Below, piece after piece: positions 1 to 64,000 of a stretch of 64,000 bases of DNA. Both the position numbers and the translations under genes were made by a program. Origin of the DNA: Promethearchaeota archaeon (GTDB lineage: Archaea > Asgardarchaeota > Lokiarchaeia > Sigyniarchaeales > SOKP01); NCBI GenBank assembly GCA_030599585.1, contig JAUVNS010000002.1, positions 96,001 through 160,000 of the forward strand. Reading direction: 5' to 3'. Within the stretch, counting starts at the first letter, position 1; each line of letters begins with the position of its first letter. The notes under the pieces are model-generated. The model had not been told where the DNA came from and searched no databases. It was given only the letters and a program-made list of their open reading frames with translations.

Positions 1-123
1 GATTTCCGTAACTAATATTTTGTAAAGGTCGTTTGATTTCCTCCATGGATACTGGCGCTTGTTAGCATCGTACCATTTTAACAGAATATTCCTAATCAAA
101 GTATATTTACTTTCCTTAACCAT
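1..123 (-). CDS. HhH-GPD DNA glycosylase (MutY / Mig T:G-mismatch glycosylase family), N-terminal part; runs off the window edge
   Basis: Not on the ORF track. Manual translation from ATG at 123 gives MVKESKYTLIRNILLKWYDANKRQYPWRKSNDLYKILVTEI, matching the LxWY..RxxPWR...Y.ILxxEI start of MutY/Mig proteins. Confidence 0.8.
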   Translation of the reverse strand, partial: MVKESKYTLIRNILLKWYDANKRQYPWRKSNDLYKILVTEI

Positions 124-254
124 TTTCTTCTGATTGGGGTTAGCTACGCATTATTCAATTTTCAATATAGTTTTATAGTTATTAATTAAAGATTAGTTTC
201 ATTTTATTCTTATTGTTAAGATTATCACTTTATATTGTATTCCTTATTATTGCT

Positions 255-1388
255 ATGACTGAAAAAGGTAATCATATACTAGATTTGTTTTGTGGGGCGG
301 GGGGTTTATCGCTAGGTTTCGAAATGGCTAATTTTAAGATTGAGTTAGCGATAGAATTAGAAGAAAATTATTATAGAGCTTATAGAAGAAATCATTCTGA
401 AACGCTAACTCTAAATAAAGATATTACCTTATTAAGCTGCAAGGAAATTTCGGATAAGTATCTTAAAAGTAAAGAAATAGACGGAATAATTGGAGGTCCT
501 CCATGTATAGGGTTTTCTACGGTTGGAAATAGGAGACCCGACGATCCTCGTAACACGCTAATATTTTATTTTATTCAGTGGGTTAAATACTTTAAACCGA
601 TATTTTTCGTTATGGAAAATGTTCCTGGAATTCTTTCAATGGGAAAAGGAAAAGTAGTAGAAAATGTTGTTAATTTATACAAAGAAATGGGATATAATTG
701 TAGAATGGAAATATTGCTCGCAGCTGATTACGGAGTACCGCAATTGAGAGAGAGAGTATTTTTTATAGGAACTCAAGACGAATCGGTTAATTCATTAACA
801 ATCCAAAAAACTAACAAAAATAATATTGCAATGAAATCAGATTTAGGAAAAAATACACTCCCGTCTTATTTGACTGTTCAAGATGCTCTTTCTGATATTC
901 TCAAGATAAAGCCCCTTACAAAACAGCGAGTCGAGAACTCAACAATAAAATATAACGGACCGCCCTTAACTCAATATCAAGAATATTTAAGGGAAAATTC
1001 TGACGAATTGTATGACCATTTTGCCCCAAATCATAGTGAAATCGTGGAAAGAAGAATCTCCCATATCGCCCAAGGGATGAATCATAGTTCTTTACCGAAC
1101 GAATATCAACTCAAAGGGGGTTATCCAAACATTTATGGGAGACTTCACTTAGATTCTCCAGCAGATACAATAACAGGAAATTGTGGATGTGTTAGTGCAC
1201 CGGGGAGATTTATTCATCCAACTCAAAATAGAGCGATCTCTATTAGAGAGGCGGCGAGATTGCAATCGTTTCCAGACAGATATAAGTTTTGCGGGACCAT
1301 GAGAGACAAATACAAACAAGTTGGTAATGCAGTACCGCCTTTAATGGCTTACGCGGTGGCCAAATCAATAAAAAATATGTTAAATTAA
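255..1388 (+). CDS. dcm: DNA (cytosine-5)-methyltransferase
   Basis: Motifs DLFCGAGG, GGPPC, ENV, PQxRxR, REAARLQSFPD and QVGNAVPP. ATG at 255 preferred over TTG at 213. Confidence 0.95.
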   Translation: MTEKGNHILDLFCGAGGLSLGFEMANFKIELAIELEENYYRAYRRNHSETLTLNKDITLLSCKEISDKYLKSKEIDGIIGGPPCIGFSTVGNRRPDDPRNTLIFYFIQWVKYFKPIFFVMENVPGILSMGKGKVVENVVNLYKEMGYNCRMEILLAADYGVPQLRERVFFIGTQDESVNSLTIQKTNKNNIAMKSDLGKNTLPSYLTVQDALSDILKIKPLTKQRVENSTIKYNGPPLTQYQEYLRENSDELYDHFAPNHSEIVERRISHIAQGMNHSSLPNEYQLKGGYPNIYGRLHLDSPADTITGNCGCVSAPGRFIHPTQNRAISIREAARLQSFPDRYKFCGTMRDKYKQVGNAVPPLMAYAVAKSIKNMLN

Positions 1389-1424
1389 AAAATTATTAAA
1401 GAAAAGTTTCAATTTTAGTAAATT

Positions 1425-3707
1425 TCATTCTCTAGGCTTCTGAATAGGTCGAAAGATTCCCTTTTTTATTAGACGAGATATTGTATCAAAATCATTTGGA
1501 GTGCACATGTTTTCAGGAAGGAGGTAGAGCGAATAAAAATAGTTAGAATTATTTTCTTTCAAAAAATCTAACGCTCTCTTGACCATATTTTTTTCATCTT
1601 GACCCAATTTCGTTTTAGATTTTAACGAAAGCTCAACTGATAAGGGGTAAAGAAAAGATACATTCAAATGGTGCTCTACTAATTTATTTATCGGGTGAAA
1701 AGGTTTAAGGATTCCCGTAAATTTGTCTATTTGCTTACCAAAGTATTTATAAATATCGTAGGCTAAAGATTCAATATCGTAACTAAAGTTTTCAGAGGGT
1801 TTTTGCTTCATGATAACAATTAATCTTAAATTAACAAATTCAGTCATTATTATTATTGAATTTTTATATTCTATCTTTACAGTTTTCGTACCTTTTGCTT
1901 CTTCGATTACCTCATCTCCAAAATTGTGTATAGCTTGTAGGAAACCTGAAATTAGTGTCGTGTCTAATTCTTTAGTGTTATTAAAAGAATTCGAATAAAG
2001 ATCTATCCCAGATTTTTTATCGAGAACTATGACATAATGTAGATTCATGAGATCGGAATATTTTTCTAAGATTAATTTTAATTTTTCTCTATGCCTTGAT
2101 TCTACTTTTTTAACTGTTGCATAACTAGAAAATCCTACTACAGAACCAATTAATACGACAGCGCTAATCGTTAAAAATAGAGAAAAATCTTGGGGTGTGT
2201 CAGAACTCGAAGAGTAAGATATTGAGAAGACTTGTGATTGAACCCCCGCATCAGTTTGGTTATGCCAAAAAAGATAAGCAATGTAATTTCCTTCAATTTT
2301 ATTGGTTGGTATTACATAAGAGAATATATTATCATTAGGTGGGATACTTGAAGTAGTTCTATATTCTTCTATACCTAACGGATCAATTAATACAAAAGTA
2401 TAATTACCATGTTTAATAGGCGAGCCAAGTGAAAATTTTAGCTCTTGTCCAGTGAAGTATTCCGTTTTTTGAACATCTAAATTAACTTCGATATGAGGAG
2501 AATAAGCATAGATTTCCCAATTTGCTCCGTTGTGTATTGTATCGTTTGGAAAAATTAGAATATTGTTTGACAAGTCAATAATGACATCTGAATTAATTAA
2601 TTCCCCATTTTTAAATATATTAAGATTATTCCAGCTTTCAGGGAATTCAAACTTGATTGTATCGTTATTTGAGTACCTCTGGATTTCGGGTGTAATTAAC
2701 CATTCATTACTGGCATTTAAATTGACATTCAACACACTGGGGGCCAAAAAATTATTACTAATCCGAAGGCTATAATTGAAATGAAATCTTAATGAATTCG
2801 TTTTATTGTTTTTTATTTTAATATTTAACTCGTTTTTATTAGGTCGATAATCTAGATTATTCTTTTTCAGGTATCCTTTACCACGGTGAGGACCATCTTC
2901 TATTTCGTAAAGATTTCCATCAATTTGAGCAGTCATGTTTATCTCTTCAGGGAAAAAGGAAGCATTCACTTTTTGAATTATTTTATGAAGAAAAGGGGCT
3001 CCTTGAGAACCATCCAACCAAGAGCCAGAATCATACTTTGATACATAAAGATCTGGATTTAGAGGATTGATGTTGTTAAAATACCAGTAATAATCTGATT
3101 TGGGACTATTCCCTATAGAAGATCCATCAAATATTAAATAATAATCACCTTTGGGAAGATGAATAGGATTTGAGAAATTTTGTAGATGCCAAGAGGGACT
3201 ATCAGAATAAGGCATATTTAAGGTAATAGAACCATATATTGTATTATTAGGGGAATTTGTAGAATTATCATAACCACTTATTTGGATAACTATTGGTGTA
3301 TTTTCGGTCGATTCATTATAACCATATATTTCTATTCCATAAATAATAGTAGGATTAATCACTTCAATTTGTACTGCGTAACCATCGTTAAATTTGTCAA
3401 TAACAACACTATCCGTAGCAACATCTTCTATGGTTTTTTCTTCAGTTCCAAACTCCATCTCATCAAAGTTCAATTCAATATCATCAATATTCCATGTATT
3501 TGAGGGTAATAAGATATCTATGGAACTCACATTTTCACTATACCCATGTTTTAAAGAGTTTTCGATCAGTTCGAAATTTATATTGATCTCCAACGAGATT
3601 TCGCTGACATCTGATAGATTTCCTTCATTATTGGGGATTAAGGCTAAGAAAAAAATGGTAGCGAGTAAAATACAAAACGATCTTTTTAAAGTTTTATCTG
3701 ATTTCAT
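1425..3707 (-). CDS. Single-pass membrane protein with large ectodomain and C-terminal cytoplasmic longin-like domain (paralog 1 of 3)
   Basis: N-terminal signal/anchor, Asn-rich beta ectodomain, TM FSLFLTISAVVLIGSVVGFSSY, then VIVLDKKSGIDLYS...LISGFLQAIHNFG...IEYK..IIM.EF...RLIVIMK. Colinear with 16114-18402 and 27740-29992. Confidence 0.75.
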   Translation of the reverse strand: MKSDKTLKRSFCILLATIFFLALIPNNEGNLSDVSEISLEININFELIENSLKHGYSENVSSIDILLPSNTWNIDDIELNFDEMEFGTEEKTIEDVATDSVVIDKFNDGYAVQIEVINPTIIYGIEIYGYNESTENTPIVIQISGYDNSTNSPNNTIYGSITLNMPYSDSPSWHLQNFSNPIHLPKGDYYLIFDGSSIGNSPKSDYYWYFNNINPLNPDLYVSKYDSGSWLDGSQGAPFLHKIIQKVNASFFPEEINMTAQIDGNLYEIEDGPHRGKGYLKKNNLDYRPNKNELNIKIKNNKTNSLRFHFNYSLRISNNFLAPSVLNVNLNASNEWLITPEIQRYSNNDTIKFEFPESWNNLNIFKNGELINSDVIIDLSNNILIFPNDTIHNGANWEIYAYSPHIEVNLDVQKTEYFTGQELKFSLGSPIKHGNYTFVLIDPLGIEEYRTTSSIPPNDNIFSYVIPTNKIEGNYIAYLFWHNQTDAGVQSQVFSISYSSSSDTPQDFSLFLTISAVVLIGSVVGFSSYATVKKVESRHREKLKLILEKYSDLMNLHYVIVLDKKSGIDLYSNSFNNTKELDTTLISGFLQAIHNFGDEVIEEAKGTKTVKIEYKNSIIIMTEFVNLRLIVIMKQKPSENFSYDIESLAYDIYKYFGKQIDKFTGILKPFHPINKLVEHHLNVSFLYPLSVELSLKSKTKLGQDEKNMVKRALDFLKENNSNYFYSLYLLPENMCTPNDFDTISRLIKKGIFRPIQKPRE

Positions 3708-3874
3708 GTTTTCATTTAATTGATTTCTAATGTTAATTTTACATGTTTGACTAAAAAACTTTTACATTTTTATCAATAAAAATGAACAATGTGAGCGAAA
3801 TTGTTTTAAATGTTATAACCAGTTTAAATGAATCACTAAAGCCCAATTTTATAATAATTTAAAGAAAAAAGGGT

Positions 3875-4423
3875 TTATTCTATGCTTTCAATATTAGATT
3901 TACATATTTCCAAAGTTAATTTGGAAAAGACATCTTCTACCTTGGTGCCAATTTTTGCGCTTGTTTCTATGTACTCGCTTGCGGAAACTTGCTGCTTGAT
4001 GTGATTTACATCATCTAAATTAATTATTCTGTTTTCTGAAGTCAATAAATCTAGTTTGTTTCCAACGAGTAGATTTGGAACGATTCCAATTTTACTTTCC
4101 ACTTCTTCTTTCCAAGTTAATAAATTATCCAGAGTGTTTTTCCTAGTTAAATCAAAAGCGTAAACGATACCTTTTGCACCTTTATAAAACGCATATCTAA
4201 CCCATCTAAATCGAGGCTGCCCTGCCAAATCCCAGAATTGCAAAGTAATTAAGCGTTCAATTTCGGGGATTTTAACATATTTTACGAAAAAATTAGATCC
4301 AATTGTTCTTTGAGCGTCGGGTACGAATCTCCTTTTCAAGTATTGGTTAAGAATCGTGGTTTTTCCTACTTCGGAATCGCCGACAATACAAATTTTAAAA
4401 AAATATTTGTTTGAGCCTACCAT
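3875..4423 (-). CDS. Rab-like small GTPase
   Basis: G1 GDSEVGKT, G2 RTIG, G3 WDLAGQ, G4 GNKLD, G5 ETSAK, plus Rab-like RF..VR..FYKGA. No C-terminal Cys prenylation motif. Confidence 0.92.
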   Translation of the reverse strand: MVGSNKYFFKICIVGDSEVGKTTILNQYLKRRFVPDAQRTIGSNFFVKYVKIPEIERLITLQFWDLAGQPRFRWVRYAFYKGAKGIVYAFDLTRKNTLDNLLTWKEEVESKIGIVPNLLVGNKLDLLTSENRIINLDDVNHIKQQVSASEYIETSAKIGTKVEDVFSKLTLEICKSNIESIE

Positions 4424-4611
4424 TTTTGATATTCTTAACCGGTGTTTCTATATTAAATAGTGACTTGAGACTTATATGTTTATATTATATACAAGTATTA
4501 GTATTAGATAATAATCAATGAAATTTGTAGAGTTCAATTTAATACTTCGAAATATTAATAATATGAAAGCTATTATATTTTAAGTGTAATCAGTTAATGA
4601 AAAAAAAATGA

Positions 4612-5862
4612 GTGTTATTTGATATGGGTAAAAACTTAAAGGATCTAATAGACAACGCTGAAGAAGAAGAAAAAACGCATGCTCAATTAGAAAAAACAAT
4701 TGAAAGTTTAGAGCGGAAGGTAACAAAATTAGAAACGAAGTTAAAAGAAAAAAAGAAATCTTCCAGACCAGAACATATAAAACCTGAAGAGGAAGAGCTT
4801 GAATCCGAAGAGATAAAAATTTTGAAGGAATTAATCAGTTCACAAAAACAAGAATTAGCTCAAAAGCAACAGGAGAAAGAGATTTTTCAGCAAAAAATTG
4901 GATATTATAGGCAACAATTACAAAACCTTGAAGATAGTCTAAACGATTCTGTAAAAGATGAAATAATAGTGAAAACTCAAAATTCTCTCAATAATTTGAT
5001 CGAAGATTATGGGAGATTGGAAAACACAAACAAATCCCTCAATGAAGAAATTTCCAAGATAAAAAACGAAAACAAGCTACTTTTAGAAAATACTAAGAAG
5101 ATTCAAACTGAAAGTTCCAATGTAGAACATATTGAGATAGATTTAAAGAATTTACAGAAGCAGTTAACTGATTTGGAGAGAGAGAAAAAATTACTTGAAG
5201 AAATTAATTCTACATTTCGAAATAAAGAAATCTCAGTCGAAGAATTACAAAAAACAGCAGATGTTTTAAAAAGCAATAATCTCGAATTAAAAAAAGAAAA
5301 TCAAAAAATATCTAAAATAATTGATACCATTAAAGCTGAGAACTCTCGGTTAGCAAAGTTTGAGGAAAAAGTTTTTTATTTAGAGAATAAAATCATTGAT
5401 TTAAGGATTGAAAATGAAAAGCTAAAGCAAAAAGATGCTATACTTCTTGCAAAAACGATTAACGTTATCGAAAAAGAGAAGAGAGAACAGATAGAATTAG
5501 CGAATGATTTAGAAACTATTGAAAAGGATTTAAAAAAGAAAGATGATGAGATCGTTGAGAAATCAGTAGAAGGTGTGCAAAGTGAAGAGCTTCAATCAAA
5601 AACCAGTAGAGATTTTATTACAACTGAAAATGTTGATCATATGCCAAATTTAGCGGAATCCAAAGATTCAGGGTCGGAAGAAGGCTTTTTAACCAAAACC
5701 TATGAACAAACTGGTTATCGTAAAAAAATCTGTCCGAAATGTGGAAATACAAATAAAACACAAATACGGGAGATTGATGATAAAACGCGAGTAATTTTTC
5801 CAGGCTTTTATGCGAAAAAATATAAGTGTGGACAATGTGCTACAGAGTGGAATAAAGACTAA
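4612..5862 (+). CDS. Long coiled-coil protein with C-terminal zinc ribbon
   Basis: About 300 aa of E/K/L heptad-rich sequence. C-terminus CPKC...REIDDK...YAKKYKCGQC..EW. Likely ATG start at 4624. Confidence 0.75.
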   Translation: MLFDMGKNLKDLIDNAEEEEKTHAQLEKTIESLERKVTKLETKLKEKKKSSRPEHIKPEEEELESEEIKILKELISSQKQELAQKQQEKEIFQQKIGYYRQQLQNLEDSLNDSVKDEIIVKTQNSLNNLIEDYGRLENTNKSLNEEISKIKNENKLLLENTKKIQTESSNVEHIEIDLKNLQKQLTDLEREKKLLEEINSTFRNKEISVEELQKTADVLKSNNLELKKENQKISKIIDTIKAENSRLAKFEEKVFYLENKIIDLRIENEKLKQKDAILLAKTINVIEKEKREQIELANDLETIEKDLKKKDDEIVEKSVEGVQSEELQSKTSRDFITTENVDHMPNLAESKDSGSEEGFLTKTYEQTGYRKKICPKCGNTNKTQIREIDDKTRVIFPGFYAKKYKCGQCATEWNKD

Positions 5863-5877
5863 CTTTATCGTGACTCT

Positions 5878-6996
5878 TTAATCGCTTCTCCTATTTTCTT
5901 TGTAAATTTTTTCTAATAATTGGACCGTATCAGGATAAATATAAGATTGTTCTTTTCGATGAAGTTTGATTGCATCTACAGGGCAACATGCCGCACAAAT
6001 TCCACAGCCATAACACTTTTTAAGATTTACAATAGATTTCTCTTTTATTATTGTAATAGCATTAAATGGACATCTTTTTGCGCAAAGAGCACATCCTGTG
6101 CATAAATGACGATTAACTTTAGCGATATAGTTCGATTTAGCCGTACAATTTTCGTTTTTATCTTCAAATCGCGTCATTCCTCTTAAAAGAGCGCAGCAAC
6201 AGGCACAACAGGAACATATTACTTGGTGGATTGGGCTTTTACTGTTTGCAACTGTAAAAACTAAACCTTTTTTTGACAATTTCTTTACTAGGTTATGGGC
6301 TTCTGCGAGAGAGATTTCTCGTCCTTCTCCTCTTCGTAAAAAATATTCCCCGAACAATCCAACTTGAAAACATGTTTCTGAAATAGGAAATTTATCTTTA
6401 CATTCTCTTATACCTAAGGTCTCAGTTCTATTACGACAAGGACAATCGGTTACTACAATTGGACCTTTACAAGTGTCTAATATTCCATGTATCTCTTCAG
6501 CATTTGAAATTTTAGACTTATGATCAATTGATGTATCTATGGGAACAATTCTAGTAATAGGAGTACCAGCGTCGGAAGATTCGTATCGCTTGTAATATTT
6601 TTCTTCAATGAAGAATTGATGATACAGTTCAGCTCCTTTCTTTCCAAGCCTTTGGAATGTTTTAGAGTTTTTAAATCCCATATTCAAAAGATGTGCCATC
6701 GCTAAGAAGTAGGAATAACCACCGATATCTTGAATAATACCCGAATTGGTCATTTTTTCCAAAAGTTCTTTAACCTCTTCCTTGCTTTTTCCAATTTTCT
6801 TAGCAATTCGATTACTGGATTGGGGCTTAACTGTTAAGTATTGAGCAACTTCTGCCTCTTCAGGGGTAAATAATAATTTAATAAACGCCCTAAATGCTTC
6901 TGATACATTTCCATCAACAATAGGGATATCGTTAGGGTATTCACGCATATTTTGCAAAATCTTTTCGTAAGAGGCTGTAATTTCTTCTGCTGTCAT
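5878..6996 (-). CDS. Fe-S protein with N-terminal HTH-like region, Cys cluster and C-terminal 2x[4Fe-4S] ferredoxin domain
   Basis: CPCR, CSCCACCC, CTGCALCAKRCP and CYGCGICAACCP. Paralog of 13336-14475. Confidence 0.85.
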   Translation of the reverse strand: MTAEEITASYEKILQNMREYPNDIPIVDGNVSEAFRAFIKLLFTPEEAEVAQYLTVKPQSSNRIAKKIGKSKEEVKELLEKMTNSGIIQDIGGYSYFLAMAHLLNMGFKNSKTFQRLGKKGAELYHQFFIEEKYYKRYESSDAGTPITRIVPIDTSIDHKSKISNAEEIHGILDTCKGPIVVTDCPCRNRTETLGIRECKDKFPISETCFQVGLFGEYFLRRGEGREISLAEAHNLVKKLSKKGLVFTVANSKSPIHQVICSCCACCCALLRGMTRFEDKNENCTAKSNYIAKVNRHLCTGCALCAKRCPFNAITIIKEKSIVNLKKCYGCGICAACCPVDAIKLHRKEQSYIYPDTVQLLEKIYKENRRSD

Positions 6997-7163
6997 AATA
7001 AATTAGGCTCCAGAGCTGTAAATATAATTTTAAAGTAGCAATTACCTTGATTTTTATAACAATTTCTGATTTTAATATTTTTGTATGACGAAATATAAGC
7101 TATAGTGCTTAAACCATCAAAATTGATTTGATATATATCATAATTAGAAAATAGTTTTTTCTA

Positions 7164-7616
7164 TTGTCGTTTATTTTTATACATCTTAACTTTAGCAAGA
7201 GTTTTTTGTTTTATAATTATATTATTATGTACAATATAATGCCCGATTTTGAGAAAATTAAACAGAACCAGCAATTATCCGAAGTTACAGCTAAATTTTT
7301 TGCTTTGTATAAAGACGAAAGTACCTATTTGTCTGGGTGGATTGGTCTAGACAGAACTCTAAGCCAATTCACTTCTATGTTATTAGAAGAAATAAATTAT
7401 ACATGGGATTTAGGCAATCAAAATATGGAAGATTACATAATTTTTCATATCGATACTGAAGATAAAAATAAGCTTAGGGAAATAAAAAAGGAACAAACTT
7501 ATCAAGCTGTAAGAAATTCCAAAACTATTTACTTAGTTATTTTACATAAAGACATTCCGTTCCATATTATTGAGAATCTTCCACTTGTATACGATTGGTT
7601 AAGCGAAATCTTATAA
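7164..7616 (+). CDS. Hypothetical protein (start probably a downstream ATG near 7227-7239)
   Basis: Open frame filling the gap between genes; no confident family motif. Confidence 0.55.
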   Translation: MSFIFIHLNFSKSFLFYNYIIMYNIMPDFEKIKQNQQLSEVTAKFFALYKDESTYLSGWIGLDRTLSQFTSMLLEEINYTWDLGNQNMEDYIIFHIDTEDKNKLREIKKEQTYQAVRNSKTIYLVILHKDIPFHIIENLPLVYDWLSEIL

Positions 7617-7625
7617 TTCTAAGCT

Positions 7626-8189
7626 CTAATCCTTTTGATGTTCCAGCTTTATTATAGAGATCAATTTTAATAGGTTTGTGAAATCAATTGTTTCTGGATC
7701 ATCAGTTTTAGGATTCCAACCGAAGAGCATTTTCGCTGCTTTTCCATGGTTCACTACGTACCATTTCATAATTTCAAGCTTTTGTTCTTCATTTGTTACA
7801 AATTCTAACTGCGGTTGGAAACGATGGAACCCATGTCTTACCAGTAGAGAATCAGGATGAGCCCGAATATTCTTCATCCAGCCAGCATCTTCGCCTCTAC
7901 TTGAAAATATTGTAATTGTCCCTTCTATTCGGCGGTATTCTAAGGGCGTTCTTCTTTTCTTCCCTGTTTTTCTTCCTTGTGTCGTTAAAATGAGAAATAA
8001 TCTTCCAAAACCTAAAAGAGGTAAAATTTTTAATCGATATAAGGGAAGAACAATATATTTGTTATAAATTTTAAACTTTTTAAGCATCTTATTCTTAATA
8101 ATTTCATCCTTATGATTGAGATTATAAAGGGAAGACCCTGGTCGAGGTAGAAGGTCTTCATTAACATCTATGTTATTCGGGCTCGTCAA
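7626..8189 (-). CDS. Deazaflavin (F420)-dependent nitroreductase / Ddn family oxidoreductase
   Basis: LILTTQGRKTGKKRRTPL...WMKNIRAHP. TTG start preceded by GAGGA. Confidence 0.85.
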   Translation of the reverse strand: MTSPNNIDVNEDLLPRPGSSLYNLNHKDEIIKNKMLKKFKIYNKYIVLPLYRLKILPLLGFGRLFLILTTQGRKTGKKRRTPLEYRRIEGTITIFSSRGEDAGWMKNIRAHPDSLLVRHGFHRFQPQLEFVTNEEQKLEIMKWYVVNHGKAAKMLFGWNPKTDDPETIDFTNLLKLISIIKLEHQKD

Positions 8190-8418
8190 TTTGATTCCTC
8201 TTTACAAAGCAAAGGATTTGTATTTCAAACTATTCCTTATTAAATTTTTATAGTAATAATCAATGAAATAAATATTGAAGTCATTTATTTATATTATCAT
8301 ATAATAAGATGTTAGAAAAATAAGATGTCGGGATTATTACTTCTTCCAGGATTAATTGGTTATATATTGACGGGCTTAACCATAGTTCACGCACTCATGG
8401 ACGCGAAAAAGAATCGAT

Positions 8419-8904
8419 TTATCGAGGAATCCATTTAGGTACTTTTTCCTTGTATTCTAAATATTTTTGACCAAATAATTCTTCTAGTTGCTTTTGTTCA
8501 AAAGTAGCCAGTTTATCGTAAATAACAATAATTGCAATCCAAATGACAATACTAATCAAGGAAATCGATAGTAATATAAACGCTAGATAAATTAAGAGAA
8601 CGCCAAAATACATCGGATTTCTTACATGCCCAAGTATTCCGTCCGTTATGAGATCGTTTTTATTTTCGGGGTGACGAAATAAAATGTTGTGCGAAGCACG
8701 AATAAATACTAAAGCTACAGCGATAATAATAATAAACAAAATAAGTCTAGCTATCCAAGGAATAAAACTATTCAGTACTGTTGAAAACGAGAAAACTAGT
8801 GAATCTAAAATCCAGATTGTGGTAAAAATCGCTGGAGAGAGTGCTTGTATTAGATGAGAATGTGGTGCCTCGATTCCCAACCTATGTTCATGATTATGGC
8901 TCAT
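8419..8904 (-). CDS. Isoprenylcysteine carboxyl methyltransferase / PEMT family membrane methyltransferase
   Basis: Several TM segments, LITDG...VRNPMYFG, and E...L...FG..YLEY..KVP.WIP. Confidence 0.85.
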   Translation of the reverse strand: MSHNHEHRLGIEAPHSHLIQALSPAIFTTIWILDSLVFSFSTVLNSFIPWIARLILFIIIIAVALVFIRASHNILFRHPENKNDLITDGILGHVRNPMYFGVLLIYLAFILLSISLISIVIWIAIIVIYDKLATFEQKQLEELFGQKYLEYKEKVPKWIPR

Positions 8905-9087
8905 TTTTTATCAACTTAAGTTCTATAGTAAGTAAAATTTTATGATTAACAATTAATTTATTGACCATTAAATGATATCAACAATTAAATGTTACTTTAT
9001 ATTACAAAAATTAGTCGCGCCTAATAAAAATTTTCTATAGACCAGTTATTGCTAAAAATATCTAAAATCATAAAGAAGTGAGTCCTT

Positions 9088-9723
9088 ATCGGATATCTTA
9101 AATATATCGTTAACCAAGTAAAAAAACCAAGGGGATTATTCGGCAAAAAAATTGCAAAGAGGATGAACGTTTCACACGCTTCGTTAGCAGAGTGGGGATC
9201 ATCTCACATAAAATTAAGGAAAGATATGATAATTTTAGACGTTGGATGTGGAGGGGGAGCTAATGTTAACCGTTTTGCGCAATTTGCAAGTGATGGGAGG
9301 GTATTTGGAATTGATTATTCACCCACTTCAGTGAAAGTCAGTAAAGAAGTTAATAAAAAATATATTGAAGAGGGAATTGTTGAGATTCGCGAGAGCTCAG
9401 TCTCATATATTCCCTTTGAGGATAACACCTTCGATGTAGTTTCAGGTTTTGAAGCTTATTATTTTTGGCCAGATTTAGTTAACGATTTAAAAGAGATACA
9501 TCGCGTTTTGAAAATCAACGGAGTATTATTATTAGTCAACGAGGGTTATAAGTGCGAAAACAAAGAAATAAGAAAAATAGTAGAGAATTGGGCGAAACTC
9601 GGAAACTTTAAACTTCATTCACCTGAGGAGTATAGGGATTTTTTAAGTAAAGCAGGATTTTCTGAAATTGAGGTATACGAACAAAAAGAGAAGGGTTGGA
9701 TTACGGCTATCGCTACAAAATAA
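9088..9723 (+). CDS. Class I SAM-dependent methyltransferase
   Basis: LDVGCGGG, GIDYS, PFEDNTFD. The frame stays open upstream of ATG 9163 to a TGA at 9079 and encodes Q.KKPRGLFGKKIAKRMN. The start at ATC 9088 is inferred. Confidence 0.85.
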   Translation: MGYLKYIVNQVKKPRGLFGKKIAKRMNVSHASLAEWGSSHIKLRKDMIILDVGCGGGANVNRFAQFASDGRVFGIDYSPTSVKVSKEVNKKYIEEGIVEIRESSVSYIPFEDNTFDVVSGFEAYYFWPDLVNDLKEIHRVLKINGVLLLVNEGYKCENKEIRKIVENWAKLGNFKLHSPEEYRDFLSKAGFSEIEVYEQKEKGWITAIATK

Positions 9724-9789
9724 AAATGATAGTAATATTAAAAATAACAGAAATAAATATTAAACCCTTTCTTACTCAAATTTCATCGT

Positions 9790-10737
9790 TCATCCTTTTT
9801 CAGTCATTCGGAGGTTTTTCGCTATAATTTTATCCTTTTCTTCTTGAGTGAGTTTTTCAATTCTTTCTTTTCTAAAAACCATGATAAATTGGTGTACAAT
9901 ACTCGGTATCCATGAATAATTGATCCCGTAAAGATGTAATTTTTTATTAACATCGTACCAGATTATCTCTGATTTTAGGACGTAACCGATTTGGCTTAAG
10001 ATGCGGGCAATGTCAGAGTTTAAAAGATGGTATTGCCCATCATGATACATGTTTCCTATAAAAACAGCGCAATATCGTCCCGGTTTTAAAAGTTTAAAGC
10101 ATTCGCTGAAAGTTTGCTTTATTAAAAGTTCCCAATCACGTTTATTTTGCTGTGAATCTTGAGAATTAGTGTTAAATTGGGATAATTTTGATTTATCGGA
10201 ATAGACTCCCTTAGATTCTTCTCCAACCTTTTTGTAAGTGCCCTTCGATTTCTTAACTGTGTCCATCTTCCAAAATGGAACATCTGTCAATATGAAATCC
10301 ACTTTAAAGTTTGGGTCTTCACTAAATTTACGAATAATTTCACGGGAATCACCCTTGATAACCCTTTGAGGGGTGATGGATTCAATTTTGCAGACTTCAT
10401 GATAAATATCAATCCATTCTTGGTTTATTTCAATCCCAATGCCGTTTCGATTGCTCAAATTGCATGCAATCAAAGTTCCTCCGACACCGCAGAAAGGATC
10501 AAGAATTAGGTCTTTCTCTTTAGTAAAAGTTTTAATCAACTTTTCACATAATTCTGGTGGTTTTTGACCTCCATGTTTATTCCTTAGATTTAATTGAAAA
10601 CTCGGAGGATATCCTTTTGGAATTACTGATTTTGTTGAAAATACCCACTCCTTACCAGTTAAATCGTTAACTTGGTTAGCGAGATCGTAAAAACCGCGAG
10701 ATTCACCATTTTTAGAGAGAAGTTCTATTTTTTTAAT
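9790..10737 (-). CDS. DNA amino-methyltransferase (N4-C/N6-A family)
   Basis: DPFCGVGGT, GIEIN, TDVPFW and IIWYD. The upstream in-frame extension NQVNDLTGKEW...HGGQKPPELCEKLI is family-like. ATT start at 10737 inferred from AGGTGA 7 nt upstream; the ORF track start is 10539. Confidence 0.8.
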   Translation of the reverse strand: MKKIELLSKNGESRGFYDLANQVNDLTGKEWVFSTKSVIPKGYPPSFQLNLRNKHGGQKPPELCEKLIKTFTKEKDLILDPFCGVGGTLIACNLSNRNGIGIEINQEWIDIYHEVCKIESITPQRVIKGDSREIIRKFSEDPNFKVDFILTDVPFWKMDTVKKSKGTYKKVGEESKGVYSDKSKLSQFNTNSQDSQQNKRDWELLIKQTFSECFKLLKPGRYCAVFIGNMYHDGQYHLLNSDIARILSQIGYVLKSEIIWYDVNKKLHLYGINYSWIPSIVHQFIMVFRKERIEKLTQEEKDKIIAKNLRMTEKG

Positions 10738-10937
10738 TTTAAATTCACCTGTACGAATTTTGTAGTAGATATTCCATAATTTTAATTCAACGAGAATGGA
10801 AGAAATTTCTATTTATTAAGATTTTAATAAGTATTAATTGATTAATATTTCAAGTAAATCCATCATATAAATAAAAATTTTTATACCTTAATTGAATCTA
10901 TTTTTATAAGCTTAATCAACTTTAGTGTGGTATATTT

Positions 10938-11699
10938 TTGAATTTTTATAGTCTTGATGATAAAGGAAATTTAATCGATCGAAGTAAATTAGAGTTTTAC
11001 GAGAATCATGTGTATTTGATTGATGATATTGAGAAAAAAACGCTTTACATCTGGGTGGGACTTAAAGTTCCCCAGTATAAAAAAGACCTAACAGCAGCTT
11101 GGGCTAGGAGATTTGACAAAGATCGTGGGGGTGCTTGTAAGATATTAATAATGATACAAAAGCGGGAATATGGATCATTTTTATCAATGATGGACCAGTT
11201 AAAAAAGGGACTAATACCTGGTGAATCAACTGGACGCAGACCTGAGCTGATATTAGAGCCACCTAAAGAAGTAGCACCATCAATTTCAGAGATTAAACCC
11301 CCAGAGATTGAAGAGGAAGACATTGAAGCAGGTGTGTTTGCATGGTTAACGCAACTAAAAAAACACAGAGCACCTGTTATCGAAATTGAGGAAGTTGAAA
11401 CTACAGAAGCTACAGAAAAAGATGATGAACTGATAGATGATGATGAAATTGGTTTAGAATCTCAAATCAGAGAAGGTGCTTATTATCTCTCATTAAAAAA
11501 ATACTCGTATAACGATTTATGCTGGTTATTAGCCGAAATTATTCTAAATATCAATTTAAACATGCCTTCGCTTGAAGATATTCGTAAAAAGGCAGAGGAA
11601 GTGTTTAATTCATCTAGCACTTATGATGAGTTGTGTTGGTTGAACGCTCAGATGGATGTTTTGATTGAACAGCAATTTCTGGAGAAAAAGAAAAAATAA
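10938..11699 (+). CDS. Single gelsolin-domain protein with acidic linker and duplicated C-terminal helical motif
   Basis: HVYLIDD...LYIWVG...K...A..AR.FD..RGG..KI...Q.RE...F matches a gelsolin repeat. The tail has IR..A.......Y..LCW..A twice. Confidence 0.75.
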   Translation: MNFYSLDDKGNLIDRSKLEFYENHVYLIDDIEKKTLYIWVGLKVPQYKKDLTAAWARRFDKDRGGACKILIMIQKREYGSFLSMMDQLKKGLIPGESTGRRPELILEPPKEVAPSISEIKPPEIEEEDIEAGVFAWLTQLKKHRAPVIEIEEVETTEATEKDDELIDDDEIGLESQIREGAYYLSLKKYSYNDLCWLLAEIILNINLNMPSLEDIRKKAEEVFNSSSTYDELCWLNAQMDVLIEQQFLEKKKK

Positions 11700-11749
11700 A
11701 AGGGGTTTTTTTCAAAAAATTAAATAATAAGAAAAAAATCACTTATTTT

Positions 11750-12088
11750 CTAAGCTTTTACCATGATTAGCATCATTTTAAAGCGTTCTAAAGCTTTTAG
11801 TGCGTGTGGATCGTTCGCTGGCATCGTTATCATTTGCCCTTTTTCTAAAATGTAAGGCTTTTTAGAAATTATAATTTCTGCTTTACCATCGATTATGTAA
11901 GCTATTGCATCAAATGGAGCTGTATGTTCGCTTAAGCCCTCGCCTTTATCAAAAGAAAACAAAGTTACCGTGCCCATTTTTTTGTTCATCAACATTCTAC
12001 TGACAACAGAGCCTTCTTGATAAGCTAGTAAAGTTTCTAAATCTAAAATTTCAGGATTTTCTTTATTATGTTCGCTCAAATATTTCAC
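11750..12088 (-). CDS. Cupin domain protein
   Basis: TLFSFDKGEGLSEHTAPFDA...G...MPANDPHALKA. Confidence 0.9.
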   Translation of the reverse strand: MKYLSEHNKENPEILDLETLLAYQEGSVVSRMLMNKKMGTVTLFSFDKGEGLSEHTAPFDAIAYIIDGKAEIIISKKPYILEKGQMITMPANDPHALKALERFKMMLIMVKA

Positions 12089-12303
12089 ATCTACTTTTCA
12101 ATTTTAATGATTTTTTAATAAGTATAGTTGTAAAGTGTTTATAAACCTAAATTCGAACATGTTTCATTTTGAGTTAGAAAGATAAAGAGATGGTTTGCAA
12201 TTTTGATAAAGGCTTAACAAATAATTTAATTTAAAAAATCTGACTAAAGTCAATAGGAGTTGTAATTCTTATCCTTCACTTATTAAGATTTAAGAATGAA
12301 TTA

Positions 12304-13278
12304 ATGATGACAACGCAAAAAAAGATGACTTCTAATTCGAAAGCTTACAAAATTTATACGGAATTTGCTGAAGAAAGGAAGATTATTTTGCATCATGGAG
12401 ATTCACTAAATTTCTTGAAGACTATACCTGACAACAGCCTAAATTTAATTGTGACCTCACCTCCTTATAATATTGGCAAAGATTACGAAGAAAAAGCAAC
12501 ATTAGAAGCGTATTTGAAAAATCAAGAAATAATCATTAAACAGCTTCATACTAAACTTAAAAGTGAAGGAAACATTTGTTGGGAAGTCGGAAATTACGTT
12601 AATAATGGTGAAATTTTCCCTTTAGATATCTATTTTTACGATATTTTCAAAAAATTAGGTATGAAATTGAGAAATAGAATCGTATGGCATTTTGGACATG
12701 GATTACATTGTAAGAATCGATTTTCGGGAAGATATGAGACAATTCTATGGTTTACAAAAACAGATGAGTATGTTTTCAATTTAGATTCGATACGAGTGCC
12801 AGCTAAATATCCCGGAAAACGTGCATATAAGGGACCAAATAAGGGTAAACTTTCTGGAAACCCATTAGGAAAAAATCCCTCGGATGTGTGGAAAATGTTA
12901 GAAGACGATTGGATGGCCGCTTTCTGGGAGTTTCCTAACGTTAAATCTAACCATCCAGAAAAAACAGTTCACCCGTGCCAGTTTCCAATAGAATTAGTAG
13001 AAAGATGTATTCTTGCTCTCACGAATAAGGGGGATTACGTTTTAGATCCCTTTTGCGGTGTAGGAACGACCCTAGTTGCCGGATTAAAGCATTCTCGAAA
13101 GGTTATCGGTGTAGATAAAGAATTAGAATATATAAAAATAGCTAGGAAAAGAATTACGCAATTTTTTGATGGAGATTTAAAATTTAGACCTTTAGGAAAA
13201 AAAGTACATCAACCTACAGGTCGAGAGAAAGTATCTAAAGTCCCTCCTGAATGGAAAGATTACACTAAAGAAAAATAG
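12304..13278 (+). CDS. Site-specific DNA methyltransferase, beta class (N4-cytosine/N6-adenine)
   Basis: TSPPYN comes before HPCQFP and DPFCGVGTT (beta motif order). Confidence 0.92.
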   Translation: MMTTQKKMTSNSKAYKIYTEFAEERKIILHHGDSLNFLKTIPDNSLNLIVTSPPYNIGKDYEEKATLEAYLKNQEIIIKQLHTKLKSEGNICWEVGNYVNNGEIFPLDIYFYDIFKKLGMKLRNRIVWHFGHGLHCKNRFSGRYETILWFTKTDEYVFNLDSIRVPAKYPGKRAYKGPNKGKLSGNPLGKNPSDVWKMLEDDWMAAFWEFPNVKSNHPEKTVHPCQFPIELVERCILALTNKGDYVLDPFCGVGTTLVAGLKHSRKVIGVDKELEYIKIARKRITQFFDGDLKFRPLGKKVHQPTGREKVSKVPPEWKDYTKEK

Positions 13279-13335
13279 TGGAATAATACCTCAGCCTTAA
13301 AAAAAATAATTATCAACTTTTTTAATTAAGAACTA

Positions 13336-14475
13336 TTGCTATACTGTATGAACCAAGAAAATATCGATTATTATCGAGAATTACAGAAGCATCTTGATAA
13401 AATGCCAGTTGGTTATCCAGCTACAGAATCGGGAATTGAAATTAAAATTTTGAAACATCTTTTTACTCAAGAACAAGCTCAAATCGCATTGAAATTGAAA
13501 TTTATAGCAGATCCGCTAAAAAAAATATATAGGAAATTGAAAAAAAGCGGTTTTTCTTCAGAAGAATTGGAGAAGAAACTAGATGAGATGTATTTCAAGG
13601 GTTTAATCAATCGTGGGGTTGTAAGAGAAGGAGAAACAGAGAATAAATACTACGGTAGTGCTCCTTTTGTAGTTGGAATGTTTGAGTATCAATTAAATCT
13701 ATTAACACCAGAATTCTTTAAAGACGCCCATCAATATATACAAGAAACATTTTTTAGTGAAGAATATAATAAATCGGGTGTTCCTCAATTACGCGTGATT
13801 CCATTAGATCAAACTGTTAATTTTGAACAAGCAATTGCAAATTACGACGATCTTAAACAAATTATCGAGAATATAGGAAAGCCGATTGCAGTAATGGACT
13901 GCATCTGCCGAAAAGGAAATGATCTTATAGGAGAACCTTGTACAAAGACGAAATTACTCGAGTCATGCTTTTCATTCAGAACCGCTGCTAAGATGAGTAT
14001 AGAAAAAGGTCTTGCGAGAGAAATTACTAAAGAAGAAGCATTTAAAATCTTAGAAAAAGCAGAAGAAGATGGTTTAGTGCTTCAACCGGGAAATTCTCAA
14101 AGACCAATGAATATATGTACCTGTTGTGGGTGTTGTTGTGGAGTCCTTACGAGCCAAAAACAACTACCTGAATTATCACATTTTTTCGCCACCAACTTTT
14201 ATGCTGAAGTTGATCCTGATTTATGTATAGGGTGCGCAATTTGTGAGGATAGATGCAATTTGGATGCTATTACTATTGAAGACGATATTGCTCAAGTAGA
14301 TAAAGGAAGGTGTATTGGATGTGGGGTATGCGTTCCTACTTGTACTTCAGAAGCAATGAAACTTTTTAAGAAAGAAGAAGAAACACTTCCTCCAACAAAT
14401 ACTTACTCAACTTATGTAACAATCATGGATAAAAAAGCAGAATTGGCAAGAGCTGAAAAAACTCAAATTCATTAA
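13336..14475 (+). CDS. Fe-S protein with Cys cluster and 2x[4Fe-4S] ferredoxin domain
   Basis: CICR, CTCCGCCC, CIGCAICEDRC and CIGCGVCVPTC. Paralog of 5878-6996. Likely ATG start at 13348. Confidence 0.85.
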   Translation: MLYCMNQENIDYYRELQKHLDKMPVGYPATESGIEIKILKHLFTQEQAQIALKLKFIADPLKKIYRKLKKSGFSSEELEKKLDEMYFKGLINRGVVREGETENKYYGSAPFVVGMFEYQLNLLTPEFFKDAHQYIQETFFSEEYNKSGVPQLRVIPLDQTVNFEQAIANYDDLKQIIENIGKPIAVMDCICRKGNDLIGEPCTKTKLLESCFSFRTAAKMSIEKGLAREITKEEAFKILEKAEEDGLVLQPGNSQRPMNICTCCGCCCGVLTSQKQLPELSHFFATNFYAEVDPDLCIGCAICEDRCNLDAITIEDDIAQVDKGRCIGCGVCVPTCTSEAMKLFKKEEETLPPTNTYSTYVTIMDKKAELARAEKTQIH

Positions 14476-14509
14476 ATTTTTTTAATCTTTTAAGTTAAGA
14501 GGGAGATAT

Positions 14510-15295
14510 ATGGGCTTACCAGGCATTACGAAAGAGCAGATGGCTGAAGTAGACCGTATAATGGTAGAAGATTTTAAAATCCCAGTTGAGCTTATGATGG
14601 AGCTCGCTGGATATAATTTGGCTAATCTAGCTTTAAATTTATCAAAAAATAAATATTCTAACTACATAATAATTGCTGGCACGGGAAACAACGCTGGAGG
14701 TGGCATTGTGGCAGCAAAGCGCTTAGTTTCTTGGGGATTAAGTGCTCAAATTATTTTTCCAAAGGGTGTGAATGAACTTAAAGATGTTCCCAAAGACCAG
14801 TTGAAAAGAGCAAAACTATTGGGAGTCGAAATTTTCAGTGAATTACCAGATAATTCTTTAGAGCTTAAGGACGATAGTTTTTTTATAGATGCCTATCTCG
14901 GATATGGGTTCACTCCCCGCCAGGATGATATTTCTGAAAATGTGTTTAATTTTGTTTCTAATATAAATAAAATACTTTCTTTAGATATTCCTTCTGGACT
15001 AGATGCAACAACGGGAAACAGGTATTCGAGCATCAACCCATTAGCAACTTTAACGCTAGGATTCGTTAAAAAGGGACTGCTCCTTACAGAGCATAAAAAC
15101 ATTGGGGAATTATATGTTGCTGATATAGGAATTCCTATAAGTATTTATTATAAAATCTTAAGAAATCAATGGAATCTCATTTATAAGAGGTCTAGTTTAG
15201 AAAAGCTGTATTTGGCATTTAAAAACAATTCTATGCAGAAAGTGGAAATAAATAAAAGCAAAGTCATAGATAGGAGTTATTGGACAATTTCTTAA
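14510..15295 (+). CDS. nnrE: NAD(P)H-hydrate epimerase (YjeF_N)
   Basis: LMMELAG, GTGNNAGGG, DAYLGYG, DIPSG and ADIGIP. Confidence 0.85.
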   Translation: MGLPGITKEQMAEVDRIMVEDFKIPVELMMELAGYNLANLALNLSKNKYSNYIIIAGTGNNAGGGIVAAKRLVSWGLSAQIIFPKGVNELKDVPKDQLKRAKLLGVEIFSELPDNSLELKDDSFFIDAYLGYGFTPRQDDISENVFNFVSNINKILSLDIPSGLDATTGNRYSSINPLATLTLGFVKKGLLLTEHKNIGELYVADIGIPISIYYKILRNQWNLIYKRSSLEKLYLAFKNNSMQKVEINKSKVIDRSYWTIS

Positions 15296-15451
15296 ATGAG
15301 TTTTCTACTTTGTTTGTCTCCAAACGTGAGGTTTTTACTTATAATTCACAACCAGACATGCGAATAGTTATTCATAAGCAATTTTTACACTAATCTTTTT
15401 ATACTAGCGTTACCTAAGCTACATGGAAATCTTAAATAAATTTCCAAAGTT

Positions 15452-16048
15452 TTGAGGTCAAATCTTATGAGTGAAGAATTAAGTGATGAACAATATTGGA
15501 AGAAGAAAATTAAGGAACATATGGCCTTATTCATTGTAGCAATTATAGCTGCAGTATTCGCTTTTATAGGGGCACTAGTAGTAATAATTTGGTTTATTGA
15601 ATCATCTCCGATTGGAAACTATGGTAATGCATTAATTGGGGATTGGAGCTTAAATTGGATTGTTGGATTTTATATACTAATCATTCTATGGGAGTTATTA
15701 TTTGTGGGGCTACCAGCAGGGTTATTTTTTGGCGTGGGCGGTTATATATGGTGGAGTAGATTATCAGATGAAGAAAAAGCCGAGTTTAAAGCCAGAGATA
15801 AGAAGAATAAGCATAGAAAGAGAAATGCTGGCGGTGGTGGTGGAGGCAGTTTTTTAATGTTTATAGCATATTGCATTTATATGGGAGTTCAAGGTAGTTA
15901 CTATGCACCATTTAGCAGCCAACCATATAGTTACTGGGTTTATGGTATGTTCTATACATTAATGTGGATGTTTATTATATTTGGAATCCCTATCTGTATA
16001 ATTCTATTAATTGTCTATTTGACGGTATGGCGGAATAAATCAGAATAA
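15452..16048 (+). CDS. Hypothetical multi-pass membrane protein
   Basis: About four hydrophobic segments and a basic/poly-Gly loop. Likely ATG start at 15467. Confidence 0.7.
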   Translation: MRSNLMSEELSDEQYWKKKIKEHMALFIVAIIAAVFAFIGALVVIIWFIESSPIGNYGNALIGDWSLNWIVGFYILIILWELLFVGLPAGLFFGVGGYIWWSRLSDEEKAEFKARDKKNKHRKRNAGGGGGGSFLMFIAYCIYMGVQGSYYAPFSSQPYSYWVYGMFYTLMWMFIIFGIPICIILLIVYLTVWRNKSE

Positions 16049-16053
16049 TTCAA

Positions 16054-16069
16054 TTTATTTTTTTTTTTT
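16054..16069 (+). terminator. Oligo-T tract, putative archaeal intrinsic terminator
   Basis: Long T run just after the stop at 16048, between convergent genes. Confidence 0.4.
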
Positions 16070-16113
16070 AATTTCTTAAAGAGACTAAAAACCAGAGGTA
16101 ACTCTAAAAATCA

Positions 16114-18402
16114 TTATTTTATTGGTTGAAATATTCCCTTTTCAATTAAATTAAAAATTGTTTGATAATCTTTAGGGGAAGAGGTGTTTTCTGGCATTAA
16201 ATATAGCGAATAGAAATAGTTGAAATTATTTTCTTTCATAAAAGTTCGAGCTTTAGCAACCATCTCTTTCTCAGACGTACTTAGCTTGATCTTAGGGTTT
16301 TCTGCGATTTTTAGCTGGTAAAGAAACGAGACATTCAAATGTTTTTCTATTAAGACACTCATATCCTTGAAGGGTTTCAAAATTCCTGTGAATTTGTCTA
16401 TATCTTCTCCATATTGGTTATATATATCGTAGGCTAAGTCTTCCATTATAAATTTAAAATTAGCAGATGGATTTTCTTTTAAGGTTATAATTAATTTTAA
16501 ATTAACAAATTCAGTTTGCATTACTATTGAATCCTTGTATTCTATATTCAATGTACGAGATTCCTTTGCAGATTCTGAAATCGTCGATCCAAAGTTACTA
16601 ATAGCTTGGAGGAATCCTGAAATTAAGCTAGTATCTATTTTTCTTCCGCCAAACGATTGAGAGAATACATCGATTCCGGATTTTGTATCAATGATGATGA
16701 TTTCGTTGATATTTGAAAGATCTGTAAATCTGTTCAAGAATTTTTCTAGTTTAGTTCTTTGACTCGAGTGGATCCTCTTGTATGCTATGAATGACATCAA
16801 TCCTAATACTGCCGCCCCAAGGATCACTATAAAGACAACTAAAGTAAATGGAAATTCAGGCGGTGGTGTTGGCGGCGGTTCTTCAACGGAAATCTCAAAT
16901 ATTTGCATTTGAACGCCAGCTTCTGTCTCAGTATCACTAAACCAGAACACATAGGCAGTATAAATTCCTTCTAGATCATCTAAGCTAAGGTTGTACGAAA
17001 AGGGAGTTGCTGAGGGGTATGTTATTGTCTGATCCGGTTGAGGTATACCAGCAGGATCAAGCAAAATAAAAGTATATGTTCCAGATAAGGAAGACACAGG
17101 GAGTAAGAATTCTATCTCTTGACCTAATACATAATCTGTTTTTTGAACATCTAAATCAAATTCAACATTCGTGGAATCAGCAACGATCTCCCAATCTGCT
17201 CCAATGGATATGGAATCGTTTAAAATAAGAATTTTGTGATCTGCTGTATCTACTATAACTTCAGATGTAATATCAACTTCATCTCTCAATACGCTTATAT
17301 TCTCCCAGCTACTTGGATAATTAAACAAAACACTATAATTGGTGGATTGTCTCGAGATTGTTGGATTTACACTCCACTTATTTGTTGTTCCATGTTGAAC
17401 TACAACGGAACTTGGAAAATTAAGATTATTAGAAAGAGTTATTGAATAACTAAGGTTAAAAAGTAAACTTTCTGAGGCTTTGTTGTTCACGATAATTTGG
17501 TAACTTTCACTATTCGGTGAGAAATTGACGGTAGTCTTTCCTAAATATCCCTCTTCTTCGCTTGTAATATTAGAAATCGAATAAAACTGATTATCAATGT
17601 TGACAGTCATATTAATTTCTTCTGGATAAACCGGAGTCTCTACTTTCTGAATCAATTTATGTAAATAGGTATGATTTTGTACTCCTGCGCTCCACTGCTC
17701 AGTTTGGTTGTAATAGGACGCATATAAACTCGGATCACTAGGATTATTGTCGTTATAATACCACCATATTCTATTGTCATTAGCGGCAACAATAGTAGAA
17801 CCATTTATTACTAAAAAATAATTACCTTCTGTTAATAAAATTGGGCTGGGAAGCATTTGTCTATACCATCCTTCTGTAGTGGACATATTAAGTTCCATCG
17901 ATGAATAAACTGAGCTATTAGGTTTATTATTTAGCGCGTCATAGCCCCTAATTTGAAGATTTATAATCTTAGGATTAGTCATTAATTTTTTTACCCCATA
18001 AATATCAACCCCAAAAATAGTAGTAGGTTCAGTTAGTTTGATTTGAATACCCAAACCTTTATTCCAGTCACCGCCATTTTGAAGATAAAGACGCTGATAG
18101 ACACCAGTGTAATTTTGGTCCTCAATAACTATTAATTCTTTTCCGAATTTTATGTCAGTAAAATTAAGTTCAATATCTTGAATAGACCATGAAGATGACG
18201 GTAATGTAATATCAATAGAATTTACATTTTGATCAGTTTCATTAAATTTGGAATATTCGATCATTTCGATATTTGTATTGAACGTAACGGGGGGTCCAGT
18301 GCCATTTGCGGTAATAAAATCTACTTTTATGAACAGAATTAAGAACATAAATAGAACGATCGACATGGCACCAATTCTATTAAAAATTCTTGTCTTCTTC
18401 AT
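16114..18402 (-). CDS. Single-pass membrane protein with ectodomain and cytoplasmic longin-like domain (paralog 2 of 3)
   Basis: Signal peptide, PEEINMT and DV.KT...GQE motifs shared with the paralogs, Pro-rich stalk, TM, then IIIIDTKSGIDVFS...LISGFLQAISNFG. Confidence 0.75.
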   Translation of the reverse strand: MKKTRIFNRIGAMSIVLFMFLILFIKVDFITANGTGPPVTFNTNIEMIEYSKFNETDQNVNSIDITLPSSSWSIQDIELNFTDIKFGKELIVIEDQNYTGVYQRLYLQNGGDWNKGLGIQIKLTEPTTIFGVDIYGVKKLMTNPKIINLQIRGYDALNNKPNSSVYSSMELNMSTTEGWYRQMLPSPILLTEGNYFLVINGSTIVAANDNRIWWYYNDNNPSDPSLYASYYNQTEQWSAGVQNHTYLHKLIQKVETPVYPEEINMTVNIDNQFYSISNITSEEEGYLGKTTVNFSPNSESYQIIVNNKASESLLFNLSYSITLSNNLNFPSSVVVQHGTTNKWSVNPTISRQSTNYSVLFNYPSSWENISVLRDEVDITSEVIVDTADHKILILNDSISIGADWEIVADSTNVEFDLDVQKTDYVLGQEIEFLLPVSSLSGTYTFILLDPAGIPQPDQTITYPSATPFSYNLSLDDLEGIYTAYVFWFSDTETEAGVQMQIFEISVEEPPPTPPPEFPFTLVVFIVILGAAVLGLMSFIAYKRIHSSQRTKLEKFLNRFTDLSNINEIIIIDTKSGIDVFSQSFGGRKIDTSLISGFLQAISNFGSTISESAKESRTLNIEYKDSIVMQTEFVNLKLIITLKENPSANFKFIMEDLAYDIYNQYGEDIDKFTGILKPFKDMSVLIEKHLNVSFLYQLKIAENPKIKLSTSEKEMVAKARTFMKENNFNYFYSLYLMPENTSSPKDYQTIFNLIEKGIFQPIK

Positions 18403-18486
18403 AAGATTATTTAAGTATATAACAATCTTGATAAAAAAGCTTTGTTTATTTTCTATAAAAAATTTGAAATGATAGGGGATTAATTT

Positions 18487-19773
18487 ATGGTACCAAAAAT
18501 AACTGAAGATATGAATGATTGGTTTGGATGGTTTCCAGCATCCACTTTTGAAAATAACTCATGTATTTTTATCCCAAGTATGGCAAATACTTGTGTTTTT
18601 GATACAAAAGAAGGTTTAGTAATCTTTGATGTTCCAATAAGGCAATTCGCACAAAAAACTTTCGACGCAATAAGGCACATTACTAAGAAACAAGTCAAAT
18701 ACATTATCTATTCACATGGGCATTTTGATCACGCTTTTGGCTATGGTCCTTTTATAGAAGAAGTAAGAAAAAAAGGTTGGGACATGCCCGAAGTAATTGC
18801 TCATGAGAATTGCATCAGACGATTTGAGAAATACGAAATTTTGGGAAAATATCACGATTGGATAAATAAGCAACAATTTGCCACTGTAAGTGGTAGGGGC
18901 CGAGATGCAGTCGTTTCTGCTCGCGAAACATTAGACCCTACCATTATTCTTAAAGGAAATGATTCTTCATACTCGTTTAAATTAGGTGGCATAAATTTCG
19001 AAATTTACCACGATATTGGTGAAACTGACGATTCAATTTGGTTATGGGTCCCTGAAAAGAAGACTATTTGTACAGGCGACTTAATTGTTTCGTCCTTCCC
19101 TAATATTGGTAACCCTTTTAAAGTCCAGAGATATCCTAAAGATTGGGCTATAGCAATGGAAAAAATGAGAGAAAAAAACGCAGAATACTTAGTTCCCGGT
19201 CATGGGAGACTTATCGAAGGTGCGGAAAAAGTTAGAGATGTTTTATCAATTACAGGGGAAGTGATGCATTTTGTCCACGATGAAGTGGTAAAAAGACTAA
19301 ACGAAGGGAAATGGTTCGAAGAAATCTACCACGAGATGCTAGAAATTTACCCCGAAAAATTCAAGAAACATAAGATTTTAAGAGGTATTTACGGATGTTA
19401 TCGTTTCGCTATACACGCGACTTACAGGCTTTACCACGGGTGGTATGATAGTGGAAATCCTACGGATCTTTTTCCAGCCAAAACTGATGATGTCGCTCGA
19501 GAATTCTTAAAAATAAGCAGCGAAGAAAGATATCTGGAACACGCCAAAAAGCTTTATTCTGAAAGTAAAAAACAACTTGCTTTACATGTTCTTGATATAA
19601 TTATAAAAGGAACTAATGAGAAAAATGGAGAACCTCTAGTTGAAGCCTTGAAGTTAAAAGTGAAGATCTTAAAGGAACAAGTAAAAATTGAAACCTCTTT
19701 CATTGCAGGGAACATTATCAATAACGCCGCTCATCAAATAAAAGGAAAATTGAAAGAATTGAAAACAAATTAA
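18487..19773 (+). CDS. Metallo-beta-lactamase fold alkyl-sulfatase-like hydrolase (SdsA-like, with dimerisation region)
   Basis: SHGHFDH, GETDD, GDL..PN.GNP.K.QRY, PGHG and Y.GWYD.GNP.DL.P. Confidence 0.8.
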   Translation: MVPKITEDMNDWFGWFPASTFENNSCIFIPSMANTCVFDTKEGLVIFDVPIRQFAQKTFDAIRHITKKQVKYIIYSHGHFDHAFGYGPFIEEVRKKGWDMPEVIAHENCIRRFEKYEILGKYHDWINKQQFATVSGRGRDAVVSARETLDPTIILKGNDSSYSFKLGGINFEIYHDIGETDDSIWLWVPEKKTICTGDLIVSSFPNIGNPFKVQRYPKDWAIAMEKMREKNAEYLVPGHGRLIEGAEKVRDVLSITGEVMHFVHDEVVKRLNEGKWFEEIYHEMLEIYPEKFKKHKILRGIYGCYRFAIHATYRLYHGWYDSGNPTDLFPAKTDDVAREFLKISSEERYLEHAKKLYSESKKQLALHVLDIIIKGTNEKNGEPLVEALKLKVKILKEQVKIETSFIAGNIINNAAHQIKGKLKELKTN

Positions 19774-19812
19774 ATTGAAAAGATAAGGATAATAACTACA
19801 AATTACGTTATT

Positions 19813-21342
19813 TTAGGTACCAGCTATTCTTTTTGGTAATCGAGTTTGTGCGCTGAGATTTTCGTGGAATAGCTTGTTAACCAAGTTAAATTTAACATCG
19901 TTGTATTGATCATCGTACCACAAGTTATTCAACTCATCTACGTCCTTTTTTCTGTCAAAAAGATCACCATAATCTCTATGACCTTCATATATCGTTAATT
20001 TAAATTCCTTTGTTATCAAATGTCTTAATCTCTCGTACAGAGGTCCAACTTCCTCATCATTTTCAATATAACAACAATCTCGTGGTTGGTCAACAGAATT
20101 CTCAGGGTCTTTTAAGACTGTTGACATATCAAAGCCTTGCATATCAGGTGGTTGTTTTCTTTTTGATATCCCTAAAAGGTTTAGGAGCGTCTTTGGGTAG
20201 TCTATAGAGCTCATTAAAGCATCTGTTACCCCCGGTTTTGTTATTCCCGGAACTCTCCAAATCATAGGAATACGAAACACACCCATATAAGCTGATGGAC
20301 CTTTAAAGAGCATTCCATGCTCACCCATTAAATCGCCGTGGTCACTGTTATATACGACGATTGTGTTGTCAGCATACCCTAATTTTTCTAAAGACGCTAA
20401 AATTTGCCCAATACTGGCGTCAAGTAACGCCACAGTACCGTATGTATAAGCTATGAATTTTCTAAGCTCTTCTTCATTTGTCTCTCTTAACATCGCCCCC
20501 GGCATAACATTAATATACGGCGCTAGATAGGGGTGGTTTCTCAAATTCTCGAGATCCTTGAAACTTTTTGGCAATTCAACATCTTCAGGTTTATACATAT
20601 TCCTATATTTTCCCGGGGGATAAACGGACTGATGAGGGTCGGGAAATGAACAATGTACATAGAATGGTTTATTCCCATAATCTCCATTGGCGTGCCTTTC
20701 CAAAAAAGCGATAGTACGTTCAGTTACATAAGCACTCGAATATAAATCGACTGGTAATTCGTGTTCAGTAAACACAGAAAAGAAATTGTCAATATTTTTC
20801 CATCTTTTCCGCATGTTCTCCGCTAATCTTGGAGATCTTTCCTCCAGCCAATCTAAATAATGGCCCGCCAAGCAAGCTCCATGCCCTATCACAGTTTCCA
20901 CTTCTTGGTACCCATAGTAAGGAATAGGAAAATTTTCTCGTACGGGATACCACCCTTCTTTTTGGAAAACCCAATCGTAAAAAGACTCTGCAGATTTATC
21001 GCCGATTCTATACGGAGCAGTGTTAAATTGATGATGCAACTTTCCAAAAACTGCTGTGTGCCACCCTCTATCAACTAGCGTTTGAGTAATTGTTGGGACA
21101 TCTTGAGAAAGAATCATACCGTTGCTTCTAACACCATGTACATTAGGGTAATATCCCGTTAACAGTGTTGCTCTGTTTGGCATACACATCGGGTTTGTAC
21201 AAAATGCGTTCGTAAATCGAACCCCTTCGCTTGCTAATCTATCTAAGTTCGGAGTTTTTAACATGTTATTTCCAGAACAACTCATGTGGTCATATCTATG
21301 CTGGTCGCTAATGATAAATAAAACATTCATTTTTTCTTTCAT
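19813..21342 (-). CDS. Formylglycine-dependent sulfatase
   Basis: ISDQHR, CMPNRATLLTG (CxPxR), GKLH, FPDPH and SDHGD. Confidence 0.92.
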   Translation of the reverse strand: MKEKMNVLFIISDQHRYDHMSCSGNNMLKTPNLDRLASEGVRFTNAFCTNPMCMPNRATLLTGYYPNVHGVRSNGMILSQDVPTITQTLVDRGWHTAVFGKLHHQFNTAPYRIGDKSAESFYDWVFQKEGWYPVRENFPIPYYGYQEVETVIGHGACLAGHYLDWLEERSPRLAENMRKRWKNIDNFFSVFTEHELPVDLYSSAYVTERTIAFLERHANGDYGNKPFYVHCSFPDPHQSVYPPGKYRNMYKPEDVELPKSFKDLENLRNHPYLAPYINVMPGAMLRETNEEELRKFIAYTYGTVALLDASIGQILASLEKLGYADNTIVVYNSDHGDLMGEHGMLFKGPSAYMGVFRIPMIWRVPGITKPGVTDALMSSIDYPKTLLNLLGISKRKQPPDMQGFDMSTVLKDPENSVDQPRDCCYIENDEEVGPLYERLRHLITKEFKLTIYEGHRDYGDLFDRKKDVDELNNLWYDDQYNDVKFNLVNKLFHENLSAQTRLPKRIAGT

Positions 21343-21423
21343 TTTACACCTAAATAAGATTTAAACTAAAGACAATATAAATCTATATCTACTTCTTTCA
21401 AAGTGTTTAGACGTTTGACAAAT

Positions 21424-22347
21424 TTAAGTGATAAAGTAAAAAACCAGCGCCAAGGCTCCTAATACGAAAATTACAATTCCAACAGCCTGTCCCATAGTTT
21501 TAGCAGATAATTTTTGGATATATGTAGAGGCTATTATGCCAGATATAATTGAACCGATTGCTAGATAAAATGAAAGTTCGAAATTAAAAAAAAACCGTCC
21601 TTTAATTGTAATACCAAAAATTTGATAAAATGAGAAAGTACATAAACCAATTATCATGCTAAGAATTAGAGCTGTACCAACTCCTTTTTTAAGAGGGTAT
21701 CCATAAATTATAACGAGTGCTAACACAAAAACTAATCCAGAACTTGCTCCAAATAATCCTGAATTGATGCCAACAAAAATACCAAACCCAATCGCTAAAA
21801 TATAGTACATTCGTGAGCCACGGGATATAAATCCTTTAATAGCATCTGTTTCAGATGTTAACTGCTTGTCAATCTTTTTATTTAATTCGGTTAGTTCTTC
21901 TTCGCTTTTTCCTCTTTTTGTGGTTTTATGTGCCCAATTCTGAGCCATTTTTTTAACTGATTCGTAAGTAGGAAAACCCCTCTTTAGAAAGAGAACCCCT
22001 AAGAACATAATGAAAATTGGGATAAACCACCCGTAAATGGAACCTAGAGGGGTTGTCATTAGAATAAAAACTCCGAAAAAGGTGGTAACTATGCCAATAA
22101 TGATTATTAAAAAGATATCTAATCTTATTTTAAATTGTTTTTTCCTAAGATATCCTATTGATACAGTGGCAGATGTAATCAAGTCATTTAACAGATTTAT
22201 TGCAATAGCTAAAAAAACATCTCCAGTGAATAATAGAACAATAGGAAGTACAATACCTAAACCAGTTTGACCAATAAAGCTTACGCTTATTCCTACGAGT
22301 GCACCTATAGAGATTAAAATTGCGATTTGATAAATTTCCAGAGCCAT
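21424..22347 (-). CDS. TauE/SafE family (sulfite exporter-like) membrane protein
   Basis: About 8 TM segments with duplicated Gly-rich G..SG.FG...G motifs and KKGVGTAL. Sits between two sulfatases. Confidence 0.75.
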   Translation of the reverse strand: MALEIYQIAILISIGALVGISVSFIGQTGLGIVLPIVLLFTGDVFLAIAINLLNDLITSATVSIGYLRKKQFKIRLDIFLIIIIGIVTTFFGVFILMTTPLGSIYGWFIPIFIMFLGVLFLKRGFPTYESVKKMAQNWAHKTTKRGKSEEELTELNKKIDKQLTSETDAIKGFISRGSRMYYILAIGFGIFVGINSGLFGASSGLVFVLALVIIYGYPLKKGVGTALILSMIIGLCTFSFYQIFGITIKGRFFFNFELSFYLAIGSIISGIIASTYIQKLSAKTMGQAVGIVIFVLGALALVFYFIT

Positions 22348-22392
22348 TATTTATTCACACTTGAGTTCCTTTTTATATATAATCTATTTTTT

Positions 22393-23916
22393 TTAAGTCG
22401 CAGCAACTCTCTTAGGAAATTTAGATTGCGCCTTAAGATTTTCCTGTAATAATTTATTTACCAACTTAAATCTTTTATCTCGAAAATCTTTTTTATCCCA
22501 TAAATTATTTAATTCGTGAGGGTCGGTTTTACGATCGTAAATATCGCCAAAATTATCTAGTCCTTCGTAAACAGTTAATTTGTAATCTTCAGTAACTAAA
22601 TGTCTTATCCGGGCCTCAAGAGGACCGACTTCTTCGTCGTTCTCAATTAAAACACAATCGCGTATTTTCTTTGTTGGATTTTCTAAGACTTGAGACATAT
22701 CAAAACCTTGCATATAAGGTGGGTGGTGTCGCTCTTTTACATTTAAAAGGTTAAGAATCGTTTTAGGAAGATCGATAGTACTAACTAAAGATTGAGACAC
22801 TCCGGACTTTGTTAGTCCTGGTACTTTCCAAATTAAAGGGATGTGACACGGTCCGACGAAAGGACATGGTCCTTTGAATAATAGCCCATGATCGCCCATT
22901 AAATCGCCGTGATCACTGGTAAAAATCACCATTGTATTATCTGAATACCCTAAATTTTCTAATGAGGCTAGTATTTTACCTACGCTATAATCTACGTACG
23001 ATATTGCAGCGTAAGTTAAAGCGGTAATTTTGCGAACCTCTTCTTCTGTTGATTCTCGTAAAAACGCTTTTTTAAAGGGCGGATTTTTTAAATGATATCC
23101 TAAATATTTATGGTGATATAAATTCTTTGCATCTTGAAAACTTGCGGGGAGTTCTATATCTTCGGGTTTATACGCGTCTTGAAATCTCTTTGGGGGATAT
23201 AGAGGATAATGTGGATCTGGAAAAGAACAATGCAAATAAAAAGGTTTTTCTCCATATTCACCCTTGGCATGTCTTTCGAGGAAAGCAATTGTTCGTTCTT
23301 GAACATAGGTAGTATTGTATAATTCTTCTGGTATTCCATCGCAATATAAACTGAAAAGGTTGTCGTAATTCTGAACTCTTTTTTTCATTTCATCTGCAAT
23401 TTTAGGGGCTCTTTCTTCCAACCACTCTGTATAATGACCAGCGCACACAGTACCATTTCCTGAAATCATTTCCACTTCGTCGTAACCATAATAGGGGAGG
23501 GGGAAATTCTTTCCTACAGGATCGTTTTTACCTTTATCTACCGCCCAACTAAATAAACTCTCAGCAGACTTAGTTTTCTGCTTAAACGGACCTAGCCAAA
23601 ATTGATGGTGTATTTTTCCAATAGCCGCAGTATGCCAACCTCTTTTTTGAAGCGTTTTTGTAATGGTAGGAGTATCTTCTGATAAATTAATTCCGTTGCT
23701 TCTAACGCCATGCACATTGGGATATAATCCAGTGAGTAGTGTTGCTCTGTTAGGCATGCAAATTGGATTAGTACAATAATAATTAGTGAATCTCACGCCT
23801 TCACTTGCCAACCTATCGAGGTTTGGAGTTTTTAGAATAGGGTTTCCTGCACAGCCTAAATGATCGGCCCGTTGAGCGTCAGTAATAATAAATATTACAT
23901 TCATTTTTTCTTTCAT
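22393..23916 (-). CDS. Formylglycine-dependent sulfatase (paralog of 19813-21342)
   Basis: ITDAQR, CMPNRATLLTG, GKIH, FPDPH and SDHGD. Confidence 0.92.
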   Translation of the reverse strand: MKEKMNVIFIITDAQRADHLGCAGNPILKTPNLDRLASEGVRFTNYYCTNPICMPNRATLLTGLYPNVHGVRSNGINLSEDTPTITKTLQKRGWHTAAIGKIHHQFWLGPFKQKTKSAESLFSWAVDKGKNDPVGKNFPLPYYGYDEVEMISGNGTVCAGHYTEWLEERAPKIADEMKKRVQNYDNLFSLYCDGIPEELYNTTYVQERTIAFLERHAKGEYGEKPFYLHCSFPDPHYPLYPPKRFQDAYKPEDIELPASFQDAKNLYHHKYLGYHLKNPPFKKAFLRESTEEEVRKITALTYAAISYVDYSVGKILASLENLGYSDNTMVIFTSDHGDLMGDHGLLFKGPCPFVGPCHIPLIWKVPGLTKSGVSQSLVSTIDLPKTILNLLNVKERHHPPYMQGFDMSQVLENPTKKIRDCVLIENDEEVGPLEARIRHLVTEDYKLTVYEGLDNFGDIYDRKTDPHELNNLWDKKDFRDKRFKLVNKLLQENLKAQSKFPKRVAAT

Positions 23917-24036
23917 AATTATAAAAAATCTATTCTTGCTTGTTGGTTAAAATTAAAGTCTATTCTATTATTTCATTTTTGATGTTAGAAAATATAAAGT
24001 TTCACGTAGATATTAATACTCCCACCTATTACTTTT

Positions 24037-24051
24037 GGCAAGTTTTATAAG
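24037..24051 (+). promoter_or_regulatory. Putative BRE/TATA promoter of the leu leader transcript
   Basis: GGCAAGTTTTATAAG (purine-rich element then TTTATAA) about 50 nt upstream of the leader ATG. Confidence 0.45.
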
Positions 24052-24100
24052 TGTCCTATAATTCACCTTTTAATAATAATTTTATAGGGATTAAAAAGTA

Positions 24101-24202
24101 ATGCTGATTCAAAAAACGACTAGAATTGAATCTAGGAATTCATTTGCGCAATTTTATCCCTTTTTATTGTTACTGTTAAATCTTCTCTTATTATTACTAT
24201 AA
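24101..24202 (+). CDS. Leucine-rich leader peptide (uORF) of the leu operon, 33 aa
   Basis: MLIQKTTRIESRNSFAQFYPFLLLLLNLLLLLL*. Eleven of the last 12 codons are Leu (TTA, TTG, CTG, CTT, CTC, CTA). AGGGA lies 10 nt upstream. The stop is 91 nt before the leuA ATG. Confidence 0.8.
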   Translation: MLIQKTTRIESRNSFAQFYPFLLLLLNLLLLLL

Positions 24203-24256
24203 TTACCCCTCTCTTCCATTAAAAGGAAGGAGATTTATATCTCTTTGGGGGGTTTT
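24178..24256 (+). promoter_or_regulatory. Putative attenuator RNA element with alternative pairings
   Basis: Outer stem ACCCCTC 24205-24211 / GGGGGGT 24247-24253 encloses hairpins CTTCC/GGAAG and GAGAT/ATCTC, followed by a short U tract. Alternative pairing: AAATCTTCT 24178-24186 with AGGAGATTT 24228-24236. Confidence 0.6.
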
Positions 24257-24293
24257 GTATAAAACTTAATAAATTAAATAGGTGCAAAGAAAA

Positions 24294-25913
24294 ATGGAAA
24301 AAAACAACAATGTAAGTGTTTCGCAAATAATGGAGGAAATTCGAGACTCACTTAGTCTTCCAGATAAAGCATATTTTTTCGACACAACACTCCGTGATGG
24401 TGAACAAACCCCCGGAATAAGTTTTACTCTCAAAGAAAAAATATCTATAGCGCAAACATTAAATGACATGAAAATTGATGTAATTGAAGCGGGATTTCCA
24501 GTTACTTCTAAAGGTGATTTTGATGCGTGTAGGTCAATATCTAAATTAGGTTTAGACTCTGAAGTAATGGGATTAGCGAGGATGGCAAAACTTGATATAG
24601 ATAAAGTTATTGAAGCAGATATGGATAGCATTCACCTTTTTATTGCTACTTCAGACCTACATCTTAAATCCAAACTTCAAATGAGCCGCGATGAAGTAAT
24701 AGAGCAAATTAATAAATATATTTCTTATGCCAAAGAGCATTACTCGACAATATTATTCTCAGCTGAAGATGCAACTCGTTCCGATTTGGATTTCTTAATT
24801 AAAGCAAATTTAATTGCAATTGAGAGTGGAGCAACGAGAATTAACATTCCTGATACTGTAGGTACCATCTCACCAAAAGCGTTCGGATATATGGTAAATA
24901 ATGTATACAAGGCAATTCCAAGTGACATTAGAATAGCAGTACACTGTCATAACGATTTTGGACTCGCCGTTGCGAACACTATAGCAGGATTCGAAAATGG
25001 AGCCTCGGAAGCACAAACTACAATTATGGGCTTAGGGGAACGAGCTGGCAATGCTTCTTTTGAAGAAACAGCAATGTCACTTTATGCTCTGTATCAATTA
25101 CCAATGAATATCATTACGCAAAAGATCTTTCCCACTGCGAAACTTATCGAAAGTTATTGTGGGGGTAAGGTAAAGATAGGACGCCTCCAGCCTTTGATAG
25201 GACAAAACGCTTTTTCTCACGAAGCGGGTATTCACGCTCACGCTATGATTAAAAACGCTCGAACTTATGAACCTATCACGCCTCAGTTAATTGGAATAAG
25301 TAGATCTGACAGTGTAGTGGATATTCTTAAACATTCAATTAAATTTGGAAAACATAGTGGTGGACATGCGTTAAAAGCAAAATTAGGAGATCTTGGAATT
25401 AAGACGAATGATAAAGAATTCATTAAGATAATGAATCACATTAAAGATTTTGGAGACAAAGGACATGAAGTTTCTGAAGAAGATTTTTTAGCAATTGTTA
25501 AGGATGTTATGGGAGAAATACCCGAAGAAGAACAATATGTAATTCTTGAAGAATTAACAGTTTTGACGGGTTCTATAACCCCTACCTCAACTGTGCGTTT
25601 AAAAATTAGAAATGGAGACTTCATAGAAAAAATCGCTTCTTCAGTAGGAGTTGGTGCAGTAGATGCGTCAGTCAATGCTATTGTTAAATGTTTTAAACCA
25701 ATGAGTAATATTAAGTTATTGAACTTCCAAATTGATGCGATTACTGGAGGAACTGAAGCCTTAGCTCATGTGACCATCGAAATTTTAGACATTGAAAGTA
25801 AAATTATAGTTAAAACAAGTGCTACTCATGAAGATATTGTGATGTGCTCGGTTTTAGCTCTTGTAAAAGGTTTGAATCTTATAGTTAAGAAAAAAAGTGC
25901 TGAAATGGAATAA
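24294..25913 (+). CDS. leuA: 2-isopropylmalate synthase (LeuA/CimA family, with C-terminal regulatory domain)
   Basis: DTTLRDGEQTPG, HCHNDFG, GERAGN, HEAGIH and C-terminal G.GAVDA...AITGGTEA. ATG at 24294 has AGGTG 9 nt upstream. Confidence 0.88.
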   Translation: MEKNNNVSVSQIMEEIRDSLSLPDKAYFFDTTLRDGEQTPGISFTLKEKISIAQTLNDMKIDVIEAGFPVTSKGDFDACRSISKLGLDSEVMGLARMAKLDIDKVIEADMDSIHLFIATSDLHLKSKLQMSRDEVIEQINKYISYAKEHYSTILFSAEDATRSDLDFLIKANLIAIESGATRINIPDTVGTISPKAFGYMVNNVYKAIPSDIRIAVHCHNDFGLAVANTIAGFENGASEAQTTIMGLGERAGNASFEETAMSLYALYQLPMNIITQKIFPTAKLIESYCGGKVKIGRLQPLIGQNAFSHEAGIHAHAMIKNARTYEPITPQLIGISRSDSVVDILKHSIKFGKHSGGHALKAKLGDLGIKTNDKEFIKIMNHIKDFGDKGHEVSEEDFLAIVKDVMGEIPEEEQYVILEELTVLTGSITPTSTVRLKIRNGDFIEKIASSVGVGAVDASVNAIVKCFKPMSNIKLLNFQIDAITGGTEALAHVTIEILDIESKIIVKTSATHEDIVMCSVLALVKGLNLIVKKKSAEME

Positions 25914-25945
25914 ATACTTATATATAAAAGTGAATGAAGTAAATT

Positions 25946-27220
25946 ATGGGTTTAACAATTACCGAGAAAATTCTTAGAGATCATTGTCAGAATAAAAAAG
26001 CTGTTGCTGGTGATTTTATTATGGCCGAAATCGATAAATGTTTGGCCAACGATATTACTGCTACCATGGCCATAGAAGCATTTGAAAAAGTGGTAGAAGC
26101 TTCTAAAGCTGAAGTTTTTGACTCTTCTAAAATCATTTTGGTCCCTGACCATTTTACTCCAAATAAAGACGTGGCTTCTGCTACTCAGTGTAAAATCCTT
26201 AGAGATTTTGCTACCAACCATAATATTACTAACTATTTTGAGGTCGGAAGAGGAGGCATTGAGCATTGTCTTGTGCCAGAGCAAGGATTGGTGAAACCAG
26301 GAGAAGTTTTTATAGGGGCTGATTCACATACATGCACTTACGGCGCACTCGGGGCGTTTGCTACAGGTGTTGGATCTACAGATTTAGGGGTTGCAATGGC
26401 ATTAGGAAAATGTTGGCTTAAAATCCCCGAATCTATTAAGTTCATTTATTCTGGTAGATTAAATGAATGGGTTTCAGGAAAAGATTTGATACTGTATACA
26501 CTCGGAAAAATTGGCGTAGATGGAGCTACATACAAAGCTATGGAATTTATAGGTGATACGATAAAAAGTTTACCTATGGCAGATCGGTTTACTATGTGTA
26601 ATATGGCTATAGAAGCTGGCGGAAAAAATGGAATTATTGAACCCGATAAGATCACCACATCGTATTTAGATGCTCTTAAAATATCGAAGGATGGTTTCTA
26701 TAATAGTGATAAAGATGCTGAATATTGTGATGTTATAGATATTGAATGTGCTAATATAGAACCACAGGTTGCACTTCCTCATTTACCTGACAATGTGAAA
26801 TCCATTTCAGAAGTTCATAGTATGAAAATAGAATTAGATCAAGTAGTTATAGGATCGTGTACAAATGGTCGGCTTGCCGATCTAAGAAATGTAGCGAAAA
26901 TTCTTAAAAATCGAAAAATCGATAAAAAGCTAAGATGTATAATAATACCAGGAACGCAAAAGATATATCTAAAAGCGATGGAAAGAGGATATATTGAAAG
27001 TTTTATTAATGCCGGCGCAATTGTCTCAACCCCTACTTGCGGACCTTGTTTAGGTGGTCACATGGGCGTCTTAGCGGAAGGAGAGAAAGCTTTGTCAACA
27101 ACAAATAGAAACTTCCAAGGGAGAATGGGACACGTTAATAGTGAGGTTTTTTTATCCAACCCCGTAGTTGCAGCTGCTTCAGCGATAAAAGGGTATATAA
27201 CCTCCCCAGAATATTTATGA
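25946..27220 (+). CDS. leuC: 3-isopropylmalate dehydratase large subunit
   Basis: DSHTCTYGA, GSCTNGR, CGPCLGGHMG and STTNRNF.GRMG. Confidence 0.93.
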   Translation: MGLTITEKILRDHCQNKKAVAGDFIMAEIDKCLANDITATMAIEAFEKVVEASKAEVFDSSKIILVPDHFTPNKDVASATQCKILRDFATNHNITNYFEVGRGGIEHCLVPEQGLVKPGEVFIGADSHTCTYGALGAFATGVGSTDLGVAMALGKCWLKIPESIKFIYSGRLNEWVSGKDLILYTLGKIGVDGATYKAMEFIGDTIKSLPMADRFTMCNMAIEAGGKNGIIEPDKITTSYLDALKISKDGFYNSDKDAEYCDVIDIECANIEPQVALPHLPDNVKSISEVHSMKIELDQVVIGSCTNGRLADLRNVAKILKNRKIDKKLRCIIIPGTQKIYLKAMERGYIESFINAGAIVSTPTCGPCLGGHMGVLAEGEKALSTTNRNFQGRMGHVNSEVFLSNPVVAAASAIKGYITSPEYL

Positions 27221-27240
27221 AAAGAAAGATGAGACTCTAA

Positions 27241-27732
27241 ATGATTGGAAAAGCAATTAAATATAACCTAAAAAATATTAACACTGATCTAATAATTCCC
27301 GCTAGATATTTACTTAATTCAGATGAAAATTATTTAGCTCAGCACTGTATGGAGGATTTAGATCGCGATTTCGTTAAAAAAGTTAAAAAAGAAAATTATC
27401 AAATCTTGGTCGCTGATTCTAATTTTGGATGTGGTTCAAGTAGAGAACAGGCACCGACTGCGATTAAAGCTTCAGGAATTACATGTATCATCGCACCTTC
27501 TTTTGCAAGGATTTTTTTCAGAAATGCTATCAATATTGGCTTACCAATATTAGAATTTCCCGATATTGGCAACATAAAAACAGGTGATATTTTAAATATC
27601 CAATTTGAAAAGGGATTAATTAAGAATACATCTACTGCTGAAGAATTTCAAATCAAAAAGCAACCCAGCTTTTTACAACAAATAATTTCCGCTGGGGGTC
27701 TGATTAATTTTGCTCGAAAGCAAATAGAGTAA
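27241..27732 (+). CDS. leuD: 3-isopropylmalate dehydratase small subunit
   Basis: NINTDLIIPARYL, NFGCGSSREQA and SFARIFFRNAINIGLP. Confidence 0.93.
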   Translation: MIGKAIKYNLKNINTDLIIPARYLLNSDENYLAQHCMEDLDRDFVKKVKKENYQILVADSNFGCGSSREQAPTAIKASGITCIIAPSFARIFFRNAINIGLPILEFPDIGNIKTGDILNIQFEKGLIKNTSTAEEFQIKKQPSFLQQIISAGGLINFARKQIE

Positions 27733-27739
27733 TATATAT

Positions 27740-29992
27740 CTAAACAAAAGGTTGAAGTATTTTTTTATCTATTAACGAGAATATTGTTTCTATTTCCTTT
27801 GATTTGTAACCTTTATCTTGCATTAATTGTGTAGTAAAGCAGTATTCAGTCTTATTTTTTTTCATTAAATTTAAAGCTTTGTCGATCATTGCTCTCTCAT
27901 TTGTGTTGATTTTTGCTTTACCTACCTCTACAACTTTCAAAGGATAAAGAAAAGTTGTTCCTAAATGCTTTTTAAGTACTTCTTCAATTGTATTAAATGG
28001 GTTAAGATCCCCTTTGAATGTTTCAAGATAAGATCCGTATTTCTCTTCAATTTCAAAAGATAAAGCGCTAATTAAATCATAAAAAGATTCAGAAGGAAGC
28101 TCTTTCATTATTAAGATTAATCTGAAATTCTTGAACTCTGCCATAAGGATCTTTGAATTGTGGTAATCTAATTTAATGATTTGCGAATGTTCTTTAGAGC
28201 CCGTGAGCTCGATTCCAAAGGTACGTATTGCTTCTAGGAATCCAGAAAGTAACACCGTGTTCATTTTTTTCTCGGTGAAGACTTGATCGTATATATTTAA
28301 TGTAGATTTTTTTTCTATTATAAGCACATAATTCAGATTTAAAATGTCTATACATTTATCATAAATCGCCTCTTTTCGAGCGATTTTCTTTTTCTTATTC
28401 TTCTTTATTAATACATATGAAGTTGTAGAAACAGATAATGTAAGCCCGATAATTACTATTACTGAAGTAATAAGAAACCAATCAATAATGAGAGGTAAAG
28501 TTATCATAAAAACCTGAGTCGTTAACCCAGCATCAGTACCATTGAACCAATAAATATACGCTTTATATTCACCATCTACTGCTGTTTGTGGTAAAGCATA
28601 AGTAAAGGAAGAGGTGTCATAGGGGATCGTTTTGTTATCTGTATAAATTATGTCATCAAAGGTATCCGTTAAAACGAAGGTATAATCTCCGTTCATAATA
28701 GGCTCGGAGATAAAGAATTTCAATTCTTGACCTGCTAAAAATTCAGTTCGATCAACATCTAAAGCGAATGAAGTCGTGCTTGAATTAGCGGATATTAGCC
28801 AATCAGCCCCAGTTTGAATTGTATTGTTCGGAATTAAAATAAAATGATCAAGTTGATTGAATAGAATTTGAGATGTTACATCTATATCATCCCTACTCAC
28901 CCTAATGTCAGTCCAACTCTCGTGAAAATTGAATTTAATGGAATAATTACTAAAACTCTTTGCAACTATAGGGTTTACTGTCCAAAGATTATCTCTATTT
29001 TCTTGTATTTTAACACTCCCATTGGAGTTCAAGTTTTTTATTAATTTAATATGATATGACACATTAAACAAAATTTCAACGGAAATATTATTTTCAATAT
29101 GAATTTTGATGAAATCTTCGGATGAAGCGTAATTAATCCCGGAAATATTCAAATATCCCAATCCAGGCAAAATTGAGTTTGAAATTTGATAAGCTCCACC
29201 ATTAAGTCTCGCAGTCATATTAATTTCTTCTGGAGAATAGCTCCTATTTACTTTTTGTATTAATTTATATAAATAAGGTTCATTTTGAACTCCGTTAAGC
29301 CATTGATTCTCATATTCAGAAGAATGTAAATTAGGATTCGTTGGATCAAAATCGTTGTAAGCCCAATAAAAATCAGTAGACGGACTAATAATGTTAGAGC
29401 CATTTAGTACTAAATAATAATTACCAGGAGAGAGAGATATGGGATTTGAAAAATTCTGTAAATACCATCCTCGATCCATAGATACATTAAAATTAACTGA
29501 ACTATAGATAGTAGAATTGGGGTTATTATTTAAATTATCGTATCCCCTCAATTGAACATCAATCATTTCAGTAGTTTCAGGAGATTTGGATCCATATATG
29601 TATACTCCTTTAATTATAGTTGCTTCTGTGAGATTAATTTGCACTCCGAGAGCATACATTTTTTGTGCAGGATTTCTGTCAAAGATACGACCAGCATTAC
29701 TATATTCTCGATCTTCAATTGTTTTTATTTCTCGCTCTAACTTAATATCAGTGAAATTCAATTGAATATCAGTAAGATTCCAAGAAGAGGAAGGTATTTC
29801 TATATCAATGGAACCTACATTTTCACTAGTACCATTTTTTTCCCCAAGCTCGAGCATTGAAAAATTAGTTGGAATGGTTAAAGAATCTCCATTACTTTGA
29901 GCGTTAACATTATTTAGGCGGAAATTTAACCCAAGTAAAAAAATCAGCAATAAAATGTTAATAATGATTAATCCTTTTGTTTTCCTCAACAA
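27740..29992 (-). CDS. Single-pass membrane protein with ectodomain and cytoplasmic longin-like domain (paralog 3 of 3)
   Basis: Signal peptide, the same ectodomain motifs as the paralogs, TM, poly-Lys stop-transfer, then VLIIEKKSTLNIYD...LLSGFLEAIRTFG. Confidence 0.75.
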   Translation of the reverse strand: MLRKTKGLIIINILLLIFLLGLNFRLNNVNAQSNGDSLTIPTNFSMLELGEKNGTSENVGSIDIEIPSSSWNLTDIQLNFTDIKLEREIKTIEDREYSNAGRIFDRNPAQKMYALGVQINLTEATIIKGVYIYGSKSPETTEMIDVQLRGYDNLNNNPNSTIYSSVNFNVSMDRGWYLQNFSNPISLSPGNYYLVLNGSNIISPSTDFYWAYNDFDPTNPNLHSSEYENQWLNGVQNEPYLYKLIQKVNRSYSPEEINMTARLNGGAYQISNSILPGLGYLNISGINYASSEDFIKIHIENNISVEILFNVSYHIKLIKNLNSNGSVKIQENRDNLWTVNPIVAKSFSNYSIKFNFHESWTDIRVSRDDIDVTSQILFNQLDHFILIPNNTIQTGADWLISANSSTTSFALDVDRTEFLAGQELKFFISEPIMNGDYTFVLTDTFDDIIYTDNKTIPYDTSSFTYALPQTAVDGEYKAYIYWFNGTDAGLTTQVFMITLPLIIDWFLITSVIVIIGLTLSVSTTSYVLIKKNKKKKIARKEAIYDKCIDILNLNYVLIIEKKSTLNIYDQVFTEKKMNTVLLSGFLEAIRTFGIELTGSKEHSQIIKLDYHNSKILMAEFKNFRLILIMKELPSESFYDLISALSFEIEEKYGSYLETFKGDLNPFNTIEEVLKKHLGTTFLYPLKVVEVGKAKINTNERAMIDKALNLMKKNKTEYCFTTQLMQDKGYKSKEIETIFSLIDKKILQPFV

Positions 29993-30375
29993 TAAACCCC
30001 TAGCTTCCGATAATAAAAAATAATATTTTTTTGATTATTTTAATAGAGATAATAGAATCTCCTAAAAAATTTAATCTAAAACTTCTAATTTCGTTATAAA
30101 CGAACAAAAAGTTCTTTATGTCTTTTTTATAGGTAATATGAAATTAGCCATTTATATATTTAAAGTATAAATTTCTCCGCTTATTCAAAGAACAAAAAAG
30201 AAGTTCCGTCTTTTTAAACATAAATCCACTTTCGGGTAATTTACTTCAATTTTTAGATTTAATATTTGCTACTATATTGAAGAACATTTGAAAAAACAAT
30301 TTAAGTAAAAAAGAGATATTATTTTAATACGAAGACTGTTATTTTTCAATTGAGCAAAAGAAACCTTCAATTATC

Positions 30376-31626
30376 ATGATAAAAAAGTCGTTAAAAAAGC
30401 CAGAATTACTCGCTCCAGCACAAGATTGGACTTCCTTAAGAAATATTACTGGATTAGCTGATGCGATTTATTTTGGTGTCAAGAAATATAATATGAGGGC
30501 TAAAGCTAAAAATTTCGAAAGAAGTGAACTTAAAGAGATCGTAAAATTCTGTCATCATCAAAAACCACCATTGAAAGCATATTTAGCGACAAATGTTTTA
30601 ATTTACGATTCTGAATTGCAGGATTTAGAGAAATTGATACTAGAAGCGAAAAAAGCAGGTATAGACGCTATAATTGCTCACGATTTAGCGGTAATAAAGT
30701 TTGCTAAACGCCAAAAGCTAAGATTTCACATCTCAACCCAAGCAAATGTATCTAACGTTGAATCTGCTAAGTTTTTTGAAAATATAGGCGCTGAGAGAAT
30801 TATTTTAGCCAGAGAGCTATCTCTTAAACAAATAAAGCTTATCAAACATCATTTAACTAAGACACAAATTGAATGCTTTGTTCACGGTTCAATGTGCACT
30901 TCGATTTCAGGTAGATGCTATCTATCAGCTACAATTTGTGATTCTGAAGAATTTTCAGCAAATCGAGGTAATTGTGTTCAGCCATGTAGAAGAGAGTGGC
31001 GAGTAATTGACGATGAAAATAATGAACTTATATACGATGGGCAAATGTTCTTGAACGCAAAAGATCTCTGTATGATTGAGTATATTCCAGAATTAATTGA
31101 AGCGAATATTAATGTTTTCAAAATTGAAGGTAGAATGAAAAATCCGCTATATATAGAAACAGTAACTAGATGCTACCGAGAAGCAATAGACAGTTATTTT
31201 GAAAATACTTTCTCAAAAGAAAAGGTTCGCGACTGGTTAGAGAGGTTAGCTAAAGTTTATAATCGCGGTTTTCACACTGGATTTTATTTTCAACGTCCAA
31301 CTATTGAAGATGTTGAATTAGAAAGAAGAGGAAATGTATCGCCATACCGAAAACATTATCTTGGAAAAGTTTTATCTTTTAATACAAACAGTATGACCGC
31401 AAATATATTGATTGAAATCAAGGAATTTAACTTAAAAATTGGAGATGAGATAATTGTTATCGGGAATGAAACATATCATCATCAAAAAATTAAGCATATG
31501 GTCTTTAAAGGGGAAAAAATTCAAAATATATATAAAAAACGGAACGATAATCCTTTTAAAGTGAATCTGCGTTTAAGTAATGAAGTTCAGAGAGATGATA
31601 AAATTTATATCATATATCAAACATAA
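30376..31626 (+). CDS. Peptidase U32 family protein (Fe-S, TrhP-like tRNA hydroxylation family)
   Basis: PELLAPA, HISTQAN, RIILARELSL, FVHGSMC.SISGRC.LS, NRG.C.QPCR and KIEGRMK. Confidence 0.88.
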   Translation: MIKKSLKKPELLAPAQDWTSLRNITGLADAIYFGVKKYNMRAKAKNFERSELKEIVKFCHHQKPPLKAYLATNVLIYDSELQDLEKLILEAKKAGIDAIIAHDLAVIKFAKRQKLRFHISTQANVSNVESAKFFENIGAERIILARELSLKQIKLIKHHLTKTQIECFVHGSMCTSISGRCYLSATICDSEEFSANRGNCVQPCRREWRVIDDENNELIYDGQMFLNAKDLCMIEYIPELIEANINVFKIEGRMKNPLYIETVTRCYREAIDSYFENTFSKEKVRDWLERLAKVYNRGFHTGFYFQRPTIEDVELERRGNVSPYRKHYLGKVLSFNTNSMTANILIEIKEFNLKIGDEIIVIGNETYHHQKIKHMVFKGEKIQNIYKKRNDNPFKVNLRLSNEVQRDDKIYIIYQT

Positions 31627-31684
31627 CTCAAATGGTCTAAATGAAGATTCTGATACATTTAAATAGTGAAGGTTGAAATAACAG

Positions 31685-32359
31685 ATGGATTACGAAGATA
31701 AGAGGAGTAAATTAGTTGAAAGTCTTAAAAAGAGAGCTTTTTTAACTAAACCCAGTGTAATCAAGGCTATGTTAAAGGTTCCAAGACATAAATTTTTACC
31801 GAAAGGTGCCATAGAATCGGCATACATAGACTCTCCACTTTCAATAGGAATAGGGCAAACAATTAGCGCTCCACACATGAACGCGATGATGTGTGAGCTT
31901 TTAGAACTTACAGAGGGAGAAAAAGTCCTTGAAATTGGAACCGGTTCTGGTTATCACGCTGCCTTATGTGCTGAGCTTGTAGCACCAGATTATTCTAAAA
32001 ACCCGGGACATGTATATACAATAGAAAGACACAAAGAGTTAGCAGATAAAGCTGAAGAAAGTTTAATTAATACAGGTTACGGAGATATAGTGACGGTTAT
32101 TTGTGGAGACGGTACGTTAGGATATCCTCAAGAAGCACCATTTCACAAAATTTTAGTCACTGCATCCTCACCAAAGAAAGTACCTCCTCCCTTAAAGAAA
32201 CAATTAAAAAATGGAGGAATTCTCTGTATTCCCGCAGGTTCAAAAGAATGGGGTCAGGATCTTTATATAATTTCTAAAAAAGAAAATAAATTCGATTCTA
32301 AGAGAGTTACGGGAGTACGATTTGTTCCTTTGATTGGAGAATGGGGTTTTCCCGAATAG
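31685..32359 (+). CDS. pcm: Protein-L-isoaspartate O-methyltransferase
   Basis: VPRH.F, GQTISAPHM, VLEIGTGSGY, GDGTLG and VRFVPLIG. Confidence 0.95.
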   Translation: MDYEDKRSKLVESLKKRAFLTKPSVIKAMLKVPRHKFLPKGAIESAYIDSPLSIGIGQTISAPHMNAMMCELLELTEGEKVLEIGTGSGYHAALCAELVAPDYSKNPGHVYTIERHKELADKAEESLINTGYGDIVTVICGDGTLGYPQEAPFHKILVTASSPKKVPPPLKKQLKNGGILCIPAGSKEWGQDLYIISKKENKFDSKRVTGVRFVPLIGEWGFPE

Positions 32360-32396
32360 AATTTAATTCCTAAAAGATAGGATTAAGATGTTAAGC

Positions 32397-32540
32397 TTAA
32401 TTAGGAGAAGGTTTTTTTAATCGTCCTTCCATTAATTTTTTACGAACATTTTGTACAAATTCATTGTTATCTATTCGTGTTTTTACAGATTGATTAGTGT
32501 ACGTATAACCGTTTTGTTTTCCTTTTTTATTATCTCTCAT
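32397..32540 (-). CDS. Small basic hypothetical protein, 47 aa
   Basis: Not on the ORF track. MRDNKKGKQNGYTYTNQSVKTRIDNNEFVQNVRKKLMEGRLKKPSPN* fits the intergenic gap, with a TATA-like TTTATATA upstream near 32600. Confidence 0.45.
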   Translation of the reverse strand: MRDNKKGKQNGYTYTNQSVKTRIDNNEFVQNVRKKLMEGRLKKPSPN

Positions 32541-32694
32541 AAATGTATAAACTACGAGTTTTTAATGAGACTATAGTTGTTATTGTACCCTTAACATATA
32601 TAAAGCTATTTAAAACCGACAATTTTAAAAGAAAAAATCATGGTCTTAATTTTATTGTTCTAATTTGAATTCGATGTTAGAGAGTGAAGTGTGA

Positions 32695-33384
32695 TTAGTT
32701 AGATTCTTCTCCAGTTTTTTTGAAAAAATCATAGTACTTATTCTGCTTTTTCTTCGTATCATCATCTAAGGGGACACCGAATTGCGGTTGAATAATATAG
32801 CCCAAAATTATCGGTAGTACTGGGAAAGCCATTAACCAGAGGAATAATATAACATATTCTACTAAATCCATATTATATAAATCCTGGGTGCTCAAAGGGA
32901 TTGTTATTCTTAAAACAAAATCGAATGTTTCATTTTGAACGAAAGTATTAGAAATAAAGGAGACATTAACAGACCCACTCCATATAATACTTTCATCTTT
33001 TTTCAATCGCACTGAAGAAGTGTATGCAAATTGTTCTCTAGGGGAACTCCAATAATGGACACTCGATTTGATCGGTGATCCTTTGGCGATAACAGTATAA
33101 TTGAAAAAGGTCATGCCAACAATTTCTACTGCACTACCCGTTGATAAATGAGCTGTTAAGCGATAGGAATATCTATCCGGAAGAGTATTATCTAAAGCCA
33201 TATCCATCTTCAGTTCCCCATATCCATCACTATAGTCGACGGTATAATCCTTTGAAGTGCTAACATGCCCGATGCCAAAAACTTCATCAAAGTTAAATAT
33301 AGCAGGAGTAGCTAATGCTAGTAAAAAAATGGTTAATACTGTAGAAAAAACAAAAGAATATTTCCTTATTTTTAATCGATTTAT
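32695..33384 (-). CDS. Hypothetical secreted/membrane-anchored protein (signal peptide plus C-terminal TM)
   Basis: The frame is open upstream of ATG 33207 and encodes INRLKIRKYSFVFSTVLTIFLLALATPA (signal-peptide-like). ATA start at 33384 inferred from upstream GGAAGG. C-terminal TM YVILFLWLMAFPVLPIILGYII. Confidence 0.6.
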   Translation of the reverse strand: MNRLKIRKYSFVFSTVLTIFLLALATPAIFNFDEVFGIGHVSTSKDYTVDYSDGYGELKMDMALDNTLPDRYSYRLTAHLSTGSAVEIVGMTFFNYTVIAKGSPIKSSVHYWSSPREQFAYTSSVRLKKDESIIWSGSVNVSFISNTFVQNETFDFVLRITIPLSTQDLYNMDLVEYVILFLWLMAFPVLPIILGYIIQPQFGVPLDDDTKKKQNKYYDFFKKTGEESN

Positions 33385-33580
33385 TTTAAAAACCTTCCAA
33401 TTTTGCTTATAAATATATTTTGAAAGAAGAGATTTTGTATCCTAAATAGTTAATATTAAAAAATTTATGTATATTAATAAACTTTTATTTCAGGAATTTA
33501 CATTTAATTTTCATATCACTAATAACTAAAAATTTTTCTTACTGCTTCTTAGTAATTATCCCGTCAAAATATAAGTAAAA

Positions 33581-35767
33581 TTAATAAATCTTGATTGTAA
33601 TATTAATCTCCAGTTCTTTGCTAAGTTTAAACTGAGGTATCACATTTATACCTTGGTAAATTGTTTTGTAACCCTCATCAGTGAATGCATATGAAACAAC
33701 CGGAAATTTTAATATTTCTATTAATCCAGTATCTGCCTTTGTTTCGCTTTGTAGAGAATATTCAAGGTTTAAATTATAAGATAAATCTTGGGCTTTGAAA
33801 TGACTACCTGTAAATTGAAATGGTTTAATTAACTCATTTTTTGAATCATTTAAAAAAAGCAATTGGTTACTTTCCCATTGAAATTTAGTAGTATCTCCAT
33901 TAAAAAAGAAAGGAAGATCAATTCCCAAGTTCAAATTTGTTATGATATTTTGGACCAAATCTTCTTTTTCAGGTATTTTCTTGAACTTAATTTTTAGATT
34001 TATTTTAATTTGATTTTCCTCAACCTTTATTATTTTAACGATAGAACAAGGATAAATCTCATTCGAATCTGGAACGATTACGCTTCCTTTTTGTTCTAAT
34101 TCTATAACGGCTGAATTTCCATTTTTTTCATTTTTGATAACTAAAAATTCACCATCAACAAAAGATCCGTATTCTCTATATCGATCTGCTTCGATAGCTT
34201 CGAATGTCTCGTTCTTGTGATAAAATCTTACCCTTAACATATTTTTCTTAAACCTATCAACCATTATTTTATCTTTATCGACATCTTCGTTATCGTGATA
34301 CGCTTCAGGCCACCGGGTTAATGTGTTTAAAATATTATAGGATTTTGGTTTATAATCTATCTCAAAAATAGTACCTCCGTCTGAAGGATTAAGATAAATG
34401 TTCAAAAGATCAGATTCGATTATGATATCCATTCTACTGTCTTTGTTGAAGTCTATAGGAATGACTGAGATATATTTATTCTCCAAGGAAAGGAACTTCT
34501 TATTCAAACTGTCAATGATGATTTCAGAATTGATAAGATGAGTATAAACAGAAAACCGCAAAAATTGTAAATAGACTCCACCAAATAAGCCATGCCAATA
34601 GCAATCGTTGCATTGTGATTTATATATTTCTGTCCAAGCTTCTTTTATTAGTTTGTTAGCTTCATTTCTACTTTCTTGCCTCACTAACTTATCTAAATTG
34701 TTTTCAACACGAATGAGTTTATCTCTAACATGGAGCATTTTCTTATGCATATTATTTGATTCCGGATATTTCACTAAGTAAAATCTCCAGAAACCTCCTT
34801 TCAAGAATAGATAATCGTCCTGCTTTCCAGGATCCCACCTTAGATTTTCTCTAATATTGATAAAAGATTTCCTTAAATCTTTTGGTAAAACCCACGCTTC
34901 CATTTTATCATAACTTGCGGTTGGTAGATATATTAAACTTCTTGCATGATATTTTTCCATATATTCCGAAAGCGTAATAGACTTTATCCAGTTATTGTTT
35001 ATTATTTGGTCGAAGAAAGCGGGAATAAATGGTTTCCCATTGTCTCCCTCTTCATGGCCATGGCCCTCTACATAGCAGATTTGGTGTGTAGTTGCCCAAA
35101 CACCCATTTTTTCTGCATCAGATATGAATACAACGCACCTATCACCTTTTTCATCCGCAGCATTTTTCAAATATTCAATCGACATATATGTAGGCTTCCA
35201 AGGAGCCATATACCTCAAATACTCATTAATTGAAAAGACTCTTAATGTCTTTCCTTCATCCTCCGTAATATAGGAATAAAATGTCTCTTTTTCAGTAATA
35301 CCTGTTGAGCGAAAATGATTATCATCAACAATCACATATTTTAAGCCAGCATCGTGTAGGAAAGAAGGGTAATTCGGCTCCCACACTCTTTCCGACAACC
35401 AAGCTCCTTTCACTTCTAATCCGAATTCTTGTTTAATTAAATCAGATAGCTTTTTCATTTGAGCTATTCTATCGCGATAAGGGATAATTGCGAATATGGG
35501 CTCATAATACCCCCCTCCAATAATCTCGATTTGTCCTCTTTTTGCCATAACTTTTAATTTCTCAATAAAATCTGGCTTGTTCTCAAGGAACCATTCTAAT
35601 AAATTCCCAGAAAAATGTAGCGTGAATTTTATATCCTTATAATGGAATATATTGTCGATAAGGGGTAAATATGATTTTTGATAAACATCATCATAAATCA
35701 AAACCTTTTGATCAACCGGTTGATGAAAATGAAATATAATGGGAAAGTGAATTTGTTTTTCGGTCAT
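33581..35767 (-). CDS. GH57 alpha-amylase / 4-alpha-glucanotransferase
   Basis: HFHQP, GGGYYEPI, GAWLSERVW, SDAEKMG and QCNDCYWHGLFGG.Y, plus a C-terminal beta domain. Confidence 0.9.
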   Translation of the reverse strand: MTEKQIHFPIIFHFHQPVDQKVLIYDDVYQKSYLPLIDNIFHYKDIKFTLHFSGNLLEWFLENKPDFIEKLKVMAKRGQIEIIGGGYYEPIFAIIPYRDRIAQMKKLSDLIKQEFGLEVKGAWLSERVWEPNYPSFLHDAGLKYVIVDDNHFRSTGITEKETFYSYITEDEGKTLRVFSINEYLRYMAPWKPTYMSIEYLKNAADEKGDRCVVFISDAEKMGVWATTHQICYVEGHGHEEGDNGKPFIPAFFDQIINNNWIKSITLSEYMEKYHARSLIYLPTASYDKMEAWVLPKDLRKSFINIRENLRWDPGKQDDYLFLKGGFWRFYLVKYPESNNMHKKMLHVRDKLIRVENNLDKLVRQESRNEANKLIKEAWTEIYKSQCNDCYWHGLFGGVYLQFLRFSVYTHLINSEIIIDSLNKKFLSLENKYISVIPIDFNKDSRMDIIIESDLLNIYLNPSDGGTIFEIDYKPKSYNILNTLTRWPEAYHDNEDVDKDKIMVDRFKKNMLRVRFYHKNETFEAIEADRYREYGSFVDGEFLVIKNEKNGNSAVIELEQKGSVIVPDSNEIYPCSIVKIIKVEENQIKINLKIKFKKIPEKEDLVQNIITNLNLGIDLPFFFNGDTTKFQWESNQLLFLNDSKNELIKPFQFTGSHFKAQDLSYNLNLEYSLQSETKADTGLIEILKFPVVSYAFTDEGYKTIYQGINVIPQFKLSKELEINITIKIY

Positions 35768-36029
35768 AATAACGATGTTATAATTTTGTAATATAACAAA
35801 ATTAAGAAAGAATACCTATAAATCTATTTGGATTCACTTACTTCGTCTAGAAGAAATCCTTAGAAACCTAGTTTCAAACCCTTAGTTATAATCGAATCAA
35901 ACTTCTAATGTGTATCAAAATAGAAAAACATTTTAAAACTCTAAAAATATTAAACATTTTAAGGAGATACATATTATAAAAAAAATACCCATGAAAACTT
36001 TAGAGAAATGTATCTTTAATTAAAACTGA

Positions 36030-37781
36030 GTGGTATTTATAATTATGAGAAATTTTTTTGATAAAAATTTGTTCCAAGAAGTATTTAATTCTAACGAGTT
36101 TAAAGGATGGCTTCTTTCGAGAAGATGGTTTGGTGATAAATCGTTTTTATCTAATTTACTATTTAAGGTATCTATTTACGATTTCAATATCATCTCGGAA
36201 CATATTTTTTTAACGATAATTGAGGTTACCTACGATGAATATTCTAAAAAATACTTCCTTCCGATTATAATCTATGAAAAAATTCAAGATATACTTGAAC
36301 CTAACGAAAATACAAGAGAAAATATTGTTAAACTAACTGAAAACACATTCAGCAAAATTCTAGCACTAAGCGTTCATGATAATACAAAAGAAAAGATAAC
36401 TTATCTGAATCTTATTGAAGCAGAGTATTGTGTTTTATTCTGGAAGAAAATGTTATTTGATAAGACGATATCTGAAACTTTCCCTAGCATGTCTTTAGAA
36501 CTCACACTATATACTGAACAGTTTGAAGACGAATTTAATATGTTGAAAGTACGCAATTTAATTGAAGCTAGTTTATACCCTGAACGATACGAATATGGGT
36601 TACAGCAGTTAGGTGGTGGGAACACAACAAATTTGTTATTTGCATTAAAAGTATCAAGTAAGAAAAATCCGCACGAAAAACCTATTTCGTACGTTTTAAA
36701 ATCGTATAAAGACTTTTCAGGTTCCTTGGAACCAAGGAAATTGTTTGTGTTAGTGAAAAACAATTTTCCAAATGCTCCAAAAATATTTGGTATGATAAAA
36801 TTACACGATAGAGAAACAATTGGGATACTTGAAGATGTCCCAAATAGTGGAAATTTGGGAGATATATTTTGGAATGAGCTTAATAACATGATAAATTCGA
36901 TTTTTGGAGATCCTGATGGCGATGATCCCTCCTTAAGCGATAAAGATAAAATATCTGGATATATAAAAAACTACTGTGCTAATTCGTTACAAATTTCTGA
37001 AAAAATCGGATTCCAGATAAAAAAATTACACGAAGCCTTAATTCTACAAGATGATCCACTATATTCAAAGGAAACAGTCTCAAGCGTGGACTATTTAAAA
37101 GATTACACGAGCAAATTACTTGAGATGGTAGAAAAAATGCAAGAAACCATGAGTAGAAGTTCAGAAGGAGCTTTTTACTCCTCCCCAAAAGTGTTATCTA
37201 TTTTAATTGATATCAAGGATATAATTGAGAAATTTCGTTCAGAATTTAAAGCGGATACGATTAATATTCAACCAGTCCATCAAGATCTCCACTTCCAACA
37301 AATTCTTGTTAACAAATCTAACGGCGATTATATGTTCTATTTTATTGATTTTGAGGGAGATCCGCAACTCGACAACAAGAAAAAAGAACAGAAATTCCCA
37401 ATTTCCAAAGATTGGGGCAGTCTTTTAAGATCACTTAGCTATATTAAATTTAATACTCTGCTTAGATTTATTGAGGATAAAATAATAGATAAAGATAAGA
37501 TTGAAGTTCCAGCGGAATTCCTTTTTAATCTCTACTTCAGAAAATCTTCAAAAATCACGAAAAAGCACAAACTTTTGGAAAATGCCTTAAAAATCCTTAA
37601 TGTTTGGGAGAATAAATTAATGGGTAAAATTTTTGAACAAAGTCCAGATATTCACATCACTTTAATTAATTATTTTACGATTGATAGAATATTACATGAA
37701 TTATCTTACGAACTGCTTTTTAGACCTGACTCAATTCTTATTCCAATTCTTGGTTTGAAAGAAATTATAGATAAATATTAG
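36030..37781 (+). CDS. Maltokinase (Mak/Pep2)-like kinase
   Basis: WL..RRWFG.K N-terminal cap, VLK.YK, LH.AL, HQDLHFQQIL, IDFEGDP and YEL..RP....IP..GL. Confidence 0.75.
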   Translation: MVFIIMRNFFDKNLFQEVFNSNEFKGWLLSRRWFGDKSFLSNLLFKVSIYDFNIISEHIFLTIIEVTYDEYSKKYFLPIIIYEKIQDILEPNENTRENIVKLTENTFSKILALSVHDNTKEKITYLNLIEAEYCVLFWKKMLFDKTISETFPSMSLELTLYTEQFEDEFNMLKVRNLIEASLYPERYEYGLQQLGGGNTTNLLFALKVSSKKNPHEKPISYVLKSYKDFSGSLEPRKLFVLVKNNFPNAPKIFGMIKLHDRETIGILEDVPNSGNLGDIFWNELNNMINSIFGDPDGDDPSLSDKDKISGYIKNYCANSLQISEKIGFQIKKLHEALILQDDPLYSKETVSSVDYLKDYTSKLLEMVEKMQETMSRSSEGAFYSSPKVLSILIDIKDIIEKFRSEFKADTINIQPVHQDLHFQQILVNKSNGDYMFYFIDFEGDPQLDNKKKEQKFPISKDWGSLLRSLSYIKFNTLLRFIEDKIIDKDKIEVPAEFLFNLYFRKSSKITKKHKLLENALKILNVWENKLMGKIFEQSPDIHITLINYFTIDRILHELSYELLFRPDSILIPILGLKEIIDKY

Positions 37782-37797
37782 TTTATTGCTTTAATTT

Positions 37798-38406
37798 TTA
37801 TTTTTCTTTATTGATTCTAGCGAACTCATAAGAATAATGAGAAGAGGAGATATCTAATTGTTTAATCTGATTTTTATACTTCTGTCGTAGACTCTTATTT
37901 CCTTTCATTTCTTCTTCAATGTAATTAGGATTCAATTCTTTTTGTTCAAATAACCGCCATAGAAAGGCTTCAGCAAATTTAACTGGTCCAAATTTCTTTT
38001 CTACTAACACATAGTTGCTTTCATCAAGTAAATTATTGAAAAAGCCAAGATTATCGCAAAAATCAATTTTAAACTCAAGATCCTCTTGTTTTCCATAGAT
38101 TCTAGCAATGTCGTTAATAAATCTTCCTAGTTTATCTCCAAAGTTTATTTGATCCGTTTCCTCCATGCGTTCGAGAAGATTTCTAAGAAAACTCCTTTTA
38201 ATTACAACTAAATCACGATCGTTTAATGATTGAATTGTTGATTTCCGTTTTAAGAAGTATTTGCTGAGCTCTAAGTAATTTTTAATAAGACTATTTTTAT
38301 TGATACCCATTCGATCTTTCATTCTATCTAAATTTTCATTCAATTCTTGATCTATCCTTATTGTAATAACTTTGGTTTGCTTTTTTGGTTCAATTTCTTT
38401 GCTCAA
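37798..38406 (-). CDS. Ribbon-helix-helix domain protein (putative transcription regulator)
   Basis: TKVITIRIDQELNENLDRMKDRMGINKNSLIKNYLE fits the RHH pattern. TTG start after GTGA. Confidence 0.7.
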   Translation of the reverse strand: MSKEIEPKKQTKVITIRIDQELNENLDRMKDRMGINKNSLIKNYLELSKYFLKRKSTIQSLNDRDLVVIKRSFLRNLLERMEETDQINFGDKLGRFINDIARIYGKQEDLEFKIDFCDNLGFFNNLLDESNYVLVEKKFGPVKFAEAFLWRLFEQKELNPNYIEEEMKGNKSLRQKYKNQIKQLDISSSHYSYEFARINKEK

Positions 38407-38458
38407 CGGTCATCACTTCAAATTAGATTAGTAGTAATGTTTGTATGCATTTATAATC

Positions 38459-38898
38459 GTATGCAACAATTGTAAGTAATGTAACCTAACTAATATAATT
38501 TTGTGATCCGGTAGTGGGATATTTATGTGAATTTATCATCTTAAAAATTTGTCGCTGAGAATGAATATAACTACAGTAAAAGGCATTTACCATTATCAAT
38601 CAGCTTGTACCGATAAGTAATCCTAGATTGCGTAGCCATTTTGCCTAATTATTTTTGGATTAATAATAGTGTATAAAAATTTGCAACTCGTTAAATGTAA
38701 TTCTTTTTAAATAAACACCCTTTTGAATAAAATCAAGGATCACTTATTAAGCAAACATAAATTAAAAAAACGATTACACTATAAATCAATCAATTTAAGA
38801 AACTCTTTGATCAGATTGAATAAAGTTTTAATGATCCTACAATTTTGATAATTTTCATTTTACACTATTTCTTATGCATCGTTTGTAATTTATGTAAC
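38459..38898. repeat. Two copies of a 27-nt imperfect direct repeat (38459-38485 and 38872-38898), candidate operators
   Basis: GTATGCAACAATTGTAAGTAATGTAAC vs TTATGCATCGTTTGTAATTTATGTAAC, 21/27 identical, with TGYAW units at 9-nt period. Confidence 0.6.
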
Positions 38899-39021
38899 TA
38901 TTATAGTTAAATGTTATCAAAAGAATATTGAATTAGACTTATAAGGATAAGTTAACTTTGTAAATATGTATCCTAAGATCAAAGTTCTTCCAAGATTGTA
39001 ATAAAGGGTTGAAAATAATTT

Positions 39022-39402
39022 ATGGAGTTAAGTGAACCTAACCTATCGAGTAATGAAATAACAAACTCAGATATAAATGAAGTAGAAATCGAAAATGTTT
39101 TAGAATTAGAATTATTCGATGATACTCACAATTCATTAAAATCGAATGTTACTGTTGAAAATGTAGTGAAAGCACTTTCTTCACCAACGAGACGCCTTAT
39201 TTTACGCCAGATTCAGGATTCGAAGGAAGGAATGGATGTTTCTAATATTGCTTCATCATTAGGCATGACAGAAGCTAACATTTCTGCTCAAATTAAAAAA
39301 CTTCAGGAAGCGGGTTTAATTTTTTGTAACTATTGTTCTGGTAATCATGGAGTAAGAAAAATTAGTAATATAAAATTTAGTCAAATAGTTATTAATTTGT
39401 AA
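39022..39402 (+). CDS. ArsR-family winged-helix transcription regulator
   Basis: KALSSPTRRLIL...MDVSNIASSLGMTEANISAQIKKLQEAGLI. Confidence 0.85.
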   Translation: MELSEPNLSSNEITNSDINEVEIENVLELELFDDTHNSLKSNVTVENVVKALSSPTRRLILRQIQDSKEGMDVSNIASSLGMTEANISAQIKKLQEAGLIFCNYCSGNHGVRKISNIKFSQIVINL

Positions 39403-39442
39403 CTATACATATTCCCTTTCACCGAATAATTTAGGGATAAAG

Positions 39443-40603
39443 TTAATTCTGCTGGAAGTTCGAAATCAACACGTTCTTAATGTTTTCAAAATGTCCTAAG
39501 TTAATCAACAGTAAATCGTTTAATGCATCTGTCAATCCGGCAATTTCTATTTTTTCAACAATTTTATAGTAAGGACTTTTTTTCAGACGTTTTATTAGAG
39601 CTTTATTTTCTTCAATTCCGTCCAATAAATAATCTCTACATTTAATTTCTTTGCTTCCTAATATCCTTTGAATAATAGCAAGCAACATAGTATCAAAAGT
39701 GACCCTTAGTATGATTTCTCGGTCAAAATCTTTTTTAATTTTAAACAGATAATCTTTTAGTAGTAAAATTGATTCTTTAAAAAGTTCAATTGAATCGTTC
39801 CCAAGTTTTTCAATTCTTTCCTTAAACTCAGCCTTTTTTGTTGTAAGTAAACAGATTGCTGAAACCGTTTGGTATTCAGCAACAAAATGGATGAACCTTG
39901 CCTTGGTGTTAAGCGTTGTATCTTTAGATTCAGCATCTTTTAGCAATTCGTCGAGGTTAGTTAATGATTTTTTGAAATAAGTAGAAATCATATAAAATTT
40001 TTCTGCCGCAGCTTCGAATTCTTTATTTAGTATTAAGAGTCGAGCTTGTTTTTCTTCTTCTTGATAAAGTTCGTCAAATTCATTGATTTTCATTACAGCT
40101 TTTAATATTAATCGTTTTCCTTTATCTTTTGTAATGTGAGATCGTTCAAGCGCTTGCCCCGCCTCTAATAGGAGTATTGAAGACAGGCTAGAATATTCTT
40201 CAGGATCTGATTCATATAAATAATTTGATGCGCTTTCCCAACTTTCACCAGCTGTTTCCCAGTCTTTCATTCGAAATGAGATATTACCTAGCTGGATTAA
40301 TAGTTTTGCCGATATCTCATATAGTTTTAATTCTTCAGTTTTTCGTATAATTGATTTCAAGCGATAAGTTGCTTGAATATTACTTTTAAACTGAGATATA
40401 ATTTGTGTTATTCTAATATATATTTCGTCTAACTTAATGTAACTTCCTAAATCAAGATGAATCTGAGCTGCTTTCTCGTATTCCTCAATAGATTCATTTC
40501 CCCTTCCTTTATCTGCTAAATCCTCAGCAAAATCAATTAATCTTATCGCTTCAGCTTCCATTTCATCTTTTTCGTCGTTATTATACATAATCAAATTCCC
40601 CAA
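39443..40603 (-). CDS. Helical-repeat (TPR / alpha-SNAP-like) protein
   Basis: Repeats such as EEYEKAAQIHLDLG, DWETAGESWESASNYL and EFEAAAEKFYMIS. Confidence 0.6.
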   Translation of the reverse strand: MGNLIMYNNDEKDEMEAEAIRLIDFAEDLADKGRGNESIEEYEKAAQIHLDLGSYIKLDEIYIRITQIISQFKSNIQATYRLKSIIRKTEELKLYEISAKLLIQLGNISFRMKDWETAGESWESASNYLYESDPEEYSSLSSILLLEAGQALERSHITKDKGKRLILKAVMKINEFDELYQEEEKQARLLILNKEFEAAAEKFYMISTYFKKSLTNLDELLKDAESKDTTLNTKARFIHFVAEYQTVSAICLLTTKKAEFKERIEKLGNDSIELFKESILLLKDYLFKIKKDFDREIILRVTFDTMLLAIIQRILGSKEIKCRDYLLDGIEENKALIKRLKKSPYYKIVEKIEIAGLTDALNDLLLINLGHFENIKNVLISNFQQN

Positions 40604-40736
40604 AATATTTAGAATAATCAGTTTAAATTAGATTTATAGGTCTATTAAGTAATCCAAATGCGATAGTTCTTTAGTTATTGTATAAAATTAAGCTTATTTA
40701 AATTTTGATACTAAAAAATAGAATTCTATTCAGGCA

Positions 40737-41618
40737 CTACAAATTGTCAAAAAGCCTGATATTCTCTTTTTTCATAACTTTTTTAAGCTCAATAGCCTGA
40801 TAGACAGACGCAAAGCATTCTTTTGCGTCTTCAATTGCCCCATAAAAAATAAAATTAGAATACCAAGAAGCAATAAACATTATACTAGCTTTCCGAGCCT
40901 TTGTGTGAAATTTTTTGTTTAATCTAGGCGAAGAATATTTAAAGAGAAAAAGAGTTGGTGCCGTACCTACAGGGAGTTTGAGAGCCCTGCTAACAATTTG
41001 TTGAGTTTCAAGGATGTGTGAGAAACTCTCAATATCGATAACTCCACCATCTATCCATATTTTTTCAACCCCTATTTTCTTTAAACCTTCTATGATGTTA
41101 GTATTTCCAGGTTGGTTATTCTCTGTAACGTAAGCGTATCTCTGTGTCGATCGCATGTTAGTAGGTCCAAGTATTAAAACCACGGCCGATGTTATTTTAT
41201 ATTTCTTGATTAACTCCGTTTCTTTTGTATTTTTGAGATTTGATATGGAGTTGTAAATATAATCCTCTGGTTTTATCCCTCGTTCGTTTAAATGCTCAAC
41301 TCCAGCAATTCTTGCTTCGAAACTGCCACCTAAAACAAAGGGAGGGTCATATAAATCTAAGTAAAAATCTAAATATTTCACCATTGCTTCAGGTGTTGTA
41401 GCAGAGATTTCGACTAAATCTGAGAGTTTATATTTAGAGGCTAGACTTTTTTGAGCATCGATTCTTTTTCTTGCTTTCGATACATCAAATTGTAGTCCAT
41501 TTTTTCTATCCACCAATGTTTGACCTTGGTAAAACATTGTACCGATTAAAATGGGAGGTAAGGTGAAATTTCCATACCCTAGCTTAACATTGCCGTATAA
41601 ATAATAGTCATCATTCAT
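40737..41618 (-). CDS. mtrH: MtrH-like pterin:corrinoid methyltransferase, divergent
   Basis: P.LIGTMFY.G...V....FD...A...I..Q, TTPEAMVKYLDF, YIYNSI and FYGAIEDA align with MtrH. Confidence 0.7.
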   Translation of the reverse strand: MNDDYYLYGNVKLGYGNFTLPPILIGTMFYQGQTLVDRKNGLQFDVSKARKRIDAQKSLASKYKLSDLVEISATTPEAMVKYLDFYLDLYDPPFVLGGSFEARIAGVEHLNERGIKPEDYIYNSISNLKNTKETELIKKYKITSAVVLILGPTNMRSTQRYAYVTENNQPGNTNIIEGLKKIGVEKIWIDGGVIDIESFSHILETQQIVSRALKLPVGTAPTLFLFKYSSPRLNKKFHTKARKASIMFIASWYSNFIFYGAIEDAKECFASVYQAIELKKVMKKENIRLFDNL

Positions 41619-41716
41619 GGTTGCTTTAAAGCATAATTATGTATTTAAGAAATTATATTTCACATCAATTATAATTTATCTCATTTAATTGAGTAGATAC
41701 AACGATGCTGTTGATA

Positions 41717-42916
41717 TTAAAATTTATGCAATTTCACTCCACAGTTTTTACAGCGACTATCGGTTAAATCTTTAAAACAGTGCTCATGGTAAAGGGTTTT
41801 GCAATTATCACATCTTAAGATATTTTGCAAATCTTCAAATATAAAATTGCACACCGGACACGAGTTAAACATATCATCCGAATCTAAATCGCTAAAATTG
41901 ATTAGTTCTACATGTGAAAGTTCAGGTGGTTTAGGATCTTTTTTAGATTTTATTCTTGGTTTGACAAGAGAGGTGAGCTTTTGAACTTGAGATACTTCAG
42001 TTGGAATTTTTAACAAATAGAAGCAATGAGGACATCGAACTGTTCCCGCTTGTTTCATTTTTCTGTCTTTTTGAGAATTAGCCCAAGAAGATAAGCAATG
42101 AATATGATAAGGAGTTTGACAATTCGGGCAATAGCGACCGCCAACATAAAAGGAACTTTTAGTGTAGGGATTTACATTTGAAAAGCAGATCGAGCATTTT
42201 TTATAATCTACTAAGCCTCTTATCTGTAACAATCGTTGTTCTTGATCTTTTGTCAGATCTTGGACTCTTAAAAGATCAGCTGATATTTTTCTAATAAAAG
42301 CAGGATTTTCAATAGCTGAAGTTGTCCCATCGCCATAAGTTTTAATATTAGATCCTGCTAAGTCATGAGCCGCTTGTAATAAAGATTGAGCGTCATTATT
42401 GTAATAATAGTTTCCCCCGGTGAGGTCGCTCATCCTTTTTAAGATATTGAGAGGAGAGAGTTCACCCAATCGAAATGTATCTATCTTTACATTCAATCCT
42501 TGAGCTAAACGCGCCATTTTCAAAGGATCAATAGAAGTTGTAGTAAAATTGCCATCCGAAATAACAAGGATTCGAGGAATTTTAGCGGCGATCTTCCGTA
42601 ATTCAGAAATAATTAATTTAATAGAAAGTCCTAGGGCTTCTCCCAAAGCAGATTTTCCAGAAACTTCTAAATCATCTAATACTTCAAAAAGTTTAGTTTT
42701 ATCGTTTGTAAAATCAATTATTTTTTTTGGCTTATTCGAAAAATTTATTATTGCAAACGCGCTCGATGTATCTTGAGCAAATCTCTCACTAATTAACTTT
42801 TTTAAAGCATCTATACTACATTTAAATCGATTTGGGGTATAATCTGCTCGATACATTGATCTGGAGGTGTCGATGCAAACTACTATGTTTTCTGGGTGCC
42901 GTTCGGACAAATTCAA
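41717..42916 (-). CDS. VWA domain protein with two C-terminal RING/PHD-like zinc fingers (Ssl1/p44- or Rpn10-like VWA)
   Basis: IVVCIDTSRSM...DY.PNR, SDG, DP and TGG.Y in the VWA. Fingers CSIC...CPNC..YHIHC...CPHC and CPVC...CDNC..YHEHC...CKNC. Confidence 0.8.
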   Translation of the reverse strand: MNLSERHPENIVVCIDTSRSMYRADYTPNRFKCSIDALKKLISERFAQDTSSAFAIINFSNKPKKIIDFTNDKTKLFEVLDDLEVSGKSALGEALGLSIKLIISELRKIAAKIPRILVISDGNFTTTSIDPLKMARLAQGLNVKIDTFRLGELSPLNILKRMSDLTGGNYYYNNDAQSLLQAAHDLAGSNIKTYGDGTTSAIENPAFIRKISADLLRVQDLTKDQEQRLLQIRGLVDYKKCSICFSNVNPYTKSSFYVGGRYCPNCQTPYHIHCLSSWANSQKDRKMKQAGTVRCPHCFYLLKIPTEVSQVQKLTSLVKPRIKSKKDPKPPELSHVELINFSDLDSDDMFNSCPVCNFIFEDLQNILRCDNCKTLYHEHCFKDLTDSRCKNCGVKLHKF

Positions 42917-43089
42917 ATACCGTTTAAGCTCTTACTAGAGCCCTTAATTAGTTCTAATTATGAAATAAAATAAAAAGAATAAATAATTATGTTTTTTCAC
43001 AAAACTAAAATTTTATTAATTAGATATTTTACTATAAAAGTAAGTTACACTATAAATTAAAGTAAAATTGATTTTAAATCCGATGTATT

Positions 43090-44298
43090 ATGTCTGAAGA
43101 GGAAGCAAAAAGCGTTGTGATTAAAGACTTTTTCAAAAGGTCTGTGTTAATCAACGAATTAGATGAAGTGTTAAAATTCAAACCAGATTCGTTAATTGGA
43201 ATTGATCAAATTTCCTCAGACAAATTAGTAGAAAATAATGTAAAAACCATCGAGGAGCTAGCGAAACTATCGATCGAAAGTCTTCCAACTATTGAAGAAA
43301 TTCCTCCTAAAATTCTTCACAAATGGGTAAGAATCGCACAAGTACTTGAAAAAGCAATTAGAGAGAAAATAAAAACCCATAAGAAAATTTTAATGATAGG
43401 TTTAGATAATGGGGGAAAAACTAGCATTTTAGCAGTTCTCCAGGATAAATTTTCAATTATTAAGTCTCTTCTCCCCACAAGGGGAGTTAAACGCGAAAGA
43501 CTGGACTTTTTTGGTTACCCCATACTTAGTTGGGATTTGGGAGGTCAGGTGCAATATCGCGAAAAATTATATTTTAACAGACCTGAATTGTTCTTTACTG
43601 AAGCTGATTTAATACTTTATGTTATCGACACACAAGATAATGATAGATTTGCTGAAGCTGCAAATTATTTCCGTCAAGTATTAAAAGCATTGGTAGAATT
43701 AGATGAATCCCCTCCAACCATGATAGTTCTCTCAAAGAGCGATAAAGATATTCGAACTTCTCTCGAATGGCAAAATAATGTAACTGCAATAAAAAATAAA
43801 TTCAACAACATAATAGGCGAATATGGAAATTTAACAATCAGCTATTCTGATACAACTATATATCAGAAAGAAACTATAATGCAAATGTTCAGTGAAGCTT
43901 TGAAATTAGTTTCTGAAACTTCAGAGATAATTGAGAATATCATAGAGGATTTTACTCATACTATTGAAGGCAAAGCTGCGAGCTTAATTTCAATGGATGG
44001 TTTAATCTTTGGAAGCTTCACGAGCTCAGATATTGATGAAGCCTTGTTAAATAATACAGCACTAATTATGCAAACGCTTTCGAACTTTCATAGCTCGATA
44101 GGGTTAACTAGAGAACCATCAATAACGCTTGATTTTCCCTTAAATGGATTTTCAATTCGAGGAGAAAAACTTTTTGAATATTCTGAGCTAAAAATACCTG
44201 TATATTTGTGGTTACTTAGTGATAATTTCGAGCTATTAAAGGAGAAAATCGATTATTTCAAACAACAGCTACTACCTTTGATAAATTTATTTCTATAA
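43090..44298 (+). CDS. Arf-like GTPase with N-terminal HhH-like and C-terminal roadblock domains
   Basis: GLDNGGKT, PTRG, WDLGGQ..YR, YVID and SKSD. C-terminal KAASLISMDGLIFGSF (roadblock-like). N-terminal LIGID....KL....VKTIEELA. Confidence 0.8.
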   Translation: MSEEEAKSVVIKDFFKRSVLINELDEVLKFKPDSLIGIDQISSDKLVENNVKTIEELAKLSIESLPTIEEIPPKILHKWVRIAQVLEKAIREKIKTHKKILMIGLDNGGKTSILAVLQDKFSIIKSLLPTRGVKRERLDFFGYPILSWDLGGQVQYREKLYFNRPELFFTEADLILYVIDTQDNDRFAEAANYFRQVLKALVELDESPPTMIVLSKSDKDIRTSLEWQNNVTAIKNKFNNIIGEYGNLTISYSDTTIYQKETIMQMFSEALKLVSETSEIIENIIEDFTHTIEGKAASLISMDGLIFGSFTSSDIDEALLNNTALIMQTLSNFHSSIGLTREPSITLDFPLNGFSIRGEKLFEYSELKIPVYLWLLSDNFELLKEKIDYFKQQLLPLINLFL

Positions 44299-44411
44299 CC
44301 AAATATTTTTTCGTAAGTTATCATTTAGGCTTTATTTGCTCAAAACTTCTTTTGTTGAAATTATAACTTTGAAAATAAAGAATAGAAAATGTAAAAAAGA
44401 AAAATTCTACC

Positions 44412-44951
44412 ATGGTAAAACATAGAAAAACGGGAGCATATGAACACTTTTGTGTTCTTATTTTCGCACAAGGAATTTGGAAAGAAACTGATAAGGACAG
44501 TGTCAGAAATTTAATAATGGAAAAACTAAAAAGTTTGAAAGGGGCAACTTATAATATATTCCATAAGTTAACTTATCGAGATCAGATGCCTATTTATGCG
44601 GATTGCCATATATGCCAACCTATCTATAAAATGTTTGAGGAAATTAAGGGGAATAACGATGGGATTCTGTATCAAGGCCACCACTATCTTATTCCAGAAG
44701 ATGATTTTGAAGACATGAAACATTTAGCAAACTTGATTGTTTCTCACAGTAAAGTTAAAAAAATTTATTTATTATATCTTGATGGTTTCAAAGAGATTAA
44801 GAAAACTATTCTAAGCGAAATGAATTTAGAAGAATTTAAAGAAAAATTAAAATTCAAAAAATCTAGTATTAATGATTTTATCTTGATGATTGACAATAAT
44901 AAATTTAAGAATAGAACAGTCTATGAAATATCTAAAAGCCATTTCCTTTAA
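44412..44951 (+). CDS. Hypothetical protein
   Basis: 179-aa ATG ORF with one CxxC (CHIC); no family recognised. Confidence 0.6.
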   Translation: MVKHRKTGAYEHFCVLIFAQGIWKETDKDSVRNLIMEKLKSLKGATYNIFHKLTYRDQMPIYADCHICQPIYKMFEEIKGNNDGILYQGHHYLIPEDDFEDMKHLANLIVSHSKVKKIYLLYLDGFKEIKKTILSEMNLEEFKEKLKFKKSSINDFILMIDNNKFKNRTVYEISKSHFL

Positions 44952-44983
44952 AATATATGTACCTTAAATTCCAGTATTTCTAC

Positions 44984-45193
44984 TTACAGTTCAAGTTCTT
45001 TTCTTGCTGAAAGTAAAAATTCGGTACTCTTATCCATCATCTCGATTGCTTTATCTAGCTTTTCTACTACTGTAAGTAAATTTTTCTCTCTCGCTATTTC
45101 TCTCCATTTTATAAAACTTTCTTTATGAGAATCGTTATGATTCGCCCAATGTTCGCATAATTTGGAAAGTTTTAGAATTTGTTTATCTACCAT
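44984..45193 (-). CDS. Small helical protein with HWxxHNxxH motif (putative metal-binding)
   Basis: 69 aa, LCEHWANHNDSHKESF..W, directly downstream of cdhA on the same strand. Confidence 0.65.
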   Translation of the reverse strand: MVDKQILKLSKLCEHWANHNDSHKESFIKWREIAREKNLLTVVEKLDKAIEMMDKSTEFLLSARKELEL

Positions 45194-45286
45194 AATATTG
45201 TCTTTATTGATAATTGTGCAAATAAAAAAAAAGTGATTATTAAAATTGTTATTCTAATTTTAAAATAAAATAAAAAAAGGATTTAA

Positions 45287-47641
45287 TTATCGACATATTC
45301 TCTTTAAAAGGGTAGGATCGATTATTTCTTTAGGTTGCCAATCTCTTTCCTTAAGATATTCTTGAACTTCTGTTTTCAAATTGATAGGAATATCAGCTTC
45401 AACCCGAATGAACTTTTCTAAGTCGTTTGGAAAGTCTACTCCTTTATATTTTCGCTCTAAATCAATCCAATGAGATAATTTAATCATACGACCTTTACTA
45501 TTATCGGCAGGTCTTATTGCTAATTTTGCTACAAGGCAAATAGCTTGTTCTATTGATTCTGCGGTTGTTAAAAGATGCTCAGGAGCGGGTCCAATTAAAT
45601 GATTCGCTGTTCCATCCCTTGCGTTAAATACAGTCCAAGTTTCTTCATCATCTGACCGGCCTATGTATAACCGCCTATATTCTGAGGCGTGTGGTCCGAT
45701 AACTGCAGGGATACCCAAACCGTTTGCCATGCTTGCGATACTAGCCGCTTTCTGAGAATAAGCCCCCCAGGCTACTCCAACGGCCCCTACGCGATTTAAG
45801 ATGTAATCTGCAATTTCTTCATAATTGCCCCTTAGAGGTCTTCTAGCGAATATGTTAGCAACTTTACATGCTGCTCCGGCAATATGAGCGTCAGCTACAC
45901 AGGATCCAACATTTACGATACAGCCTCTATCAAAATCTCCGGGATACCGATCATAAATGGTTTTACCATCCTCATCTTTAACCAAACCAATGTCCATAGC
46001 AGCACAACCACTTACAAGAACGATGTAATTACGTTTACAGAATTCTTCCGCCATTGTATGTAATTCTTGAATCTCGTGAGAATAGTTACTGCAACCGATT
46101 ATTGCAACAATTCCAGGAATTTCGCCTAAAACGATAGGAGCGCCAACATTTCGTATTTCCGTGTCGAGAATGGGTCCCCTTCCAGAACGACAATTATATT
46201 TTTCGTTTTTAATATAATCTCTTGCTCCATGGTTTATTAAAGTAAGAGGAGAAACATTCTGCATGCAATCCTCTTCGCACCTTCCACATCCGAGACACTC
46301 ATGGAATAGGTCGCCTAAGAATGCAAAATTACCATCTTTTGCAAGATTAACTCCTTCTACAAGAGGGAGATCGTTTGGACAATTTCTCTGACAGTTTCCG
46401 CAACCGTTGCATCTCATAGCCATGGATTGACAACCCGCATCATCTGGTACAGCACTCTTCCCTTTTCTTAGCGGTTTAATTTTGATCGCAGTTTCAGCCG
46501 CTACAACTCCAGCTTTAATGGGATCTAATATTAATACGCCTTGTTCTCGGCCACTTACTAAGTCGTCAATGATTTCTGATACAGGATCGTCAGTTCTATC
46601 AACTAAACCCCCCATAACTTTTGCGTTAGTTGTAATATAAGGTGCTCCAACAGCTTTAGCCTCCTCAAATGTCCTTAAATTAACACATTGCTCATCAACC
46701 ATGACAACATCCGCAAAACCTAAACGAATGTAGGGAATTTGTCTTGAAAAAGAACCAATAACTTTAGCACCTTCGTAATATCGAGTTAAATCGTGAGCAG
46801 TACAACAAATTGCTCCTACATCGATTTTTTCATCGTAATTTTTTTCTCGCATATAATCAACTAACTCTACTCCTGGAGCTACGTTGTGCCCAATCATAAG
46901 AATTGTTGCTTTATTTGTATCCATTGTTCCCATGCCAAGTTCAACAATTGGAACATCTGGATCACCTATTGGCATTCCGTAGGCTACCATTTGCGCTACA
47001 TCAGAAACTTCCATCCCAACGGTATCGCATAGACCGGCTAAGAAGCTTTTTGCTTCAAAATCAAGATTACTTGATTCTTGGCCAGTATGACCAGCAGATA
47101 AAAGCTGAGTGATAGTAAAGTGAACCCAATTCATTGCAGTTTCTAAATCCTCGAGATTTTCAGGTTTCATACCAACAATTAATCGAGTCATTGGCATTTC
47201 AACGGCAATGCTATTTCCCATGTTTAGAGGAACATTACCGTATTTCTCTTTTAGCCAATGGAGTAAGTGATCACCATGTGATGAATGACAAGCTGCTCCC
47301 ACACAACAAGCTATTTCGACAATTCTTGATTGCTGTGTCTCCGAGTTAATACCGCACGCCCCCCGTCTTCCTTTTGAGAGGTTACATTTTCCATAAGTAC
47401 ATAAACAACAGAGGTCACAGATAGGCATATAAAATGGTTTATATCGTTCCAGGAGCTTAAAAAACCAGGATCGAAGTGTTGGAATTTCAGGTTTTGGATG
47501 GGGTCCCATTGGTTCCCATTCTGATTCATCTCCTTCTCTTATAATATTGCCAGCAGTGAGTTCGAATCCTTTAATTTGCCCGAAAGGACCAGAATAACTG
47601 TCAATTTTGATTTTTGCGCCTTTTTTTTCCATAATTTCCAC
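45287..47641 (-). CDS. cdhA: CO dehydrogenase / acetyl-CoA synthase complex alpha subunit (archaeal CdhA)
   Basis: MGPHPKP, CDLCCLCTYGKC, GHN, CCTAHD, two CxxCxxCxxxC ferredoxin motifs, GCSN, SGC, GSC and WGAYSQKA. Confidence 0.95.
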   Translation of the reverse strand: MEIMEKKGAKIKIDSYSGPFGQIKGFELTAGNIIREGDESEWEPMGPHPKPEIPTLRSWFFKLLERYKPFYMPICDLCCLCTYGKCNLSKGRRGACGINSETQQSRIVEIACCVGAACHSSHGDHLLHWLKEKYGNVPLNMGNSIAVEMPMTRLIVGMKPENLEDLETAMNWVHFTITQLLSAGHTGQESSNLDFEAKSFLAGLCDTVGMEVSDVAQMVAYGMPIGDPDVPIVELGMGTMDTNKATILMIGHNVAPGVELVDYMREKNYDEKIDVGAICCTAHDLTRYYEGAKVIGSFSRQIPYIRLGFADVVMVDEQCVNLRTFEEAKAVGAPYITTNAKVMGGLVDRTDDPVSEIIDDLVSGREQGVLILDPIKAGVVAAETAIKIKPLRKGKSAVPDDAGCQSMAMRCNGCGNCQRNCPNDLPLVEGVNLAKDGNFAFLGDLFHECLGCGRCEEDCMQNVSPLTLINHGARDYIKNEKYNCRSGRGPILDTEIRNVGAPIVLGEIPGIVAIIGCSNYSHEIQELHTMAEEFCKRNYIVLVSGCAAMDIGLVKDEDGKTIYDRYPGDFDRGCIVNVGSCVADAHIAGAACKVANIFARRPLRGNYEEIADYILNRVGAVGVAWGAYSQKAASIASMANGLGIPAVIGPHASEYRRLYIGRSDDEETWTVFNARDGTANHLIGPAPEHLLTTAESIEQAICLVAKLAIRPADNSKGRMIKLSHWIDLERKYKGVDFPNDLEKFIRVEADIPINLKTEVQEYLKERDWQPKEIIDPTLLKRICR

Positions 47642-47878
47642 GAAGTTATTTTTTTGAATTATAATTCATTCTAAAGATAAATAGAACTAATTATAGTGTT
47701 ATTAAATTATTAAACAATTTATATTTTTTATTGAGAGAATAATTGTGTGAATTTAAAGATATTTAGAATATTCTAAAATACAAATTAATAATTTATTTTC
47801 AAAAAATTAGTGTGAATTTTCATTCATTGCATTTCATCGTTCAGATTTCTATAAGATGAAGAGATTAGAAACTACCCT

Positions 47879-48475
47879 TTAAAGGGAAGCTAAGAAATCA
47901 GAAACAGCGGCGTCAGAAAGCTGTTCGTCTATTAAGGCATTATCAATTTCTTCTGAGAGGAGATCAAATTTGTATGAACATTTCTCTGCTCCAGTTAAAA
48001 CGCACTCTACTTCACTACCATCAACATCAATCCCTACTATATCAAAAATGCTATTAAAAATTCCAAGATATAATAAACATAAGTTTTTAGCCAAAATATT
48101 GCCTATTTCTTGGGTTGCTAAAGAATCGTACACATCTATGATAATGTGGTCTTTTTTAAACATCCCTGTGAGCCCACCGTACCCCATAAGCGTTAAAGCC
48201 TCGAGAGTTCCCAAGACAACTTCCTTCTTAGTCGCTAGTGTTTCATTACTCCAATCCTTGTTAGAAAAAAACTTCTCCAAAAATATTTTGCCAAGAGACT
48301 TCCCCACCCAAATCAAGATATCTTCAGCGTTGGTTCCAGCAAATTCGCAAAATTCCATTATTTCATTTGGACGTAGCATCACAAGTCGCATGTCTTTATT
48401 CTTTTCGCCCAAAAATAGTTGTCCTTCTTTTTCCTCTATATTTATCTGTAATTCTTTTTTGAGACGCTTAAACAT
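47879..48475 (-). CDS. V4R domain protein
   Basis: GYG...LC..Y.G.F......EVEC...G...CSY.F. Confidence 0.75.
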   Translation of the reverse strand: MFKRLKKELQINIEEKEGQLFLGEKNKDMRLVMLRPNEIMEFCEFAGTNAEDILIWVGKSLGKIFLEKFFSNKDWSNETLATKKEVVLGTLEALTLMGYGGLTGMFKKDHIIIDVYDSLATQEIGNILAKNLCLLYLGIFNSIFDIVGIDVDGSEVECVLTGAEKCSYKFDLLSEEIDNALIDEQLSDAAVSDFLASL

Positions 48476-48605
48476 GATAAATTCCTTTATTATTGTTATA
48501 TCTCTTAATTAGCAATACATTTAAACAAATTTATTATAATAGAAATTTAATCGGCTAGGCTTATAAATTTATTGATACACCAAAATTTGGATAGATTTTC
48601 TAAGT

Positions 48606-49637
48606 TTAGACTAATGTAAAAATCGTGTTTACTACTTTTTCAATATTATAGCTAGTTTTAACGGAGGTAAAAACAAATTCCCAATTGTTATGCTGTAAAC
48701 TATCAAATTCAAAAAAGTCAATAATTTCTTTTTCTGTTCTTTTTAATTGTTCATCGTTATTGCTATTGTTATGATTAATTAGATCAATCTTGTTACCTAA
48801 AATAAGAAGCGAGACGCCCTTAAATTCATTTTGGTTAAATAATTTCCAAAATTCTGTCTTTGATTCTTCAAACCGTAATTGATTGGCAACATCAATCATA
48901 AACACTAATATATTCGAATCCTGAAGCCCTCGGAGCCATCTGTCTCGAAAAAAAGCTTGCCCTGGGACCGTCCATATCGAAAAAAGACCATTTTTTCTCT
49001 GGATATACTCAATGTTAAATCTTTTACTAGGTGTAAAAAAATTATCGTTAAACTTTCCTGTTTTAATTCTCCTTGTAAAGCTAGATTTACCCACTTCGTC
49101 TATCCCAAAAAGGAAAACCTTTGTAAATAATCCAGAGGGATGAAAGGAAACATCATGAGCTTTTTCAAGAGTTTCGTCCCCAAATCTTTTTATATCAATA
49201 AACAATGTAATTAAGAAATTTTCTATTGCAATATCGTCTTTAAACGAGCAACATTTTTCAATATTTAATAGTTCGTTAGACATGTCAACAAAAATTTCTC
49301 TGTAATCGTAAGGATTATCTTCTTTTTCAAATACTAATCCGATAAGCAATTCACCATTAATGCATATAGTATAGAGGTTCTGGTCTCCAATCAATTGAGA
49401 AACGGGATTACCTATTACAAACGGATGAGAAGTAGTTTGCGTAGACTTTACTACGTGTTCTGATTTGAGATTATCACAACAATTATTTTCTAGGGATTCT
49501 TGATCATGTCCTTGGATGATTTTTAACACTATATCTTTATTATCCTTCTTGTCTATATCTTCAGGATAGCTATAGATATCAAGATTGGTTAAATCATTAG
49601 ATTTTTTGCGCTTTAATAAAAATATTTTAGATAACAC
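48606..49637 (-). CDS. Arf/Rag-like small GTPase with N-terminal longin/uDENN-like domain; atypical G3
   Basis: GIDEVGKS, WTVPGQ (G3 Asp absent), FMIDVANQ.RFEE, GNKID and TSVK. N-terminal LLIGLVFEKEDNPYDY. Confidence 0.75.
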   Translation of the reverse strand: MLSKIFLLKRKKSNDLTNLDIYSYPEDIDKKDNKDIVLKIIQGHDQESLENNCCDNLKSEHVVKSTQTTSHPFVIGNPVSQLIGDQNLYTICINGELLIGLVFEKEDNPYDYREIFVDMSNELLNIEKCCSFKDDIAIENFLITLFIDIKRFGDETLEKAHDVSFHPSGLFTKVFLFGIDEVGKSSFTRRIKTGKFNDNFFTPSKRFNIEYIQRKNGLFSIWTVPGQAFFRDRWLRGLQDSNILVFMIDVANQLRFEESKTEFWKLFNQNEFKGVSLLILGNKIDLINHNNSNNDEQLKRTEKEIIDFFEFDSLQHNNWEFVFTSVKTSYNIEKVVNTIFTLV

Positions 49638-49803
49638 AGAATTTTCCTAATCATTTATTCCCTTAAGGAAGTAAATAAAAAATGCTTAAAAAAAGTTTGG
49701 AATTAGCAGATGTTCTTTCTAATAAACTTTATGCTATTGACTCCTTAATAAGCAAAAAGTAGAAGCGCACCTAGTGCAAAAATAAACTTTAGAAAATAAT
49801 TTT

Positions 49804-51234
49804 TTAAGGATCGTTATTTTCTTCAGAAGAATCGGCTTCTTGTTCGGGATCGTCAGTTTGACCATCTTCAGATGGTTCAATTGGTTCTTTTTTTTCTTCC
49901 TGTGAAGGTTCGTCTGTTCCACTTTCAGGGGGTTCTTTTGACACAGGAGTCTCACACACCGGGCATTTTGACCAACCAGGTCTTAAACTATATCCACAAC
50001 TCGAGCATTCGAGCATATCTTGATCGGGTTTCCACTCGGGAATATTTAATCCCCCTCTTCTTCTTTTCTCTGCCAACTCCTGCAAGTCATCTTCTTTCCA
50101 TACTTCCATTCCCGCAGGGATTCCCGAACCGCGCTCTTTAGCTAATTTTTGCAGGTCTTCTTCGTTCCATGCAGGAAGGTTTGGTTGTGCAGCTAACCTT
50201 TTTTGAGCCTCGCTGGCGAGCTCTTCAGCAGTCCAACTTTTTAATTCTTGACCCCCCGGAGTTCTAACCCCTCCAATTGAAGGTCCAGATACCTGTCCTC
50301 TGGAGATAGGCTGTTGTGGCGCTGGTGAAGGAATCTGACAAGATGCAGCAGACAATTTTAATAAAGCTTCAAAACAATTTCCGAACCGAGGTTGGCCTTT
50401 ACCTTCATCAGAAATAAGGACGATACTTTTTTTTTCGGAAGGAAGAGGAATTATAATACCACAAACAGCAGTGTCTGATTTACCTCTCTCTGCTTCTATA
50501 GAAGTCGTAATTTTTCCCATAGAGCTATTTAAATCATCATCTTTCATTAAAAAATCGCAAATTGGGTCGCCATGTCTTTGAAATTCCTCGTGATACTTCG
50601 ATAATTGATTTTTAGTAATAGTAGAATCTAATGAATTAATTATAGCGCTTATATAGGGGAAAATGTGAGATTTAGGTTCTTTCTGTGATTCATCTAGTTT
50701 ATATCCCCTTAGATCAATGGTTCCCGTAAAAGGAGCGAACAATGGTTCTTGACCTTTAATTTTCCCATATACTGTTGTCCTCCCAACAAAACATTTTATC
50801 TCCCCATAATACGCAATAGCATTATCCATTAGTTGAACTTTGTCATGATAAGATATTCGAGGAATAGTGCGAAAAATTACATTCACCCAAGGAAGTTCTT
50901 TTACAGGAATAATGACGACACAAGTCTTAATAATTAATTCTGATAATTTTTTAAGATATTCCTTTAGTCTCTTTTTTATTTCTTTATATTTGTCTTTTTC
51001 TAATTCCGTCTCAGCCTTTTTCGTAAACTCTTTGAACTTGTCTTCATTCTTTTTTACAGAACCACCATACGATTTTAAATCTCCTACGATATTATCCTTT
51101 AAAATGAAAGTAGCATCTTTGACGATATCATTTTGTAGTTCTGTAAGCTCTTCTACTAAATAATCACTTACATCAAAATCCAAGCTGTTTATAAAGATTT
51201 GAAACAATTTCTCTTCAGACAATTTTAAAACCAT
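49804..51234 (-). CDS. Hypothetical protein with Trp-containing tandem repeats, zinc ribbon and acidic tail
   Basis: Three W.x[ED][ED]L...A..R repeats plus a partial fourth, CSSC...CPVC, and an acidic disordered C-terminus. Confidence 0.7.
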   Translation of the reverse strand: MVLKLSEEKLFQIFINSLDFDVSDYLVEELTELQNDIVKDATFILKDNIVGDLKSYGGSVKKNEDKFKEFTKKAETELEKDKYKEIKKRLKEYLKKLSELIIKTCVVIIPVKELPWVNVIFRTIPRISYHDKVQLMDNAIAYYGEIKCFVGRTTVYGKIKGQEPLFAPFTGTIDLRGYKLDESQKEPKSHIFPYISAIINSLDSTITKNQLSKYHEEFQRHGDPICDFLMKDDDLNSSMGKITTSIEAERGKSDTAVCGIIIPLPSEKKSIVLISDEGKGQPRFGNCFEALLKLSAASCQIPSPAPQQPISRGQVSGPSIGGVRTPGGQELKSWTAEELASEAQKRLAAQPNLPAWNEEDLQKLAKERGSGIPAGMEVWKEDDLQELAEKRRRGGLNIPEWKPDQDMLECSSCGYSLRPGWSKCPVCETPVSKEPPESGTDEPSQEEKKEPIEPSEDGQTDDPEQEADSSEENNDP

Positions 51235-51358
51235 CCTATTCAGATTTAATAATCCTATAATTATAGGAACGAATTGAATATAAAAATTTATTTAAAACAC
51301 AATCAATTCACTATTAGATATTGATGTGTAATATTTTTAAAAGAGATGTAATGAGAAA

Positions 51359-52384
51359 GTGAATAGTAAGAAAACAATAGTCTGTTTTAGCTCTAAAGTT
51401 TCTATTGAAGTCCAAAATCATCTAAAAGAAAATTTAAAATCGCTTTCAAATGTAATACTTATGTTTCCAGAAGATACATCGGATGATTATCTAAAAAACA
51501 TAGTTTCGGAGGTAGATGTCCTAATCGGATGGAGGCCGTCTAAAATTTTATTAGAATCCGGAAAAAATTTGAAGGTATTTATTAATCCAGGAGCAGGTGT
51601 TAACCATCTGTTAGACTTATTTATTGAATTAAATAGATCGAGAAAAGTCACCTTAATTAACGGGCATGGAAATTCCTACTTTGTGGCTCAACATGCTGTC
51701 GCATTGCTTCTAACTCTTACCAATAAAACAATACCACATCACATTTGGTTGAAAGAAGGAAAATGGAGGACTGGCGATCAAGATGCTGCTTCAATTCCGT
51801 TGCGTTTTCGTGAAGTTGGGTTGCTAGGTTATGGTGCAATTAATAAAAGGGTTCATCAATTTCTTGCTGGTTTTGACATAAAGTTTCATATTCTAAGAAA
51901 AAATTGGAATAAACAACATGATAAATTACCGACAGAAGCAAAGAAATATAGTATTGCTGAGTTAGATGCTTTTTTAAAAGATATAGATGTTTTAATGATA
52001 GCTGTCCCCCACACTTCACTAACTTCGGAGATGATTAAAATTAGAGAGCTTACTCTATTAGGACCTAAAGGACTGATTATCAATGTTGCAAGAGGAGATA
52101 TAATAAATCAAGAAGATTTATACCACGCTTTAAAAAATAAGACAATTTTGGGAGCAGCTATAGATGTCTGGTATGATTATCACCCCAAAGTTAGCAAGGA
52201 AGGATTAAAATATCCGTACGAATTTCCCTTTCATAACCTCGATAACATTGTTTTATCACCTCATAGAGGCTATTCCCCTTTTAATGATCTCTTAAGATGG
52301 AATGAAGTTATCGAAAATATTAATCGAATAAGTCAAGGTCGAAATGATTTAATCAATATTGTTAATCTTAAAGAAGAATACTAA
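51359..52384 (+). CDS. D-isomer-specific 2-hydroxyacid dehydrogenase
   Basis: GAGVNH, VAQHA, GYGAI, NVARG, AAIDVW and SPH. Confidence 0.9.
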   Translation: MNSKKTIVCFSSKVSIEVQNHLKENLKSLSNVILMFPEDTSDDYLKNIVSEVDVLIGWRPSKILLESGKNLKVFINPGAGVNHLLDLFIELNRSRKVTLINGHGNSYFVAQHAVALLLTLTNKTIPHHIWLKEGKWRTGDQDAASIPLRFREVGLLGYGAINKRVHQFLAGFDIKFHILRKNWNKQHDKLPTEAKKYSIAELDAFLKDIDVLMIAVPHTSLTSEMIKIRELTLLGPKGLIINVARGDIINQEDLYHALKNKTILGAAIDVWYDYHPKVSKEGLKYPYEFPFHNLDNIVLSPHRGYSPFNDLLRWNEVIENINRISQGRNDLINIVNLKEEY

Positions 52385-52933
52385 TAGTAGAATTAAAAAT
52401 ATGTCAAAAAAAGGTGACAGTTTTTTTTACACTATTAGAAAACCATAGTTCAATAATATTTCGAATTTTTAGAGAACAAGGGAGATATTATTGGAGAATA
52501 AATAATCACTAGTAATTGATTAAAAAAATGTGTGCATTTCTAATACAGATTTATAATATAAATAAAAATTTATTAAGTTCTGATAATTTCAGAATTTTCT
52601 TGCGAAAAAGAGGATATATAATTTTTTTTTACGAATTTAATAAGTTGACATTAATTGTATTCTAATTTGAATAAAAAATGAAATTAATTCAAATAGAATA
52701 AAAATTTTTCAAAAATATTTTCAATTATTACCTTAAAATGATGGTCTTTAACTTTGGCGTAACATATAGGACCAGAATAAGATAATGGGATAAGATTTAT
52801 ACTAAATTATAAAATTGGAAAAATATTTTTTATAAAAATATATTAACCCACTAAAAAAAAATGTTTAAATAGTATTTTGTAATAAATAATTATATAACGA
52901 ATAATCAGAAAAAAATATGGTTAAGGCGATTTC

Positions 52934-53224
52934 ATGAAAATTGTTACTGTAAATGTACCTGAAAGTTATATAGAGGCAATAAAAAAATTAATTGGGCGAG
53001 ACGGATTGTACCCTAGTCGATCAGAATTGATAAGATGTGCTGTTAGAGAGTTTTTAATAAAAGAACTTAAGCTTGCTAATAATATGGCAAAATATAATGA
53101 AGTAGAAATCGAGGATTTTGACGATAAAAATTTTGTAAGAGTACCAATAGAAACTGTAAATGAAAAATCTGAACCAGTTCGGGAATTTAGAACTTATAAA
53201 ATTTTAAAGAGGTTGGAACACTAA
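52934..53224 (+). CDS. CopG/NikR-type ribbon-helix-helix transcription regulator
   Basis: MKIVTVNVPESY...L...G.YPSRSELIR.AVREFL. Confidence 0.88.
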   Translation: MKIVTVNVPESYIEAIKKLIGRDGLYPSRSELIRCAVREFLIKELKLANNMAKYNEVEIEDFDDKNFVRVPIETVNEKSEPVREFRTYKILKRLEH

Positions 53225-53576
53225 AAAATAAAATCATTTAATTATATACGATTTTTCTAACAAGGAATGGCAAACTTTTGCTTTTTTCTATTTTTCTTTT
53301 TTTTATGTTATTTGAAGTGTGCGTAAATGAATAATATTTTATTCACTACACTATTGTATAAATGAACAAAATTCTGTTTTTTTGCCTTATACTAGGTAAA
53401 ATTTTCATTTAACCTAGAAGTTATTCTAAGTATTATACAATCTTAATCTCAACTATATAAAACTCATTTTTTAAAGTGTTTAAGTTAAATTTTTAAGAGA
53501 AGCAAATTCTAATAATGATATTACTAATAGTAAAGGGTGTAATAATATTTCGAGCAAAAGAATATTTCCCGATTTT

Positions 53577-54812
53577 ATGGAGTGGGGTATCATCTCAACT
53601 AAAAACTTTGCTGGAAAAACAACATACGATGTTCCAATTAAAAGATGGGACCCGTTATCAACTGTGACTATAAGAACTGAAGATTTTGGCCTAAGAAAAG
53701 AAAAAATTAAATTTTATGGTCATTACGCTTATATTAGCCCCGTTCGTGGCCAAAGGCCAAAAGGTTTTACAACAATTGAAGAAAAAAGACAGTTTTACGA
53801 TTGTTCAAAGAAAAGTGCGCTCAAACATAAAGATATTTTTACTTCGATTACAGAAGGAAGGGTAATTCATGATGACTGGGGAAAACAGTTAGGTGATGGT
53901 TTTACGATTATTATTACAGAAGATGAGAAAAGAAAAGACAATCCCTTTTTAGAAATGCCACATCCAGCCCAGAGAATACCAAACGATTGTAAAGCTTTAA
54001 CCCTAATTAACAGATATCCGTCTATGGCTCGAATTGTTGATCCTGAAATTGAAAAAGTAATTACAGATAAATTACCTTTACATTTGAAACTCTCGAGGGG
54101 AATAAATTTAGTTACGATATCTAGAGATTTCTACCCCTCCTTGTGCTTTAATTTAATACCTGAAGATGTCTTAGCCGGAATTTTTCTTTCAATGAAAGCA
54201 GCAATTCTTTATTGTGTGGAAGAAGCTATCGAAAGGGATTATTACGATATTCCAGTAACACCATTCTTTAACATAGGCATTAAAGTTGGCGGCTCGCAAC
54301 CTCGTATACACGGTCAAGTCTTTATTGATTTGAATATGGACGGTCACGGAAGCCGATTAGAAGGTCATCTTGAAGCTTTTAAAGAAATGGGGGACACATG
54401 TCATCTATGTCAGACTTCTCATGGAGATAGCGATCGTGTAATATTAAAAACTGAATATTGGACTTTTTATACCACGGGAAGCCCAGTAAGGAACTATCAT
54501 ATTCGTTTTCATCCAAATGAACATTTACGAAGGTTTTCTCAATTAAAAGTCAACCAATTAAGTGATTTAGCAAAAATCCTTAGGATCATCTTTCAAGGTT
54601 TAGATGATATTTCTATCGATAAAAACCGAAATATTCTCTTTAACTGTTGTCCCTTTCACTATGACGCAAATTTTCATCTTTTTGGCGATATTATCCCGCA
54701 TGAAATTATTGGGGGCGCTGAAATGGTAGATGACATGAGAGTTGCAAGGAAATTACCCCATATCGCCGCAAAGGAGATAAGGGATTCGATTCAAAAATAT
54801 ATTACTTATTGA
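53577..54812 (+). CDS. GalT / HIT-family nucleotidyltransferase-like protein
   Basis: R..RP, NRYP, FFN.G..VGGSQPRIHGQ (the GalT HPHxQ region) and CHLC. Confidence 0.65.
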   Translation: MEWGIISTKNFAGKTTYDVPIKRWDPLSTVTIRTEDFGLRKEKIKFYGHYAYISPVRGQRPKGFTTIEEKRQFYDCSKKSALKHKDIFTSITEGRVIHDDWGKQLGDGFTIIITEDEKRKDNPFLEMPHPAQRIPNDCKALTLINRYPSMARIVDPEIEKVITDKLPLHLKLSRGINLVTISRDFYPSLCFNLIPEDVLAGIFLSMKAAILYCVEEAIERDYYDIPVTPFFNIGIKVGGSQPRIHGQVFIDLNMDGHGSRLEGHLEAFKEMGDTCHLCQTSHGDSDRVILKTEYWTFYTTGSPVRNYHIRFHPNEHLRRFSQLKVNQLSDLAKILRIIFQGLDDISIDKNRNILFNCCPFHYDANFHLFGDIIPHEIIGGAEMVDDMRVARKLPHIAAKEIRDSIQKYITY

Positions 54813-54879
54813 AAGTGGTAATAGATTTATATCTATTATTCACCATATAAATAATTAAAAAAAAATTGAGAGGTTCAAT

Positions 54880-56028
54880 TTGAAAGAATGGTCTGCCATA
54901 ATACTTGCTGGAGGAAGAGGAAAAAGACTCTTACCTTTAACTTCGCTTATCCCCAAGCCATTAGTGAAGGTAACAAATAAACCAATGGTAGATTATTCAA
55001 TAGCTCACCTTATTTACGCAAACATCAAGCATATTGTTCTTGCACTAGCTTATATGGGTAAGGAATTAAAAGAATACATAGAAAAAACTTGGACCCCCGA
55101 TAGATTAGGCGATGTTGAGTTAGAATGTATTATTCAAGAGAGTAAAGGAACCGCAGATGCGTATCGATTATTAGCCGATAAAATTGATTCTGACAACATT
55201 GTTGTAAGTATGGCAGATATCGTTACTAACCTCCCAATGAAGAGTTTTATGGATTTTCACTTGGAGAAAGGTGGAATAAGTACTATTTCTATGAAAACCA
55301 GCGAAAGTCATACGAGCCAGTATGGTGTTGTTCTACTAGATAATAATAGGAAAATTTACTTATTTTTAGAAAAACCGGCTCCTATGGAGTTGTATTTAAG
55401 CAGCATGGCTCAAAGAACAGATTTGTTTTTACACACAAACATAATTAATACCGGAATCTATTGTTTTAAAAAAGAGATTGCTGGAATGTTACAAGAGACA
55501 GGATTAATGGATTTTGGGAGCGAAGTTTTCCCATATCTCCTTGAAAATTCCTATGATCTCTTTGGGTTTGTGAAGAATTATTATTGGTTAGATTGTGGTA
55601 ATTCCCAAACTTATTTGTGGGCAAATTGGGACTTATTACGAAAATATTCTTGGCCGATTACACCGAATGGTGAAGAATATGATGGAGTTTTTGTTATGGG
55701 AATAATTGATTCAGGACAAAATGCTAAAATTGAAAAACCTACTTGTTTTGGGAAAAATGTTGAACTTCTTAATAGAGCAAAAATAAAACCGTTAACTTCC
55801 ATAGGAAATCGTGTTAAAGTAGGGGAAGATACAATTATTGAGAAGAGTGTAATATGGGACGATGTAAAAATTGGTGCAGGGTGCCGAATAGACGAGTCTA
55901 TTGTATGTAACAATTGCGACATAGGTGATAATGTAGTCCTACATAATGCAATTGTAGCACCAAATAGCCGAATTAGTAGCGACACCCAGATAAGAGACAA
56001 AACTCTTGATTTGGGTACTGATATCTAA
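54880..56028 (+). CDS. Sugar-1-phosphate nucleotidyltransferase (NDP-sugar pyrophosphorylase) with LbH domain
   Basis: ILAGGRGKRLLPLT..IPKPL, GTAD, YGVV, FLEKP, NTGIY, YWLDCG and hexapeptide repeats. Confidence 0.9.
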   Translation: MKEWSAIILAGGRGKRLLPLTSLIPKPLVKVTNKPMVDYSIAHLIYANIKHIVLALAYMGKELKEYIEKTWTPDRLGDVELECIIQESKGTADAYRLLADKIDSDNIVVSMADIVTNLPMKSFMDFHLEKGGISTISMKTSESHTSQYGVVLLDNNRKIYLFLEKPAPMELYLSSMAQRTDLFLHTNIINTGIYCFKKEIAGMLQETGLMDFGSEVFPYLLENSYDLFGFVKNYYWLDCGNSQTYLWANWDLLRKYSWPITPNGEEYDGVFVMGIIDSGQNAKIEKPTCFGKNVELLNRAKIKPLTSIGNRVKVGEDTIIEKSVIWDDVKIGAGCRIDESIVCNNCDIGDNVVLHNAIVAPNSRISSDTQIRDKTLDLGTDI

Positions 56029-56044
56029 GCTCTAAAAAAAGGTC

Positions 56045-59000
56045 TTAAGTTTGAGAATAATTATGCAAATCATCTAATAACTTAACAACCTGGAAGTTAG
56101 TGGTTTTTGAAACTTTTTTGATCATTAGATAATAATCTAATAACTTCTTTAATTCCTCATCTGTATCCTCTATTGATTTAACGAGTAATTCAATAATAGC
56201 AATTACCCACATCCATTTAATAAAATTATCAAATAATTCAGCATTATACCATAGAAGCTGTTGAAATCGGTTTACCTTTAAATATTGTTGTACTTCGGGA
56301 TCGCTAAAAAACATTTGGAAAACGGAATACAAATCCTTTTTGCCATTTATAACTAAATTAGACCAATCTTGTAAACCTATCATTAACTTAATAATTGAAT
56401 CGACTTCTAATCTCTCATCCTTTTTATCTTTGCCCAAATCATTCAATGTTTTGTTAATATACTTAGAGAGCCGCCATTCATCAAATAAACTTCGACTTAG
56501 GAACTTATAATTATCATTGGATTCAAATCGCCCTAATTGGTGAACTATAAGATACGAAAATATTATCCCCCATTCAACTTCAGAAGATGGAAGTAAGTTG
56601 ATAAAAATATCTTTATATTCCTCTGGAATTCTCAGTTCTCCTACATTATGTCTTAATTTAAGTATTACTTTACTTCTCAATATGATGTCATTCTTGATAT
56701 CCGTATAATCCTTTTGACTTGATGAATACTTTTTTACTTCAAGTAAAAATGCATCTAGATTATTGTAAATCAATTCCGCTTCTTTTTTTACTTTATTTGG
56801 ATTTAGTAGATATTTTAATGAGCTCGTATTGATTAAAATCTTAAAAGATTCATGCAAGGGTTGATATACTAGTTCGTGTAGAGTTTCATGCATGTTAGGG
56901 ACACCCCTACCATTTAAAAGATCATGAAGCTGGGCATAATGGAAAAACTCATTATCGTTGATAATTTGAAAGTCCATAAACAAGAACTTTTGATATGCAT
57001 GGAGTTCAATATATAAACCATCATCATGGAGTTCCTTATTCCGTCTTATGTATTCCAATCCAGTTATAGAATCTTTAAAGATACAATATCCCTCCACAGG
57101 TAATTTTAAACCCTCTGCTAAGGTTATCTGGATTATCTGTTTATTATCGTCTACTTTTTGCGCAATTCCAACTGAATTTTTGATATAGCCGTTTACTTCA
57201 GCGTATTTATTATGAAAAATTATTAATGCACGTTCATTATTAACCCGATTAGAATACGCAAATACATCTTCGTTAACAACACTACCGGTCCAAAAGTCAT
57301 ACAGCAAAAAATTAGTAACATTAGCATAAAGATATCGTTTCTTCATAATCGGGAATAAAATTTCCTTATGGTGCTCAAGTAAACCTAAATTGATCCCTTC
57401 ATCCCAGTAAGCGCGTCTGTATTCCATACCATACTTTTCTTTATATCCCTCGATTTGCCCATGGCCAAACATTGGAAGTCCTGGCATGGTTACCAACATT
57501 ACGCAAACACCAAAGTATTTATCTCCATCACCAAATTGCTTTATAGCAGTTTCCTCATCTGGATTACTCATAAAATTTACGAATCTTTTAAGTATTTCCG
57601 GATCGAATTGGAGTGTATTTTTTAATACTAAACGATACATAGCGTTATCTTCGTCCCTAAGCATATTCATAAAGGCGGAATTATATACACGGTGCATCCC
57701 TAATGTTCTCACAAAAAATCCTTCAAGCAACCAGAATGCCTCTGCCAGTAATAACGTGTCTGGGTTTTCCTTATTAATTCTGTCAACAACTTCTCGCCAA
57801 AACTCTGATGGCATCGCCTTATAAAACTCATCTTTGGAAATTCCTTGCTCCGCTCTTGAAGGAATAGCACCTCCAGTTCCAGGTTCTGGAAACCATAATC
57901 TTTGGTAATGTTTTCTCGTGAGGGTCATGGCGGCATCAAACCGAATAATAGGGAACATTTTAGAAATGTGCAAAATAGTCTGAATAACTGCTTCTCGAAC
58001 TTCTGGATTTAAAAAATCTAATTGCGCTGTATCATTCCATGGAAAACTAGTACCGTCATTTCCATGATAAACATACTTGATTTCACCAGTACGAAAATTT
58101 ACGTGTTTAAATGTAACGGCGGCATCGGTTCTAGTAAAATATTTATCTTCTATATATATACCTACATTAGGATCTCCAGATAAGTTCTCACCTGAAAAAC
58201 TGTAGGATGGAAACGGAGAATATGGTAGAGAAATATACCAATCGGGATGTTCTAGTACCCATTTTGAAACAATTCCAGTGTGATTAGGCACCATATCACA
58301 GGCGAGACGAATTCCTCTCTCTTTAGCCCTATTTTTTAAATTGTCATAAGAATCGTAACCTCCTAAATCATGCGCGATGACATAATCGTAAGTTGAATAA
58401 GCACTTGCTTCTGCTTCGGGATTACCACACCATCTTTTAATCGTTTTGGACGCTTGACTTCTTTCCCATAATCCAATAAGCCAAAGACCGGTAAAACCCC
58501 ATTCTTTCAGTTGAGTTAATTCTTCATTGGGAATATCATGTAATTTGGTAATTGTTCTCTCGTACTTTTTCGAAAGCTGATCCATCCACACGTAAATATT
58601 TTTGGCGATCATGATTACCTTTGGCATCCATTCTTTATCGATAGTATAATTTTCTATTTCCAAAGAATCATATTCATAAGCTTCTGAATCTCCAGGACCT
58701 AGTCCTCTTAACATCTCTTCTTCTCTTATAATATCAAGAGCGATTAAGATTTGGAATGTATACTTTCCTAATATTGACCCCCAACTGTCATGGATATGCG
58801 TTAATTGTTCTCGAATTGAATGTGGATATTTTTCTATCGGTTCTTTCAACATTTCAATTAAGTTTTGATTATTAGGTCCAAATTTAGTTTGTTCTTCAAA
58901 AAAATTAGAGATCTCATCAACTATTTCCCTATAAGCTGTCCGTTTTTCAAGCGATTCATCGTCAAATAACTCGATAAAAGGAGAATAGGAGGGATTCATA

Positions 59001-59458
59001 TTTCCGAGCCAAAGATTTACAAATTCATCAACAAAATGGATTTCGTTTTCAACTCCCTCAACCTTATCTTTTAAAAACACTTCAATTTTTTCTTCTTCTT
59101 GGTATACAATATCAGGAGGAAATTCCTCTATCAAGGAGTAGATTGCCCCATTTAATTTAGAACTGCCAATCTTTTTTTCTAAAAATTCATAAAGTTCGTT
59201 ATTTAACAGTGAATTCTGGGTTTCTTCTTTGTACAAATTGTACAGGAATTTATTAATTTCGTATATTAATGCCATTCCATTAAATTCACCAATTCGAATA
59301 GCAATTTCCGGATAATTAATTAAATCTCTTTTTTGATTTAATTTTTGAACGAGCATCCTAACTAAATGGATATTTCCGTTAAATTCAATATTACCCTTTT
59401 CTGAAAATTTAAATTCAGCAAATTCGTACTTATTCCTTGCGTCTCTCGAGATTTTCAT
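56045..59458 (-). CDS. Large GH13 alpha-amylase family protein
   Basis: WLIGLW, DMVPNH, W.DTAQL, RFDAAM, AEAFW, NPDEE and TMPGLPM. Confidence 0.85.
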   Translation of the reverse strand: MKISRDARNKYEFAEFKFSEKGNIEFNGNIHLVRMLVQKLNQKRDLINYPEIAIRIGEFNGMALIYEINKFLYNLYKEETQNSLLNNELYEFLEKKIGSSKLNGAIYSLIEEFPPDIVYQEEEKIEVFLKDKVEGVENEIHFVDEFVNLWLGNMNPSYSPFIELFDDESLEKRTAYREIVDEISNFFEEQTKFGPNNQNLIEMLKEPIEKYPHSIREQLTHIHDSWGSILGKYTFQILIALDIIREEEMLRGLGPGDSEAYEYDSLEIENYTIDKEWMPKVIMIAKNIYVWMDQLSKKYERTITKLHDIPNEELTQLKEWGFTGLWLIGLWERSQASKTIKRWCGNPEAEASAYSTYDYVIAHDLGGYDSYDNLKNRAKERGIRLACDMVPNHTGIVSKWVLEHPDWYISLPYSPFPSYSFSGENLSGDPNVGIYIEDKYFTRTDAAVTFKHVNFRTGEIKYVYHGNDGTSFPWNDTAQLDFLNPEVREAVIQTILHISKMFPIIRFDAAMTLTRKHYQRLWFPEPGTGGAIPSRAEQGISKDEFYKAMPSEFWREVVDRINKENPDTLLLAEAFWLLEGFFVRTLGMHRVYNSAFMNMLRDEDNAMYRLVLKNTLQFDPEILKRFVNFMSNPDEETAIKQFGDGDKYFGVCVMLVTMPGLPMFGHGQIEGYKEKYGMEYRRAYWDEGINLGLLEHHKEILFPIMKKRYLYANVTNFLLYDFWTGSVVNEDVFAYSNRVNNERALIIFHNKYAEVNGYIKNSVGIAQKVDDNKQIIQITLAEGLKLPVEGYCIFKDSITGLEYIRRNKELHDDGLYIELHAYQKFLFMDFQIINDNEFFHYAQLHDLLNGRGVPNMHETLHELVYQPLHESFKILINTSSLKYLLNPNKVKKEAELIYNNLDAFLLEVKKYSSSQKDYTDIKNDIILRSKVILKLRHNVGELRIPEEYKDIFINLLPSSEVEWGIIFSYLIVHQLGRFESNDNYKFLSRSLFDEWRLSKYINKTLNDLGKDKKDERLEVDSIIKLMIGLQDWSNLVINGKKDLYSVFQMFFSDPEVQQYLKVNRFQQLLWYNAELFDNFIKWMWVIAIIELLVKSIEDTDEELKKLLDYYLMIKKVSKTTNFQVVKLLDDLHNYSQT

Positions 59459-59533
59459 GAGAATTACAACTCATTACTCTAACATTTATTAAAAGTACCC
59501 TAATGTTAATTGACAAATGTATTTTAAAACAAG

Positions 59534-59574
59534 CTATACTAATTATATTTATATATACTATACTAATTATATTT
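59534..59574. repeat. Perfect 17-bp direct repeat CTATACTAATTATATTT x2 in a divergent promoter
   Basis: Copies at 59534-59550 and 59558-59574 (24-nt period). Confidence 0.8.
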
Positions 59575-59602
59575 TCGATAATTCAAAATTTGAAAAGTTA
59601 AA

Positions 59603-60988
59603 ATGTCTTCACGCGTACAAAAGTTAGATGAACTTAACAAAAATGGCCGAATTGTAGGAAGGGCTAATTATATATTTACACCCGAGATAGCGAGTTCTAT
59701 TGGTTCTATTCATGGGAGTTCTTTTAAGAAAGACGAAACTATTGTTATTGGACGAGATTATCATAACGATAGCCGCATGTTGAAGAGAGGTTATACTGCG
59801 GGAGTAATGAGTACTGGAGTGAATGTATTAAATCTAACAGAATGTACATTTCCATTATTAGAATTCACCATAAGACGATTTGGAGCAAGTGGAGGTGCCT
59901 ATTTTTCAGGAGGTCATCTATATAGTGAAGATGTAGGAGTAAGATTTGCAGATGCTGGAGGTATAGAATTAGCACCTCAAGAAATAAAAAAAATCATTGA
60001 GTCATACAATACTTACCCCGCTCAAATTAGACGCGTCGATCCCAGAAGGATTGGACGTATTATTGCAATCCCTCAGACTCAAGATGTGTATACAAAATCA
60101 TTAGAACAATTTGTCAGCAAAAAGCTTATCAAAGAGGCTGATTTAAAAATAGTAGTTGATTGTTCTTTCAGTCCAACTGGTAAAATAACTCCACTCTTAT
60201 TTAATGAAGTAGGGGTTGAAGTAATTGCCCTAAATACGCATTACCGTGAGAGGTCACTAGTTCCAGTTCCAAGCATAAATACTATTAAAAATACCGCGGA
60301 TATCGTAAAAGCATCAAATAGTCATTTAGGAGTGTGTTTTGACGTTGACGGATCACGATTATTGGTAGTTGATGAAAATGGCTTGGAGGTTAGCTTCGAG
60401 GAACTTTTGATGTTTTTCATTACATACGACCAGCGAATCCAAAAAGCTAAAAATAGTACGATAATTACAACTCCGTCAATCTCTCGCGTTGTTAAAGATT
60501 TTATAAAGGAGAGTGGGCATCCACTTAAACTTGTAGAAAATTATCCCGGAGAGCTTTCTCGTCAAATAAGACAAGAAAGAGCTTGTTTTGCTGCAGCAGA
60601 TTCCTTAAAATTTTACTTTCCTCATTATTCTCCAATAAGCGATGGAAACTATATTTTACTCAAAATTTTAGAAATTATGGCTCTTCAAAAGGATTTAATA
60701 AGTTCTCTAAACAAAGGGTTTCCCAAGGGTATAAAAGTCAATAAAACAATACCAGTTTCGGCAGAAATTTTGGAAACAATCCACAACAAATTAATAGAGT
60801 TTGCAGATGAGCATAACTTAAAGTATCAAGATATCATCAATGAATTAAAAATAATTGACGATGATGTGTACGTAAATATTAAGGTTGCTCTTAATAGAAA
60901 TGCGATCTTACTCTCTGCAGAGTCGGACGACAAACACAAATCAGAAAAAATGATATCGGAGCTCTCAAAAATACTTTCCAAATTTTAA
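59603..60988 (+). CDS. Phosphoglucomutase/phosphomannomutase-fold protein, catalytic motifs degenerate
   Basis: IVG.AN..FTPE, VIGRD...SRML, P...F and KIVVD. The phosphoserine loop reads SGGHL instead of ASHN; the metal loop reads FDVDGSR instead of FDGDxDR. Confidence 0.8.
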   Translation: MSSRVQKLDELNKNGRIVGRANYIFTPEIASSIGSIHGSSFKKDETIVIGRDYHNDSRMLKRGYTAGVMSTGVNVLNLTECTFPLLEFTIRRFGASGGAYFSGGHLYSEDVGVRFADAGGIELAPQEIKKIIESYNTYPAQIRRVDPRRIGRIIAIPQTQDVYTKSLEQFVSKKLIKEADLKIVVDCSFSPTGKITPLLFNEVGVEVIALNTHYRERSLVPVPSINTIKNTADIVKASNSHLGVCFDVDGSRLLVVDENGLEVSFEELLMFFITYDQRIQKAKNSTIITTPSISRVVKDFIKESGHPLKLVENYPGELSRQIRQERACFAAADSLKFYFPHYSPISDGNYILLKILEIMALQKDLISSLNKGFPKGIKVNKTIPVSAEILETIHNKLIEFADEHNLKYQDIINELKIIDDDVYVNIKVALNRNAILLSAESDDKHKSEKMISELSKILSKF

Positions 60989-61161
60989 GCACCCAAAAAC
61001 ACTAAAATTTAATTACATGTAAGGTTAAATTATTACTAATTTTAGCATATTATTTTAATCCACGAAGCGAAATTAAAAATGGTCTGGTATTAATTTAAAA
61101 TAACATGTTATTATTATTATTATACTAAATTAAAAATAATAATTAGAAAAGAGTTTTTATT

Positions 61162-61857
61162 ATGGCTGTATTTGATATAAATTCTATGATTTTGGTAGGA
61201 GTTTTATTTGTTATTTTTGGAGTCTTTTTATTTTTCGATCTTTTCAAAAGAAACGAAAAGTATGGGTATTTAGCGTATATTATTGCTCTAGTACCAATAA
61301 ATTTCCTATGGTTTCTTCAGTTTGATGTTCTTGGAGTATATTTAATATTATTTATACTATGGAATTTATGCTTAATAAGGGATTTATTTGGTGTAGCACG
61401 AGAAAAAGATCCAAAACAAATCAACGATATATTATTGTACTTGGTATTAGGTGTTATCATACAAATAATTATTACAGCGATTTTACCTGTGTCAATCGTT
61501 AGCATGCAAACTAATACTATACCGTACGGATTTTTCTATTTCCCGGATATTTATACTGGTTCATTTGCTATTGAACCTTGGGTGAATTCTACATTATTGC
61601 TTGGCTTCCGAATTATTGCTTCTATGTTGATTGGGTTAGTCATTGTTCCTATGCTTGTTGATCTTAGAGACGAAGAGGTACCTCTTCCGGTGTTTATAGT
61701 TATAATTGGTTTGTTTATCCTACCTTTTCTCTACTTGAGCTACATTTGGCTTCCCGAAGCGATGGTAGTATTAACTATACTAATGAGCGTAATCCTTTTC
61801 GTTGTTCTGATGATTATAACAAAGAGTGGCAAGGAAGTCCAGAAAAAAAAGAAATAA
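61162..61857 (+). CDS. Hypothetical multi-pass membrane protein
   Basis: About seven hydrophobic segments and a basic C-terminus. Confidence 0.7.
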   Translation: MAVFDINSMILVGVLFVIFGVFLFFDLFKRNEKYGYLAYIIALVPINFLWFLQFDVLGVYLILFILWNLCLIRDLFGVAREKDPKQINDILLYLVLGVIIQIIITAILPVSIVSMQTNTIPYGFFYFPDIYTGSFAIEPWVNSTLLLGFRIIASMLIGLVIVPMLVDLRDEEVPLPVFIVIIGLFILPFLYLSYIWLPEAMVVLTILMSVILFVVLMIITKSGKEVQKKKK

Positions 61858-61967
61858 ACTATAATTTTTATTTTTTTGTTATTATTTTTATATATATTGA
61901 ATTATACATTATCGTAAATTATCGAAATCAGTAAAAATAATATAAAACCATAAATGGTGTTAAGGTA

Positions 61968-62963
61968 ATGGCTAAAAAAAAGGAAGAAGAAGAAGAAGAA
62001 CAAAATAGGTCAATTAAAACGGAAATAGTATACAATCTAAAAACTCTCCCTGGTGTAGGGGACACCACCGTTAAGAAATTACAAGAGGCTGGCATTACAT
62101 CAATTAGAATTTTAGCTATTTACCCCTTAACTAAACTGATGGAAGATGCTGGGATAGGGGAAAAAACAGCTAGGAAGATAATTAAAGCCGCTCAAGACAT
62201 TGAAAAAATGGGATTTAAAAGCGCTGATATAATATGGGAAAAAAGAAAACATTTGAACCGCTTGACAACGAATAGTTCTACATTAGACGAAATTTTAGCA
62301 GGAGGTATTGAACCAGGTTCTGTTACTGAGTTTTATGGGGAATATAGAACGGGTAAGACTCAAATTGCTCATCAACTCTGCGTTAATGTTCAATTACCTT
62401 ATGAAGAAGGAGGATTAGAAGGAAATGCTCTTTATGTCGATACAGAAGCAACTTTTAGGCCTGAGAGAATAATTCAAATGGCAGATGCGAAAAATTTAGA
62501 TTATAACAAAACTTTGAAAAATATTATTGTTGGCCGGGCTTATAATAGCGACCATCAAGTATTATTAATAAAAGAAGCAACAAAAATAATTAAAGAAAAA
62601 AATATTAAACTCGTAGTTGTGGATTCGATAATAGGTCATTTTCGAAGCGAATACATAGGAAGGGGCACTTTAGCAAATAGACAACAAACTCTGAACGTTC
62701 ATATTCACGATTTATTACGACTAACAGAAGTGTTTGAAGAACTCGCTGTAATTTTTACTAACCAAGTTTCCTCGAAACCTGATGTGTTCTATGGTAATCC
62801 AACAGTGGCTACAGGTGGCCATATTATCGCTCATGGTGCTACTGTAAGAATATATCTAAGAAAAGGAAAGGGCGAAACGAGGGTAGCGAAAATGATCGAC
62901 GCACCCCATTTACCAGAAGCGGAAGCTGTGTTTTCAATAACAGAAGAAGGTATAAAAGATTAA
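61968..62963 (+). CDS. radA: DNA repair and recombination protein RadA
   Basis: N-terminal LPGVG HhH, GEYRTGKTQ, DTE.TFRPER, VVDS, RQQ.L, TNQV and YLRKGKG. Confidence 0.96.
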   Translation: MAKKKEEEEEEQNRSIKTEIVYNLKTLPGVGDTTVKKLQEAGITSIRILAIYPLTKLMEDAGIGEKTARKIIKAAQDIEKMGFKSADIIWEKRKHLNRLTTNSSTLDEILAGGIEPGSVTEFYGEYRTGKTQIAHQLCVNVQLPYEEGGLEGNALYVDTEATFRPERIIQMADAKNLDYNKTLKNIIVGRAYNSDHQVLLIKEATKIIKEKNIKLVVVDSIIGHFRSEYIGRGTLANRQQTLNVHIHDLLRLTEVFEELAVIFTNQVSSKPDVFYGNPTVATGGHIIAHGATVRIYLRKGKGETRVAKMIDAPHLPEAEAVFSITEEGIKD

Positions 62964-63002
62964 GCCAGTTAGTTTAAACAAATAAAGAGAATTATAAAAA
63001 AA

Positions 63003-63440
63003 CTAATAATTAAGGTTTACATCAACATCAATTCCTTCGCGTACGGCTTGCGTGACTATACAGTATTCCTCGAACATCTTTTTACATTGATCTGCTCTCT
63101 TACGCGTATCTGGATCACTAATTCTAATATTAAGGTCAACATCTATTTTCATTACTCTCCAAAATCCCTTTTTATTGCGAGCAATGGTTAATTCTGCCTC
63201 TGCTTTTAAATCGTCTAGAGTAAGATTTTTTTTCTTCAAACAAAAGATGAAACTTGCACTCAAACATCCTAACAACGCTAATCCTAGCATCCTAGTAGGA
63301 TTAGGCCCGAGCATATCTACTTCTTCAGTATGACTATCGTCAACATAGCAATCTTTTACTTTCATGTCCCCAAGTTCGCACGAAAATATCATTTCTTCTT
63401 TTAATGATAATCCTACTTTGGTTTTCATCTCATCTGACAT
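63003..63440 (-). CDS. OsmC/Ohr family protein
   Basis: GPNP...L..AL.GC...F and ...EEYCIVTQAV (two-Cys OsmC pattern). Confidence 0.85.
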   Translation of the reverse strand: MSDEMKTKVGLSLKEEMIFSCELGDMKVKDCYVDDSHTEEVDMLGPNPTRMLGLALLGCLSASFIFCLKKKNLTLDDLKAEAELTIARNKKGFWRVMKIDVDLNIRISDPDTRKRADQCKKMFEEYCIVTQAVREGIDVDVNLNY

Positions 63441-63608
63441 CTACTACACATCCACAATGATCTTTTTGCATTAAAATTTTATTTTCAATCCACTTGAGTG
63501 GTTATACTTTGAAACCATCATTTTACTCTTAAATCTTTTTTATTTAATTTATAAGGTCAAAGATTCGACTACAAGTCATCATCAAAAAAAAGAATATAAT
63601 TGTATTGT

Positions 63609-64000
63609 TTATTCAACGAGAATAATATATGTATTTTCTATCTTTGTTTTCACGGAATTAGCGAGAGGACACGCTTTTTCAGTTAGCTCTAAAACTTTTA
63701 AAGCCTTTTTTTTCTTCTCGGTTGATGAGATTGTCAAAGTAATTTTATTTTCTATTTTTTCCATAATTTTAATACCTGTTGAGGCACCAATGTAACCTTC
63801 TGCACTGATTTTAAGCGTTTTATATTTTAAATTTGAATTACTTGAGACTACAGAAAAAGTCGTAAAAAAACACCCAGATACAGCGGCGATAAAAAAATGT
63901 TCGGGAGTATAATGCTTCCGTAATCCATCTTCTCCTTTAGGACCATCATAAGCAAGGGGTAATTGAAAATCGATTTCAGATAAGTAAGTACTATCTGGTA
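63609..64000 (-). CDS. OsmC/Ohr family protein, C-terminal part (5' end beyond the window)
   Basis: Not on the ORF track. Manual translation gives ...HYTPEHFFIAAVSGCFFTTF...LELTEKACPLANSVKTKI...*, stop at 63609-63611. Confidence 0.8.
   Translation of the reverse strand, partial: PDSTYLSEIDFQLPLAYDGPKGEDGLRKHYTPEHFFIAAVSGCFFTTFSVVSSNSNLKYKTLKISAEGYIGASTGIKIMEKIENKITLTISSTEKKKKALKVLELTEKACPLANSVKTKIENTYIILVE

Follow-up and report, generated by a model that had tools for sequence, protein, structure and literature searches.

Leader-peptide attenuation is a textbook bacterial mechanism, with the enterobacterial leuL, trpL, hisL, ilvL, thrL and pheL systems as its classical examples, and it needs an mRNA that is translated during or just after its synthesis. 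In E. coli, a ribosome that has stalled at the end of TnaC, the leader of the tna operon, blocks the access of Rho, and release of the ribosome at the stop codon allows termination. In archaea, termination by RNA polymerase depends on oligo-U and aCPSF1/FttA; Rho is, to our knowledge, lacking. A search of the full-text literature returned no published case of leader-peptide attenuation in Archaea, which agrees with an earlier reading of the DNA described here from its letters alone (the sequence-only reading), where ribosome-mediated attenuation was held to be not well established in this domain. Besides bacterial work and reviews, the search returned one Haloferax ribosome-profiling paper, which does list upstream open reading frames (uORFs), none of them an amino-acid attenuator. 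Here we analyzed a stretch of 64,000 nucleotides from a lokiarchaeal genome (the window), in which the 5' leader of a leuACD operon appears to encode a leucine gauge that is read by the ribosome, such that a stalled ribosome would block an 'off' fold or termination. From comparison of sequences and predicted folds, we assign this reading a probability of roughly 0.7.

The uORF occupies positions 24101–24202 of the + strand and comprises 33 codons and a TAA stop (24200–24202), with the translation MLIQKTTRIESRNSFAQFYPFLLLLLNLLLLLL; 91 nt lie between the stop and the leuA ATG at 24294. Codons 22–33 (24164–24199, + strand), the proposed sensing site, read TTA TTG TTA CTG TTA AAT CTT CTC TTA TTA TTA CTA, which places Leu in 11 of the final 12 codons, together with one Asn, and uses all six Leu codon types. 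The frame, its distance from leuA and its codon content are exactly as the sequence-only reading gave them, and its description of the frame as unannotated is consistent with our finding no copy of the exact peptide among ~15 billion predicted proteins. The host genome (4.85 Mb, 32.6% GC) has TTA as its commonest Leu codon, and a six-frame scan of the whole of it finds 11 Leu in this 12-codon window only, with 10 Leu in 5 windows and 9 Leu in 32. When 3087 intergenic ATG-started small ORFs (sORFs) were scored for a run of any single amino acid, the uORF ranked first (binomial p 6.7e-10).

The three genes that follow, all on the + strand, are leuA (24294–25913), encoding a 2-isopropylmalate synthase of 539 residues that scores 554.8 bits against NF002085 (cut-off 517) and aligns to residue 534; leuC (25946–27220), encoding the large subunit of 3-isopropylmalate dehydratase (TIGR02083, 654.5 bits; cut-off 610.65); and leuD (27241–27732), encoding the small subunit of the dehydratase (TIGR02087, 175.6 bits; cut-off 108.95). 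Against the leuD equivalog model TIGR02084, LeuD scores 207.9, under the cut-off of 245.85. Upstream of the leader lies a divergent arylsulfatase-like gene.

A TATA-like box, TTTTATAA (24043–24050, + strand), sits 51–58 nt 5' of the uORF ATG and is the predicted promoter. The block around it, GTTTTATAAGTGT, is common to the same-genus loci; other clades carry ATTTTTAAAA or GTTTTTAA at the same place, preceded by a purine-rich stretch, and a TTTWWAW motif occurs at −80 to −35 of the uORF start in 47 of the 56 related loci described below, most commonly at −52 to −59. Because this box is conserved about 55 nt before the uORF, transcription is predicted to start upstream of 24101, near 24070–24076, some 25–30 nt 5' of the uORF ATG. 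The predicted 5' UTR (24066–24100, + strand) contains the Shine-Dalgarno (SD)-like motif AGGGAU (24086–24091), 9 nt before the uORF ATG, a weak SD; the 16S rRNA ends in GGAUCACCUCCU. Both upstream elements had been picked out from the letters alone, as an SD-like AGGGA and a TATA-like element about 50 nt upstream, and both are there.

The 5' UTR also supplies the 5' strand of a predicted helix, which we have termed P1, in a duplex with positions 24147–24181 (+ strand). This 3' strand spans the codons that precede the Leu run and the first codons of the run itself, and its core, AUCCCU (24156–24161), pairs with the SD-like AGGGAU. Over the 56 loci the energy of the P1 duplex is lower than that of shuffled sequences, with a mean z of −2.7 and 68% of loci below −2. 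The strands themselves vary by clade, being AAAGGGAU/AUCCCUUU or ACAAUUCUA..GGGA/UCAUUAGAAUUGU in some and UUAACAAC/GUUGUUAA or ACUAAGGAAU/AUCCCUUAGU in others. A second helix, P2 (GAUUCAA/UUGAAUC; 24106–24132, + strand), lies within the uORF in minimum-free-energy folds, which are noisy on AU-rich RNA of this kind, and a counterpart of the GCUUCAA/UUGAAGC type can be made out by eye in other clades.

Immediately downstream of the uORF is a predicted hairpin, P3 (24205–24253, + strand), which folds as a three-way junction of −20.3 kcal/mol (z −2.2) with an outer stem of 24205–24211 and 24247–24253 and inner stems of 24213–24217/24225–24229 and 24230–24234/24239–24243. The 5' arm of P3 has an alternative, as it can pair with a segment 8–15 nt downstream into a small local hairpin, with a U/pyrimidine-rich tract 3' of it. 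Here the hairpin and its tail (24212–24246, + strand) read UCUUCC/GGAAGG (TCTTCC..GGAAGG in the DNA) and then AGATTTATAT. The element resembles a terminator or a pause site (1 site where 0.2 are expected), and in other clades the long form of P3 and this small hairpin compete. We found no conserved U-tract 3' of P3 in the leaders compared, and P3 is therefore not a terminator of the bacterial type. Between P3 and leuA runs an A-rich spacer of ~35–40 nt (24254–24293, + strand) that is mostly unpaired in the folds and contains the leuA SD, AGGUG (24280–24284). The AGGU(G) motif, which is complementary to the 16S 3' end CACCUCCU, is kept ~9–13 nt 5' of the leuA start; the SD and AUG of leuA fall about 25–40 nt past P3 in a region predicted to be open.

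To see how far this arrangement extends, leuA orthologues were collected from 40 relatives, 55 named MAG contigs, a phylum-wide sample and one closed genome (6.0 Mb) from the same order. Upstream DNA could be read at 56 related leuA loci, from at least 8 genera of Promethearchaeota/Lokiarchaeia, and every one of them has a Leu-run uORF, although the loci are kin, so that locus counts overstate independence, and the starts in relatives were assigned by homology. The contigs of these relatives carry the labels Promethearchaeota/Promethearchaeia, i.e. Lokiarchaeia; the 56 loci encode LeuA proteins that are 63–95% identical, comprise all same-family loci and most of those from the sister family, and the closed genome has the Leu leader as well. 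At leuA loci of six other Asgard families and of families f3 and f4, where LeuA is ≤57% identical, no Leu-run uORF was found by the criterion used, a result to be read as not found with this query and not as absence. The frame is open and started by ATG in 55 of the 56 relatives (by TTG in the other), is mostly 32–37 codons long, and stops 82–132 nt, mostly 87–104 nt, before leuA.

What is kept and what is free to change within the uORF argue for reading the run as codons. Between relatives, the first two thirds of the peptide are almost free to vary, while 3–7 Leu stand immediately 5' of the stop, sometimes with one other residue interposed, and close relatives swap synonymous Leu codons (e.g. 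CTT/CTA/TTA and CTA/CTG). Leu makes up 72% of the final 12 codons in frame 0 family-wide, as against 10% of codons in genes; the same DNA read in the +1 frame gives 43% Tyr and 14% stops, and in the +2 frame 38% Ile. Retention of the Leu-rich uORF in relatives had been set beforehand as a test that could refute the proposal, and the 56 loci, with their divergent N-termini and synonymous Leu changes, uphold it. The claim that the use of six Leu codon types sets the run apart from a plain TTA microsatellite holds for this genome but does not carry over to the relatives, in whose runs TTA accounts for 72% of Leu codons, versus 45% in genes. The variety of Leu codons is thus a trait of this genome and not of the family, and low complexity may contribute in some measure to the mostly-TTA run in relatives.

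Two further observations concern the surroundings of these loci. In several relatives (loci L043 and L046, at about 600–1200, and L015–L017), a small GTPase gene with a conserved C-terminal ...RTGLYQ.YG.G.AP... motif is the direct 5' neighbour of the leader, or of leuA itself, which suggests conserved synteny. In L009/L076 the Leu leader is parted from leuA by a stretch of N and what looks like a duplicated segment, probably a scaffolding artefact in that MAG.

The first paired base of P3 falls 0–6 nt past the uORF stop at all 56 loci, and family-wide it has a median span of 54 nt, a median energy of −20 kcal/mol and a mean z of −3.5; taken alone, its nascent 5' halves fold locally at −6 kcal/mol in the median (mean z −1.15), and its 3' halves have a mean z of −0.35. 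Using a covariance model built from one clade (a 10-sequence alignment), we fitted 39 leaders to the model, a procedure that favours its structure, and in this alignment 89.9% of P3 cells are paired, compared with 71.8% in shuffles and 53–63% when the partner is slid. Compensatory changes occur at 14 of the 15 P3 pairs, and cells changed on both sides number 105 where 36 are expected, a count reached by none of 500 shuffles. Plain MAFFT alignment with RNAalifold, on either 49 or 14 leaders, gave a consensus structure that was absent or nearly so, which we put down to failure of the alignment. Within P3, U-G pairs are frequent and C-A pairs rare, which marks it as a feature of the + strand RNA and not as a (protein-binding) DNA palindrome, and indicates that the region is transcribed in the direction of leuA. 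A promoter within P3 (TTTATAT, 24235–24241) was considered and rejected, as the motif is not kept in same-genus loci and the U-G pairs point to RNA. The leader covariance model, R1, has the leuA leader as its sole match in the host genome; weak extra matches in L043 and L046 lie inside the GTPase gene and are spurious. A search of Rfam (cmscan of 23900–24400, E up to 10) gave no match to the leader, only three chance ones.

The strongest argument that the Leu run is read as codons comes from other operons, where the repeated codon matches the pathway in each leader. On contig C26, an sORF of 36 codons ending EHHHLHYK (L087:1048–1158, − strand) stands 85 nt upstream of a 303-residue main ORF (L087:51–962, − strand), the C-terminal 200 residues of which are HisIE (NF002747, above cut-off), with hisG directly next. 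Orthologous hisIE genes in 14 genomes of several genera are preceded by a His-run uORF, with endings such as HLHHHQHHK, HHWLHHE or HHHHHHHH; the uORF stops 81–92 nt before the main ATG, a first hairpin that is not SD-like starts at its stop codon, and a second hairpin adjoins a GGGGG Shine-Dalgarno. On contig C40, an Ile-rich uORF ending ISILLIIIGII (L157:1775–1957, − strand) lies upstream of a cimA-like LeuA paralogue (L157:69–1706, − strand), and Ile-run uORFs precede this paralogue in ~20 genomes (e.g. with the ending IIIIGIII). The Ile stop is mostly 83–103 nt before the gene (68 nt in the host genome, where the assigned start is uncertain), and a stem, GAAAUUUUAAAC/GUUUAAAAUUUC, lies 3' of the uORF and encloses 25–30 U/C-rich nt. 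The His and Ile leaders share the anatomy of the Leu leader, with a stop 81–103 nt before the main start, and the codon of the run is that of the pathway every time.

A possible Arg leader was also seen upstream of argJ on contig C40 (C40:251456–252658, − strand; locus L158), where a TTG-started frame of 31 codons, ending NPRPARLRL, has three Arg codons near its end and is followed by a stem enclosing a U/C-rich tract. The sequence-only reading had proposed a scan for cognate uORFs before other pathways, and the scan thus yields His before hisIE–hisG, Ile before the cimA-like gene and, more weakly, Arg before argJ. No convincing leader was found before the four ilvB-like (TPP enzyme) genes of the host genome. 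A Trp-rich sORF on contig C27 proved to be a false positive that comes from reading the gene of a GGT-repeat (RGG) protein out of frame; this gene (L128:2226–3704, − strand) encodes 492 residues with a long N-terminal Gly/Arg/Phe repeat, the +1 frame of which mimics a Trp-rich sORF. In the host genome, which is estimated to be 100% complete, we found no gene of the chorismate-binding (TrpE) family. The HisIE proteins (L087:51–962, − strand, and orthologues L099–L108) carry an N-terminal extension of ~100–118 residues without an NCBIfam match, and in other relatives the hisIE open frame runs to ~400 residues, suggesting a different fusion.

The match between leader codon and pathway across the Leu, His and Ile cases also points to leucine, and not citramalate or homocitrate, as the product of leuACD. 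The sequence-only reading had reached the same assignment, and it gains from the score of LeuA above the 2-isopropylmalate synthase cut-off and from the existence of a separate cimA-like paralogue with an Ile leader of its own. Amino-acid biosynthesis is patchy within the genus; in a first search, a leuA orthologue was found in 7–8 of 24 same-genus genomes and hisIE in about half.

We can now propose how the leader may work. That its translation gauges charged tRNA-Leu is likely from the comparisons above. When leucine is plentiful, a ribosome would pass the Leu codons, terminate and depart, leaving the leader to take its default fold, with P1 closed and P3 formed, and leuACD expression would be low. 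When leucine is scarce, ribosomes would slow over the 11 Leu codons, and a ribosome held on the last of these, by the stop, would keep P1 open and cover the 5' arm of P3, the first paired base of which should be within reach of the footprint of a ribosome at the end of the run. With this arm covered, either the 'off' fold would be prevented or the termination machinery would be kept from the U/pyrimidine-rich tract inside P3, and RNA polymerase, or later ribosomes, would continue into leuA. The tract inside P3 is the candidate regulated site, on which the stalled ribosome would act as it does in the tna operon. This occlusion model fits two conserved facts of geometry, namely that the run abuts the stop and that the hairpin starts within ribosome reach of the stop. 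The output step, in which premature termination is relieved by occlusion as in TnaC or other simple occlusion attenuators, is our best guess and a tentative one, at somewhat less than even odds, and it is probably unlike the output of classical bacterial attenuators.

Several simpler forms of the switch fared poorly. Taken as a plain terminator, the small hairpin with its U-tract would give the wrong sign with a ribosome stalled early in the run. Sequestration of the leuA ribosome-binding site was rejected as the main mechanism, as a ribosome-sized mask on the stop or on the run gave only a weak difference. Hairpin 1 of the His leaders does not appear to act as an anti-antiterminator of hairpin 2, since masking hairpin 1 does not remove hairpin 2 from the minimum-free-energy fold. 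The proposal that stalling on Leu codons switches on leuACD therefore divides into a sensor, which the comparison with relatives and sister leaders supports, and a switch-on step, which draws on analogy and on the logic of biosynthetic operons; the sign of the switch is not derivable from sequence alone. In its strict sense of regulated termination, the word attenuator, which the sequence-only reading used of a candidate, goes further than our results, as we found no canonical terminator/antiterminator pair.

An unlikely but serious alternative keeps the Leu-codon stalling sensor and gives it a translational or post-transcriptional output instead of termination. The stalled ribosome might melt the pyrimidine-rich 5' arm of P3, so that the freed 3' arm (GGAAGGAG, GGGGGG), which is rich in purines and SD-like, could serve as a standby site, or more LeuA might result from altered shunting or re-initiation across the hairpin or from altered mRNA stability. 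The lack of a canonical terminator after P3 fits such an output, as does the resemblance of the 5' and 3' arms of P3 to an anti-SD and an SD, respectively, given the 16S 3' end CCUCCU. Accessibility of the SD–AUG region also rises slightly, from a P(unpaired) of 0.46 in the free leader to 0.59 with a ribosome on the run, yet this change is small and, in the comparison with a ribosome-sized mask, borderline (0.54 vs 0.59, p 0.04), and the leuA SD is predicted to be open in all states. A further point against such an output is that the first hairpin of the His leaders is not SD-like. While a stop 0–6 nt before a stable hairpin is the geometry of an sORF–hairpin shunt, a shunt predicts less downstream translation when uORF ribosomes stall.

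Two other explanations dispense with the sensor in its proposed form. The leader could be a structured non-coding RNA, such as a riboswitch or a T-box-like sensor of tRNA with the Leu codons as specifiers, in which the frame is untranslated. The ~230-nt leader is indeed highly structured throughout (P1, P2 and P3), and what looks like conservation of the peptide's N-terminus (LQ etc.) coincides with P2. Such an RNA, however, has no need of a stop right after the run, of in-frame synonymous Leu changes or of cognate runs of up to 8–11, nor of an ATG at a fixed position and a frame that is open at 56 of 56 loci in stop-rich, AT-rich DNA. The leader lacks the Stem I specifier loop and T-box antiterminator sequence of a T-box and matches neither the T-box nor any other family in Rfam, and we regard this explanation as very improbable. 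Still less credible is a small hydrophobic (membrane) peptide with a function of its own, or a chance ORF or TTA microsatellite. The peptide's tail is hydrophobic, and the genome is AT-rich with TTA as its commonest Leu codon, but this run is unique in the genome and its position is kept while the peptide diverges; the hydrophilic His runs and the Ile runs of the sister leaders, which match their operons, would be left unexplained.

Looking beyond leuACD, we lean slightly towards the view that Lokiarchaeia possess a regulon of such gauges, covering Leu at leuACD, His at hisIE–hisG, Ile at the cimA-like gene and probably more. The members would follow one archaeal-specific plan, in which a TATA box precedes a helix of the 5' UTR, the run of cognate codons ends at the stop, and a hairpin closes around a U/pyrimidine-rich tract. 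Their output would go through the archaeal, eukaryote-like termination machinery (oligo-U, aCPSF1/FttA) or through a shunt-like step of translation, and not through a bacterial terminator hairpin. If true, Archaea would gain their first case of leader-peptide attenuation, in the prokaryotes most closely related to eukaryotes, and functional coupling of transcription and translation in Lokiarchaeia would have direct evidence. With a conserved family of leaders one could test whether Asgard archaea use such coupling to regulate their genes, how a signal passes from a stalled ribosome to aCPSF1/FttA or to a polymerase of the archaeal, Pol II/III-like kind, and whether uORF-based control by amino acids is older than eukaryotes. 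The leaders may also be of practical use, as the amino acid whose codons stand at the 3' end of a leader predicts what an ambiguous LeuA, CimA or homocitrate-synthase paralogue makes, and their presence flags uncultured Asgard lineages that still make leucine, histidine or isoleucine.

Among the known systems, the leuA leader would work like leuL, hisL and ilvL, but in a new domain and with neither an intrinsic terminator before the gene nor an Rfam family match. As in leuL-type leaders, a short ORF, with its ATG and SD-like motif kept and a TATA-like box upstream, lies in the predicted 5' leader of an amino-acid operon; codons for the end product cluster near its 3' end (11 of 12 in the window and 72% family-wide, with His and Ile analogues); the RNA around the ORF is structured; and the leaders form a pathway-matched family. 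In P1, pairing involves the leader's own ribosome-binding region, resembling the reported sequestration of the trpL ribosome-binding site. Unlike leuL-type leaders, this one belongs to an archaeon, matches neither Leu_leader nor related Rfam families in sequence or structure, and has a run that abuts the stop, with one long covarying hairpin 0–6 nt beyond it. There is no GC-rich stem and U-run terminator between the uORF and leuA, where the sole small terminator-like hairpin with a T-rich tail is inside P3 and is not canonical family-wide. We found no demonstrable choice between 2:3 and 3:4 pairings; the 5' arm of P3 does have its local alternative, but folding with a mask gave no clear switch.

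The leuA leader also shares traits with systems that control translation. In ermCL, cat and cmlA, stalling of the ribosome within a short leader ORF opens the left arm of the adjacent hairpin, much as we propose for P3, but the hairpins of these systems sequester the downstream ribosome-binding site, whereas the leuA SD (24280–24284) and ATG (24294) are outside P3 and mostly unpaired. Like GCN4 and the arginine attenuator peptide, it places a uORF ahead of a gene that responds to amino acids, and like the CaMV 35S sORF–hairpin shunt it has a stable hairpin whose base lies a few nucleotides past a stop codon. These eukaryotic controls work through eIF2 levels and the scanning of 40S subunits, or through the nascent peptide, in contrast to the SD-led starts and cognate run seen here. 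TnaC differs from the leuA leader in that it senses free tryptophan through its nascent peptide and not through hungry codons, and in that its factor is Rho; a role for aCPSF1/FttA at the leuA leader is speculation. What the two would have in common is the place of action, with the regulatory ribosome at the very end of the leader ORF, beside the RNA site that termination needs.

Follow-up and report, generated by a model that had tools for sequence, protein, structure and literature searches.

The GC-rich island that lies between a leucine-rich leader reading frame and leuA in an Asgard archaeon is one strongly conserved RNA hairpin, placed directly past the leader stop codon, and not a two-state RNA switch. 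This hairpin (P2; fold A of the initial annotation) is probably the working part of a leucine gauge read by the ribosome. Quite possibly, it is also the single effector of a leucine-sensing leader-peptide control ahead of leuACD, in which the competitor of the hairpin would be the ribosome. The window, i.e. the whole stretch of 64,000 nucleotides that was analysed, belongs to the genome of a Loki-type Asgard archaeon (Promethearchaeota), an archaeal origin that the initial annotation had presumed in its reading of the output, and the named relatives are Promethearchaeota MAGs. The features of the region are the following:

24043-24050, forward strand: TATA-like box (TTTTATAA) preceded by A/G-rich bases, putative promoter of the leader-leuACD transcript.
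24086-24091, forward strand: Shine-Dalgarno (SD)-like AGGGAT of the leader, 9 nt before the leader ATG.
24101-24202, forward strand: predicted leader ORF of 33 codons, from translation; stop TAA at 24200-24202.
24106-24140, forward strand: P1, a tentative weak stem in leader codons 2-13 (24106-10/24136-40; 24120-24/24131-35).
24164-24199, forward strand: tract of Leu codons, presumably the sensing ones, with no predicted structure.
24205-24253, forward strand: P2, stop-abutting hairpin, here a three-way junction, with a C/U-rich 5' arm and an A/G-rich 3' arm.
24254-24279, forward strand: A/U-rich spacer between P2 and the leuA SD, opening with UUU (U4 with U24253).
24280-24284, forward strand: leuA Shine-Dalgarno AGGTG, complementary to the 16S tail.
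24294-25913, forward strand: leuA (2-isopropylmalate synthase), ATG at 24294, assigned by NCBIfam matches.
25946-27220, forward strand: leuC, next after leuA.
27241-27732, forward strand: leuD, next after leuC.

The signals ahead of the leader recur among the orthologs. A TTTWTAA box and the A-rich stretch before it are found about 50-60 nt upstream of the leader ATG in nearly all of them, and we infer that the TATA-like box of the window would serve as promoter of the leader-leuACD transcript. Across orthologs, the SD of the leader reads GGGAT, GGGAA or AGGAT and occupies -14 to -9 relative to the start codon of the leader. Eleven of the final 13 codons of the leader encode Leu, with all six Leu codons used, and UUA makes up 71% of the Leu codons in the leader, compared with 45% in the long ORFs of this genome. 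Furthermore, the leader Leu codons pair less than their synonymous recodings do. Leu-run ORFs terminate 82-132 nt ahead of leuA in 55 distinct orthologs, the final five sense codons including five Leu in 32 of the 55 and four in the other 23. The predicted leader thus has the composition expected of an attenuator: a short reading frame in front of the operon, with a run of cognate codons. The identity of leuA is given by its NCBIfam scores (NF002085, 554.8 bits for a cut-off of 517; TIGR02083, 654.5 bits; TIGR02087, 175.6 bits); in most orthologs its SD is conserved as AGGT, 11-13 nt ahead of the ATG. The sequence of the 16S tail is GATCACCTCCT, and SD-like motifs are present ahead of leuC and leuD as well.

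The coordinates given in the initial annotation all agree with the sequence, including the start of the island 2 nt past the leader stop, with TAA at 24200-24202 and P2 running from 24205. The outer stem of P2 (24205-24211/24247-24253) has 7 bp with one G-U, and it encloses two inner stems, CTTCC 24213-17 with GGAAG 24225-29 and GAGAT 24230-34 with ATCTC 24239-43. With an energy of -20.3 kcal/mol, fold A is contained in the minimum free energy (MFE) structure of 24160-24300 (z -2.4) and has a pairing probability of 0.93-0.98 in the unbound RNA, so that the three-way junction described earlier is indeed the predicted structure, and more than chance would give. The leuA SD lies outside the stems, as had been noted, and sits 26 nt past the hairpin, which ends at 24253. 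Genome-wide, the leuA leader ranks first of 647 candidates with the layout one-amino-acid run, stop, hairpin, and among 248 gene 3' ends and 196 upstream controls of the same genome, not one reaches -20 kcal/mol. A search of 23700-24700 with Rfam cmscan (E up to 10) returned three chance matches only, to unrelated families, and none to Leu_leader (RF00512), T-box or any other riboswitch family.

P2 is strongly conserved. A hairpin occurs in the same position in all 55 distinct leuA orthologs that bear a Leu leader, starting 0-4 nt past the leader stop and comprising about 56 nt and 21 bp, with medians of -20.5 kcal/mol for the energy and -3.4 for z (z < -2 in 42 of 55). Its end is separated from the leuA ATG by a median of 36 nt (IQR 35-39), and its first stem base from the last Leu codon by a median of 8-9 nt (range 3-13). 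Five leuA orthologs without the leader are also without a significant hairpin. The arms fit each other: own arms pair at -20.5 kcal/mol, compared with -13.0 when arms are swapped between unlike orthologs. In a genus alignment of nine sequences, 93.3% of the cells of fold A are paired, with four pairs changed on both sides. In a model-based alignment of 44 sequences, where pairs were counted on sense-strand rows only because the alignment also took in reverse-strand matches, the figure is 92.1%; shuffles give 79.9 +/- 1.2, with 0 of 500 attaining the observed value. Eight of the ten P2 pairs show two-sided changes. The covariation that had been named as a check on the stems is thus present for the arms of fold A in both the genus and the 44-sequence alignments. 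RNAalifold recovered no structure when 52 sequences were simply aligned with MAFFT, which misaligned the stems, and recovered the outer and inner stems from a subset of 15.

The same layout is found elsewhere in the genome, ahead of leuS, where in this organism and about 18 genus relatives a Leu run and a stop are followed by a hairpin 2-4 nt on. A His-run candidate with the same succession, on contig C32, was rejected as antisense to a gene. Four ilvB-like genes showed no run-stop-hairpin leader under the criteria used. The hisG gene of this genome is located inside an operon.

In the model preferred here, P2 responds to the position of the ribosome itself. Counted from the first base of the final Leu codon, its closing stem starts 8-9 nt on, within the downstream reach of a ribosome whose A site is occupied by this codon or by the stop, so that a ribosome held at either would open it. 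When ribosome footprints are masked, the probability of the closing stem is at least 0.93 for A-sites up to 24191, 0.36 at A-site 24194, and 0 both at 24197 and with the stop in the A site. Scarcity of charged Leu-tRNA would make ribosomes dwell on the terminal Leu codons and keep the G+C-rich closing stem open; with plentiful charged Leu-tRNA, ribosomes would terminate and depart, and P2 would close. Closed P2 would lower leuACD expression and open P2 would raise it. In this model we infer the stalling of the ribosome, the direction of its effect and the step at which expression would be changed. In its favour, the leader, P2 and their juxtaposition are conserved, and the layout at leuS is alike. 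Against it, a starved ribosome should stall first at upstream Leu codons, where its footprint falls short of P2; in long runs, with as many as 11 Leu codons, any action would therefore be confined to the final 2-3, and discrimination would be by dwell time alone, because a terminating ribosome opens P2 as well.

Three output steps are candidates: premature 3'-end formation, either hairpin-dependent or assisted by a factor (FttA/aCPSF1); RNA processing or decay; and the landing of ribosomes on the exposed, SD-like 3' strand, 36 nt ahead of the leuA start. Bacterial-type termination can be set aside, as the initial annotation had anticipated, because the U tract is short in the window and not conserved in the orthologs. 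P2 is followed by U4 in the window and by UUGUGU or AAUGCG in genus relatives, and orthologs have a median of 2-4 U in the 8 nt past the hairpin; no conserved U tract follows P2 in the window, the genus relatives or the 55 orthologs. In many orthologs, U runs are located within the pyrimidine-rich arm or the loop of P2, and a scan for bacterial-type terminators flags only a small inner hairpin. Nor is P2 an ordinary terminator of this genome, where none of the 248 gene 3' ends is comparably stable: these ends have a mean MFE of -6.6, modestly enriched T runs and no hairpins. In archaeal U-tract terminators, which are assisted by aCPSF1/FttA, the 3' end is a run of four to seven U, and no hairpin is needed (PMC8716108). 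A termination output would therefore be without precedent here, as both archaeal terminators and the gene ends of this genome lack hairpins. On the other hand, a simple translational output is not predicted either, since with footprint masks the predicted accessibility of the leuA SD is the same at all ribosome positions. Compared with the leuA SD, the purine-rich 3' strand of P2 would be the better partner of the 16S tail. A tentative and rather doubtful proposal is that P2, once unzipped by the ribosome, exposes this strand and so switches leuACD on, through translation or factor-dependent 3'-end formation, which would make it a leucine gauge of a kind not known from bacteria.

Among the alternatives, the one that survives best is that P2 is constitutive, with a protective or insulating role, any sensing of leucine occurring through another step. 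The hairpin might stabilise the leuACD mRNA, shield the untranslated gap of 90 nt from FttA-type polarity, or prevent leader ribosomes from sliding further. The predictions do show P2 formed in nearly all states, none of the alternative folds is conserved, and the spacing to the leuA start is fixed. However, a mere stabiliser would need neither the tight abutment of 0-4 nt to the stop, which is seen at leuS too, nor the strict co-occurrence with a Leu leader, and this reading is considered unlikely.

An improbable alternative is a four-segment attenuator, in which the 3' strand of P1 and the 5' arm of P2 would form an antiterminator-like helix competing with both P1 and P2. Long-range pairing at the place of P1 (CUUCAAA with UUUGARG) recurs in other clades. 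The pairing between leader body and 5' arm (-11.3) is slightly better than after synonymous recoding (-10.2, p 0.018), is strong in some clades (-16 to -21 kcal/mol), and, if the RNA is truncated ahead of the 3' arm, is what the folding predicts for three clades. Nevertheless, the helix is weak in the window's own genus (-6.0), P2 is kept in all full-length folds, and P1 is no stabler than shuffles (median z -0.2), which led to its rejection as a stable hairpin. Moreover, with the Leu run located between these segments, a ribosome stalled on it would occupy the loop and not free the upstream segment.

Translational attenuation, with the leuA ribosome-binding site sequestered by the Leu tract or by the anti-SD-like 5' arm, is a poor candidate. 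The design is known from mycobacteria, where the Cys tract of poly-Cys leaderless sORFs pairs with the SD of the next gene (10.1101/834739), and pairing between SD and Leu tract is frequent in the MFE folds analysed here, with a mean probability of 0.55. However, shuffled and swapped Leu tracts pair with the SD equally (0.60 and 0.55), and the natural duplex (-9.3) is weaker than those obtained when the codons are recoded synonymously (-10.25, p 0.001) or the spacer is shuffled (-10.2). The 5' arm, too, pairs with the region of the SD (-7.6) at the level of the controls, and ribosome masking leaves the SD unfreed. Sequestration by the Leu tract and by the 5' arm were consequently both rejected. 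A start codon or second small ORF hidden in P2 was also looked for, and none is conserved.

According to the initial annotation, the position of the ribosome on the Leu codons would choose between fold A and a mutually exclusive fold B, in which the Leu-Asn-Leu-Leu codons (24178-86) pair with 24228-36. The pairing exists as described, with 9 bp and one G-U; as a competing fold it fails, and the switch itself is very improbable. The helix alone gives -4.8 kcal/mol, and the best structure retaining it reaches only -11.9 kcal/mol, about 10 kcal/mol worse than the MFE of -22.2, in keeping with the high probability of fold A. Over the nine genus sequences 82.7% of fold B cells are paired, but this equals shuffles, there is no compensatory change, and synonymous CUU-to-CUA changes break the helix without repair. 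In the 55 orthologs, pairing between Leu tract and hairpin (-8.6) is weaker than with synonymous recoding (-9.3, p 0.035) and equal to that of swapped leaders (-8.3). The logic would also be reversed, because a ribosome sitting on the Leu codons would stand in the way of fold B and so promote fold A. Folding with the ribosome footprint masked, akin to a check put forward with the switch, left fold A intact at each Leu codon until the ribosome covers its 5' arm. A third pairing option in the same annotation is a bulged 8-bp duplex of -7.2 kcal/mol. Most simply, fold B is a by-product of composition: it can be drawn because pyrimidines abound in the Leu tract as well as in the 5' arm, and the purine-rich 3' half fits either. 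Among the alternative RNA pairings compared, no conserved one exceeded its controls.

Finally, the notion that the inverted repeat works on DNA, as a leuA operator or promoter element, is scarcely credible: the A/T-rich inner stems and the stretch past P2 do resemble TATA, but arm sequences differ between clades and yet remain complementary, the AGGT SD at -12 is conserved, SD-like motifs stand ahead of leuC and leuD too, and a palindrome or operator is ruled out by strand asymmetry (the sense strand is stabler than the reverse complement in 50 of 55) and by G-U pairs (13% of all pairs).

The P2 model can be placed among known systems. The Leu leader resembles the enterobacterial leuL (RF00512) and other transcription attenuators with leader peptides (trpL, hisL, pheL) in having a presumably translated short ORF, a run of cognate codons, the operon next and a stable hairpin, and shares with the leuL type the presumed signal, the speed of the ribosome at cognate codons. 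Unlike that type, it has an archaeal host and no RF00512 match, its control codons are the last of the ORF, its hairpin touches the stop codon, and it is without a conserved U tract or antiterminator pairing. Thus, of a leuL-type intrinsic terminator the hairpin is present and the U tract is not conserved, and of an antiterminator there is neither fold B nor more than a marginal pairing of leader body and 5' arm in some clades. In E. coli pyrBI, UTP is sensed through RNA polymerase pausing and the terminator is a normal intrinsic one; as in the P2 model, it is a ribosome on the 5' arm, not a second RNA fold, that stops the hairpin, whereas the signal here would be Leu-tRNA. The plant pararetrovirus shunt is eukaryotic and depends on scanning, with termination promoting downstream initiation. 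Its layout is the same (the stop of a short ORF a few nt before a long hairpin, the next start soon after), but under its logic plentiful leucine would turn leuA on, the opposite of what a biosynthetic gene calls for. The mycobacterial poly-Cys sORFs are alike in that the sensing codons are at the 3' end of the ORF and a stalled ribosome blocks an inhibitory pairing (10.1101/834739); the difference is that at leuA the Leu tract-SD pairing is not above controls and the conserved structure is a separate hairpin. The sequestered SD or start codon of translational attenuators (ermC, cat, poly-Cys) is not found at leuA.

Ribosome-mediated attenuation is a textbook bacterial mechanism, and Asgard archaea are the closest prokaryotic relatives of eukaryotes. 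Full-text literature searches turned up no report of archaeal leader-peptide attenuation, nor any paper on an archaeal Leu leader with P2. A useful negative outcome is that the element is one hairpin and holds no two-state RNA switch. It also raises a testable question, namely how a hairpin affects expression where RNA polymerase terminates at hairpin-free U tracts. If the P2 model is true, archaea too would let the ribosome read the amino-acid supply, ahead of leuA and of leuS, with an architecture that would differ from the bacterial one in having neither a terminator nor an RNA antiterminator.

Directly after the stop codon of a short, Leu-rich leader upstream of leuA, a hairpin (P2, 24205-24253) has been confirmed as a conserved, co-varying and stop-abutting RNA structure tied to that leader. 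The host genome (4.85 Mb, 33% G+C) has a 16S gene scoring 1458.5 bits with the archaeal SSU model, and leuA orthologs with 72-95% identity sit on public contigs whose names assign them to Promethearchaeota or Promethearchaeia MAGs, which are Loki-type Asgard archaea. Downstream of the leader and leuA lie leuC and leuD, both with clear NCBIfam matches. The features concerned are:

22393-23916, opposite strand: sulfatase-family gene, upstream of the leader
24101-24202, plus strand: leader ORF of 33 residues, with Leu at 11 of the last 13 and all six Leu codons used
24200-24202, plus strand: leader stop, a G+C-rich island starting from 24205
24294-25913, plus strand: leuA, clear NCBIfam match
125733-128900 of C21, another contig of the same genome (locus L076:734-3875), minus strand: leuS, leucine-tRNA ligase (NF008957, 1070.8 bits)

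This leuA type is present in just 8 of 24 sampled genus genomes, several of them more than 95% complete; the genus may have the leu operon as an accessory trait. A 121-codon ORF on the minus strand (24266-24631), antisense to the leuA start, is probably spurious.

The leuA upstream regions were gathered from relatives, and 55 distinct sequences with a short Leu-run ORF were kept. The ORF ends 82-132 nt before leuA, and its last five sense codons include five Leu in 32 sequences and four in 23. UUA makes up 71% of the leader Leu codons, against 45% in long ORFs of the host genome, a bias which (in 24164-24199 and the orthologs) weakens pairing of the Leu tract with the hairpin as well as with the SD region. 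Both flanks of P2 accordingly look selected to stay unstructured. The stop-to-leuA interval of the orthologs holds no conserved second ORF or hidden start codon.

Two signals 5' of the leader ATG are also conserved in the orthologs and would fit a single transcript running from the leader into leuA: a TTTWTAA box after an A-rich stretch, at 50-60 nt, and a GGGAT-type SD, at 9-14 nt. A sigma-70-like TTGGCA-16-TATAAT (11/12 matches, 24035-24062) overlaps the archaeal TATA-like box; it is absent from genus relatives such as locus L005 and is probably due to chance. Within leader codons 2-17, the position of a weak long-range stem (P1, 24106-24140) recurs in orthologs, with a stability not exceeding that of shuffles; codons 3-6 (CUUCAAA type) pair there with codons 15-17 (UUUGARG type), and this pairing accounts for two conserved parts of the peptides, the M-K-x-L-Q start and the S-L-R middle. 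In two loci of one contig (L010 and L066, CAZEPC010000095.1), about 130 nt around an N run, the start of leuA among them, are duplicated, so that leuA comes 362 nt after the Leu leader and hairpin; this looks like an assembly artefact.

All coordinates of the initial annotation agree with the sequence, and its three-way junction (fold A, here P2) is indeed the predicted structure (-20.3 kcal/mol), being part of the MFE of 24160-24300; when the whole leader transcript is modelled as an ensemble, its bases pair with a probability of 0.93-0.98. Among 647 host genome candidates for a run of one amino acid, a stop and a hairpin, the leuA leader ranks first, and -20 kcal/mol is reached by none of that genome's gene 3' ends or upstream control regions. 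A long hairpin follows the leader stop in 55/55 regions, starting 0-4 nt after it (median 1) and spanning about 56 nt with about 21 bp; its medians are -20.5 kcal/mol for dG and, against dinucleotide shuffles, -3.4 for z (z < -2 in 42/55). Five leaderless leuA orthologs show no significant hairpin, leader and hairpin thus co-occurring.

Between clades the arm sequences are wholly unlike, and own-arm pairing amounts to -20.5 kcal/mol versus -13.0 for arms taken from unlike orthologs. In the genus alignment, 93.3% of the cells of fold A are paired and four pairs have changed on both sides, the junction having a covariation score of 0.180 versus 0.133 in shuffles (reached by 3 of 500). The outer and inner stems were recovered by RNAalifold from 15 diverse sequences. 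An alignment of 44 sense-strand sequences, fitted to a covariance model and hence biased towards structure, gave 92.1% paired cells versus 79.9 +/- 1.2 in shuffles (0/500), with both sides altered in 8 of 10 pairs. Furthermore, the hairpin is stabler on the sense strand than in the reverse complement in 50/55 orthologs, and 13% of its pairs are G-U; it follows that P2 works as RNA, on the strand of leuA, rather than as a DNA palindrome.

The last Leu codon begins 8-9 nt (median; range 3-13) ahead of the closing stem, counted from first base to first base. A ribosome footprint reaching from 15 nt upstream to 12 nt downstream of the first A-site base was masked on each codon in turn. The predicted probability of the closing stem is then at least 0.93 for A-sites up to 24191 and 0.36 at 24194, and it falls to 0 with the A-site on the last Leu codon or on the stop. 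Both inner hairpins are predicted to remain folded, and predicted leuA SD accessibility is unchanged at any codon position. According to this model, P2 would be opened only by the ribosome itself, once it occupies the final two or three codons.

The arms have the same polarity in every ortholog, the 5' arm being rich in C (35%) and U (42%) and the 3' arm in G (40%) and A (31%); as a result, the 3' arm end binds the 16S tail more strongly (mean -6.35 kcal/mol) than do the leuA SD window (-4.46) and random 15-mers (-2.09). Opening of P2 could expose a ribosome landing site; the binding could equally reflect plain composition, or selection against pairing of the 5' arm with the Leu tract. The leuA ATG follows the end of P2 by a median of 36 nt (IQR 35-39), and within this spacer (24254-24293 and orthologs) a AAATAAAT-like stretch is conserved about 19-26 nt upstream of the ATG.

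As regards other mechanisms, pairing of the leader body with the 5' arm, as in a classical antiterminator, is marginal (-11.3 vs -10.2, p 0.018), being strong in a few clades and weak in the window's genus (-6.0). A bacterial-type terminator, already doubted in the initial annotation, is unlikely because the U tract is not kept in relatives: U4 in the window, it gives way to UUGUGU or AAUGCG within the genus and is missing in most orthologs. Published archaeal terminators are tracts of four to seven U with no hairpin required (PMC8716108), and no hairpins were found at gene ends of the host genome.

A switch had also been proposed in which the ribosome chooses between fold A and a rival pairing of 24178-24186 with 24228-24236 (fold B). 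The latter can be drawn, but its helix alone yields -4.8 kcal/mol, and the best structure retaining it -11.9 versus -22.2 for the unconstrained fold. It shows zero compensatory change in the genus alignment, equalling shuffles, and is broken by synonymous CUU-to-CUA changes in genus sequences. Over the 55 orthologs, the Leu tract-hairpin duplex (-8.6) lies between synonymous recoding (-9.3) and swapped leaders (-8.3). Energy, covariation and recoding controls thus do not support the switch, and composition is the simplest explanation of fold B: since pyrimidines abound in the Leu tract as well as in the 5' arm, the purine-rich 3' half is drawable against either. As for the mycobacterial poly-Cys design, in which the tract pairs with the SD region (10.1101/834739), SD-Leu tract pairing has a mean probability of 0.55 (shuffled tracts 0.60, swapped tracts 0.55), and the natural duplex, at -9.3, falls short of those obtained after synonymous recoding (-10.25, p 0.001) or with a shuffled spacer (-10.2). 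The 5' arm pairs with the leuA SD region at -7.6 (controls -7.2 and -7.4).

The leader region has no Rfam match, neither Leu_leader nor T-box, and for leader-peptide attenuation in archaea, Asgard or other, no account was found in a full-text literature search covering a minority of subscription journals. The P2 region would work like bacterial leader-peptide attenuators, but without their intrinsic terminator and antiterminator; it also lacks the sequestered SD that defines translational attenuators.

Finally, leuS is preceded by a 30-codon ORF ending LLQALLLSLL, with a hairpin of 50-57 nt directly after it (2-4 nt from the stop; U-rich loop CUUUUUCUUUU), unrelated in sequence to that of leuA. 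ORF and hairpin are kept in about 18 genus genomes, where the leaders end LLAVLLLLL. The layout being the same before leuA and leuS, the abutment of stop and hairpin is thus the shared feature, and for this reason steric occlusion is favoured over an RNA-RNA switch. The most likely mechanism is one in which ribosome occupancy of the terminal leader codons would compete against closure of the hairpin.
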